Shown piece after piece: positions 1-64,000 of a stretch of 64,000 nucleotides of DNA. Positions within the stretch are counted from its first letter, which is position 1. Every line of letters begins with the position of its first letter. The position numbers and the translations under genes are program-made. The stretch spans positions 1-64,000 of the forward strand of contig JAVECL010000002.1 in NCBI GenBank assembly GCA_051942245.1. Direction: 5' to 3'. This DNA comes from Trypethelium eluteriae. Taxonomy: Eukaryota. Under the pieces are notes generated by a model. That model was not told where the DNA came from. It searched no databases and saw only the letters and a list, made by a program, of their open reading frames with translations.

Positions 1-2469
1 GGATTGCGCCTGGACCGGGGAGTCGAGGCCGAGATTCGAGGTGGCCCGGCAGAGGTAGAAGAAGCTAAGATCGTCGCGATCGCAGCGGTAGTTGACGACG
101 CGCTCGAGCTCTTGGGACTGGAGAAGCTTCAGGATGAGGGGTATGTAGTTGGAGTCGAGGAGGAGCTGGGTTAGATATTCGAACTTGAGGATGTGCGAGA
201 TCTTGAACCATTTCAGAAGCAAGATCAGGATGCCGGAGACCGCTTTCCCTTGTATCTCTCGAGTCCTGACATCGTCTATCTCACTGATGGTGCATCCTGT
301 GACATCAGGATAGATGCCATTTCCATTGCCGTTGAGCTCATGCTCGCCTATGCCATTAGCATTTTGTCCATCCTGAGCACCATTCTGGCCGCCATTTTGG
401 GTGGTTGCCGCATTTAGAAGTGAAGTCACGTTGTGCAGAATAACCTTGAGTAAGACGATGACCACGGATTGCAAATGTGGAAGTGCGTTTTTCTAGAATT
501 GCGTTAGAGAACAGGGTCACAGCTCGAAACTCTGCCAACTCACGTAGTAGTTTTCCACTGCGTCTAAACGCAAGCCCAAATTGAAATTGTGCAGACCCGA
601 GCCTGCAGCCTCTTCTCTGGGCGAGGAGGTTTTCTGTTCACTAGTATCCCGAGCGTTGTCAGATTGAACGGGCGAAAGTTCTGGTGGCTTTCCGACGTGA
701 TCGCCCTCAGTACCTGTCCACCCTCGCTCATATTTCATGAAATTAACTCGTTCCTGCCAAAGCTGCTTCATAGCCCGTGTTGCTCGCATCCGCTTTGCAA
801 AGAGTTCTGCTGCTTCTAGAATGGATGCTGGAATCTCATTGCCCACCCACTTCTTCCCAACGAGAGAGTCTTGAAGGACTGTGCTGCCTTTACCTCCCAG
901 CTGATTTGCAGATTCATCAAGAGGAGGGTATAGGAATGGAAACATTTGGTTGGTTTGGTAATTGTGTTTCTTCCCACCTTTGCCTCCGGGCCCGGCGGGA
1001 GAAGGTGGAGGCGATGGAGCCGGGGTAGCGATATGAACGGGTTGATGAAGAATAGAAGCTCCGTGAGCGCTGGTTGCCCCTGCACCGAGAATACCATTTG
1101 GTGCTATAGAGCCCTGGTCGTCCTTGACAGGGGGTAGGATGGAATTGCTATCGGGTTCAAGAGGGAACAAGGGCGGCGGGGGATTATAGGCAGGATACTT
1201 GGAGCTGATTTCTCTTCGGAAAAGATGGTAATCTAGAGGCGATGCCGTGATGAGCGGTCGACCATCATCATCAGCCGTTTCCTCGTCACTAGTTCTCAAC
1301 TCCTTCTTAACCATCTCAACATCAGAAATGCCGCCAAATGAGACAAGAACAGTCTTCCAAGTCAGAAGCAAGATCTTTGTGGCTCTCGGTAAGGGCATGA
1401 TCGCTGGCTCATCCCAACGAAGACGCGATAGAAGCTCAGTCCAAAATTCGAGTAGACTGGGTTCAAGCGATATTAATTCCATCTTTATCTGATGGTTTCC
1501 TTCATCTTTTTCCTCACATCTCGCAACCTCGAGAATGACGTAGAAGATGGTGAGGGCGCACCAGAGTTCTCCATATTGAGGCACACGAGAGGTACCATCT
1601 TCCCGATCTGCTTCGTCGTAAGAGTAGGCTTGCAGACATAGGGTTCTGAGTACAATGTATAGTGCTTCTAACCCTTTGTGACGTTGGAATAAGGAGACAT
1701 TCCGTTTGACCCAGTCCATTTGAGACTCTGATCTCCTGAAGCGTTCTGGTAATGTCTCCGGGGTATTTTGGTCGTCCACGTGAGTTTCTTCTGGAGTTCC
1801 GGACTTGGGTAGAGGATAACCAGCAGTTTCGCCCCAAACACCGAGAATGAAGTAGGTCAGAACGTCTAGACATCGCCCCCGAGCTGAGATCTCATCGTCC
1901 AACAAAAGATCTACCTGTTTACTGACAAAGTCATGTCTCTGGTCCAAGCTAGCCGAGGTGAAATCCTTGTCTTCGGAACGGAAGTTCTCCCACTGCTGGG
2001 TAAAGACGGCCTGAATTCTCTGGAGCGCATCCCTTTCCTCCGCGTCATAGGAGAACCATTCATCGATCTCTTCGGGAAAGGTAGAAGCGTCCTGATAGAC
2101 AAATGCATAAGGGGTTGGCTCTACCTTAGGAAGCTCGGTCACGAGCCTCCGGAGCTGTAGTAGTGAGAGAGAGTCGGTAGGGTTTCCAGTCTCATCTTGA
2201 GGTGGAGGAGCCGGTGGTGGAGGCTGCTGCGGAGCTGGCACCGAGCGGTCTCTCCGAAGCGACGGTCGAGTGGGCACGGCAACTCTATCTAGAGGCAATG
2301 GTGGTTTGTCATCATCGAAGCCAAATTGCTCCGCGGTGTCAATGCCAGGCTTGATGGCAGGCTCTGCGCCAGCAGGCCCTTGAGTATCGCTTAGCCCAAT
2401 ATCCACCTCGTCAACGGCTGCCTCGAGGCCCAAGCCAGGCTCCACTTCCTCAGTCGGCGCGTCCTGCAT
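1..2469 (-). CDS. FAR11: Far11/STRIP-family STRIPAK subunit (N1221 + DUF3402 domains); 3' end runs off the window
   Basis: ORF 517..2508 has N1221-type motifs (YAFVYQD...EEIDEWFSY; ITASPLDYHLFRREISSKYPAY; IPASILEAAELF). Intron 543..493 (GTGAGT...CTAAC...TAG) rejoins to KNALPHLQSVVIVLLK...REIQGKAVSGILILLLKWFKISHILKFEYLTQLLLDSNY. First in-frame ATG is at 2469. Confidence 0.92.
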
Positions 2470-4173
2470 ACCGGCGGTTTCTATCTTGGCCTGCCACTTC
2501 ACAGCCACGTCTCATGAGGTTGTGAGCAACCATGTTCAGAACAAAGTTCGGTTGTGCCCGGAACGCGTCTTATCGCAGTGGCTCATAGCGTTTCCGATGT
2601 CACAGAGGAAGCGCGTTCGGGGTAGAAATCGCGACTCACGTGCCAGTCATGCAGGATGCAGCTCTGTGATACCGCAGAGTACCGTGGAGTATCTACCGAA
2701 GTTTTGCCATGTAGAGTATAGCAAAGCGCGACGCCCTTGCAGTGCCTGTCTCAGCAATCCGTGCCTCGTCTTTCCGACAACTGTTTCATCCTTTCCCCGA
2801 TGCTGGTGGTTGATTTATGGTACAATTGGCTGCTACATATGTGACAGGGGGATGGTCTTCGTTCAAGTGTTTCGACTATGGCTTTGTTGCCTTCACAGCA
2901 GCCCTTCAGGCTCAGGTCGCACTAATCACCTCTAGATGGCTTACTGCGCTCACACTGAAACCTTACTCAGCTTGCGATGTTTCCACTACATCCTAGCAGC
3001 AGATCCTAGAGCAGTTGCGTATTGTTGCCGTGGCCTTGCTATACAATACTTGGCCAAGTGCTGAGATCCTTCCTTGGAAGCATGCACGCCTATGAAGAAG
3101 ATCGGTACTTTCGCATGCGGGCCTTCAGAGCTTTGCGTATACTCAATAAACTTCAGTCTTGGCTGTAAGAGGTGCAGATACCAGAATTTGGGTTTGGTTG
3201 CAGACGAGAAAGTCGTTCGCCAAGATGAGGCGGGAGACCCATCTCGGCCCCACGCCCGGACTCCACCCATCCACCCTCCATAAGGTACTTGCAAACACCT
3301 CGAGGATGAGCGAAAAGTCCCTGAGTGCCTGCGCGCCTGTATCGGGGCATTGCCGCCATTACGCCTGATGGCATGATCGAACATGCTGACGTCCCTGGAC
3401 ATTCTTGAATTGTCACCAAGCCTGACCATGTTCGCAATGGAATCACTTCAATCCAAGCCTACGAAAGGTAAGTCTAGCGAAGTCTAAACGCTAGCAATCC
3501 TCTAGAGTATGTGGTAGGTCTTGCTGCGCAGTCATAATTGAACATCGCATAGCAAAGTTACCTTGAAGCAACGTGTCTACCTTTTGTTGCTGCAATGAAA
3601 CCTCGGAATTCGACAAGATCCACATACTGCGATACAGCTGAGATTCTAATCATGCTTGCTTGGAGGAACACTCACTCAATTGTGATTGTGACCGATAAGA
3701 CAATGCTGGGTTCATTGGCGTTTCGCCAGCATCACACGAAGCACGTTTCAACGCCAAGACCGCGCAAACCCTTGGCGAACAGGCGACACCAGGGATTCCC
3801 TTGATCCTCGCACGGATGCAAAAGACTCGATTATTCCCGAGTACGGCAACACTGCACATTCTTTGGCTATTGATGGTCTAAACAATACAAATTGCCATCT
3901 TCTCGGAAGCCAGCCAACGACAATGCCGGTGGTTTGCAATGGAGCATTCGACGCATTCTTGGAAAGAGCGTTTCAGTGCAGTTTGTCACCTCTTCGTCAT
4001 GGCCCCCTTTGCTCCTCCAGTCTCTTGTTTTGAGAGGGAAACCTCAATTCCAGGATACACCTCAGTGAAACCCATGTCGTCTCGTTCCTTCCATTCTTTA
4101 TATTATACTGATGTCTATCTCCTAGCGAATCTTCAGAGTCATTCATTCGCCTTTTTTGCTTCTTGCTTGAACC

Positions 4174-5217
4174 ATGTTCTTCCCACCAAGCATGTTTTCG
4201 TCACTCTTGCTCTTAACTCTCGTTCTATTACATCCGGCCGCATCGTTTCCATTCAGCAGACAACTATTCAAGCGCGATGTGGCTGGACCAGAAATGAATA
4301 GCGCAAACTTTCCTGACCCTTCAATAGTTAAAGTCAATTCCACCTGGTATGCGTTCGCAACAACTTCTGGAGGTGTGCACATACAGGTCGCCACTTCTTC
4401 GGACTTTAACAATTGGACGTTGAAGAGTGGATACGATGCTCTACCAAATCTTCCTTCTTGGGTAGATCAGTCAAGCCCGAATACCTGGGCACCGGATGTT
4501 AACCAACTTGTGAGTGGAGATCTTCACGATCTCTGACCAATGCTCATTGCAGATTAATAGGATGACGGCTCGTTCGTAATGTATTATACTGCTTCGACGG
4601 CAAATGACAGCGCCATGCACTGCACCGCAGCTGCAACAGCCTCTTCGGTGGCGGGACCATACGAGCCAATGGGCGACGAACCGTGGGAGTGTTCAAAGCC
4701 CATGGGCGGGGCAATCGATCCGTCTGGATTCCGTGACAATGATGGCACCCGCTACGTCGTCTTCAAGATCGATGGCAACTCCATCGGTAATGGCGGCGAC
4801 TGCAATAACGGCGTTGCGCCAATCGTTCCCACTCCTATCATGCTTCAAAAAGTACAATCCGACGGCGTTACAAAGGTCGGCCCTGCGTTCACGATCCTGA
4901 CAAACGAGCCAGTGGACGGACCCCTTGTTGAGGCACCGAGTTTGATTCGCAGTTCCGGCGGGAATTACACTCTTTTTTACAGTTCGAATTGTTTCACTAC
5001 TGCGGCATACGATGTCGCCTATGCTACTGCGACCAATATCATGGGGCCGTATACACGGGCAGGCTCTCTCTTCACCAGTAATACTGGAATGGACTCGCCG
5101 GGAAGCGCAGATATCGACGCGGATGGCACCCATTTAGTCTTACACGCAAACGCCGGCACCGGTCGTGCCCTCTACACGGCTACCATCAACATCAGCGAAA
5201 ATAAGGTCACCGCCTGA
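4174..5217 (+). CDS. Secreted glycoside hydrolase family 43 (arabinanase/arabinofuranosidase-like five-bladed beta-propeller)
   Basis: Signal peptide plus KR propeptide; NFPDPS, WAPDV, GAIDPS and LVEAPSL catalytic-blade motifs; intron 4510..4560 (GTGAGT...TAG) joins the two ORFs in frame. Confidence 0.9.
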
Positions 5218-6473
5218 TCTAGGCAATAGCCGGACTCTTGCACCAAGACCGCAGGAATGCCATTCCAGATCGCCCGATCGAAGAGATACCCACCACAAAT
5301 ATTTTCTGCTTATATAATGTGTACTGTTTCCGTCTACCGTTTCATTAGCGAGGCGTTTGTTTAGAGAAAAAGCACGTTTGCAATTCTCGTTCCTGCCAGG
5401 ATCCAGGTCTCAGACCCATAGCGTTTTGTGGAACTGGAAGGAAATCACTTGGGGGTTCTTGGGAATCGTGCATGATACCAGCGCTCTCCGCGCATTGTTT
5501 TGATTCAGCATGATAATAAGTGGACGGCAATAGAGCGAATTATCTTACGACTAGATGTACTTGTATTAGAATCAATCTGAGCGCGAATTACGCAGGCTTT
5601 CTATTTGTCTCACGCCTTTTTTATTTCGTAGCCGCCTACCTGTATCCACCAAAATTACGATTCAGTACCTCGGTACTCAGTAGACGTCGACGATCTGCTT
5701 CTCAAGGGATCCCGGGAATTGGCGTTGACGAATCCCCCCCCCCTTTCGGAACCTCATCCCCCACGCACATGACCAATCTCCCACGCTCGTTCCGACCCTC
5801 CACAAACAGCCATACCCACGTTTAGCACTCTTAGTGCGGCTTTGTAAGTCAGCGGACCAACGCAGCCGTCTCTCAACTGACTCGCGTCTTGATCTACGCG
5901 ATCCCCGACCAAACATTCTGACATCAACGCCAGAGCCCGAGCAAGCACATTCAAGATGAAATTAGAATATCAGTCAATAGAGAGTCATGTCTTCTACCTT
6001 GCTATACAGACTTCAGTCGCGGAATGGACAACAAATAGGTCCTGGGAGCCGCGTGTCTGTAAGGTACCATATCTTTACATCATCCAGAGATAGGAGTTAC
6101 GCTTCAGGGGGAGGAAAAGTAAGGGATTGAGAGGGAGATTGAAAGTCGCCAAGTGTATGCGTCTCAGTCATAGAAAAATTCTCTCATTCTCTCCTTTGAT
6201 CTTCTTCTCGCTCTTGCTCACGATCTGTCAATAGCTCCCATTAAGCCATGTGAGAAGGACCCAAATGGGATAGCACAAAAATCCTGCACGCCCGTACGAA
6301 GGTGGGCGGAAATAGGGAATTAGCAAAGATTGAGTCCAGCAACGTCCGTAGCTCCATAGTCTGTTGTATATGCAACCCGACAGTTCTCCATCCGCGGCTC
6401 GGCCATCCCTTACACGGCAGCAATCAGATGTAGTGTGATATACAGCCTATAATTGTTGCAGTCCTCTTCCCCA

Positions 6474-7739
6474 CTAATCCTCTTCTTCTCCTCCCTCCTC
6501 ACCCATCTCCTTTCCTTCGCCGTCTTCGCCCTCCTCCCCGTCTCGATATCCTCGCTTTAGTGCTCGCTCTTTCCACTTCTCAACCTCGGCCCACGTCTGC
6601 TGGCATTCCTCCTTCAGCTTGTCGCAACTCGAGCTCAGTTCTGCTATGGCCTGCTCCGTGAGTAGCTTCTCCAGCGTCCATTTCTCAATGTTTTGTGACT
6701 CGTTCTCCTTCAGCTGGGTGATGAATTGGACGGCACGTTGCAGGATGGAACCCTTGTTCTTTTCGCAGCCCGGCACGATCTTGGCGAGCTCGTTGATGCC
6801 TTCGTTGATGGTTTCGCGTCGGCGACGTTCCACTTGCGAGTGTGAGTCTTTTTGTGCGCGCACGGAGGGAGGGTCGAGAGGGGCAGGAGGGGGAGAGGAG
6901 AAAGAATAGGTGGATGGTAGTGCCTCTGGAGGCTGGGAGAAGAAAGGAGACTTGGAATTTTGATTGCTGGAAGACATTGCATGCAAGGCTATTAGGATAA
7001 GCGGAAAGGTGGTGGAAGGGCCTGCAGTTGTAGATGGTGACAACAGGTGGTATGTAAAGCAAGGTGCTGACTGGTTGGCGGTCTGTCTGGCTTTGTTGGA
7101 AAGCTCCGCGCGAACCTAATGTGCAGGAGATGGTGTGCAAATCTGGAAACAACATGAAGCATGTGGAAGAAACATTCACCTACCTTCCTTGTGATTGTCC
7201 CTCCGCACCTTGTGCCACTCCTCACTACCGACTGTGGGCTTCTGTATCCCAGCACCCGTTGGGCTCCCTTCTCCGCCAGAACTGGCTGCCGGGGCTTTCA
7301 GAAAACCTGCGTCAAACTCCGGTAAGCCATGTTGCTGATGTGTGTGATCGCCCAGATTGAAAGATGAGCTCAGCGGTCGGTCATTGTCGCTGCCGGATGT
7401 CTGCGTCTGGAATGAGAGCTCCGTCGGTTGCGGGACGGTCATCTGTACGTGCAAGGCTGCCGAGGCGGTGTCAGCTGCGGAGCCAGCGCCAGTACTGCCA
7501 TTTTGGTGAATGGAGTGGTTGAATGTGCCGGTGCTATCGTTGTGCTGCGACAGTGCATTGACAAAGTCTTGATCGTCGTTGTAAGCTTCGTTCATGCTGT
7601 CGTGGGCTTTCCTCGCAATATCATGTGGTGCAGCACGGGGGGCGTCGTGATCGAGCGAGTCGCGTTTACGTTTGTGAGGCTGTGAAGCAGACGCCTCGAG
7701 CTTGGGTTCAGGATCGGCATATGTGTTGTCTTCAACCAT
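6474..7739 (-). CDS. CBF1: Cbf1-like bHLH-zipper transcription factor, 2 exons (7739..7184, 6832..6474)
   Basis: The spliced product reads EEWHKVRRDNHKE|VERRRRETINEGINELAKIVPGCEKNKGSILQRAVQFITQLKENESQNIEKWTLEKLLTEQAI, typical of fungal Cbf1. Intron 7183..6833 (GTAGGT...GACTCAC...AAG) is 351 nt. Confidence 0.88.
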
Positions 7740-10373
7740 AGTCAATTCAAATGGCGAGCCAGGCAATGTGAATTGCTGCCTGGTACTCGCTTATCGAATC
7801 CTCGACACAGATCGGCTCTGTGAAACGCTTCCGCTCCGGCAACAACCCGACCGTGGCTATTGCAACTCTCTGCGACTTCGACGCGGATGGCCGGGCGATA
7901 TTATAGTCACGGAACCACCGGTCTCCTATGGCGGTGGCGATGGCGTCGGCGCGCTTGACCGTTCCGAAGCAAACAGCGGTGATGTGAAGGGAAGAGCAGG
8001 CGGAGTCGACTTTGTTGTCGTAACCCAGCCAACTGCTCGATAGATGCGCGACCTGGGGGAGCTGGGAGCAAACATTAGCATTCCGTCATGCCAAGATCAT
8101 GATGCGATGAATGCATCGAGACGCGAGGACAGGACGGTCGCGTCTCGGGCGATGAGCAGCATTCTGAGAGAAGGCTACGACTGCACGACAAGCAGGCGTC
8201 GAGGCGAGGCGGAGCCGCTGAGGCCGGAGCGGGGCAGGCCAAGGATGGCGTGGGGAGGAGGCAGAGTGGAAGAAAAGAAACTGGAGGCATTACCCTGAAT
8301 TCTGATCCCGTGATGAGAGCAGTCGAGATTCGTCGAGGTTCGCGTTGCGGTGTCACCTGATATGCCGACTTAGAGAAGCGTGACTGAAGGGGTGGAAACG
8401 TGAGGATCGCGGCGACCAAGAGGGAAAGCACGGATGAGGCAAATAACAACAACAAAACCAGCAACGGCAACCACGAAATGGCACTGCCGAGGCTGGTCGC
8501 GGAACACAGGGATACTGGACTTGTATGTAGCCAAACCCACAATTCTACCATGCACAATCCGCGCATCCACAACGGAGCAGCGATAGCGGATTTATCACTG
8601 GGACCTCAGACTCGAGAGCAGCCCTTGGCCGCTTTGGGCAGTGTTCATGTGACCGAGGGGTGCACGTGCGCCCGATGGTGGGCAGGCACGGCAGGATGGG
8701 AAATCGTCAGAAATCGTGGGAAATCATGGGTAATCATGGGGTGGGTGGCATTCTACTCCACCACCCACTCAGATAGCGTCTATCCGGAATCACCTGTACA
8801 ACTCCCATCTGCCAGGTCTCACTGCTGTCGAACCAATGCCCTCGGCCTGGACCTCTCTTCCTGGTACATTTGGGCTCACTCGCATCCCCTTCCGATGCAA
8901 CTGCGTCCCCTAACGTCGCCACTACTGATGCTTCACTCAGGTCACCCCGGATCAAAGCCTCTACCTACCTAGGTACCTAGGTGTGCTCTTTCCGCCAGCT
9001 CGTGGTATCCATCCATTGCGCGCTGTGCCCGAAGCCGACTTCCACCCTGGACTCGCAGTAAGCTCGCGACTGACGCAATACATGCGTCTTTTCCTCTGCT
9101 TCGTTCCCGAGTCTTTTTATTCCCCGGTCATACACATGGGAGGATCGTCTGACTTGTCACTTGTACGACTCCCAAAGGGCAAGCTGGAAAGCTGACTCAG
9201 ATCGTGGTCTTGTTGTGCCAGAGCTGCTCTGTGTAGCACTTAGGCGGCACGTATTCCGTACACCGAATTCAATTTTCCTTGGCAACAAAACACTAGCACC
9301 ATGCAAAATCTTATTTGTCCCCGTGAATGAGCAATATTCCATCTAGTACTACTTCGTACGGCTCTGATCAAACCCTCGGTGCTTCTGAAAGGTAAGCAAC
9401 GCCTTGCCAGTGGAGCTCCCAAGAACATGGGGATGTAAAAGCTTTGCATGATAGTCACTCGGTCACCTACCCTTCTATGAAACCTTCTTGCTATTCTTTT
9501 TTCTTGTCTCTCGAACTACCTTCTCCATTCTCCTCTTCCCTTTCATACATGCTGACCTGTACCTCGAAAGGAGGGCTCCCAATGCTATCGGCAGTAACCG
9601 CTTCCCGAACCCAAATGACCCCCATAATCAAGTTGAGGAGAGGATTTGAACTGCGAGAAAGTGGTAGGTAGCCAAGATCTTCTACCCTGGGATCCGGCTT
9701 AGCAGAATTCCTACTTCTGCTGGATATTTAATATTTCCCTGAGGCAGGGCTGCCTAGAAATAGACGTGGAGATTTTGCCATTTTGTCGTGGAAAGACAGG
9801 TTGTCCTATCCATTCGGACAATAACAGCGCCATCATCTTGCATGTATTTCCTACCAGGTTCCAGGCATATGCTCGACACAGTCTTGCTGAGTAGGAATGG
9901 CGGTGCAAGTTGGCGGCCTTACGTTCAAACGCGTCCTAAACCTTATTGGGAGAGTGAAGGTGCTATGACGTGCTCTTGGATAGCAGATATCCCCAGACCT
10001 ATGCGTTGCGAAAAGCTCTCTCACCGCATAATGATGTTCGTCCTGGCTGTAATCGCTGTAGCACATTTGCTAGATTTTCACTGTCTTGATCGTCATGTGA
10101 AGGAATCCAGCAGTTTTTCGTGGAACATGCTGAAATGTTAGGGTACTCTGGCAATGGCTTCTGAGTCATGCGATCTGCTCGTCTTGCGCTGCAAATACGT
10201 GGCGATTGAGCTCATTGATGCTCTTCAGGCTTCTAACAAGACTGGGGAAGCGACACTCACCATCGGCCATCGCATTTCCATTAAACAGCGTCAACACGGA
10301 CAACTCTTTGCAAGAAGGTTCTGTTCCCACCGTAGTCACTGTTATGATCTTTAATTGATGCTCCTATAATCAG

Positions 10374-11896
10374 TCACTCAGCCAAATAATCCGTCATCTC
10401 CAGCCCTATACTCCTTGCCAAACTATTCACAACATCCCACCCAACCCCTACCCTCCACTTTGTATTTGAATCCATCATGTCCGCCCCTGCTGGACCAGCC
10501 TTTGAGAGCAGCCGTAAGGATGCTAATGTTGAAATTTGCGTATATATATCTGCATGCTGGGGTACTGCATGCGGGACGACAGCATGGAGAATCGCAAGAA
10601 GTCGATCGAGCGAGAAGGCAGATGGATGGAGTAAATTCCGGGGTATTTTTCGATTCTTGGGAGCTCTTCCCGGAGTTCCGCCACCGCCTCTTCGTCGACG
10701 CTTCTTTTCCATGCTTTTCATAAAGAATATTTGGTCCTGTCGGGTCGGATTGTAGGACGCAAGGTACGCCGCGCAGAGGATATATTTAGAGAAGTATGGG
10801 AGGTCGAGTGTCACTGGAAAATTGAAATCCCATTCTCAGCACTAACTTCTGCACAAACTTGATTGGAGCAATTTTACCCTTTTTCGGTCGCTTAATGATT
10901 TGTTGCGCGTCCTTCTCCTGAGGCACGATGCCGTCCACGAGGACATCCTCTTTTTGGAATAAGCCTCTCATCCTGACCATCAATCTGCTGAAGTCTCTTG
11001 TCCCGTATTCACCTTTCCTGATCGGTGCAACAAATTCTTCCCATAGCATCCTCGCAACTTCTCGAAATCGTACCAGGTCTCGCGCAGCGCCTTTCGCCAA
11101 CGAGTCCCAAGTCGCAACAAGAAAGCGGGGCCACAGCCATTTCCGATCTTCTTCGTGTTCTTCTGCCGTATACTCCTCGTTGAGGTTCAGGAAGATGGGC
11201 GGAGGGTTGAGAGAAAGGATATGAATGGCTTGCGACCGTGCATAAGCGGGGAAGTGGATATGTGGAACACCTGGTCGATGCAAGAGGCGTGGGGAAGGGA
11301 TCGATACGAGAAAGACAGTTGTGAGGTTAGATATCTGTATTCATCTATCAGCACGTAGAATGAGGGATCCAAACCCAGCATGCGTACTATTTCTCCAAAC
11401 CGCGCCAGCGCTGGAAAAAGCGTTATTGGTGCATCACGTTGGCGATCGATACCATCGAGGACCAAGAAGAACTTCCCATGGCCTTCCAGTAAACGCTGGA
11501 GTTGCGCTGCAAGGGCACTGAGATTTTCGCATCGGCTATATGCCGACGCGTCAGTCTCGCTCTCTGGTAAAGCTGCCACTGATGCCACACATGCAGCAAG
11601 CGTTCGTTCTAGCAGGTGTCTGCCGGTGACACATTCTCTTGAGGAAACGATTGCATGAGGAAATTTTGAAAGATGCAGGTATTGCTTGATGAGCGAAGTC
11701 TTGCCCGTAGCCTCAAGACCGTGAAGGACAACGGTAGATGGGCTTGGTAGTGTAGGCTAGATTCACAGTTAGCACGCAGTATGAATATGGTAAGACTTAT
11801 ACGGACAGACAGCAGTGCCGAGAGATGGCGAATTTGCAGCTCTCGACAAGGAAAATCCCGGTTGAGGATTTGCATAAGCTCGGTTGGTAACATCAT
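10374..11896 (-). CDS. ORC5: Origin recognition complex subunit 5, multi-exon
   Basis: FPCRELQI N-terminus, Walker A HGLEATGKT, RCENLSALA, LVLDGID, IHFPAY, and ORC5_C motif LPYFSKYILCAAYLASYNP...FSLDRLLAI, spread over several minus-strand ORFs separated by GT-AG introns. Confidence 0.92.
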
Positions 11897-11958
11897 GCTA
11901 TTCTAATTGTCGAACAGCTATCCGCCAAAGCTACTTGGAGAGGTGGACAAAGCGAGGG

Positions 11959-12006
11959 ACGCGAGCTCCCCGAAAGTGTTTGGCGCGCGATCACATGATT
12001 TCGCGT
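11959..12006. promoter_or_regulatory. Cell-cycle-type motif cluster upstream of ORC5 (MCB/E2F-like CGCG boxes and a Cbf1-type E-box)
   Basis: ACGCGA 11959-11964, TTTGGCGCG 11979-11987, ATCACATG 11990-11997 and TCGCGT 12001-12006, 60-110 bp upstream of the ORC5 ATG. Confidence 0.5.
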
Positions 12007-12373
12007 CACCCCATCGTACCGCTAAGGAGGTAGAATATCAAAGATCCCTCCTAGTTCAGCTTGTGGTCTAGCATATCTCTTTCAAGCCAGCCTTTGTCAG
12101 AGCTCTATTCACTGACCCCAGGAATAGCCTCAAGAAACACTCCATTGCCCTGGGATCATGAGTGCGATGCGATGGGAGTGGATGCGTTGCGACTGAGATC
12201 GGTGTAATCAAGCTTGAGCATACCCTTGACGGGAAAGAATCATTGCATTTCATTCTGCAAGAGTATTTCAATAAAGTAATTTCTGTATAGTTTCAATTAC
12301 ATCAACCACAACTTTTCTCAGTTTTCCGAGGCACGATATCAGCCGGTTCTTCCATCTCAAGCCTCGAACATTG

Positions 12374-15300
12374 TCACCAAGCAATCTTTGCGAGAAATTC
12401 CTGAGGCCACTTCCTCACTGCGGCCTTGCGAGCCTCGTCAAGTAACAATAGTCCCATTCCAAATGCTACAGGCAAGAAAAAGTTCTCGACTGGAATATTT
12501 GAGCTACCGAGCACCGTCTGTAGCTTCGGGATGTAGAGGAAGAGGAACGCAACGCCCAATGCAAAGAGGATGGCTGGGAAGAGCTTGTAATTCTGCGTCT
12601 CGGGTCGGAAGAGTGGCGGATGCTGAAGGAGAGATAACCGTCTCGTGCGGATAGCAAGTAAATTAAAAATTTGCCTTGTGAACTGGTTAGCTGAGCTGTA
12701 ATGAGCATCTCGGTCATTTCTGCCCTTACATGATGACGAGGTTGATGAAGTAGATACTCGACGACTCATCAAGAACCTTAGTAAAATATGCTTGGCTCAT
12801 ACCGTTCGGTACTCTTCCAAAGCCTAACACCAATTGCTTCAAGAGGATTCCTTTACGTTCGGCATGCCAATAGCTGACTGCGAAGGAACAGAGTGCCATA
12901 ACCGTACCCAGAAAACCATAGGCTTGGAGAAAGAGCTTTCCATTGACCAAACGATCCTTCTTCATATTCCTTGGTTTGCGCGCGAGCACATCGCGTTCAG
13001 GCCTTTCATATGCGATTACAGTAGCCGCCGCACAATCCGTGAAGCAGCAAATGATGATCATCAGGAAACTCGAGAGGATCTGAGGCATTCCGAAGAGGAC
13101 GTTGGTGAAGATTGGCCAGAATTCTGAAAATGTTCCTGCAGCTGCCAAAGTCAGCAGGGTAGGCTGTAAATGAGCTTCTCGAAACTTACGCATGAGGTAA
13201 CAAATGGTCTTCTTGAGATTGTCAAAAACCACGCGACCGTACTTGATAGCTTCAATAATTGCAGAAAACGAGTCGAGAAGCACCATATCCGCAGCTTCCA
13301 TTGCAACTTCGGAACCAGAGCCCATGGCAATCCCAATGTCGGCGGCCTTGAGTGAGGGGGCGTCGTTGACACCATCTCCTGTCACTAATAACAATGTGTA
13401 AGTAGAACAAATAGCAGCATTTCCTAATACTTCGTCTATCGTTCTCAACAAGGAAATTGAAAGCAAAGACTTACTACCCACAACTTTTCCCCGAGCCTGA
13501 AACTCCTTCACTATACGCAATTTTTGCTCTGGCGTAGTGCGCGCAAAAACGATCTCCTGATAGTTGCAGAGCGAGTCCCACTCCTGGCCTCCAAGTTGGT
13601 TGATTTCTACACCGCTAAGAGCTATTCCGCGGGAACCTAAAACCTGTACACCTTTCTCTGCCGCTGAAACCGGTGGCTCAGATGATCTGTCGTCGCTTGA
13701 CAACGCCATGGCATCGTCAACGGCCTCAGGTTGAGTGATGATTCCACATTGTACAGCAATTGCTAGAGCAGTGAGCTTGAAGTCACCGGTAACCATAAAG
13801 ACTCGGATACCAGCGCCACGGAGGGTCTCAATTACCTGCGGAATCTCGTCGCGGGGCGGGTCAAGGATAGCGACGAGTCCAACAAATTCCAGTTCCTTGG
13901 AAGCTTCTTCCAAGGTGCGCTGTTCGTATTCAAGCGAAGCGGTTGAGAGTGAGCGCATCGTCACTGGAAGTTTCTTGCGAGCGAGGAGAATAACCCGCCT
14001 GCCTTGAGAAGACCACTGATTCTTAGTTTCCTCGACAAAATTGCGGTCATCCTGGGTTATAGGTCGCGTATACTTTCCGTTATCGGCCATTACGGCATTG
14101 CATCGAGCAATGAGTATGTCCGGAGCTCCTTTGATTGTTAGAAGTAGGGGTGAAAGAGAATTTGGATCAGTGGAGCTTGTGTCTAGTCTGCTTAAGCCAA
14201 CAGACTGTACGATCTGAACCATGAACTTGTTCTTGCTGTTGAACGCAATCTTGTAGATAGTCTTGAATTGCCTTCGGGTCTCCGACACAGGGACAATGCT
14301 CTCGGCAAATCGAAGAATGGCTTGATCTGTAGCATCGCCATTGATCTTGCGGTTCTTCAGAGGCTGGTCCATAGTCGTAGCGTCGAATTCGCTGGCATTG
14401 CAAAGTCCTCCCATGATACCAAGTTCTTCAGGGCCATCATTGCCTGCGCCCTCGGCTTTCGCCGCCTGCGCAGCCGTCATAATACAGCGGCCAACCATAC
14501 ACTCTGTGACAGTCATCTGGTTCTGGTGAAAATTAGCTGTGGACTGCGGTAACTCTTCTGAACGTAAAGAGTCGTGTGACGGTGATGTCGGATAGGCGGC
14601 GGGTGAGCTTCCAAGGAATGCGACTCCTCTCATGGATCTTTGAACATCAAACCCGATGAGAGGATTGAGAAAGAATAGTGACAAAACTTGACTGACCTCG
14701 GTGAGAGTGCCGGTCTTGTCGGAGCATATGACGCTCACAGAACCCAGAGTCTCCACTGTCTGCAAGCTCTTGCAAAGGATCTTGTTCCGCTTCATAATGC
14801 TCGCTGTAATGGTGAGACTTGAAGTGACTGCAATTGGAAGGCCCTCTGGGACGAAAGCGACGGCAATGGTAACGCAGTCCACAATCAACTGAGGCACAGA
14901 AATCCACGTCGGATGAGATCTCCGTAACCAAGCCGCCCACACGATGAGGACAACAAATATCATGGAGAGCATCATACCAACCACGATCTTGACAAAGTGA
15001 AAGATCTCTCGCTGTAGAGATGTCTGGCCTTGCTTAGGGGGTGCTGTGAGTTTAGCAATACGACCAAAGACCGTGCGATCGCCTGTGGCTACGACAAGGC
15101 CCAATGTAGAGCCTACGACGCAGTGGGTACCTGCTAATCCAATACAGGCCGTTTCCAGGTAATTGTCATCAGTTGAGTCGACACAGCCGTGCAATGGTGC
15201 CGTCTCACCCGTGAGGATGGCGCGGTCAAAACGAGCATCCGTTGAGACTTCGATGAATCGTACGTCCGCCGGAAGCCTGTCGCCCATTTTGATGCACAGA

Positions 15301-16139
15301 AGATCACCAGGAACAATGTCGGCTCCAGGAATATTCTGTCGTGCGCCGTCACGGAAGACAAGGCAATGATCAGGTAACATAGTTTTAATCGATGCCATCA
15401 CGCGGGAACTCGAGAAGTCTACGAAGCCAGAACCGTGATCAATCTTGTAGCGCATGTGGAAAGAGAAGAAGCACACACCTTGATAGAAAGAAAAGGCTGC
15501 CTGTGCGAAGAAGACGCAAATTAACACAATTGCTAGGGCAAGGTTGGATTGTTGTGGCGGTTGCTCAAGCGGTTTCCAGGCTACAAAGACCAGTATCGCG
15601 GCAATGAACAAAATGGGGCCGAACCCGCCAAACAGATAACCCAGTATCCTTTGGAAGCATCGAGATGAAGGCTGAGTAGGTCGATTGGGTCCGTGCTGTT
15701 TGAGCCTCTTTGCTACTTGCTCATTTGATAAACCTTGCGTCGGAGAGCTCGAAAGTCGTAATAGGATTTCTTGGACGGAAAGCTTGTGCCATACAATGTC
15801 TGCAAAATCGATGTCCCCTTTCCTGCCCGTCTTGTCTCCTTCCGCATCCCGAATCTTGCTCTCTTCAACCCGAATAGACCTATGATATAGAGTGAGCGAG
15901 GAGCACTGGTTCTTTCGGAGATGCTCGTAGGCTTACAATGTCCTATAATGAGTTGGCAGGACCAATCCGGGATCAACAGTGTGATTCCTGGAAATGGTAC
16001 GGATTGACATCGAAGAACTTCGTGAAGCACCTCGCGTCGTTTGGCCACGATGGGACCCTGCTCGCGACTCTACGTCGTTGACATACTGAATGCGTGTGCG
16101 ACCCCTCAACGACTCTTGCACGTCCTTCTTATCATCCAT
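12374..16139 (-). CDS. P-type ATPase of the Na+/K+ (P2C/ACU-like) group, multi-exon
   Basis: LTGET, VPEGL, CSDKTGTLT phosphorylation motif, FNSKNK, KGAPD, DPPR, MVTGD, FARTTPEQK and GDGVNDAP motifs; C-terminal DEARK...KIAW. ATG at 16139; at least 6 GT-AG introns. Confidence 0.9.
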
Positions 16140-17186
16140 ACCACAATTGAGCGGATTGCGTGAGTTGAAGAGCGATGGCTCAATCAAATAGAAATGGGAA
16201 CGAGCCCAGCAAAGTGGTTACTGGACGATGAAAATGAAATGATGAAATGGAACTGAAGACAACTGAAGACAACTGGAAATGACCTGGTGAACCAAAGTCG
16301 AGGCACTAAACACGATGTGCGGGTTCGGATGGTGGAAGCTGGGTGGGTTGCACTTGCCCAAGCGATTGCAGCGGATGAAAATTTTGGTACCTTCCATACC
16401 GTACATGTACCTACCTACCTAAGATAGGTACCTAGGTACCCAGTGCATCTGGTTTGCTGCTCAACTCTTTTCTAACACGTGAAGAAAGATTTGCGTGATT
16501 GACTTGCACAATTTTTCGACTTGTTTACGGTGATGGGCTACCGAGGGAAAGAGATAACAACAGGACCATCTCGAATGGACGATTGACGCACTCCTATTGG
16601 CCTACGTAGATCATGACCCTGAAATAGGAGTTGCACTGTTTCTGATGCAGTTACCAATAGCTAGCTTGACTACCCAAGAGGTCACTCATAGAGATACGCA
16701 GTAGGTAGAGGGGAGTAACCTCTGACGGAGTGCCAGTATGGTGGAGATGTCGAGATGCAAATGTGAGACATAAGTAGATTCCGATAGTCTCGATCTTGAT
16801 AGCTCACTTATGAGTGTCCTGTTAATTAGCCCGCTCGTCTTTAGCGCAATAGGCGTGAACATGAAAGTGGGATCTCCTGTGGGGCTAGCTAATGGTACTA
16901 CCTTCGCTGTCAATTTCGTAATGTCAGCGGATTGAGTGCCGACACAAAGCGTGTGTAAAAAGTAGATCCATCAGACACCACAAAGCATACTTCGACTACC
17001 TACGCGAGCCATTAATTGGCAGCTCGCGCGCTTTGAGGAGACCCCATCATTCATGAACGTTGTGACTTTCTGCTTATCTCATTATCCATTTGTTACCCTC
17101 TTCGAAGCCAGATGCTGGAAAACACACACTTCGTGCGCAGCTGATCACGGGGTATTAATCGGATATCGTTTACCGGTTCGCTCAGT

Positions 17187-18047
17187 TCATCCGAACGTTT
17201 TCTGATTGAATTCATTAATGATCGACCGCGCAGCTCTGACGATTTCGAGGCAGTCGGGAGAGTCAGAATGACAGCATAGAGAGACTTCGTGCTCTCCGAT
17301 TGGCAGCTGTATTTTCTGTCCATTTATCGCCGTGACCGACGCTGTCTCAACTTGTTCGCGAATATGCTTTTGTGTCTCTTCTGCTGTCCACGCTCTGCTT
17401 TCTTCGTAAGTGTGAGTCAAACAATGGATTGAATAGAGAACGCACTTCTTTTTGCGGTCGATGACGAGAGTTTTATCGGAATTGTACTTGACGTCTCCGT
17501 ATAGCTCTGCGGTGAATGGCAAACCCAGTTCCTTTGCTACTTCTTCATGACACGTTCCAGCCAATCCAAATACTCTGATGCCCTTCGGCACGCCGGCGTA
17601 CACAGCTTTGCAAGTTTCTCTGTCACGATACATCATACCGTACAAGACGCCATGGGGTTTGACATGATTCAGCGGCAGACCTTCAACGTCGAGGAAAGCT
17701 TGGAGGGCCCCTATTTGATACCGAGTCATGGCCGTGAGCTCTTCCGGATACATTTTGATTTCGCGACGGCCGAAGCCTTGAACGTCTGGAAGGCCGGGGT
17801 GAGCGCCGACTGCAACGTTGTATTGCTTACAAAGAGCGACCGTCCGTTGCATGATCAAAGGATCACTATGGCGAATGTCAGTCTGTTCAGGTCTTTGAAA
17901 GGCCGACGGTGCTGGATACCCAGCGTGAAACCCGCAAGCCACGTTCGCGTGGTCAATCATCTGGATTAGTTCCTCATCAGGTCCACATTTGTAATTGCCA
18001 TATGCTTCTCCTAGATCTACATTCATCATAACCTTGTGCCTGACCAT
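17187..18047 (-). CDS. lamB: LamB/YcsF (PxpA, 5-oxoprolinase subunit A family) lactam-utilisation protein
   Basis: NVDLGEAYG, ANVACGFHAG|DP, GAHPGLPDVQGFGRR, HVKPHGVLY and LCCHSD motifs; two short in-frame introns. Confidence 0.9.
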   Translation of the reverse strand: MVRHKVMMNVDLGEAYGNYKCGPDEELIQMIDHANVACGFHAGYPAPSAFQRPEQTDIRHSDPLIMQRTVALCKQYNVAVGAHPGLPDVQGFGRREIKMYPEELTAMTRYQIGALQAFLDVEGLPLNHVKPHGVLYGMMYRDRETCKAVYAGVPKGIRVFGLAGTCHEEVAKELGLPFTAELYGDVKYNSDKTLVIDRKKKCVLYSIHCLTHTYEESRAWTAEETQKHIREQVETASVTAINGQKIQLPIGEHEVSLCCHSDSPDCLEIVRAARSIINEFNQKTFG

Positions 18048-18480
18048 TATCACCCTGGGGATAAGAAGTGTCAAAGCAATCCTGCTCGTCTTCTCAGCCC
18101 TATTTGCTACCGGATTGGATTTTCTGTAATATGTCGTTTCTAGACCCTTGTCCTGGGAATTGGTAAGGTAGTCTACGGTAACAGGTGTCAAGCTGCCCCA
18201 CCCTCTTCGGCTTATCGTCCCATCATCACGCCGAATTCAGCAAGCTGAGCGCGGTTGATGGTGATTCGACAGGCCATTAGTGTGTTTAGGTACCCAGGTA
18301 TTTTCGCGACAGAGGAGCGAAAGCCTCTTATCTGGGACAGATGAAAGGCGGGGTTCCGGACAGCCATGACGGATAGCGTTGAAAGACGGCAAGATGGCTT
18401 TATGACAATGTGGATTCATCGTCAACAAGTACCAAAGGAAGAGTGCAGGTTTCTTGGTTCTTCTTATGGATTGAGGAGCG
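18048..18480. promoter_or_regulatory. Bidirectional lamB/lamA promoter with GATA (AreA-type) and SYGGRG (CreA-type) sites
   Basis: 433 bp between divergent ATGs. GATAAG at 18060, CTTATC at 18211 and 18327; CTGGGG at 18055, CCCCAC at 18196, GCGGGG at 18348. Confidence 0.55.
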
Positions 18481-21400
18481 ATGCAAAAAATTAACTCTCT
18501 GCTGATTGCAAACAGGGGGGAGATTGCGGTACGCACGTTTCTGGACTAGGTTCAAGCTCTGACGTCACCCTGTAAACAGCCTCACTAATCTTATTTCCCC
18601 TTCGTCTAATATCAGGTCCGTCTTGCACAAACGGGGAAGAAACTTGGTATCCGTACCATCTCCGTCTATTCGGAAGCTGACGCGGCCTCGAGCCATGTAA
18701 AAGCTGCAAACGAAGCTGTCTTGCTGTCGGGCAATAGCTCGACCGTTTACACAGATGGCGAACAAATTGTCAGGATTGCCAAGGAGAAACGTGTCGACGC
18801 GATAATTCCGGGTTATGGATTTCTGTCGGAGAATGCAGAATTTGCACGTCAGGTCAAGGATGCTGACATTGCCTGGGTGGGTCCTTCACCTGAGGCAATC
18901 GAAGCATTTGGCATCAAACACGTAGCTAGAGATCTTGCGGAGAAGGCTGGAGTACCAATTGTCCCTGGAACCAAAGGTCTTGTCGACAATGAAGATGATG
19001 CGGTTGAGGCTGCACAAAGCCTCAGTTTCCCCGTAATGCTTAAGGCTACGGGAGGCGGCGGGGGTATGGGTCTTGTAACTTGCTCCACTGCTGAAGAGGT
19101 GAAGAATGGCTTTGAGACGGTCAAATCAAGGGGACAAACCCTCTTCAAGAACGCTGGCGTCTTCATTGAGCGGTATTATCCGTCAAGTCGACACATCGAG
19201 GTGCAAATCTTCGGCAATGGGCAAGGTGAAGCTATACATTTCGGTGAACGGGAATGCTCGATCCAACGAAGACATCAAAAAGTTATTGAAGAGTGTCCCA
19301 GTCCGTTCGTCGAAAAGCATGAAGGCATGCGCGAGAAACTCGGTGATGCAGCTGTGAGTCTTGCCAAGTCCATCAAATACGGCTCAGCGGGAACGATCGA
19401 GTATCTCGTAGACGACAATACAGGGGACTTCTTTTTCCTGGAGATGAACACGAGACTGCAGGTCGAGCACGGAATCACTGAATTGTGTTACAACGTGGAT
19501 TTAGTGGAACTTATGCTCAAGCAAGCAGATGCTGAGTTAGCAGGTACTGGTGGAATGTCTGTGGAAGAACTTCAGGCCTTGCAACCAAAAGGCCCAAACG
19601 GCGCAGCCATCGAAGCTCGAGTTTATGCTGAAAACCCCTTACGAAACTATGCCCCTTCTCCTGGTCTTCTACAAGAGGTAGAATGGAAGGAGCTTGAGGG
19701 TAGCCGAATCGACACATGGGTATTTACTGGATCAAATGTGACGCCAAATTATGGTCTGGCTAACCCTCCGTGTAAGATGAAAGCTACAGCTGACTTCTGG
19801 TAGATCCTCTCATTGCCAAGGTCATGCATCACGCACCTTCGCGTGATAGAGCTATTCGTGGCATACATAATCTCTTATCCGAATCACGTATTTGCGGTCC
19901 TCCTACTAATCTTGAATTTCTGGCTACAATCGTTACCAACCAAGATTTCGAGTCTGGGCGTACTCTGACTAATTTCCTAGATTCTTTCACCTTTCATGCG
20001 TCTGCTATCGACGTCCTCTCAGGAGGATCGTACACTCTAATCCAAGACTTAACTGGACGGCCTGCTGTTGGCAAGGGGATACCCCATTCAGGGGCTTTGG
20101 ACCCTGTTGCTCTAAGTATTGGTAATATGCTGGTCGGGAATTCTAGGAGCACCGAAGGTCTTGAGATAACTCTGAGTGGCCCGGAGCTTCGTTTCGTCGG
20201 TCCTGCCATTATAGCCCTTTGCGGTGCAGATATGGATGCGTCGATAGACGGAACTCCGTTTCCGATGTGGACCAGGCGGAGGATCTGTGCAGGACAAAAA
20301 TTGAATATTGGTAAAACCACCGCTGGAGGCTGCAGATCGTATCTTGCAGTCCACGGAGGTTTCCCGTCAGTGGCCACCTGCTTCGGATCCAAAAGCACTT
20401 CTCCTGTCGTGAATATTGGAGGATATCAAGGCCGTTGCCTCGCACCTGGTGATCTGTTGGCGATTGCGAAAATTCTACCAGACCATCTTCTTCATGATGT
20501 CATTCTACCCAAGCACTTGCGTCCGTCGTACACAAACAATTGGGAGATTATGGCCATGGTCGGTCCTCATGATGAAGGCTATATTGATCCTCAAGGGATT
20601 GAGATGATATATAATACCCAATGGAAAGTCTCTCATAACGCTAGCCGGAGCGCAATTCGTCTGGTTGGACCAATACCAAAATGGGCCCGTAAGGACGGCG
20701 GTGAAGGAGGCGCACATCCCAGTAATGTTGTCGAGTACGGTTACAATCGAGGGGCTATGAATTTCACGGGTGATGAACCTTGTATCTTTTCTGAGGACTG
20801 TCCAAATTTCGGCGGTTTCATCTCGTCCACTACAGTGATTCGTGCTGAGTTTTGGAAGCTTGGACAGATCAGAGCCGGTGACATGATTCGGTATCGAAGG
20901 GTTTCACTTGTCGACGCTTTGGTAGCCAGGGGTTCACTTGATGAGGTTCTTGATGCTATTGAGAATTCTCTCAGTGAAGACAAAGACCTCTCTAGCGTTT
21001 CAGTGAAATACCCCAGCGCCGTCGAATCAGATGACTGGGGCAAATCTATTATTTCAGAACGGGAGGCCAAGGGCAACCAACCAGCAATACGCTATCGGCA
21101 GGTCAGCTCAGATCCTTCTTGCCCTTCAACCCTCCTGAACTAAAATCGCATTAGGGTGGCGATGACTATCTCATCGTCCAATATGGCTTCGAGCAATTCG
21201 ACCTCAACCACCGCTGTCGTGTCTCCGCCCTTGAATCAGCTCTCCGCTCAACCACAACGCCCACCAGTATCCAGACACACCTAATCAACACTGTCGGCTG
21301 CTGTACTACCCTCACCATCTTCTACAATGGCTTTGCCCTCTCGCGTTTTGAGCTCGTGACCCACCTCCAAGCCCTTGAAGCCCGACTCGGCGACCTCTCC

Positions 21401-22439
21401 ACCACCAAGGTCCCATGCCGCCGCTTCCGCCTCCCTATCACTTTTCATTCGCGCGAGCAAGATGAAGCCACGGCACGCTACATGGCCAACCAACGGCCTC
21501 ATGCTCCCTACCTCCCGGATAACCTCGCCTTCGTCGCCCGTAATAATGCTCTCACTTCAGATCAGCTCAAGCACATCTATCTCACCCAAACTTTCATGGC
21601 GGTTGTAGTTGGCTTCTTCTGTGGTAACACAGTCTCCCTCCCTGTCGATCCACGCTGTCGCCTATCAGCGCCGAAAATGAATCCCTCGCGCGTCTTCACA
21701 CCTGCTGGGACCGTGGGTTGGGCCGGCAGCTGCATGTCCATCTACCCTGTGGATTCTCCGGGGGGCTACCAGATGACCGGACGCACGATCCCGATTTTCG
21801 ATCTGTACGGAGCAAAGCCTGGATTTGCGGAGAATCGTCCGTGGCTGTTTCGCGATTTTGACCTGCTGACGTATTACGAGGTTGACGAGGAGGAGATGCG
21901 TGACTTGTTGAGGAAATGGAAGACAGGAAGATGGCTATGGAGTTGGGAGGAGATTGAATTCGACATGGAGGAGCATAATCGATTGCTGGTCGAGACTAAG
22001 GAGGAAGTAAAGGTGATAAGAGAGCGGCAGGCGGCGGCGCAAGAGGAGATGAATCAGGCGGAGGAGGAGAGTCTGAGAAGATGGAGGGAGGAGAAGGCCA
22101 AGAACAAGGTGGATGAGGCGACAGTGGAGAAGTTATTAGATGGTGAGTTCGAAGCATGCAAGGATGAAGAACCAATCGTTAATGCAAAGGTATTCAGATT
22201 CCTCGATATTGACGGTGGAAGCTCCTGTCGATGCAAATGTGTGGAAAGTGGAAGTCGAGGAAGGAAAATTGGTCAAACCAGGACAGAGCGTTGTTGTCCT
22301 GGAAGCAATGAAGCTGGAAATTGCTGTGAAAGCACCGAATGATGCAACTACCGGGACAACTGTTGTTGAAAAACTGTTGGTAATGCCAGGTGATACTGTA
22401 AAAGCAGGCGGAAAGCTGGCCCTTCTCAGGAGGACGTGA
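18481..22439 (+). CDS. lamA: LamA-like / urea-carboxylase-like biotin enzyme: biotin carboxylase + carboxyltransferase (PxpC- and PxpB-like AHS2/AHS1) + biotinyl domain
   Basis: LLIANRGEIA|VR (intron 18529..18615), PGYGFLSEN, GGGGMG, RECSIQRRHQKVIEE, FLEMNTRLQVEH; GGEGGAHPSN; SPGGYQMTGRT; biotin motif EAMKLE. No amidase (allophanate hydrolase) domain is present. Confidence 0.88.
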
Positions 22440-22821
22440 TCTGTTCGTGGGCTGATTCCAAACAAGATACATTTTTGTCTCCACAGGCTCGGGAGGTCTC
22501 CTAGTCAAAACTACTCAAAATTTCACGGTGATTTTTTTTGGGATTTAACCAGGTAAAAGGACTGAAGACTGAAGATAGAGAAGGAACGGCAAACAAAAGA
22601 GGCTACCTATAGAGTAAAATATTCTATTTCGCCACCGTATGTGAGGCGTTCCCCCGGCAATCTTTCCGCTGAGTACCCCGTTCACGCATGAATTCTGTCC
22701 CTCCTCTATACAAACCCGAACCCTAGAAATACACATCGTTTCGCAATGACCCATTACGTCAGTAGTCATATGTTCGCTCAATACAGAGAGGGAGGCCCTC
22801 TACCCAAGACTCCAGCCTGCC

Positions 22822-25800
22822 CTATTCCCTCATCTCGCCAACGGAACCCCTGCTCAATCCCCCCCGATACCCAACACCGCTCTGCGGTCCCTCTGCCAGA
22901 TCCCGGATCTGCCCTGCGGCCATCCTCGCCTTCTCTCTCACATCCGCAACCGCATCCTGCTCCAGCGCTCTCGTCCGCTCCTCCATGCCCAGATATTGGA
23001 GCTCCTTTGCGCGGTGCCGGGCAGATGGGCCATCCGCACTATCCTCCACCCACAAGAGGTTCGTCACCAGCTGCACGCAGTGGCCGCGGACTCTCGGATC
23101 CGCGTGGACGAAGTGCGGCAGCACGGCCTGGAGTAGCGATTTCTGCGCGATGACCTGTTGGAGGTGTTTCGGGCGGCCGGCGGCTAGATGGACGAGGACG
23201 AGTATGGTGGCGTTGATGATTTCGGGTGGTTGATAAAAGGGAGTTTGATTCGATTGCTGGGCGGCGCTGGTGGTGGTTATAGGAGGGCTGGGAGAGATGG
23301 CCGGGACGCCGAAGGAGAAGCGTTTTGGAATCGATGAGGTGGTGTGATTGGTGAGGCCGGAGGCGGGCGATGGTGAAAAGGTCGAGCGAGGACGGAGTTT
23401 GGAAAGGAGGATGTCGAAGACGCGAGCAGAGCCAATGTTTTGGTAAACATGGTCGATCATGTCTGGGCAGGTGGCACCGTTGATGAGGTTGCGAAGGAAG
23501 TCGAGGGCTTGTTCTTGGATCTGAAGATCGTCGCGGCGAGCTAGAATAATGGGGTTTTGTTCGGCATTCTTGAACACTCTCAACCGCGATTTGTGGAGAT
23601 TAGTGCTTGTACTTCGGAGATTGCTGGGTTTGCTAAGGGTCCCCATGTCGTCGGTCATGGCGTCTTCGTCTTCTTGTTCTTCATCATCCGAATCTTCCAT
23701 TTCCATTGACTGCTCAACTGCATTGAGCAAATCTACTTGCTCGCCTGCAGCATTCGATACACCCATTGATGCAGTAGGATACTGATTTTGTCCTGCTTGA
23801 TCCTCCCCGGTCAGGATCTGTACAAGTAGCCCGGTCCCGAAATCATGCAGGCATTTTGTCTTTCCGTCAAATGGAGATTTTAAAATCACATGCTTGAGAG
23901 CCCACAAAGATAGATAGCGAAGCGTCGGGTTTGATGACCGGGCATGCTCAACCAATCTGTCCATGGTACCGGTAGACATCAACGTGTCCATCTCTTTATT
24001 TGAGGAGATGTTATTGTTGTTACTAGTCGATGAATCGGAGTCTTGCATTGGACTACCTGGGGCCGAAAGATTGATGATTACATCAGTTGCTGAGAGCTTT
24101 ATTTCTAGGATAGGATGCTTCAGGAGTTCGTATATTGGTTTGCCAATGCCTGCGTCGGTCAAATTCGTACGTAGTACACTGATCGAGCGAGCGAGTGTCC
24201 TTGCTGCGTAACATGCAGCTAGAATCACTCTGACTGGATTGCCATTTCGAGTGAAGTTGCTACCATTATTTGTCTTTATCCCTGAATATGAATATGGTTT
24301 CAAAGAGTCAATCAAGTAAGGAGTGATGGCGTTTTTCGCGACCTCCTTTCGGTGGTCCTCGATAAGTCCAGCCATTGCACCCAAAGCTCTCAAGGCACCT
24401 TCCCTGCAGCGCTCTACATGAACTTGCCTTAAAGATAGACCGGGCATGCCGATCGAAGTGGAGCCTGCCAGGTCTGTATCACCCCCGAGCACTGAATCTG
24501 AATCTGGCGACCACAGGGGCTTTGCAGGGGAAACAGCGTTGAAAGTGGCCTTGAGTAATTGCGCAAGCTTCTTGATCACCCCTGCATCTTGAGCAGCTGT
24601 TTGAAGAATTTTACTCTCATCGACTAAAGCAGCCAAGGCGAAAGGGGCTCGCTCTTGGACTAAAAGCTTCTCACGGTCCCGCACAAGATTCAGTGAATGA
24701 TCCGCCGATGAAGGTGAGCGGAGATATGGACTCGAGTTGTGGTCAATCATTTTGACAAGGATGGGTATACCGAGGAAAGCCAGCACTCGTTCTCGGGTAC
24801 CATTTGACGTGTTGATGCGTGGGTCCAGAGAGTTTGATCCTAGCACACCAGCAACAGACTTCAGCAACCAGAGCGCCGTAATCCTTGTTAATCCCTCCTC
24901 CGATCTGGCAATGTGAAGAAGCCAGGCAAACATGGGGCTATCTAAATCATCGGAGGATAAAGGCCTTTCAGGGGATGCTCGCGACGTATCTCGCGGAGTG
25001 CCGTAGTGATTTCCATAGCCTGGGAATGCTCTAGAAAACCCACTTTCGCCCTTTTTTTGCGGATTAGGGATTTGTGGGAGAAGTCGCTCTAAAGGGTTAA
25101 TTTGCAGTGGTGTCGAAAGACCACCAAGGAAAGGTCCGGCGTTCAGAGCAGGCGGTTGTGGCCGGTACGTGGGAAACACGGCGACGATGGAGGGGGAATA
25201 AAGAAATCGAGCGGTTCGATATTTCGAGCCCTCCACGATTCCACGGATAGCCTCGAGATATATACTCAGATCGGACTTTGGTGGGGGAGAGGGAAGGGTA
25301 GCAATGACTGCCGCGTCGACACCAGGAAGCACATAGCCAAGCTGAATGATGAGTGCGGCTAATCGAGAGCTCAATCCGTCGAGGATTCCAGCCCTAACGA
25401 GAACATTTTGATAGTATTCTTGTTGACAGGTTCTGGCGATCAATTGAACGACCAGGGATACTTCCCGGGGATAAAAGGGCAATGCCAAGATCTCATTAAA
25501 CGTAGCAGCGACTGCTCGAGAGCTCAGCGCAGTAGTGAGCTCCTTTCCTACTGGATAATGTTCGGTTTGATGTGGGAAATCTGGGATCAATTGTACGGTG
25601 TCCGCGATAACTATGAGTGTACGAAGTGCCGCGACGATAATTCGAGGCGGTGATTTGGTGGGAATAATGCAATCAAATAGAGGAGAGAGCGTTCCGGCTT
25701 TGATCAGAGGAGAGACGAATGAAGGACCTCCTATCATATTGTTAACTTGCTTCATTGTTGATGGTTCTTAACGTACCTTGCGCAATACTCTCCGTGACCA

Positions 25801-26086
25801 TTATTGCTTGGAGTCTTATCTCCTCTTGGTCGCTCCATTCTGAACCGTCAAATTGTCTATCCGTATGCCCGTTGACTTCATGCGTCCCTCTCTTGCCGCC
25901 TGCGTTGAGTGATGCCTCGAGAATTTGGACAAGAGAATTTGTCAGCCCCTGCTTAAGAGCAATCGCTTTTTTTTGGTCATGTCCTGTCAATTCATTCTTG
26001 ACATGCTTGAGCGCGGCGATCTGAGCTGTGGGTGACGTCGGGTTTCGAAGTTCTTCTAGAATCACGGCCGAAGCAGAACGTACCAT
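22822..26086 (-). CDS. Armadillo-repeat protein, ARMC8/Vid28(Gid5)-like
   Basis: AQIAALKHVKNELTGHDQKK N-terminus; RTLARSISVLRT; LWALKH; IQEQALDFLRNL; VLVHLAAG. One intron at about 25775-25730. Confidence 0.78.
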
Positions 26087-26807
26087 GGTGGCGATGGATG
26101 CTCTAGGGATGTATTCAGCGTTAGACTCAATGAAGCATGCAAGAGTACGGATAGCGTGTCGTACAGAAATACGCAAGTCAGTCCCGAAAGGTGATGAACT
26201 GGTTAGAAGGCTCACAACTGCGTTGAAGATCGCCCCAAAGTAAACGACTATAATGGCCGTAACGACCTCAGCCGGATTGACTCCTTACACAGGACTTCAT
26301 GGAGTAGTCTCGGTCCACACACCAAATGGAAGAACGGCCAGGTTATGTCGGTGGGAATGACGCTTTGCTTTCAGGCTCCAGCTAAGTGGTAATCATAGTG
26401 GCGGTCGTTGCCTCGTACATCGGACGTTATTCCGACCGGATTCAGCATTAATATCGAAACGTCCATGGGAGGTAGCTTAAACCTAAATACCGGCCTCGTA
26501 GACGGCGTAAGTCTCGAAGCATATCAACATAAATTAAATTACTAGCATCCGAAAAATTAGCTACCCAAATACATTTACAAGAATCGCCGCCTTGGTCATT
26601 GGCGTTATTGGACGTTTAGATACGTCAAAATCTCATTCGATATCCGACCCATACCGATTGCTTGGCCACTCCTTCGACTCCCAAGCTTAAACAAGGAAAC
26701 ACCACGGGTGTTGAGAGACTAGGGCGCAGTCGAACGCTAAAGTCCCTCAAATTTCGCAGTGAGCTACAGTTCAGGCAGTCGCGTGGGTGGTCTAATTTCG
26801 CGATCAT

Positions 26808-28005
26808 TCAACTCGCTTCATCGCTGAGTGAGATGTCGCTGTCTTCGTTTTCGCCCTCGCTAGCTGCAGCTGTTCCCTCTCCAATGCAGTATCCTTCGCT
26901 GCGATCTACTAGATTACGATAGTAACTCTCCAGGACCTCTGGTTGCGGCACTATCTTCCACTGGACCCTACTCAGGAATTCCAGCTCCAGCAGCGCCAAT
27001 TCCCGCACGCTGACACCTCCGACGCGAGCGTAAGTATTATTAGTCCAGAAACTATCGCTGAGCCCTTTCGAAGCAACCGTTGCAGCTGTGATTAAGAACC
27101 GATGGACGGTAAGGCTGCTTATGGTAAAGGCCGGATAGTAGGAATAAAGACGATCGATGTAGAAGACCATTGAAAGAAGAATTGGTGGTGGTAATGTTGC
27201 GTGAACAATCAAACGTATGAGGTAGTCGTGCACAGATATGCCAGGGGGCGCTCTAAAGACATTCCGGTCATTTACGTGGTCGCGGAGCAATCAAGCTGCT
27301 CCCAACTCACCTAGAGTGAAACCTTGTAAGCCCACCATCTTGCAACGGGATTGCATCGTTCGTTCGGATCAATTCCATGAGCATATCGGCTATCACCGTG
27401 CCCAGGTCTCTAACATCGCAGTCTTCATACCGGATGGGCATAGGCTTCATGGCTGGGGCATCTGGCCTGGGACGTTTCGGGGTAGCCGGTCGGGGCTGGT
27501 TTGAGGGAGTAACCGGCTGGTGCACAACATCTTGAGAGGGAGATGGGTTGCCTGTCACTACCGATTCGGGATCAACGCGTGGGTTTGGTTTTGGTGGGTC
27601 GTGAGGAAGAGTTGCGTGTGGAGAGCCAGACTCAGCTCTACGCTTGCTTGGTGTATGAGCCGGCGGCGGAGGCACACTTGTCGTTGGTCTTCCCTGGAGC
27701 GGCAGCTCCGTATCCCTTGCAGCGACAGACGCACTTGTCTTCTGTGGTGAATACTGCGTCGCAGCATCCACCATTCGTTTGAGCAAAGGCGAAGTCTGTG
27801 AAGAAGTGGAGACGGTTTGTGGGATGATTGGACCGGCAGAAGCCGGGAGCCCGGTCGAGCGGTGAGGTGATGCTATCTGCTGGTGCGAAGAGCGACGGGG
27901 TAGTCGTGGGGAGTGGGAGACATTATACGGTCGAGCATGGAAAGGCTGTTTTGGAGAGGAGGCAGCCGAATAGCTCGGAGATGGTGACTGGGAGGAAGTC
28001 AACAT
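26808..28005 (-). CDS. PHO80: Pho80/PREG-like cyclin
   Basis: LTRFHSR|APPGISVHDYLIRL...FYIDRL...SSLTVHRFLITAATVASKGLSDSFWTNNTYARVGG...LLELEFL cyclin box; long S/P-rich N-terminus; one intron at about 27310-27255. Confidence 0.88.
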
Positions 28006-29185
28006 CACGTCGAGCGCGCGGACGCGCTTCCTCCCTCTTCCTTCTGATCTCGTTCAACACCAGGGTTTGGAATAGTGACGCGCATATCGTGGGGCCCCGC
28101 AAGGACTTGAGCGAAAAATGGCGAATGCGGTGTTGAGGACTCGAATGATCTACAAGGGCCAAGCAAGATCTGACCGTCAAGAGACGGTCCAGACAAGATG
28201 CAAGTGGCGGCAGAATCGAGCAGTGTCGGCTGTTTGAAAATTGTCTGACGAGCAGGTGGAGGCATCGATGATTCTTCAAGCTTGGGCTGGTGGATGCACA
28301 TCTGCTGGCAATGCCCGTGGTGATAGGCCAGAACTTCTGCCCGCCCAAAGCGGTGAGCAAGCTGTGTGATACTCTAAAGCTTAATCGCTACACGGGACAT
28401 TACTTGTTTAAATTATGGGACGTCTACTTTGCTGAAGTGATTATTACATCGTTATGGTTAGTCAATCTCTTGACCTTGCTTCACGGATATTTTGAAGTGG
28501 GCTCTGACCGACTCCTAGCCGGGGTGAACATGTGAGCTAAACATGATCTATCGTCTGAGTAGCTTCACTATATAGAATTTTCTCGGGAGTCAGACACTCT
28601 CCCTTGTCAGCTAGAGCTTGTTCAATTTTTATATGAGAATAAGGTATGCTACCGCGCACTAAAGGCGTTGGCCGGGATGATTTGCTGTATCCACTCCTAT
28701 GCTTGTTCTGTAAAATCTCGGACGTTCCAACTGGTTCCCGACAAGAACATCTAACAACGACTTAACAGGGTTCTTCTCAAGAGTCGGTAGAAAAGCTAGA
28801 TTTTGAACTCGGTTCCTGCCCCGTACCAGGAGTACAGCCTCTCACAGACTTCGAGCAAGGACTGAGGAGCTGTACGAGAGCGACGAATATAAATTTGCTA
28901 GGAGGGAGCCTATGTGACTCCTTAGAGGTGATACGTAAGCGAGCTGATCGTGTTTATACCCCATTTAGACCAGAGAGGCCGTAATAGACTCCCAGCAAGG
29001 GCTTAGAAATTGGGCATGAGCAATGAGTGAGATTCTCTCTCGAGGGTGCGAAAGCGTCCCTACTAAGAGGCAGCGGAGATGCTAACAATTAATGATATTC
29101 CTGCCCGGTATAATAAGCAGGGCTATCGATGAGCTTTCTACGTGAGGTTAGAAGATCGGCTACCTCCATTGTCATCAAGACCGGT

Positions 29186-30721
29186 TCAAACGTCTGGTGT
29201 AAAACTCATAACTCGTATCGCCTTCGTTGCGTAAGTGCGAATGTGGTAGATGGCTTCATTCTCACTCTGTGTCGGATCTATCCGCTCGTATCTGCGACAA
29301 AGGAGCGCGAACGTTGACATGATGCAATCGTCGAAGACACCCATCCACGAGGCCGGAATGTTGTGTTGTTGGCTGGCGCTGAGGGGCGTTGCAAAAATGG
29401 GCTGTGGTTGATGGACAAAGGGCATGCCATCCTCCGGAAGTGTCAGAATGTAAAGACTGTCGGCGACCTCAAATAAAACTCGATTATGGTTGATAGATAG
29501 CCAGCCACCCAAGTGAAAATTCGAAGGATTTGCCTCGCATTCGATTATCGTCGAGACGGCAGCAGCACGCTCTCTTGATCGGATGGCTTCTGGCCAGTCG
29601 GAACAGATGATGACACGGCCACTCTTGGAGACTCCTACCATGATCTTGCCGAACAGCGAGCCAGCACCCCACTCGTCGTCTTCTGGGCTAAGATAGTCAG
29701 CGGTGTGACGTGAGTGAGGGCCCGAATCAAGCTCGAGGCGAACGAGGTGATCTCGAGTTGGAGGACCAGGAAGATATGGAGGGCTTGGAGAGTCTTCGAC
29801 CTGCGCATGTTTGTATCCAGGAGTTAGCAGCGGGTGCCGTATATGGCATACATGTGTAGTGCAAGTTTTGGGTTCAAGAATGCCCAGGAGACCCCCAGTC
29901 TCTTTCGAATGGAAATGATAGCCCTCTGTCCCGAACGAGTACATTACAGCTTTATCTTCCTGACATAAATGTCCGACGGCTCCGGTTCGGATGTTGAACT
30001 CCGTGTGTAGCCTGGAGGTCTCCTGAGAGAGGTCATAAACAAATGCCTGACCTTGTGTGGAGACGACGCAGAGAGTAGGGTAGCGAAGATGGAAGCCTCT
30101 CGTTTCGCAATCGTGGTGAAGGATGGCAACTTGTTCAAATTGACCACGTTCTCCCTCGGATTGAACGACCTTCCAGATTTCAAGAGCGTTTTCCCCCTTA
30201 TCCCATACTGCCCATCCCTTGTCGTACTCAAGATGTGCGTACGGCCGCACAAAGTCCTCGGGCAAGTGCCAGAGACGTTGCCCGGTATCCATGTCAGTCA
30301 CAGCGATACCTCCAGATACAGAGGTAGACATGAACCATCGGTTCTCAAAATCTGGTCGAAAACGCCAGACAGCATTTCTACGGACGTGGATGAGGGACTC
30401 TCTGACCATCGGCCTATCGCATGTCCAATTTCTCATTAGCAAACTTTGCTTTTTGCATAGCTGCTTCCACGTTGAGACATCATCCAAATATCCGGTAAAG
30501 GACGGGCTGTGCTTAAGGAATGATGCGATGTCTCGACTTGACGCTGGGTAGCATCCTGCTTTTGATTGGTAAATATGGTCTTGATGGCCATGGTCTATGA
30601 ACTGATGCCAGCCCCTTGAAGTTTGAATCAGGGCTGCGATTGATGGGATTGGTAGGTATTCGATGATCTGGAGCAAGATCTCGCTAGGCAGCTGAGCTAG
30701 CGATGCCATTTCGTCTAGCAT
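29186..30721 (-). CDS. F-box protein with a probable beta-propeller C-terminus
   Basis: N-terminal LAQLPSEILLQIIEYLPIPSIAALIQTSRGW F-box; beta-rich remainder (VWRFRPD, VRPYAHLEY, TRGF). Intronless. Confidence 0.8.
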   Translation of the reverse strand: MLDEMASLAQLPSEILLQIIEYLPIPSIAALIQTSRGWHQFIDHGHQDHIYQSKAGCYPASSRDIASFLKHSPSFTGYLDDVSTWKQLCKKQSLLMRNWTCDRPMVRESLIHVRRNAVWRFRPDFENRWFMSTSVSGGIAVTDMDTGQRLWHLPEDFVRPYAHLEYDKGWAVWDKGENALEIWKVVQSEGERGQFEQVAILHHDCETRGFHLRYPTLCVVSTQGQAFVYDLSQETSRLHTEFNIRTGAVGHLCQEDKAVMYSFGTEGYHFHSKETGGLLGILEPKTCTTHVCHIRHPLLTPGYKHAQVEDSPSPPYLPGPPTRDHLVRLELDSGPHSRHTADYLSPEDDEWGAGSLFGKIMVGVSKSGRVIICSDWPEAIRSRERAAAVSTIIECEANPSNFHLGGWLSINHNRVLFEVADSLYILTLPEDGMPFVHQPQPIFATPLSASQQHNIPASWMGVFDDCIMSTFALLCRRYERIDPTQSENEAIYHIRTYATKAIRVMSFTPDV

Positions 30722-31788
30722 AGGCGCAGTCCTTACGGATGTGCGGATCAATAGGACTAGTATTGAGTAGGTCACCGATTGACATCTCTGTGGAGCTACT
30801 CCGTACACTTGGCCTTCGTGTATCCTGTCCTGTACACACACGATGCCTTAATCAGGGGAGTGGCACGGGGGAGAAGTTGACGTGAGAATGGGTACAGCCA
30901 TACGGTCTTCAACAGCTGCAACGTCAGCAAGCCTCATCCACCAGCCACTTCCACTTCTAAGCCCCTTCCGCCACGTCCCGCCCCACACGTACTCCGAGTG
31001 TTTGGGCGATGCTAATGGTGCACCGCCCGCCGTTTGGTGAATTTCCCAGACATCTGCACATCCGATTGCGTGTGCTGGCAGACTGCAAAAGTCGTGAGTG
31101 CCGGGATTTGTACGCGATGTCTCTCGTCAGCACGCGTCTATCAGTTCAGCCTTCGTCTTCGCACTCCAAAGTCCCCTACCTTCGAGCTCCAATGCTACAC
31201 GCAGTCTGTGAACATCCAGCGAATTGCTCTTTTGAGGCCCACACGTTGAGTCATTACAGGTAACTTCATCATATGGTCTTTCAACGTCCTATCTGCCTCA
31301 TAGGAGCCAAAACTTGAATGCGAGCGAGCTTTGTCAAGGACAGAGCCCGTATATGGCGGTTCTGTAGTCCACGAAACCTGGGTCACAGCAGCTCCATCGC
31401 CTTGGTTCCACTTCAATCTTCAATCGGTGACGCGTATGTTTTCAAGCCTCCCACGTGGCAAATGTGACATCGGAATTCTCCCTTGTCTGCTATTTTGCGG
31501 ACTCTACGGAGCCGGTTCCCTCTCGATGTGTTACGCGACGACTGTTCCTAAGACTCACTGCCGGCAGATAGGGTCTACCGTACATAGCTTTACCCTGAAA
31601 TGAGAAGTTATAGCAGGCAATGGAGTCATCGCTCCTCGACATCTTCACCGCAGTCGGAAGCTCTGTCCAGTCCGGTATGTAAATTTCCCATTAGCTCTGA
31701 AAGCTCACTGATAAAGCTTGACAATAGCATTACTATCACACCCGTGTATCCTCTAGTCCTGCAGTCTCTAGTGAACCGTTCGAGAGCC

Positions 31789-34049
31789 ATGTCGCACACC
31801 AAAGACCTACTTCGAGCGGAGGAGACCCCCTCGTACCTCCAAACTATCGCCAACGCAACTACGTCTCGCGTCCTGTAAGACTTCGAGACTTTCGCCATAC
31901 CAGGCAGTGGCCACCTGCTGGATTTCTTCTTGACGCGGATATATCTCATGGGGATGCAGAGGATATTATATGCGCCGGGGCCTCCACTTTCAAGGGTTTC
32001 TGTGAAAAGATACCGAACGCTCCAGATCAATGTTACTGCCATGCAGTCATGGAATCAGAACATGCTAGCCGGCGAGACCGCGCCCTTCCACACCATGAAG
32101 CATTTCATTTGGCTTCTCTCGTCCTTGCCGAAACCGATTCCACCGATTTCGTCTGGGAGACATTGGAGCAGCCGTCCATGGCATACTTTAGTGGAAAAAT
32201 CGCCGGAACTTGCACGCTTGAATACTATGTTAGCCAAGCCGGAAATACTCGACCCATTATCAAATATCCCTCAGATGCGGAGCCTAAGAAGGTGACAATG
32301 CTTACAATATTGGACAGATTGAGACAGCTGGAGACTGGCTTAGACGCAGAAGTCAGTAATTTACTATATCTTCTTCAGATGGCGACTCACACATCCTCCC
32401 TAGAACCCTAATGACCTTTACGGTCATCTGTACCACTTTTTCATTGAAGATCCGGAGCATGAGAGTGACCCTCATTACGGAATTGATACGCAAATAGCAG
32501 ATCTCTTGAAGACCCTAGGTTCTGCAAGCTATGGATGGATTGACTTCAGTGATCCTCGCCATCAGGTGCTTGGCAAATTTGTCAACAGCAAAGATACCAG
32601 CATCAAACATCGTTTCTTCCATCAGCTGGTCCTTTCGGTCGAGCTGTACTTGCGAATCCATTCTCCTACCCTTTACAGCCAAGCCGATCGAAACAAAGTT
32701 CTTACCCAGTTACCCTTGAAGATTGCGTGGGATCTTGCGGTTGCCCAGAGATGGCTAGAAAATGTTTTTATTTCAAAGACGACCAGTGGAGAAAGCAGTC
32801 CTAAAAAGAGTACTTTTACGTTCGATTTGCGCACCAAGAACCGCCAGAAGGAAGCGTTGCAGGATTTTATGGACATGATGAAGTGGCCAAATAAGCTCGA
32901 AGTGGAAAGGGTTCTGTTGGAAACCGATCACCGTGCGAAACCAGTTGAAGATCGCTCCTCAGACGCCTGGTCTTGGTTCAGTGGTGTTATCCTTCCAGGC
33001 CCTACTCTTCCCTGGCTTCTCATAAACTCTCTGATTGATTGCGATCCCAGATCCAGCGACAATCTCTATTATCTGACGCACATGACACCCTCTTCGGGAT
33101 TCCAATATCTTAGCAATACGTACTGGTCAAGCCGCTGCGTCGTGGGCAAGGTTCTTGGAGCGGCTCGTGGTGTTAACGAAACTGCTGGATGGGTTGGACC
33201 TTGTCTTTATTCACCAGATCTCAACCGCATTGAATGTGTGCGAGTGCGCCAATTACCTGCTCTCGACTCGCGCCCACTCCCTGAAGACGTTGCCAGCATG
33301 AATGTGCGAACGTCGCCCCTTGGACCCCTTGACGACGCCTACCCTGTTAATGACTATGAGCTGATAACTCCAGACACGGACGACATAACTGACGCCATTC
33401 GCATCCAGAAGCTCGGTTTCCTGCCACTCAAGGAGCAGCCAGCTGCTTCGAAAGGTGCCCACTCGAACAAAAATCGGCCCGTGGTATGGGATGCGGCCAT
33501 CATCTTCGCCTGCGACGGTGAAACATGTCCCATGAGACTGCGATACGACATTAGTTTCATTACTGCCTTTCCCTGTCACGAAGGGCCTCATGGTAGTGAT
33601 CTCACCTGCAAACTTTTCCCGACCGCGCAACTAATGAGCCTTCATCTATAGTCCTCTTCTACGACTATGCCTACCGCGCCATTAAAGTTGATCAAGGCCT
33701 TCACAATATCCATAACTGGGCCGACCGAAATCGCCCTCGCTCAGAGTCCTTTCCCACCGCCATCCCGTTCCCATCCGACCCATCCCGTTCCTATCCGCAC
33801 ACTCCGCAAGATACTTGCTCTGCCGCCTCCGTCCTCGATGAGGTCCTTGTCATCGAAGCTCTCGGCGTCTCGGATAATGAGGTCTTCGCGCGGGCATGGT
33901 GCGCGCATTGGGGTGTCAGTGCCATTGTGGCAAACGTCAAGGAGACTTGTATGGCATGTGCAGTGAGGGAGGCCTACGCAGCGTGCGTGAGCGTGGTAAT
34001 CTTGACTGAGTGTGGGAAGGTCGGAGAGGTGGAGGAAGCTCGAGGATGA
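31789..34049 (+). CDS. Conserved hypothetical fungal protein, multi-exon
   Basis: ATG 31789 with GT-AG introns linking ORFs 32049..32411, 32506..33651 and a last exon ending VLVIEALGVSDNEVFARAWCAHWGVSAIVANVKETCMACAVREAYAACVSVVIL...TGA 34049. Exon junctions are approximate. Confidence 0.75.
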
Positions 34050-35783
34050 GTGATCAAGTCGGATGCATGATGACGTTTGCGAGGTTGGGCTGGCCGAGGG
34101 GGTTTACGGGCTGAAATTAATATACCCATGGTCTCTGCCATCAATATTAAGGACTTGGGGCGTCTGGTACCTGAAGCGGGATATGGAGGGTTCCAAAGTT
34201 TCTTTTTTTACGACCTGCAGTCGTTATTCAGAGATATCCGAGAATACATGATGTCCGCTCCGATTGAGCCAAGCCTCCATGAGTTGCCGCTGAAATAACT
34301 TCAATCACGTCATGAAATTCAAGAGCAATTGGTTCCACGTCATGGGTGACACCGACTCATCGCTCAACCGAGCCGTTGGGGCTGGCTGATAGGCAAGAGT
34401 ACACTGTCGTTCGGGAAGCTGTACCTGCTGATATGCCTCTCTGCGTAGCCACAATAATCAAAGATGGTGAGCTATGGGCTATCGAAAGAGCTGAGAAGTC
34501 TGGATACTTTAAAGTATCCTACGCCGCGCATGAGAGAGTCGAGCTCTTTTGTGTAGGCCTCTGGTAACAAATTGCGAATTTGTTTGGTGATGGATTTAGA
34601 ACTGGTATTTTAGTCTGCTTTAGAAAGCGTAGAGAGGCGAGCTATATCTTGACGCAGTTGATATAGGCTGATATAATAGAGCGGACGTTGATTTAGCAAT
34701 TCTAAACCCCAAATTTAATTGATGATATCCATCTCCAGGCAGGACCGAAGACAGCTTTATGTCTTTATATAACATTGACCTTAAGCAGTCACACACAGAG
34801 ACTGGCTGGTTCATCTTCTTAGAGGAATCGCACCAGTGACCGATAGACATCCATACCTGGACGAAAAGAATAATAGACTAACAACAGGCTGTGCAATAAT
34901 ATGGAAAGGATATCTTGTTTTGACCCAGACCGGCGCGGGCGGTAGGCCTTTTCCAAACCTTGGTCTTTCGCCAAAGATAGTATATCCTGAGGTACACAGA
35001 GATTATACCCAGTATTTCGACTCATAGTCCGATCCTGGTTGTAGAAAAACAGGAAGTGCTTTGCTCGAACTATAGATCATTACTTAGCTTACCTTGACAA
35101 AGCCCATGCAATACCGCTTGTTATCGCCACAAGGCGCGAGATGATGTTAACTAACTTAGCATCATACCATCTGAGATTGATAAAACTTCGCAAGGTTGGC
35201 AAATTCTCTGTATTACTGAGAATCTATCTTTGAGCTTCGATAAAACCCGTCAAAACCCATAAGGAAAAGGGGGGAAAGACCGTCTCCATGCACACTTTGC
35301 AAAGTACAGTAACTCCAAGCACCGAGTATCGATGCAGAATTCCGAATCACCATCGCCACGCCACTCCTTCGAGAAACAAAAGTCCAATAGTCTGAGATAT
35401 CTCATTTATCCAACACAAAAGCTCCACCCATGGGTATCAGTGCCAAATCCTCAAACGCCTACGCTATATCGCCCAATCTCGCTGACAATCTTGACTCGCA
35501 AGTGGTATTCCACTCGAAGGGAAAAAAAAAGTACATATCGGAAACACGCTCCAGCTCGGAGCTCGCAGCCACAAGCAATGGCCACTGAAGTTGCAGCCAG
35601 TTCTCGCAAGGAAGACCCTGCAACACCACCACCTTCACTGTCAGCCCATTTCCTCCAAACCCGTTCCCGGATGACCCCCAGCACCTTGGAGGGCGCCTCC
35701 GTACGCTGAAATCTTCAACTCAAGAACTCTTAGTCTGACCCATAGAGTCGCCAGGAGATACCCTCCGACAGTTCGGGAGACCC

Positions 35784-37130
35784 TCAACCGAAATCTTGTC
35801 GTCCCTGTTCCCCAGCATCCACCGGCTCCCTGAAGATTTCGGTCCAGTTCGGTATCTCCATGGGCCCAGACAAATCTTCCCATAGCTCAGGGGCAGCGGC
35901 TACGGTCTCAGTGGTCAGAACTCTGCTCCCAGTTGAGGAGGCCCCCAACCCGATCTCCCCTTTGCCTTGGAGCCGCGGATCGATGTTGGAGTCGAGAGCA
36001 GATTCTAGATCTGCGATTCCGCTGGGTGGAAAGGAACAGGGAGCCGGGGTGTGGGATGTCGGCTCAAGCGGCACCTCATGAGGATACAATCGTTCTTGAG
36101 TCGAGGAGGCTCCTGCTTCTGCGCTCCTCTGGGATCGTACCTCAAGCTTATGCTGCCTCCTGCTCCTCCCGTCCTCCCTGTTGAGGGGTGCTCTGGTTCT
36201 GGAGACTGCCGACGGCCGGAATCGCTGCTGAGCTCGCTGTAGGCGCGAGCTTCTCCGGCATTTGGGGTCCGGACATCTGTCAATGGCCTCGTGGATGACC
36301 TCTCTGGGGATGCTGGCGCCATAACCTGCGTCTCTGATGGCGCGCATTGTTGCATCCCGCCCACAAGAGTGATCTTCATGGAGCGAATCGTGAATGGCCC
36401 AAAAGACATCGAACCAGTCCTCAGTTGGGACGACGTAGCCGTCTTCCTTCGTCCGATTGTCTTTCGTGGCCTTTGCACCACTTCCATGGGGCATCATCCT
36501 GACGAGGTTGAATCCATTCGGGCCCCCTGCCCTGTACCTGAACAGATGCATGGCGTTGTACTTCTCGGGGGCGTCTTTGGTAAGGACGGTACCTTGCTGA
36601 ATGCCTATGATCCTGTTGATCTTCTCTTGGGGTAGGCACTTCCATCCTTTCTTTTGCCGTAGGAAAGTTCCTTGGATGCCCCTAAATGCATCTCGGAACT
36701 CCTCAACGTCCTTTGGTAACGCCTCCGAGAGCTGCTCAGCTGAGAACTCCGCCTTGCCCCTCTTCACTGCCGGGTTTCTTGCGAGGTGCCCCCCAACAGC
36801 ATCTTGATAGGTAGAGGCGCCCTCGTTGAAGGGTGCTGGCACTGTCGCCAGTGAGTTCTCCACATTCGTGCTCAGTTGCCCGCCATCCTGTTCAATGGGA
36901 TTTTGGATCGGGGCAAACTCCACTAGGAGAAGACACGAGTAACAGAATAAGTTTCCAAGTGCGCAGAAGGAAGCCCTACAGTGTATGCAGTGCCTACCCG
37001 GTCCCTCTTGGTGTGTGGCGACCGTGCTGGGGATCGCCTCATCCAAATCCCTTGCCTGCCCGAAACTGCAAATGAAGCACTCGCTGCCAGGTGCTATTTG
37101 CGTTTTACAGTTTCTGCATACGGAATCCAT
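35784..37130 (-). CDS. Intronless orphan protein with two N-terminal C4 zinc-ribbon motifs and an integrase-type H2C2 zinc-binding domain
   Basis: CRNC..CFIC and CIHC..CYSC; VVPTEDWFDVFWAIHDSLHEDHSCGRDATMRAIRDAGYGASIPREVIHEAIDRCPDPKC matches the integrase H2C2 pattern (H..H.GRD.T...IPR......CP.C). No DDE core follows. Confidence 0.7.
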   Translation of the reverse strand: MDSVCRNCKTQIAPGSECFICSFGQARDLDEAIPSTVATHQEGPGRHCIHCRASFCALGNLFCYSCLLLVEFAPIQNPIEQDGGQLSTNVENSLATVPAPFNEGASTYQDAVGGHLARNPAVKRGKAEFSAEQLSEALPKDVEEFRDAFRGIQGTFLRQKKGWKCLPQEKINRIIGIQQGTVLTKDAPEKYNAMHLFRYRAGGPNGFNLVRMMPHGSGAKATKDNRTKEDGYVVPTEDWFDVFWAIHDSLHEDHSCGRDATMRAIRDAGYGASIPREVIHEAIDRCPDPKCRRSSRLQRAQQRFRPSAVSRTRAPLNREDGRSRRQHKLEVRSQRSAEAGASSTQERLYPHEVPLEPTSHTPAPCSFPPSGIADLESALDSNIDPRLQGKGEIGLGASSTGSRVLTTETVAAAPELWEDLSGPMEIPNWTEIFREPVDAGEQGRQDFG

Positions 37131-39199
37131 GTCTTCTACAAGTGAGTCAGAAGGATGAAATAATGTCGAAGGGATCCTTTTCAGGAAACGAACCTTTGCC
37201 GTTTTCTGTGATTTTTCTGATTGCTTGGTAGAAACTCGACAGAAGTAATACGTCTTCAGCTTGAAGTCAGGTCAGAACTGGGGATAATCTCTCGAAGAAG
37301 TCGTCGTTGTGATGTCGTACCTCGTCTGAGATGTATGCTTCTTGCTGACTCTGTATCGCTGTTAGAGTTACTGCAACGGTAAAGGGTTTGAAGAATGGGA
37401 AGATAGATTATTGTAAGAGTGTTATGTGCAGAAGAATTGCGTAGAAGTGGGTGGGTGAGAGGGCTGAGCTTTTATATCTACCTATTTGATAGAGTTCAGG
37501 AACCGTGGACTTGACACATGGTTGTGATAGTACGTGGACGAATTTTGCGTTTGTGGGAGTGGATATTAGCATGTGGTAGCCCGTAACGACTCCAGGTGAT
37601 AGTAGCACTATGGAGATTAACTTTACCACTACCAGAACGATATCATTACCCATACTCGGTATTCGGTTCAAGGGGAAGAAAACAGAATAGGTAGCATGGG
37701 ACAGACTTTCTGGGCTCCATTCTTGTAGAACACATACCTGATTTGCAATGCTGACAGTTATACTCAAACAGTAAAGTGAGACAGGTTAACATGTGGGACG
37801 CCAACACTGTGCTTATAGCCGCTGTCAAGAGTGCTGTAGGGAATCCTAATAGCAGTAAGTTTGAATTAGTGAATGGAGCTTTGAGCACAGTCGTGTAGCG
37901 AACCAATCAAACATTGACCCAAACAGCCCAGTCGCCAGTTAGCTCAGCAGATTTGTAGTACATCACCGCAGCAGTATAAGCTTTTCGGAGAGCAACGTAA
38001 CGCCCTTCGGTGGCGTAAATAGCGTAAACTTTGCCTTAGAGACAGTAGACAACAGTATTAACGACCAAGAATAGGACAAATTGTGCATACTTTCGGGGAG
38101 GGTCGAGTGGCAAAACAGCTTTGAAGTTGGGTGTGATCGTTCTAGACGCTATTGACTGGCACCTCGAACCTAGCAAGAGTAACCTCCCAATCCCTCCACC
38201 GTTTGGGGAAAGCGCTTCGCGCGTTGTGCTGAGCTGTGGCAGGCAGCTGAGCGGACGCCGCCTACTTAGCCGCACGGCCACTGGCCAGCAGCGGCCAATC
38301 GCGACCAACGCCAATAAAGTAGACTCAAACTATCCACTCAATCAAGTCGGTAAACACAGTAGCATTTAATATACATGCCTGTGACTACCTGGCTAGCAAG
38401 CTCCTTCGTCCGAAGGTCGTAGGAGAATCGATGGTGGGCAGGACAGCATCGACGGATGGACAGGCCTAGAAGAGTGCACAGAAGCCTTTAGGACGCGGCA
38501 TTCGCGCATGCTCCGAACTCTCTTTAGTTGGGATGTATTCCAGCCACAGCAACGATGTGCCCCTCGCTAGATTAATTTTAGCCTCAGACAAGCTGCTTGA
38601 GCAACCTAAACAACCCCTGCAAGATCCTAGAAACCAACCGAATAAGGGAGAGAAAGCTGTAAACTGATGGGCTAGGGAGTCAGATGAACGGAAATATACT
38701 ATTGCAAGTATAATCTTTGGATAGAGAGAGTAGAAGGTACCACAGGGTCTTACTTTTCGAGCCTCTTACTGGGTGGCCATCGAGTATGCGGCAAGAGGAC
38801 TGGACTGATTTGATGGAGTACTACCCAATAGCATGCATTGACTGCTCATGAGGCATACTTTGAGCCCATGAGTAGCGTGGGCACGAGGCACGACGACTCG
38901 TTGCAGAGCAACGCAGCAAGTAGTCTCTGAATCCATGCAATTAATGCTGGTTATTACGCCAGCACCTTCATCTCAACCTGAGTCCTCCTTTCGGTGCATC
39001 GCGCAAGCATCCAGTCCCTTTATCTCCAAAAATAATCTCCTCAGTAGCTGGTTCGACTTTTTCCTTAGCTCTCTGTTGGACCTGAACCGTCGCCCACGAC
39101 CCCTTCCTTATGAAGAGAGACGGCAATACACAAGCTCAGAAAAGACCTTTGGTCCCGTGCTTGAGTTGTGTGCGCTAAGCGACCTCTGGTGGTGTAGAC

Positions 39200-41550
39200 C
39201 GCAACTTTCAGCAGGGCTCGCAGATTGTTATTTCATTGGGCTGGCATTCTGGCAAGACCATTGTCTGGTTGCCTCCTACCCGATCTGGGCATCTCGTCAC
39301 GAGCAGAACCGAAATGGTGAGGCTGCCATGACCGGAAAAGTCCAAACAAACGGTGGTCTGTGCGTCGCCCCTTGCTCGCGTGGTGTATTGACGGGTGGAA
39401 CCCTGAGGCTGGGAGCCCTACTTGGGACTGAACCCTAAACCCGGGAGGCGGGAAAACTTCGTAAGCAACGGCGCAACGGGCCGACCTGCTCTACTATACC
39501 TGAGGTACCTCCGGGCAATTTCAAGACGGTCCACTATTGTCCGAGGGTGCATCCAGCATAGATTCGTCCATTATTCCCTTGTCCTCTGGCATTTTCTCCC
39601 GGCGGTATTAATGTGAGCATGGCGCCATCTCCACAAGGTAACTCCGTTTGGTGCCGAGCAACTGGCACCATCCTACGCAGGCACTAGATGAAATTCCTGC
39701 AATGTATCTTGTCCTTGTCTCATTTATGAACGTAGGGCCGGAAAACATATGGGCGAACATAGCGCAATGAGTCCTCTGCGCTCTTACACTCCAGAGGGGT
39801 CACACAAAAAGCTCACCTTCCGGTGAAGGCGTTCGTGCGACTGAGAGATTGGCTGTGGATTCTGATACCCGTCGAACTCAAGAGCGTGAGGCTTCATGTT
39901 GATGCCATGATGAAAAGAGGCAATAATTGCTTGAGATTCGGGAGAGATTGAAGGGACTGATACGAGAGACTAGACAAGTCTGCACTGCCTAAGACAAAAG
40001 ACAACCAAATGGGGCAAAAACTATCATGGAAACAGCGGCGCATTCATGCAGAAGAGTCCAGAACTGAAAAATCGGCCGTGAAAATGAATATCAGTGTGCT
40101 TTGATTGCGCAAGCAAGATTTCATCCAATCGCATCTCTTGAAGCTGTTCCTAGATTGATGCAGATTGGGGCAAATCATAGATGCACTGAGTGACGGATCT
40201 GACGACAGAATGGAATTACGAAATGGCTTTGAAAATCTTTCTCAAAGCCGTAAATGTGCCATAGCTGTTGACGCACCATTGGAATCGTGAAGCGTGACGG
40301 TAGCGCAGAGATCAGAGCTTCTCCTTCCAGGTAGGTATGCTCATATGACCAGGATAAGTACCTGGGTAGGGCCTCGAAACTTGCATCGATCATCATTCCC
40401 TCTCGTACGGGAAACACCCTCCAATAATTCCCAATAAGATGTTACCCTTGATTTCTTCCTCTGGCGCGTATAGTTATGAAGCTCAGGGCCCTTTCCCTAC
40501 CAAATGACGTGTCCAGCCACGGGAAATTCGCCTGGCTTATGCGAGGCGAGAACTCTTAGCCATGTTGAGCTCGAACTGGTTTAGTGATGGTTGAGCCTGC
40601 TCAGCTTTGGATCATCTCCCGCCCTGTATTGCTTGTTATCATCCCTGACACACGGTCTACTTTCGGATAGCTTCAGTGGTGCAACGCTATGGTAGGAACG
40701 GGTGGATTGTGACTATTCGTAGGAATGCACTGAGCAGCCCGAGACACTACTTACATTTTTTCATGACAGCCGATAACCAGACGGCAAATTCGCCTTGAAA
40801 CGCTCTTTCTTTTGACCCCGAACCCGCCATGTCGTCTATTCATTTTGAGCTGACCGAGTTCTATGCAATCTGAGTGCAGACTGCCTCCTTGCAATACTTG
40901 GCCACTGATCGCATCCAAAAAGCATGACGGCCATCCGAGGAAGTCTTCATCTCTAGTTATCGAACGACGGTGTCTTACAGAGCTTCATTGTCCGGCTCAG
41001 AATTTTGTGCGGATTGTGCTGATGTTCAATGATCATTAGGGGATCATTGAATGGATTACACAGTGAACCAGCGTTAGCCTATTGGAAGTCGCAAGTAGCT
41101 CTTCAACAAGCGCTTCAGTGATCGGCCAATCCCTCAAATCCTAAGTAATCGTCTCCAAATGAAGTTAACGCGTAGATCTACCACTAACCAGGTATCTGGT
41201 AACGGTAAACCAGGCATTTTCTGCTCGATGTTGCCATGAGTGAACTGTCCAGCAAATTCCTCTGCTCAAGAGTGATTTGAGAACTTAGGATTTCGTGTCA
41301 GTCTATTTCTGCTATTGTACAGAGAAGAATAACAACCCAATTGACGCCAGTAATGCAACATACTGGGTATACGAACCTGAGCCACCTTTTCACTAAAATA
41401 TCAGGATGGTCGATCGAAATTCAACCCCACATTTTGGAACATCTGACCCTTCAGATTACCTCTTTCTGGGAGTGAGGCCCATGGTGTAGGCAAAATTTTA
41501 ATCCTACCAGGAAACCAAGGGCCTGATCTCCAGAGCCGAAAGAGTTAAGC
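39200..41550 (+). ncRNA. Candidate telomerase RNA / long structured ncRNA (boundaries approximate)
   Basis: ORF-poor region; AACCCTAA at 39431-39438 follows a hairpin (39401-39426) and is enclosed by helices 39388-39396/39867-39875 and 39375-39380/39885-39890; several further strong stems are present. Confidence 0.5.
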
Positions 41551-41635
41551 TTTTTCCAATATCACAGAAAGATTCATATCTGCCGCGATGTTCTTCTTGA
41601 CTTTATCCCGCCCTTCACCACTGAAGCAGATAGAT

Positions 41636-42578
41636 TTAGACAGGAAGGTTGAATCGTTTGCCTTGCAGAACCCTATGAAGTCGACGTTAGTCAATCTTGA
41701 CTTGTTCGAGGAAAAGGACAGCCCGAAGCGGACCACGATGACGGCACACTGACTTTGTGTAGTAGATATAGAAGAAATCCGAATACAGGATTGTCTGGAT
41801 AATGCCGGCGACGACTGCAATTGGGTCAAAATACCCCTCAGCAAAGTATCGGTACAGCCAGTTCGGGATATAGAGTGTTCTGTAGGCTCCCAAGGCAAAT
41901 AAATAATGTGTTGTTATTGTTTCTGCTTCGCCCGTACGCTGCAACATGAACAGCTGTGGAAGGATAGCGACGGATTCGAGCCAGATCGAGAATGCCCAGA
42001 GCATCTGCTTCATATCAGCATCTTCGCCGGAACTAAAAGCTTCCTGCTGTATCTCACCTCTGTCGGAGTGTATTTGTAAGGGAACAAAACGGCCATGGCT
42101 CCAGCAAAACCCAACAAGTATTGCACTTTGAAAGTATCCAGGTTCGGATCATGTGTAGGCTTATAGTCATTGAGCATCAGATAGACAATGTATGACGACG
42201 AGGCGATGAAGATAATCTTGAAGACGGTGTTGTAGAGGCTCTTTGGCTCGTAGAAGGTCCAGAAGAGATCAAGGTACCGTGTAATGTAGACAGTGAGATA
42301 GAGGAACTGCGATTTGAAGGATATACCAGATGCGCTCTTGAACTGATTGTCAGAGCGTCCCACCGAAGAACAAAGCCACAGGTGCAGCTTTCGAGTGTCC
42401 GGAAGTTTTCAGCTTACGTTCGATGTTTTCATCTTGTGGAGGAGAATCAGGATCGATACTAAATGGGACAAATCCCCTGCAAATAGAAAGCGAAAGCATC
42501 AGCAACTGGCCGAATGGGGCCAATTGGAGGGTCACAAGACGGCAGCAGTCGCGCACCTAGTATTCTGAAGATATTCAT
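41636..42578 (-). CDS. ERD2: ER lumen protein-retaining (HDEL/KDEL) receptor, multi-exon
   Basis: [82 protein letters not shown]; last exon [12 protein letters not shown]. Confidence 0.96.
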
Positions 42579-42988
42579 CACTTCTTGCCTCCGTCCACGT
42601 CTTGTGACGCAAAGCACATACACAATTTAGGATGAAAAATCAGTGCCAAATGTTTCTCTCGACCGAAGCGCGGAATTTTGCGCGAAGGGTGGTGGATCAA
42701 AGCAAGCGCAAGCCGAAGGCCAGAGGTTAAATTCAGGACAGGTAACTCTCTTGGGGCCGCAAAACGGCGGAATGAAGCTTGCTTGCCGGAGCGGCGTCGG
42801 TCCGCGCTGATTGGTGCATCGCGTCCGAATCCCTGTCCTACCCAACTACAACCATCAGCCCTGCAACAACTCGTCGCATCGCTTCATTTTGGCAAGTCAC
42901 AGCTTAACGTTAGTCCGGTTCGTGAGCTGTTATCTGCGCCTACTTGAGAGATGTCCTCGGTTGGAAGGGTGTTCTCTTTGAATCGATA

Positions 42989-45382
42989 ATGGGCTGGAAA
43001 GACGTTCTGAAACCCATTCGAGATCGATTAGATGACCTATTTCCTCCAAACGAACCGGGTCAAAAGCAGCGGGAGGCAAGACAACGACGGGACCTCCTCA
43101 AGGGATTCAAGTATCTCGAATCATTCGACGAATTAGAGGCATGGTCTCCTCAGGATGTAGATCCGCTACAGGTCTCGAATACCCCTCTCCTACCGCGAGA
43201 GTCTGCCAGTTCATTTGAGAAGGCCAATCTTACTCTTTTACACGATTATGCAGGTAATTATCATGACTATGAGTCGTCCCAAGGTGTAGATGTGGACGAG
43301 GAACGTTACTGCTGCGAGTATCTACAATTCGTGCATGTATTTGTATACTTCTCGCATAAGTTAGTCTGCATCCCACCACCATCATGGACGAACACGCTTC
43401 ACCGCAATGGAGTTAAGGTGCTTGGTACCTTCATTGTGGAGCCTGGCAGTTCAAATGTCGAAAGAATACTGCAGGCCGAGGAACATGAGAGTATTTCTCA
43501 GCAGAGTTCGCAAGTCTTCCTGATGGCAAGTCGATTGGCACAGATCGCCAGGGCTTATGGCTTTGACGGATGGTTGATCAATGTTGAGAAGACGTTTCCT
43601 CTGCATCACTGGAATCTCGGGAAGCTTGAGGGTTTCGTGGAGCAGTTGCGGAAGGATATGGGTGACGGCGGGTCCGTAATATGGTAAGTTATTCTATTTC
43701 AGTCATCGGCGTTTCGAAGTATCAAATCTATCGTCTGTTCATTCGACCAACGCTCTCTCAAGTCTTTGCAAATTATGTCAAAGGCAAAAGAGCAGGCTTC
43801 CTCGTTGAAGTCAGCAAATTCCACCGGCCGGTTGGCAGCTGTAATATGTTCGTACGCTTACTGCTCAAATAGGTATGATGCTCTAACCACTGAGAACAAA
43901 GTGATATATCAAAACGGTCTGACCAAAAAGAACCTTCCCTTCTTGAAATGCTCAGGAAGTCTCCTCACGAATTATTGCTGGGACCTAGACAAGCTTCGAG
44001 AGGCGAAAATCATGATAAGAGATAATTGCCTGAATGCGACCGACCTACTGTTCGGGGTCGATGTCTGGGCACAAACGAAACAGCCAAAACAAAACCCAAG
44101 GACTACATGGCCTCGGAATCATGGTGGTGGTACAAATAGTGGCTTAGCTGTCGCCGAGATTGCCAGTTGTCAATTATCTGTCGGAATTTTTGGTCCTGCA
44201 ATGCCTTATGAACACTTTGGCAGACATGGTAAAGCCGTTGATCGATCGATGTGGGAAGGCACGTCACTGCCAGAAGGTCTCAAATGTGACTGCGGCGATG
44301 ATTCTTCAGAGTTTCACGCAGAAAACCTTACCGCACCGATCACCAGATTTGCGAAGCAATTCCCGGCAGGTTCAAGATACTTTTTCTATACCAACTTTGA
44401 GCGTGCTTTCTCTCAAATGCCGCAGACTGGTAAAATCCGTGCCCAAATAGGATCGCAATCGGTCTTGCCGGGCCTAATTGATCACGATGTGCCGACAAAA
44501 AGACATATGATTAGTGGTGATCACAATCAGCATTGTTGCACGCTTCTCCTAGACCATCCTGCAAGAGTGCTGATTACTACCAAACGTTTGGAGCCGGGTC
44601 TTCAGGGAAGTTCTGGAGCAGTTTCCGGGCGTAATCGTTGTTTCACACTCTTTAAACTCGCCCTCTCCTGCGACCAGCCTCTCCGGGTATATCTCAGACT
44701 TCGCCCTCTACTTCCATACAGGCGGCTCGCGGTGGGCTGTGTTTCTGTCACTTTCGCCAATGACACCACAAGAGTCCTCAGAGACAGTCGACCGACGGAC
44801 GATGGATTCCACATTGTAGATACCGTGCTTCATGAGACGGCTGAAAAGGTCGATGGTACAATACTCGAAGACACAGATAATACCATCGTCACAGAACTTG
44901 GCGTCTCGCTAGATTCCTTTGATCACGACTTTCGCAATCCGGCTGATGTGCTCGAAATCTACGCAATATGCATCCAACCTGCACACGTTGCACAAAACTT
45001 ATATGGCATTAGTGATATCCATGTCGAAGATCGCAATGAGAGTCACTTCAAGCATATGCGTTTGTGTTGGAAAATCCACGAGCGGATTTCCAAGCATCGC
45101 GAGTGTCCTGTCGAGCATCCGCGATTTCCAGACGGGACGCTAGACAAGCGACCCTGGAGCGAAGTCACTGGCCCATTTTCCCATTTCAGGATACGCGTGA
45201 ATGGGGAAGAGGTTGGACGCGCTCATGCCTTGGAGTATGTCCTGCCTCAATCAATGTGGGGGAAGCTAAGGCGAGGGGAGGAATGCCAAGTTCAGATTAT
45301 AGGAGTAACGTTTTGGGGGGTGGAGTGGGAAAGCGACATTAGCGACTTGCCAGATGTAGCGCGCGATTGGGAATTCGTTTAG
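42989..45382 (+). CDS. Cytosolic endo-beta-N-acetylglucosaminidase, GH85
   Basis: HDYAGNY, FVYFSH, PPPSWTNTLHRNGVKVLGTFIVE, catalytic YGFDGWLINVE, VIW|YDA (intron 43684..43872), LTNYCW and FGVDVW motifs. Confidence 0.9.
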
Positions 45383-45551
45383 TGCGGTATGTGCGAGATT
45401 TTTGTGACGAGTTTAGAGCCAACATCGACGAACGTGGCACCATGCACGAATCTGGTAGCCTCTTTAACATTTTTGCTATGGTACATTTCCAGGTCGCTAT
45501 CTATGCTAAAGCCTCTACTCCCAATGCCAGAACTCCACTTAGAGGAAATCA

Positions 45552-47150
<1,599 letters not shown>

Positions 47151-47323
47151 GACGGACAAAGTTCCGTTGCAAAATCGCGACAGCTAGACTATGAGTGGAA
47201 GTTGATGATGGGCAGGAAGGAGGGTGCCGCATGTGCAACTCAGGCTTTGCGCGAAAGGGGAATGCGTGGCCGAAATGTTGTAAGTATTTTTCCGCCCAGG
47301 CTCAAAAGTTGCGTCGCGAGAAG

Positions 47324-47343
47324 TCGTGTCGTGTCGTGTCGTG
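47324..47343 (+). repeat. (TCGTG)4 microsatellite upstream of RVB2
   Basis: tcgtgtcgtgtcgtgtcgtg read directly from the sequence. Confidence 0.8.
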
Positions 47344-48288
47344 GTGCTTCCAAATTGAGTATGGCGTCCGCGGTGGGAATAAACTTACATGGTATCACAT
47401 TTCACCACGTTGTGTACCATTGAGCGAACAGGGTATCGGCGGTGTGGAAGAGTGGAAGGTTAGAAGAATCTTATCTCACTAGCTTCTGCACATCGGCTAA
47501 CCCATACTGGGATAGTGGCCACATGGTCGAATGAAGATGATGCAGGCATGCCCAAAGTGGGCGGAGGCCGCCCACTGCATGCCTGCCCGTGTGAAACCCA
47601 GAAACCGTTTCCGGCAGGTACTCTACTCCGTACTCCCTACAAGCTTCGGCAAGGTACTTTAATCACAATGATAAGCCAGATCTTCTTGACTTCTCGAAAG
47701 GACGAAATTTTGACGCCCTTGCTCTCGTCCTTCTTGATCTTTGAGTGTTTGACTTCGCCTCGCTCTGCATCAATGTTGTAATGGGCGAAAACCGCTTCAT
47801 GGTCCACCACACGCCAGATCCACAGCGCTGCGCTGTTTATAAATGCAGAGGGGTGGTACGTCCTGCATCCAGTGACTGTTCCATCCGTCAAAATACAGAC
47901 AAGCTTCAGTCTTTCCCAAATCACTGATTGACCCTGAGATGTAAACATTATACAGCGCCACCTCTACGGATTGCTGTTCACAATGCTGACCACAACTTGC
48001 TTCAGGCATTAGACATTGCACATTTTTCCTGCTGTTCTCTGGTGTTTTCACTGGCCATAACACTGGTACGTAGGAAACACATCTCAAATTCAGTGCCCGT
48101 ATCTGGGTAGCGCTTCGCGTCACGCGTCACGGGCCACTCGTGTCCATCGTGTTTACAACCTATTCCCACGAAGTATCCGCTTTTCAAGCCTCTTTTGCGG
48201 TTTAATAGCTAATACTCTCAGAATAATGCTTTGCAATGAGACTAATCTACTTCTAGTCAAGAACTCGACCTAAAGTCCCCCAGTCATC

Positions 48289-51200
48289 ATGGATGACAGT
48301 GTCAGTCCAAGAGGCCCAAAGCGGATGGCATCATCCGATCTATCTAATGATCCGAGCAAACCCGAAAAATTGAAAAGATCCGGCGGAGATCATAATGCCT
48401 TTTACGTTCGAGGTCCTGATAGAGATTATTTGAACGACTCACGTCAAGACTTTTCAACTTCTGCAGGTAGACAGACACACCCAGAATATGGACACGGGGA
48501 CATCGCCGCCAACAGCTCGCTCCAGACTTCCAAGTACCCGGTATCTTTAGATGGTTCGTGTAAAGATGGATCCAGCAGTGGAATGAAAGCTACAGAAGCA
48601 ATCATGAAGCCGCATGAGAACGCATTTTCTAGCCAAAAAGGGGGCGCCCAAGCCGTCAATCGTAGACCAGGTGAGTATCTCAATCCGAGATTAAAATTTA
48701 GAGATTACAAATAAGCTAATATCTAAGCAAGACCCCTTGCAGGTCGGCACTTCCAATCGTTCTCCTACTACTCCCAACGAGGAAATTGCAGCCCAATCTC
48801 GAGTTGTAAGCGATAACCTGATTCTGCAGTGTCCGAGTAGCTTAATGACTATTCAGGCCTCTGCGCCACCGTTGTCATTACCTGAACCTCCAGTCCAGAA
48901 TCTTTCAGCTTTGTCCCCCCGTCCATCCGTCACTTCAGAGGTACCGACTTTCTATGACACGATAACTGAGAACGCGTCTTTGTTACGACAAATCGCGTCG
49001 AAGACTCAGCAACATGAACAATTATTGTCGCGATATCAAGCAGTCGTTCACGATGAAGAGCAAAGCAGAGTCTTTTATCTTGACTTTCCTGCTCTGGAAA
49101 AATCAAAACAGTCAGCTGTCAGCAAAGCCAAAGTGGCATTGGAAAATTTAGAGCAAGATTTGAACAATCTCCAAGCGCAACACACGGAATCTCAACAACG
49201 CTTTGCCCTTTTTCTTGAAAGGAATATTTCCCAGAATTATACGAGCCAGAAAAATCAAAATGAAGCGCACCAAGCTCAAATTGCTGCCTTGCAAAATCAA
49301 ATTTGCAAATGTCAGGCGGACATCCAGTCGAAGGATGAGGCACTGAAATCAATCACCGGTCAACTAGACAAGATGAGAAAGGACTTCACGATAGACGCCA
49401 GGCAGGAGATTAGTGAACTACAGAAAAGCCTAAGTGATCTTCGCTCAAGCCATAAGGATGCTCTGCGCGATATAGGATATCTGCAAGCCGATTCGAGTCG
49501 TCTGAAGAAATTTAGAGGAGAGTTCACCTATGACGACTTGGACAAAATGTGGAAGCGTTCCAAGAGTGCTTCTGAAGGCATCAAGGACATTCGGGATCAG
49601 GACTTGGTACCGAAGAAAGATGTTGACGAGCTTAGAAGTTCCTTTGACAAACGTCTCGATTCAATAGCCCGGCGACTGGGAATGACAGAAGAACAAGGAG
49701 CGAGACTCGTTACATTAGGCTGTAAGTTAGAGGATCTCGAAAAGAAAACAGATCAGATAGCCAACCTCACATCTGGAGGATTCAACGGTCTGGTTCAAGC
49801 TTTGGCGAACTCTTCGCCTTCCATCCTTACAGAAATGCAAAGCTTCAAGCCAAAACTAACAGAGGTGAAAGGGGACGTCAAGAATTTAAAAGAGGCATTG
49901 GATCAGTGCATCCTGGATGTCAAAAAACTTGAGAATGACCGATTGAGTTCTCATCCGACGTCTTTGGCGTCTACTGATGAAGCTATGGCGCAAAATTTGG
50001 AGGAATTTGCGGAGACGCTCGATAATGAGGTCAAAGGGCGTGTGGACAAGACGCTCGCGGTTTTCCACTCTCGTGAAGATTTGGAAATGGCCCTAACACG
50101 CGTTCGACAGGACAATGGAGTTTTCGTTATGAAACAACTAGCAACCTTTGAACAGAAGGTGATGAGTTTACTGAAAGAAGACACTTCACGGATCAGACAG
50201 GACCTCACCGAATTGAAATCGCGGCCGATAGCGGAGGACATTTCAAGCTTCCACAATAGAGTTATGCTGGTTGAAGGAAAGATGGATGAGCTAGCCTCCA
50301 AATTGTTGGCGCAGCAGTCGCGACACTTTGCTGACAGAATCTCTCGGATTGAAAACGTCTTGAAAGCGATGTCCCCAAACCATGATCTTCCCACCAAAAG
50401 CTTTGGCGAGCCTTGCGGATCTACAACTCCAGCTATGGAAAATCCGGTACTTGATTCGCAACCTCAGCTGTCCGATTACGCTGCGACTGGCGTTGGCTCT
50501 GCAGGCGAAAAGTTTGCAACAGTCAAGTTCGTGCAAGATCGCCTTATGGAAGTGTTCATTGTCATCAACGGACTGAGGCAGGACACAAACACATACGATG
50601 AGCGTGTCCGGAAACACGATAGTCGCCTCGACGAAATCTGCAGGTCCTTAGAAACAGTCCGTGTCCCCATCCAGGGTCTCGAGAAGCGATTCAACGAACT
50701 GACAACCGACGATCTGCTGAGCTTGATCATGCATGAGATCAGCCGCACTTTCCCAGATGCTCGCAACCTTCAGCAAGTAATCAACCACTTTCATCGAATG
50801 ATGAATGAACTCCATAGCCCTGCGGGTACACTTGGCAAGCAGTCACGTTTGATCGACCAATTGTTGAAAGATGTGCATCATTTACAGCAGACCGTTCCAG
50901 CTAACGGCACAAACGGGATGGGTGACGCTATAATGCGTCATGAAGCAAAGATAGGCGAATTGGATAAGGCGCGTGAAGACCTTTCTCAACGTGTGGAGCG
51001 TGTCCTCCAGACACCAACCACTCTCTCAAGAAACGTGCTCGACGAGAGGCAATGCGTCCAAAACGCCCACGACAGCCACATCATCTATCCTGACAAGTTA
51101 CAACGGGACTTGGAGGAACTCGTGAAGCGGGTGAAGGAGATTGAAAATGTAGAAGGGACAGCGAGAGTGATTATCTTACTGAGGCGTCTCGAGCAAGACG

Positions 51201-51382
51201 TGCGCGAAATATCGACGCGTGTGGGTCAGCGCGAGAACTTGGTGGACACAGTTCAGGGGCAAGTACGGAGCTTGGAGGGTCAAGGAAATGCGCAGGGAGA
51301 TATGGTGGCAAAGATGGCGGCCGCGGTGGATGAGCTAAATGAGAAGATTGGGCTGCCGTCGATGTTTGAAGAATTGACCTGA
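48289..51382 (+). CDS. Large (~1000 aa) coiled-coil protein of unknown function
   Basis: ORF 48289..48670 joins ORF 48737..51382 in frame through intron 48671..48731 (GTGAGT...GCTAAT...AAG); extended heptad-like L/E/K/Q-rich segments. The N-terminus is uncertain. Confidence 0.72.
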
Positions 51383-53306
51383 TGGGAGGACTTAGAGTTG
51401 GAAAATGAGCCGTGGGGCTCTCGCGGTGGCTGTCTTACATGTTCGAGTGCTTGTTGCGAAATATACCCCTTGCTGCGATTTCGGTACATCAGGAACTCCC
51501 CGCATTGACGGTAATATCGGGAGATTGTGGATTAGGTATGATTAGCTAGAGCAAAGAAGATGGTGAACGACTACAACAGGGATGTACACGAGAAGATCCA
51601 CTACTCTAATAATACATTCCTACATTTGAGACACAACTGTGGTCTCGCAATGTAAGTATCGTACAAGTCTTCGACGTACATATTGATCAGTGGCAGTCCT
51701 TGCACTTCGAATGTGCCACCATGCGTTCTAGGAGCCGGTTTCCTGTAGTTTCACACCGAAGACGCTCCTGATCTGAGCCAGTTCAGAAGTTATTGCCAGC
51801 CTCTTGCATCAGATGATAAACCTTTGGCTCGTATGTGTCCCAGGCCACGCGGCTTCCTTGATAATGTGTGAATACACTTGCGTGACATAAGATGGTGAGT
51901 GATTTCTAGCTATTGTGTATGAAGGCTCTGCTGTCAAGCCGCGTTTCCAGTACGGATGTCTACCTCTCGGGAGAAAATCTGATGTCTCATGCAAGAGGGA
52001 GGTTTATATGTGTAATAGTCGAGATCAGGAGCCGCAAGGTTGCCAGAATCATTTGCAAAGGGAAAAGGCCCGTATATAGGCTTCTCCATGTCAGTAATCT
52101 CTAAATGGCTTCTATTGACAGCTTCGTTCCATTTGTTACTTCGTCAAAGCGTCTTAGAATAGGTGGATCGTACGAAAGCTGGAGGCGATGATAATGAAGC
52201 TCGCTTATGTTCTTGAGGGGTTAAATCCTCCTCCCTCGATAGCCTAAAACAATGCTTCCCGAGATACGGAGTATACATACATAATTTTCCTGCATCCGAT
52301 GCCTACGGCATCCTTCAATAGAGCCTTTAACATTCAACTACGAGACTTGTACAAAGACCCTAGGGAATCAAAATTGAGAAATCTGCTCCACAATCCTCCG
52401 ATTTTCCTCCTCAAATAGCGATTATCACGATTTTGTATGGGAGCACGTTGATGCAAGTCGGATAGGTAGACACCGGACGCAGGAAGATGCTATAGAACTC
52501 GATCACGCCCGTTTACTGCACTTTTCAACTTGCCACAGAGAATCCTTGATCCTGGGTCTCACGTTTATTCCGAATTTGAAGTTGTGGATGTCGTAAATTA
52601 AATGCAGTCAGCAGCCACAGTAGTTCTAAGCTCCATTTATCTCACTAAACAGAGGTGCCCGAGCTCGTCACATTAGCCTAATCAGGTCAACTATGATGTA
52701 GGCGAGCTGAATAAATCGAAATACGATGTGATCGGACCATCGAGTCTTACTTGGACCCGCGCGGGCAGTTCGGAGATCAGCAAATAATAGATCAGGATGG
52801 ATCAAGCTCCCTGGTCGTCGAGAAGGTGGTACGACGCCTCATGAAGCTGCGCGACGGGAAACTGTTTGAACTGGCATCTAAGAAAGTCTTTGGAGCATGT
52901 GTAGGTGCAATGACTGGCGTAGAGCAGTGGCAGGGCTCTTAGTTAACTGTTGAGCTCGTGCTCAGTGCGTGCAGCACCTTGGAAGTAGCGAGGAGCCACC
53001 GAGCGCTCATCGCAGCCCTCGGGAAGCTCAGAGCGTACCTAGGCACCTAGGGATCACAATCGTGCGATCATCCATGCTGCTCCTGCCTGATTCGGCAAGC
53101 TTATCATGACGCTTGGAGCCTGCCCTTCTTTGCGAAGATGTCCAGGATGCGACAATCGTCATATTCCCTGCGGGGTTCCAGGTTCCTAAGGCCTTCAGGG
53201 CAGGTAGAGGCTTCAGTAAGGAGGTATTTAAAGTGTGCGAGACAGCGGGTCAGAAGGGAAGTTTTTGCGAAATCTGCACGAATCTTCCGTTGTTATGGTT
53301 GCCATT

Positions 53307-55649
53307 ATGCGTGCTTCATCCATCCTGGTGGCGGTGGCCACACTTTTTTCTGCCGCGGCCGTTGCCGCTCCCAGCAACATCAAACACCTTCTCCATGAGA
53401 AACGCGACGGGAACCCTCATCATTGGGGCAAGCGGTCACGAGCACCTTCCACTGGCATCCTCCCTATCCGAATCGGTCTTCGTCAGAGGAATTTGGAGAA
53501 TGCTGAGGAGTACATTAAAGATGTATCGGACCCAAGCTCTGCCAATTTCGGTAAGTTCTAGAGGCACTTCTCGGGTTTGAATGATGATAAGAGGCCATCC
53601 CTTTTCTTCCAAGATCTCGACAGGGAGGGTTTTGCACAGCTGAAGTGGCCGCAAAGTTTTGGGGGAGACGGTGGTTCATAAGCAGGCCTCATAGCTCTGG
53701 ACATGTTGCTGCTTGTCGCCGGCTGTCTGCGTCATCGAACAGTGGCTCTTTTGCTTGTGGCCAAGCCTACTATGGAGCAGTCGTTCAAGAATGGCCTCAC
53801 GCTGCAATCAAATGCACCCAACGAATGACATTGTGGTACTCTCATGGTTTGCGTGGTCGTCCTCACTGCCATTGGTTCATCATCTCTGGCTCAGTTTTGC
53901 AACGCTACCTGGATTTGTGTTAATGACTTTTCCCAATAAAGCACTTGCTAACGCATCGATACGTTAGGCAAGCATTGGTCAGCCGAGAAGGTCGCAAACA
54001 CGTTTGCCCCTGCACGAGAAACGCGGGATGGTGTGACAGACTGGCTGATCTCATCTGGTATCAACCGCGACCGCATCACATATTCCACGGGGCAAAACTG
54101 GATTCACTTCGATGGCACTGTCGAAGAAGCGGAGCGTCTGTTGAACACCGAGTACTGGTACTATCAACACAAGCATAATGGGGGCTATCGCATTGCTTGC
54201 GATTCCTATAGCCTTCCGGAGCACGTCAAGGAGCATATTGATTTCGCCATGCCGACTATTCAATTAGATGGTCTCAAACCAATTGCCAACCTTGACCCAG
54301 CTCGGGTAGAGAGAATAACCTCTGGAGGCCTCACTGGTCTGTCGAACTGCTCTGGTTTGATTACCATTGAGTGCTTGCGAGCCCTCTACAAATTCCCGGC
54401 CGGGAACTCATCTAATCCAACTAATAAAATGGGAATTGGAGAGTGGGCAGACTACTTATATGAGCCAGATTTGCCGATCTTCTTCAACAACTATACTACG
54501 CCCAAGATTCCCAACAATACGGTTCCCGATTTTATCAGTATCGACGGGGGTCTCAGGGCCAACCTTACAACAGTTGCACAAGGTTCTGGAGTCGAGTCAG
54601 CGCTGGATTTCCAGGTTTCGTATTCCATTATCTGGCCGCAACAGTTACGTCTTTACCAAGTTGGAGACGGAATCAATGTGGATAGTGTAGGGACTTTTAA
54701 CATCTTCTTGGACGCCCTAGATGAGTCTTTTTGTACTTACGCTGGCGGTGACGCTCCCTACTTGGATCCGCAGTATCCGGACCCGAACGATAATGAAATG
54801 GGCTATCAGGGGCAGCTCCAGTGTGGCGGCAGTCCGACATCAAATGTGTTCTCATTTTCTTATGGCCAGATTGAAGGAGCGCTCCCACGCTTTTACCAAC
54901 AGCGACAGTGCCATGAATGGATGAAGCTTGGTCTCCAAGGTGTCAGCGTCTTATTTGCCAGTGGAGATTCTGGAGTGGCGAACCGGTACAACGCAGGATA
55001 TCCGAACTCTTGCCTTAACGACGAAAACTTGTATGTTGACAACAACGGGACAAGGTTTTCACCATCATTTCCGGTCAATTGTCCATACGTTACAGCAGTT
55101 GGTGCGACATTCCTCAAGAATAGTTCAATTGCAGGTGGAGAAGTGGCAGTGGCAGATCCGGACCCAAGCAACCAGTTTCTAGATTTTTACAGCGGCGGAG
55201 GCTTTTCGAACGTCTTTGAGTTACCATCCTATCAGGCTGATGCCGTGAACAATTATCTCAAGAACTACAATCCAGGCTACGGACCCAATGTTTATAACCA
55301 GAGCGGAAACGCCCGTGGGTTTCCTGATGTCGCTGCTATCGGCCTCAAGGTCGTCACAGTCTTCAATGGAAAGACACTCGCTGTTGGTGGAACATCGGCC
55401 AGTTGTCCCATCGTTGCTTCGATTGTTACGCTCCTCAATGAGCGGCGATTAGCAGCCGGAAAAGGCCCGATCGGATTCTTGAACCCAGTCTTCTATGCCC
55501 ATCCCGAAGCTTTTAACGATGTTACGGAAGGCTCTAATCCAGGGTGCTACACCAACGGCTTTCAGGCAGCACCAGGCTGGGATCCAGTGACTGGGTTGGG
55601 ATCACCAAACTTTGAGAAGCTGCTAGATATTTTCTTGAGTTTGCCATAA
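53307..55649 (+). CDS. Secreted sedolisin (S53) tripeptidyl-peptidase-like protease
   Basis: Signal peptide; prodomain DVSDPSSANFG|KHWS (intron 53551..53967); catalytic ESALD, SGDSG and GGTSASCP; Ca-site DVTEGSN...GWDPVTGLG. Confidence 0.93.
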
Positions 55650-57522
55650 AAAACAGGACATCTACGTTGGCGAATGCTAGATGATCTTTGGTTGTTTATA
55701 GCCCTCTCGACAGATCAAATGCATTGATCTAAAATGATAACCCGCTAGACGAAGATCTTGCAGGCCCAGATAAGCGTTTTTTTTGCTACCATGTCCACCG
55801 AATCATCGAAGATTCCCCAAGATCAGAACCTAGATTCTCAGGTACTTATGTCTTAGAGGTATGTCGAGCGGCTTACATAAGTACCTACCTATATAGATCT
55901 GTCCACCAACCACTGGCTGTACTGTAGTGGAGGCCACCGCCACAACCCCTACGACTCTTCCACTGACTTGGGTTTATTTTTCGCGCCATAGCCAATCTAC
56001 TGTTTCACTGCCATTGGTATAATAGGTACACCATATTAATTTATAAAATAGTTCGCCGCCAGCCGAATTTTCAGCAGCCCGAGTTCCCGTATTTGCTCCC
56101 GATTCAGGGTAAAAACCCATTAAAATACCTACCTTAGTATATGGAGGATCTTGAGGTACACGAATTGCAGAAAAGTAGTGGACACTCTCGAAACCCCTCG
56201 ATGTCTGGGCCTTACATGACATTCAACTGCTAAATTGTTGAGCTGACAAGGTGCACTACTCCGTGGTCTCTGCCGAACCTCGGTGAGTTTGAGATGTGCA
56301 GAGATTTTACAATTGAGCTCTTTTCCAGTAAGGCAAGGGGGAATTGGCAAAATATATACGAGTTGTGATTCTGCTGAGGACCATGCATTTCTATCCTATT
56401 CCTACCTACTCGAGCTCGGTTGCGAGAAGGCTTGGGCGAAGATTTGGATATAGGAGTGATCAAACAGATCAAACTGTGCTCCCGAACATCCCTTGCGTCA
56501 CTTTGGAAGGCTAAGGTAAGTATTAGCAAAATGCTGGAATTCTGTGAGATAGCCATCAGCTGCACTGCCCTATGGAAAGCCTGTACTCTCCATAAGAATC
56601 GTAGTCATGTAGGTAGTTGACTAAATTCCTTTTCTTGCTAGGCAGTTTGGAAGTGACGGCGGTGGCTAGTAGCAAAAGCTTGGGTGGTTCCGCCTCGGCA
56701 GCATGATGACGCTATTTGTCGGAAGGTAAACCGCTTGGATTGGATCGGTAAAGGACATGCCTACCCAATATGCGAATGCAAGCCACAACGGGTGCGCCGA
56801 TCGATTAGTGTCACTACGGAGTATCCGTTAGCCTGATAGGCTCACTTCATCTGGGGGAAATTGTAGAGGAAATGATGGATGAACGTCGAAGTTACTCTAG
56901 CGTAAACTTCAGGGACACCCGCCCAGTCATTCCTTTGACAAGCGTACCAAACAACTACCTACATGGTCAAGCAGAGCGCAGCACTGCGCATGCGCATCAG
57001 GATCTGGCATAAAGAAAACACGCAAGCAATACCAAACAAGCTGCGGAGGTGAAGCGTGGTTTGTAACTCGATCGTGCTAGCGCGTCAGGTGCTGGACGCA
57101 CCGTTTGAGGTTAACTGGTTCCCGTAGAGCCGGCGTGACGCTCTTCCTTGCCTTGGCAGTGCCATGGATCGAGACTGCCCAACCATATCATGCGCCCTTG
57201 CCCTACGTTTTTTGTCCCTGCCAAAGACTCCGGCGCGATAATAAGCCAAGACCTCCTCCTTAAGGGCAAACTACCTGGACATCTCTTTCCGAGTGAAGAA
57301 ACCTGCTTATCCCTCCACCCTTCTCGTCATCATCTGCTCCTTCCATACGCACAACTTCTCAGTCCTCATTGCTTCAAACGAAACTACTGCTGATTTAGGG
57401 CTATCCAACGAATTTTGCGCACAGCGACTGCCGCGTCGCATCGCATCCCACAGGGGTTGCATCACTGCAAAAGGCTCTCTACAAGTATCAATCGAGCAGG
57501 AATCACGAATCCCGCACTCGCT

Positions 57523-58168
57523 ATGGCGTTCAACTTTACCCTTCCGCTGCGCGTGGTGCAAGCGGTCTTTGCCATTATTGTCCTTGGCTTGACTGCCTAT
57601 GGTAAAGCATCTTTGTACTGCCTTTGCATGTTCTCGTACTAACACTCCATCATAGTCGCCAACTGGTGGGGCGGTTTTTGGCATGCCATGTCCCCTTCGG
57701 AAGTCAACTTCCTAATCTTTTCCTCCGTCTGGTCCCTTCTCGCCCTCGTCTATCTCGTTCTCGCGCCATGGAGGTTCCCGGATGCCGCTCACAAATTTGG
57801 CATCCTCGCTGCTGAGGCTGTCACTATGATCTTCTGGTTTGCAGGCTTTATTGCGCTGGCCGTGTTTCTGAGCAATAGGGAGTGCTGGGGTCATGTCTGC
57901 AGCGCTGCTAAGGCCGCTGCTGCCTTTTCCGCTTTTGAGTGGTGAGTTCAAAGCTTTTTCTTGGCTATTAATGCAAACAACCACCAAGACCATGTGCTTG
58001 ACATATGGCTTCAAGTCTGTTCGGTAGATTGGCGTCTAATGATTCTTTTCGGGCTCTAGGGCTGTCTTCGTTGCAACGACTACCTTTGCTGTCATTCACG
58101 TCATCAGAACCCGCAACACATCGAGAACGGACCCACCCCCGCAAATGGAGGTCCATCAGGGAGTTTGA
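57523..58168 (+). CDS. MARVEL-domain four-TM membrane protein, 3 exons
   Basis: LRVVQAVFAIIVLGLTAY|...SPSEVNFLIFSSVWS...EAVTMIFWFAGFIALA...CSAAKAAAAFSAFEW|AVFVAT; introns 57602..57655 and 57942..58059. Confidence 0.85.
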
Positions 58169-58609
58169 GCTTGGTACAGAAGCTCAGGATCTTGAATAAA
58201 TCATGGGCTACGGAAATGATACGTGATCTGAAGCGATGCTGGAGTTTGGTGATGGAGAGGTGTCGTAATTTTCCTGGAGCTCCAGCTAGACTGGGTTGGG
58301 GCACTCCGAATTGAGTTTTGAGATATCCATAATGACGTTCTGCCGTCCTCTGGTTTGTGCTTGTAGTGAGCTTCTGAAAAGGATGTCCAACACCACGAGA
58401 CTTTGACTTGGTTTGATCCATCTCGACTTGTGTCGACTCGTCCGTAAGATTCGTATATTTGCAGAGACGTAGAGTCCAAGAAATGCGACGCCAAGCGAAG
58501 GAATGCGGGATTGCTCAAGACCATGCGGGTCTAGAGTATTATGAAAGCGTACAAAGCCTCGTTAATTACCTTAAAAATTTTCTTTCATCTCGATTCAAGA
58601 CAACGCCAA

Positions 58610-58626
58610 ATCACGTGACAGCGCGT
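58610..58626. promoter_or_regulatory. Perfect Cbf1-type site (ATCACGTGAC) with an adjacent GCGCGT, upstream of the WLM protease gene
   Basis: atcacgtgac at 58610-58619 matches RTCACGTG on both strands, about 200 bp before ATG 58812. Confidence 0.45.
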
Positions 58627-58811
58627 AGGATCTCACCCTGGATTACAAATGTCATCATCGAGCGGCGAATTACCAAGAACTTCACAGAAGCGCGCGAGGC
58701 GGTAGCTCCTTCCTTTAGTAAGGCTCCTGCCATATCTTTTATTTAGGAAGACATGCCGAGATATCGTGACATCAGGTCTACAGTCGAATCCAATTCGTGG
58801 ACACCATAGAA

Positions 58812-59864
58812 ATGGATACTTTCCAAAACAACTTTGACGGGGAAGTTGAAGAGACAGAGTCTAACACCACTAGCCTTATAGTCACACACCATGGCAAGCA
58901 GCATACTTTTTCTCTTTTTTCCCAGTCTACAATTGCGGATCTCTCCAGTGTCATTCAAGAGAGTCTGTCCGTCCCGAGCTCCAACCAAAAATTCATGATC
59001 CCGAAACTTGGTCTCCTCCGGCCCCCCTTCTCCAATCCTCTCCCCATCTCTTCTCTGGCCGGCAAAAGAATCACCCTGATGGGTGCCACAGCTGCCGAAG
59101 CCAACGCCGTTTCGACTGCAGGCCGCGAGGTTGATGCTGCCGCTGCCAAGCGCCGCGAAGCCCATGCTAAATACGCCGCCAACCCCTCCCACCACGTTGA
59201 TAGCAAAAAGCTGCAGGAGGAGGCCACCTACACCTTCCATACCTTGCGACCCTTGGCCTACCTGCCCAACCCAGAGCGCAGCCTCCGCTTTCTCGAGCGG
59301 TTGCGCGATGACGCAGGCATCAAGGCGACAATGCGGAAGCACAAGTTCAGCGTCGGGTTGCTCACGGAGATGGACCCGGCGGTGCACACAACGCATGAGT
59401 CACGAACGCTAGGGCTGAATCGAAATCGGGGGGAGGTGATCGAGCTGCGCTTGCGGACGGACGCGTATGATGGGTACAGAGACTACGCCACAATTCGACG
59501 GACGCTATGCCACGAGCTGACGCACAATGTATGGGGAAAGCACGATCGAAACTTCTGGGACTTGTGCAAGGTGATTGAAAAGGAGGTTGGAGTGGGAGAT
59601 TGGAGAAGAGGGGGGCAGACTCTTGGAAGGGAGCAGTACGCGGAGGGAGAAGACGTTGCGGATCATGGAGCTTGGGAGGGCGGGGAGTATGTGCTTGGGA
59701 GGGATGAAAGAGGCGGACGTCAAGATACTGCGGTCGTGTCGAGTGTGAGTGAAGGCGATGTGAGTGCGGTCGAGCTCAGCAGAAGAGAGATAATGGCAAG
59801 AGCAGCCGAGGAAAGAATGAGAAGGCAGAAAGATGCGGAACGGACTGCTGAGGATAGTTCGTGA
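58812..59864 (+). CDS. WLM (Wss1-like) zinc metalloprotease with an N-terminal ubiquitin-like domain
   Basis: UBL-like N-terminus (VTHHGKQHTF...VPSSNQKFM...KRITLMG); FSVGLLTEM, LGLNRNRGEVIELRLRTD, HELTHN (HExxH), HDRNF. Confidence 0.9.
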   Translation: MDTFQNNFDGEVEETESNTTSLIVTHHGKQHTFSLFSQSTIADLSSVIQESLSVPSSNQKFMIPKLGLLRPPFSNPLPISSLAGKRITLMGATAAEANAVSTAGREVDAAAAKRREAHAKYAANPSHHVDSKKLQEEATYTFHTLRPLAYLPNPERSLRFLERLRDDAGIKATMRKHKFSVGLLTEMDPAVHTTHESRTLGLNRNRGEVIELRLRTDAYDGYRDYATIRRTLCHELTHNVWGKHDRNFWDLCKVIEKEVGVGDWRRGGQTLGREQYAEGEDVADHGAWEGGEYVLGRDERGGRQDTAVVSSVSEGDVSAVELSRREIMARAAEERMRRQKDAERTAEDSS

Positions 59865-61258
59865 GGGTCTGACGGAGAATCGTTGCAAGATCCGGGCATA
59901 GCGTAGCACTGGCGTCACTTGGGATGGAGTCATCATGAACCCAATGGCTATTGGATGTTAGACTACATGAGGAATGGGAGTTCTTTCCCCGCATGAAGAT
60001 CATTTGGGCCATCTTTAGCCCGAAGGACTATTATGTATGTATAATATACTGTATCTCACCATAATCAACGCCGCCTAGAATCCACCTTAGCTGCAGTTTA
60101 CTGGCACAGTATCGAACTTAGAATATTCTAATCCAGTAGATAGGACAATCGAAAAAATTTGCCTAAGAATGAGGAACAAACAACTGGATGACCGCAAGTA
60201 TGCAGTAAATTCTGTGTAAATGCTGTATGTCACCCACCCTCGATGCGACATAGCACTTGACGAGTAAAGTACCACTTGTATCATTAGGTTTTTGCTATGA
60301 TATAGCAAATAGCACCAAACTGTCTTCAGTCTACCGAATTAAACAACTCTGAAGCGATAGCATTGAGTAGAGTAATGCATTTTCCTCCAAATCGGTAAGC
60401 AACAACGGGGAAGGCCGCTATCCGCACCTGATAAAGTAGACAAGACACTACTAAGTCACCACGAAGAACAGGCGAACCTTTACGGCAACTTTGGATGGGG
60501 GGTCTGAAATTTCCATTAGCTTCCGTACCTACATGACTTCTTCTGCGTCGACTGATGCGTTGTACTGGCCTATATACTCCAATTCCGGATCTGTAACGTT
60601 CAACTCGTCCTTGTCTTCCTGCATGCTTGATCTTCTCGAGGCACCATGTACATCTGGTACTGCGCCACTTGGGAAATTTTACGTAAGTCGTTGAATTACA
60701 ATTATCTAATACTGCATGTTTCTGTCTTCTCGTTGCACAAGCCTAGTGATGTGAGACGTGCCTTTGGTATTCCGTCCAACGCTTTGGCGAGATGCATCCA
60801 TCTTCGATTCTGTGATTCTCCCCTCGTACTCCTACTCCTGTATTGCAGTTTCAAGTATAGACTAGACGCAGCATAAAGTGTACTGCAACCGATAGGTTGC
60901 CTAATCTAGGCCACTGTGTATTGTAGAACGTTGCCTTTCCGGCATCTGTGGATCTCAGCAATTTCATGTGTCCTCTTAGGCCGAGTCAATTGTGACATAT
61001 CTACCTTTTTGGAACACTCTGCTGGCTGAAAAGCACTTTGACTCTGTTCCTGCCGATGGATCCGTAAAAGACTAGATCCTCGCAGAACATACCCTGGAGT
61101 AACCGTAACGAAAACACACAAGAAGAGTGACAGAAGGTTGCTGATCTATATAGCTACCAGCGTAAGCAGCTTCCTCCTTCTCCATGAAGTCAGGAGTCTA
61201 ACAATTTCCCTGGTCCATCCAGCCTAACTTGAAGAGACCGCACGACTTACTCTTCGCA

Positions 61259-61998
61259 ATGCATCTCTCCAAATTCCTCGCAGTCAGCGCATTCGTTGGG
61301 GCTCCTATTCACGCTGCCCTCACCGCAAGTGATGTTGTCCAAGACATCCAGGACGTTGCAGACACCTCAGCAAGCCTAACACAGACAGTCAGTCAACTTA
61401 GCAGCCTCGACTACTCATTTCTTGTGCCTGTAAGCAATGGCCTTTATCCCTTTAGCTCGACGCCCCGCTTATCAGTGCTCCAGGAGATCATATCAACCCT
61501 TGAAAATATCATCACGACACTTGGGTCTGCCCTTACCGACCTTGGCGTCTCTGACCTAGGAGGGGTTGGCAGTAGTGCCACCAACTCAAGCGCAGTATCA
61601 AAACGCTCGAGAGTGCATGTGCACCGTCGTCAGATACCTAGTTTCCCTGCCTCTCAGCCCATCTTCACTAACGACGCCGACGCATTCTATGTTTGCCAAA
61701 CATTCCGCCAATTCGTGCTTATTCACCAGCAGCTGCTCAGCACCATCATTGGACAGCATGGACTGTTGGCAACTTCGGGCTTCGGAGCGCCAGTAGCGGC
61801 TGTCTTGAGGGCACTGGAAGGAGCGGTTGATGTAAGTTCTTCAAATTCCCATAGACCTCAATCGAGCTAACCCCTCACTCCAAGTCTTTTGCATTTGCGG
61901 TCATTGGACTGGTACCTCCATGCGCAGCCACAGCTGGGACGGACAAGAGAAATCTCGATCAGACGCTGCAAGAGGCTGTGGGTACCTACTCCTCGTAA
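61259..61998 (+). CDS. Small secreted helical protein, UVI-1-like, 3 exons
   Basis: Signal peptide; VCQTFRQFVLIHQQLLSTIIGQHGLL...APVAAVLRALEGAVD|SFAFAVIGLVPPC; introns 61430..61483 and 61832..61884. Confidence 0.75.
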
Positions 61999-63382
61999 GA
62001 GCTGTTGTGGACGGAGATGGGCTTTGGCCAAAAAGAAACGATGTTATCGAGGGTATGAGATGAGTGAAAACTGACCGATCAGCTTAGCATGAAGTTATAA
62101 TTGCCCATTGCTAGGAATGACTTGGACGATGAATTGACCAGCCATAGCTAGTGCATCACATATATGTTTTGCAGACTCTAGCGTGATAGTCTATCACAAA
62201 ATGCACTCTTTGTACTACCGTGAAAATTGGAAGGGCTCTTAAAAGATTCAGTAGTGAATGCCAGCGGTGGATATTAATATATCAGGCGATCGTTGAAATA
62301 GAGAGGACGTGATTCCCCTAGAGATTTAGTATCGATAACGATGTTTACCTTGGAATCAACATCAGTAATCCAGATCAAAGCTAGCACAGATGCGGGATCT
62401 ATCGCATCTTGAGTAGGTCGGACAACTTTCTAGCTTGGACCTAACTTGGAAAGTCGTTAATAGCTTGGTACTGGAACAAGGAGTCGCTTGAGTCGTTAAG
62501 CGCAAGGTGCTGTAAAATTTCTGCCATCTTTCCGTTACATGGTGCACTGGTTAGGACTGCCCTTATCTTCCAGAGGGAGCGGCCACATTGATTATTCTCC
62601 AGACTTTTCTCCAGACTTTAAAATGCGCTTGAGCCCTCTCGCTCTGCTGTTGTGTCTTGTTTCTGATTTCCTCAATAAGCCCAGAATCTGGGACACATTC
62701 TTCTAAGGTGACCGATTTATTCCATCATCTTCCTTTGAGCCCTGTACCTAAGACTTCTGGATCTCACAACTGCTAGTTCATTGTTCAAGTTATGTCCTTC
62801 ATTTAATCTGCAACCACTTTGAAGGCTTCCTTCAGATGATTGATCGTGACGAGAGCTTGATGTTTCGTAAATTTAAAGGACGGTAGATATGAGTCTCATG
62901 ACAGTAAGAGCCGGGTATGACGTGCGAGCAGGCGCGAAAATAAATTAGGCGCTTCCCCGTATGTAATGCTTGGAACATTTGAAAGTGGAGATAGCTATTC
63001 CATCGCTCAGGTAAGAGTGTCTGAAAAATTGAGAGACGAGGGAACTCACTTTCTGTCCTTGTCTTATGCTACTGAAATCCCAGCCCGCTCACTGCTTCCC
63101 AACAGACTATATGGAGCTATATCGACAAAATGATAATAGAGGGCCTCGCTTTATTAGTCATTGTACAATTGCAAACCGAATGACTAACACATAGGTCTAT
63201 ACGATCCCTCCACCGACAGAAATTTTCTACACAAAATCTAGGCCGAGGGATCGTACCACACAGATAATTAGACTCCATGATGACAGGTAGATATGGAGCC
63301 GACACCCGAGCCATGGCTTTGTTGTCTTTGCTTTTGATTTAAGAGATTCCCATCATACCCCAGGCGACCAGGTTCATGCACC

Positions 63383-64000
<618 letters not shown>

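Follow-up and report, generated by a model that had tools for sequence, protein, structure and literature searches.

A candidate telomerase RNA locus in an ORF-free gap of the lichen-forming fungus Trypethelium eluteriae

RESULTS

The candidate locus lies in an ORF-free gap of ~4.2 kb (37300-41545) within the window, i.e., the whole 64,000-nucleotide stretch of Trypethelium eluteriae DNA analyzed here (assembly GCA_051942245.1, contig JAVECL010000002.1, positions 1 to 64,000, forward strand). An earlier sequence-only reading had described 39200-41550 as lacking a credible ORF, which was borne out, and the gap proved to be even wider. None of its 46 stop-to-stop ORFs of at least 45 aa matched Pfam at an E value of ≤0.01. 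The longest ORF, a 188-aa frame at 38872-39435, had no homologue among 192 candidates and no identical entry from the species' own annotation in the range of 103 to 329 residues that was searched. Neither transposon-like repeats nor AT-rich mutated stretches were found in the gap. The nearest gene upstream starts 2.1 kb from the candidate template site, which faces the 3′ end of ERD2. The features considered, all on the plus strand, are as follows.

39375-39396, plus strand: 5′ strands of the proposed core-enclosing helices (CUCGCG at 39375-39380 and UUGACGGGU at 39388-39396), read from the sequence
39401-39427, plus strand: candidate template-boundary element, a weak local hairpin (39401-39426) with TTGGGA (39422-39427) on its 3′ side
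39431-39442, plus strand: candidate template AACCCUAA(ACCC), read from the sequence
39513-39540, plus strand: block GGGCAA..AAGACGGT..ACTAT, 75 to 102 nt past the template
39582-39816, plus strand: pseudoknot-like pairing S1/S2, from a descriptor search with shuffles
39834-39898, plus strand: three-way-junction candidate 1, from a relaxed descriptor
40073-40095, plus strand: alternative 3′-end signal (CGGCC, 12 nt, and AUCAGU at 40090-40095), from a motif search
40354-40359, plus strand: AUAAGU, an Aspergillus-type noncanonical 5′ splice site, the sole copy in the region
40674-40732, plus strand: three-way-junction candidate 2, with a P6.1-like AUUC-GUAG-GAAU (40715-40726) beside the closing helix, from the relaxed descriptor
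41004-41138, plus strand: folded 3′ domain closed by a long helix, from folding against shuffles
41123-41191, plus strand: candidate terminal first-step-only intron, the best of the set, from a motif search
41236-41241, plus strand: non-G 5′ splice-site-like AUGAGU, preceded by AUUUUCUG

The template-like AACCCTAA reported by the sequence-only reading is present at 39431-39438 and extends to a longer form, AACCCTAAACCC, spanning 39431-39442. Its 8 nt (AACCCUAA) fit TTAGGG repeats, and the whole 12 nt (AACCCUAAACCC) fit TTTAGGG repeats. The 12-mer is plausible as a template because TTTAGGG telomeres have already been reported for a few Pezizomycotina. Two copies of AACCCTAA occur in the window versus a shuffle mean of 1.24, and 33 of 100 shuffles contained at least two. 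The other copy, at 32404, is not accompanied by TTGGGA and sits between two long ORFs; it was rejected as a template. A telomerase RNA (TER) on the minus strand was likewise rejected, the sole CCCTAA there (41036-41041) being just a 6-mer within the loop of a hairpin. Folding of 39250-41140 assigned the plus-strand template a mean unpaired probability of 0.75, which ranks at the 95th percentile among 8-nt windows, and it is thus predicted to be single stranded.

TTGGGA is positioned 3 nt 5′ of AACCCTAA, and the resulting 17-nt motif, TTGGGA-N3-AACCCTAA, occurred once in the window and in none of 100 shuffles. In the Aspergillus-group TER alignment, read by eye, a near-invariant T.GGGAA, 4 nt, and ACCCTAA appear in 10 of 10 rows, where they form the boundary helix's 3′ strand and the template (PMC3603654); the spacing is thus almost identical to that of the candidate. 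The hairpin previously proposed as a boundary element was found in its place, ending 4 nt upstream of AACCCTAA, but it is weak, with only 4 plus 3 bp (GGCU/AGCC closing a 3-nt loop, and CCC/GGG across an asymmetric internal loop). For the strand that immediately precedes the template, no upstream partner above chance was detected (−15.7 versus −16.0 ± 2.2 kcal/mol for shuffles).

The enclosing helices drawn in the sequence-only reading could also be located. UUGACGGGU pairs with ACCCGUCGA at 39867-39875 (9 bp, including one G-U), and CUCGCG pairs with CGUGAG at 39885-39890 (6 bp, including one G-U); we agree that these G-U pairs favor the plus strand. However, their length is no better than chance: when the 90 nt preceding the template were searched for pairing with the 660 nt following it, 64.5% of 200 shuffles contained a helix of 9 bp or longer with no more than one G-U. 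For the segment 39370-39895, the fold energy is −170.9 kcal/mol, compared with −173.7 ± 7.0 kcal/mol for shuffles (z score, +0.40), 63 of 100 of which folded equally well or better. Each element cited in the earlier note is, taken alone, within chance expectation.

Downstream of the template, the block at 39513-39540 resembles the Aspergillus AAGACGG block, as judged by eye with no computed alignment. AAGACGG is invariant in 10 of 10 Aspergillus-group rows, ~100 to 135 nt past the template (PMC3603654). The pseudoknot-like pairing at 39582-39816 involves UCCUCUGG (39582-39589) with CCAGAGGG (39791-39798) as S1 and GUGAGC (39613-39618) with GCUCAC (39811-39816) as S2, and its upstream and downstream loops are U-rich (CAUUUUCUC) and A-rich (CACACAAAAA), respectively. 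Within it, the stretch 39770-39812, a pyrimidine/purine hairpin and then ACAAAAA, looks by eye like Aspergillus CS4. Using a descriptor composed after the candidate had been seen, such a pseudoknot was recovered from 9 of 500 dinucleotide shuffles and from 2 of 74 window blocks, including the present one. The pairing is noncanonical, with 172 nt between S2a and S1b and a competing local hairpin at 39770-39802. No canonical pseudoknot (contiguous helices and an upstream loop with a run of 4 to 5 U) was found at the locus.

Scans for CR4/5 with strict and relaxed descriptors had the same outcome as the sequence-only reading, i.e., none convincing. The strict P5/P6/P6.1 descriptor, built so that the Aspergillus junction would satisfy it, gave no matches in the region on either strand and 32 in the whole window, and a strict P6.1 scan of the region returned nothing convincing. 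No three-way junction combining P6 with a P6.1 of a 4-bp stem and an NUNGN loop was found at the locus. The relaxed descriptor yielded two loci versus ~0.5 expected (chance rate, 0.28 loci per kb per strand). Candidate 1 consists of a CGUG/CAUG P5, a long irregular P6, a single A, and a P6.1-like GAGC-GUGAG-GCUU (39882-39894). It overlaps the 3′ strands of the proposed enclosing helices (39867-39875 and 39885-39890), and its UCAAGAGCGUGAGGCUU (39878-39894) resembles the invariant Aspergillus three-way-junction (TWJ) block by eye. Position 4 of its GUGAG loop is A, whereas the published NUNGN consensus has G. Candidate 2 is within the chance rate of the descriptor.

The best candidate for a 3′-end signal comprises CGGCC (41123-41127), 13 nt, CUAAGU (41141-41146), 36 nt, ACUAAC (41183-41188), and AG (41190-41191). 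It is not an ordinary intron, because its first base is C. TAAGT-N25-55-CTAAC occurred twice in the window versus a shuffle mean of 1.70 per 128 kb, and ~0.02 occurrences are expected per 1.76 kb of one strand. The element lies 1.71 kb past the template (~1.85 kb in the Aspergillus alignment), and the order and spacing of CGGCC, (C)UAAGUAAUC, and CUAAC match, by eye, the Aspergillus CGGCC...UAUAAGU...GCUAACU 3′ end. Three further signals were noted. AUCAGU at 40090 would delimit a compact RNA of ~0.8 kb and has only weak branch-site candidates downstream, AUAAGU at 40354 has no CTRAC branch site downstream, and AUGAGU at 41236 is followed, after 74 nt, by a pyrimidine tract and ACAG, with no good branch site. 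With four rival candidates (40090, 40354, 41141, and 41236), such motif matching is therefore permissive. An additional AUGAGU at 39767 was rejected as a 3′ end because it is inside the putative core. The 3′ domain at 41004-41138 folds at −44.2 kcal/mol (z score, −2.54; 2 of 200 shuffles as good), and the loop of a perfect 10-bp hairpin inside it (41025-41051) carries AUUAGGG; the fold of the domain is uninformative on the strand, since the opposite strand behaves similarly (z score, −2.47).

A covariance-model search, envisaged as a check in the sequence-only reading, failed to identify a TER family among the models of Rfam 15, whatever fungal TER models these include: no family matched the whole window at the gathering score, and at an E value of ≤10 the segments 38000-42500, 39250-40000, and 39385-39560 returned only the unrelated sR39 (E value, 3.4) and lincRNA-p21 (E value, 8.7). 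When metagenomes were scanned for the boundary-template-AAGACGG pattern, 11 loci were obtained, most of which look like chance matches in unrelated low-GC contigs; none showed blastn likeness to the window beyond the pattern (best E value, 2.1). Genome contigs gave no locus when scanned with the Aspergillus TWJ motif. A literature search whose terms did not include the order name retrieved no paper describing a Trypetheliales TER.

DISCUSSION

The plus strand of the gap, from ~39200-39350 to ~41140, probably encodes the TER of this fungus, and no other single reading accounts for the sequence features better than a plus-strand TER with a template at 39431. TER genes are commonly missed by annotation. 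The sequence-only reading had arrived at the same identity; this conclusion is partly supported here, but the structural arguments then offered do not carry it, given how weak the proposed boundary hairpin is and that the enclosing helix is at chance level. Partial support comes instead from TTGGGA-N3-AACCCTAA, the ordered Aspergillus-like blocks, the non-G intron-like signals, and the predicted single-stranded state of the template. The rare pseudoknot-like pairing and the lack of coding signal were also counted as partial support.

The candidate is like the Aspergillus-group TERs in being noncoding and intergenic, with ~1.7 to 1.9 kb from template to 3′ signal (PMC3603654). It shares with them a T.GGGA(A) 3 to 4 nt before an ACCCUAA-containing putative template, an AAGACGG-type block ~100 nt downstream, a pyrimidine/purine hairpin with an A-rich, CS4-like block downstream of it, and a putative 3′ end made of CGGCC, a non-G plus UAAGU splice site, and CUAAC ~35 to 45 nt on. 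By eye, these blocks stand in the same order as in the published alignment. All Aspergillus resemblances rest on visual comparison, in part made after the fact, with a distant class; the comparison set consisted of ten Aspergillus-group TERs. The candidate differs from these TERs in having no overall alignable similarity, no run of U separating CGGCC from the splice site, and C rather than A as intron base 1. It lacks the invariant Aspergillus TWJ block, GGAUCAAAG..AGGCUUGUC, in that form; no canonical CS3/CS4 pseudoknot was found; and the template may specify 7-nt repeats, unlike those of the Aspergillus group.

A wider frame is provided by the Neurospora crassa TER and 72 Pezizomycotina TERs described by Qi et al. 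(2012/2013), with sizes of 2,425 nt for M. graminicola, 2,049 nt for N. crassa, and 1,584 nt for A. nidulans (PMC3592445). The candidate falls in the expected size class, has a short putative template of ~1.5 repeats, and shows its candidate elements in the order boundary element, template, pseudoknot, TWJ, and 3′ end. It departs from this class in that neither a canonical P6.1 (4-bp stem and 5-nt NUNGN loop) nor a contiguous-helix pseudoknot with a U-rich loop was found. TER 3′ ends processed by the first splicing step only are described with A at intron position 1 in Aspergillus (AUAAGU/AUACGU) and with GUCAGU-type sites in fission yeasts (PMC4299874). Like them, the candidate has an intron-like element just past the presumed mature end, with a 5′ splice site whose first base is not G, a consensus branch site, and an AG close by. 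Unlike the introns so described, it starts with C, and its first AG is only 4 nt past the branch A.

It is unlikely, though still a serious competitor, that the gap is ordinary noncoding spacer, yielding at most a long noncoding RNA, in which the motifs arose by chance while the real TER is elsewhere in the genome. Consistent with such a spacer, AACCCTAA occurs at chance frequency in the window; helices, fold energy, and boundary partner are all at chance level; Rfam returned no match; and canonical CR4/5 and pseudoknot were not found. A rough estimate for a ~37-Mb genome likewise predicts that AACCCTAA would arise by chance on the order of a thousand times, and TTGGGA-N2-5-AACCCTAA about once. 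However, coincidence would have to place the 17-nt motif, the intron-like element, and the ordered Aspergillus-like blocks jointly on one strand, and it leaves a 4.2-kb gap without coding signal unexplained. Boxes of the TTAGGG type are found in ascomycete ribosomal-protein gene promoters, and AACCCTAA might be a telomere box, bound by a Myb-like factor of the Tbf1/Teb1 class, within a promoter or enhancer that drives an unannotated transcript, with no role as an RNA template. A second TTAGGG in the loop of the perfect 10-bp inverted repeat at 41025-41051 would fit such a role. We regard it as improbable given the distance of the site from the nearest upstream gene start, its orientation toward the ERD2 3′ end, the absence downstream of any ORF with a homologue, and the lack of AACCCTAA enrichment in the window; TTGGGA, the ACCC extension, and the intron-like element would also be left unaccounted for. 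An unannotated intron-rich or lineage-specific protein-coding gene is very improbable: the 188-aa frame does stop exactly at the TAA of AACCCTAA and the plus strand carries intron-like signals, but neither the Pfam search of the 46 ORFs nor the comparison of that frame with 192 candidates found a relative, and the best intron-like element begins with C instead of G.

For a TER encoded on the plus strand, we infer from the observed elements and their chance rates a pathway of transcription, template use, boundary function, pseudoknot formation, CR4/5, and 3′ processing. A precursor would be made by RNA polymerase II, and TERT would copy AACCCUAA(ACCC) at 39431-39442 onto chromosome ends, copying being halted at the element ending in UUGGGA, 3 to 4 nt upstream of the template. 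Should the full 12-mer be used, a DNA end in GGGTT could realign on AACCC and give rise to TTTAGGG repeats, whereas use of only 8 nt would produce TTAGGG repeats. The mature 3′ end may be generated by the first spliceosomal step only, acting on CUAAGU...ACUAAC-AG (41141-41191), as in other filamentous fungi. A more specific composite is doubtful as a whole, namely, a real TER whose 12-nt template, with a 5-nt alignment region, makes the plant-type TTTAGGG, whose terminal intron has C first and AG 4 nt past the branch point, and whose TERT-binding junction is either compact (39834-39898) or too diverged for the canonical P6.1 rule.

If confirmed, the locus would provide a TER from the Trypetheliales, a lichen-forming order that branches early within the Dothideomycetes. 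It would also predict which telomere repeat the species has (TTTAGGG if all 12 nt serve as template), point to C at intron position 1 as a possible new means by which the spliceosome is stalled once the first step is done, and test the reach of the vertebrate-like P6.1 rule in fungi. If the locus is not a TER, it would illustrate that template-like motifs and drawable helices arise easily in fungal spacers.

The genes flanking the TER in Aspergillus are ZPR1 and a gene for a TATA-binding-protein-interacting protein (PMC3603654). A search for this synteny found no ZPR1 anywhere in the window. RTP1 and a MAPEG gene went undetected there as well. RVB2/TIP49 is located 4 kb away and may or may not correspond to the TATA-binding-protein-interacting neighbor of Aspergillus.

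Candidate boundary, template and Aspergillus-like blocks

The 4.2-kb gap at 37300-41545 holds a credible, unproven telomerase RNA (TER) gene on the + strand, the reading that we consider probable; if true, this would be a TER of known kind, some of whose details may be unusual. In ten Aspergillus-group TERs, the 3′ strand of the boundary helix and the template make up a conserved block of T.GGGAA, four bases and ACCCTAA (Kuprys et al. 2013, PMC3603654). The window reads TTGGGA, CTG and AACCCTAA at 39422-39438, and this composite pattern, found once in the window and in 0 of 100 shuffles, argues for a TER, with about one chance copy expected per genome of this size by our own arithmetic. The template is also predicted to be mostly unpaired (0.75, 95th percentile), and three downstream blocks resemble Aspergillus-group blocks in the same order, both likewise favoring a TER, the latter in a cross-class comparison judged by eye and partly post hoc:

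39513-39540, + strand: GGGCAA..AAGACGGT..ACTAT, by eye like the Aspergillus AAGACGG block
39770-39812, + strand: pyrimidine/purine hairpin followed by ACAAAAA, by eye like the CS4 region
39878-39894, + strand: UCAAGAGCGUGAGGCUU, by eye like the Aspergillus junction/P6.1 block

AAGACGG is invariant in all ten Aspergillus rows, at a template distance similar to that of the 39513-39540 block (Kuprys et al. 2013, PMC3603654). Among 11 metagenome loci matching the boundary-template-AAGACGG pattern, only L007 (positions 316-420 of a 1016-nt contig) has a fungal-like GC content (0.48); there, CCTCGG flanks TTGGGAACCTTAACCCTAAATCGAGGG, which lets one draw a boundary-like helix enclosing the template-like motif. 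This locus may be a piece of another fungal TER, or the match may be due to chance.

A sequence-only reading had built its case on a template, a boundary hairpin and core-enclosing helices. The 8-mer (39431-39438) with its 12-nt extension (39431-39442), the imperfect hairpin that stops 4 nt short of it, and the long-range pairings of 9 bp and 6 bp, with one G-U each, are all present where it had placed them. Nonetheless, that structural case falls because no element singly exceeds chance: AACCCTAA has 2 copies in the window versus 1.24 expected, 64.5% of 200 shuffles contain a helix of at least 9 bp joining the template's flanks, the enclosed 526 nt are no more stably folded than shuffled sequence (z +0.40), and no upstream partner for the strand beside the template beat shuffles. 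The TER reading stays credible through the boundary-template motif, the ordered blocks and the 3′ element described below, but not through its structural arguments. These chance-level values would suit a chance spacer or a non-coding RNA, an alternative that the composite pattern and block order speak against and that we hold possible but doubtful; a telomere-box regulatory site, which would account for the 8-mer but leaves TTGGGA, the ACCC extension and the intron-like element unexplained, is improbable.

Candidate TERT-binding structures

Counting against a TER, no Rfam family matched at gathering score across the whole window, and neither a canonical junction (CR4/5) nor a canonical pseudoknot was found in the candidate region. 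Rfam searches of three sub-regions of the locus at E≤10 returned nothing relevant, and a three-way-junction descriptor fitting the Aspergillus junction had 0 matches in the region. A relaxed descriptor retrieved two loci, 39834-39898 and 40674-40732, versus ∼0.5 by chance. At position 4 the loop of the former, GUGAG, departs from the published NUNGN rule, and this candidate shares bases with the previously proposed enclosing helix, so both cannot hold.

The sole pseudoknot-like pairing with U-rich and A-rich loops (39582-39589/39791-39798 plus 39613-39618/39811-39816) is rare, occurring in 9 of 500 shuffles under a descriptor drawn up after the candidate was seen. Its helix junction contains 172 nt, as against none in the pseudoknots published for fungi and vertebrates (Qi 2012, PMC3592445), and a local hairpin competes with it. 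GTCCTCTG occurs in two copies, 39581-39588 and 39770-39777, each able to pair with CAGAGGGG at 39792-39799; the local hairpin and the long-range pairing are therefore alternatives.

Candidate 3′ ends and proposed mechanism

The Aspergillus TER 3′ end is cut by the spliceosome through the first splicing step only (Kuprys 2013, PMC3603654; Kannan 2015, PMC4299874). It comprises CGGCC, a U-run, UAUAAGU, ∼34 nt and GCUAACU, to which the first of four candidates is similar:

41123-41191, + strand: CGGCC, 13 nt, CUAAGUAAUC, then ACUAAC, then AG; best candidate 3′ end
40073-40095, + strand: CGGCC plus AUCAGU; rival 3′ end
40354, + strand: AUAAGU; rival 3′ end
41236, + strand: AUGAGU; rival 3′ end

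By chance, the core of the best candidate, TAAGT-N25-55-CTAAC, would turn up 1.7 times in 128 kb, or ∼0.02 times in the candidate stretch, which counts for a TER. With C as the first base of its 5′ splice site, this intron-like element does not qualify as an ordinary intron; its distance from the template, 1.71 kb downstream, falls within the size class of known TERs. The three rivals indicate that such motifs are permissive, which counts against a TER. About 90 nt ahead of the best candidate site lies a perfect 10-bp inverted repeat (41025-41051; TTCAATGATC/GATCATTGAA), whose 7-nt loop carries ATTAGGG, and with it a telomeric G-strand hexamer on the + strand (CCCTAAT on the minus strand). Also within the candidate RNA, ACGGGAAATTCGCCT (40519-40533) and ACGGCAAATTCGCCT (40781-40795) form a direct repeat of 15 nt, 262 nt apart and differing at one position.

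From sequence, we infer a mechanism in which a polymerase II transcript would start ∼100 to 250 nt upstream of the template, TERT would copy AACCCUAA or the full AACCCUAAACCC and halt at the element ending UUGGGA, and first-step-only splicing would cleave the precursor at 41140/41141. With the full 12-mer, realignment would pair a DNA end GGGTT with AACCC (5 bp), and the end would gain TAGGGTT per round, yielding TTTAGGG repeats; the 8-mer alone would yield TTAGGG with a 2-nt alignment. Reports of TTTAGGG repeats exist for a few Pezizomycotina, Wangiella dermatitidis and Penicillium polonicum.

Coding potential, host lineage and neighboring genes

The gap shows no coding signal: a Pfam search at E≤0.01 left all 46 of its stop-to-stop ORFs of at least 45 aa unmatched. 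Its base composition is unremarkable, and a check for transposon-like repeats found none. The longest ORF (188 aa) stops at a TAA within the telomere-like 8-mer and has no homologue among 192 candidates. An unannotated coding gene is very improbable.

The genes around the gap are as follows:

35784-37271, − strand: orphan ORF, flanking the gap on one side
41545-42410, − strand: ERD2 (Pfam ER_lumen_recept), flanking it on the other
Right of ERD2, further out: GH85 and RVB2/TIP49

The GH85 gene is 100% identical to an annotated Viridothelium virens protein, followed by hits in Trypethelium (85%) and Bathelium (50%), which assigns the window to a lichen-forming fungus of the order Trypetheliales (Dothideomycetes); its source is a filamentous ascomycete. 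Neither RTP1 nor a MAPEG gene was detected in the window, which speaks neither for nor against the locus, since TER synteny is known to be broken even among Aspergillus species (Kuprys et al. 2013, PMC3603654). Two long open frames lack a Pfam family at E≤1e-4, one of 981 aa (22825-25767, −) and one of 895 aa (48695-51382, +; one weak ArlX match, 5e-4), and probably encode lineage-specific or poorly modelled proteins. A biotin carboxylase/carboxyltransferase (CT_A_B, CT_C_D) gene (18610-22339, +) adjoins a LamB/YcsF gene (17190-18236, −), arranged as in a 5-oxoprolinase or urea-amidolyase-type cluster.
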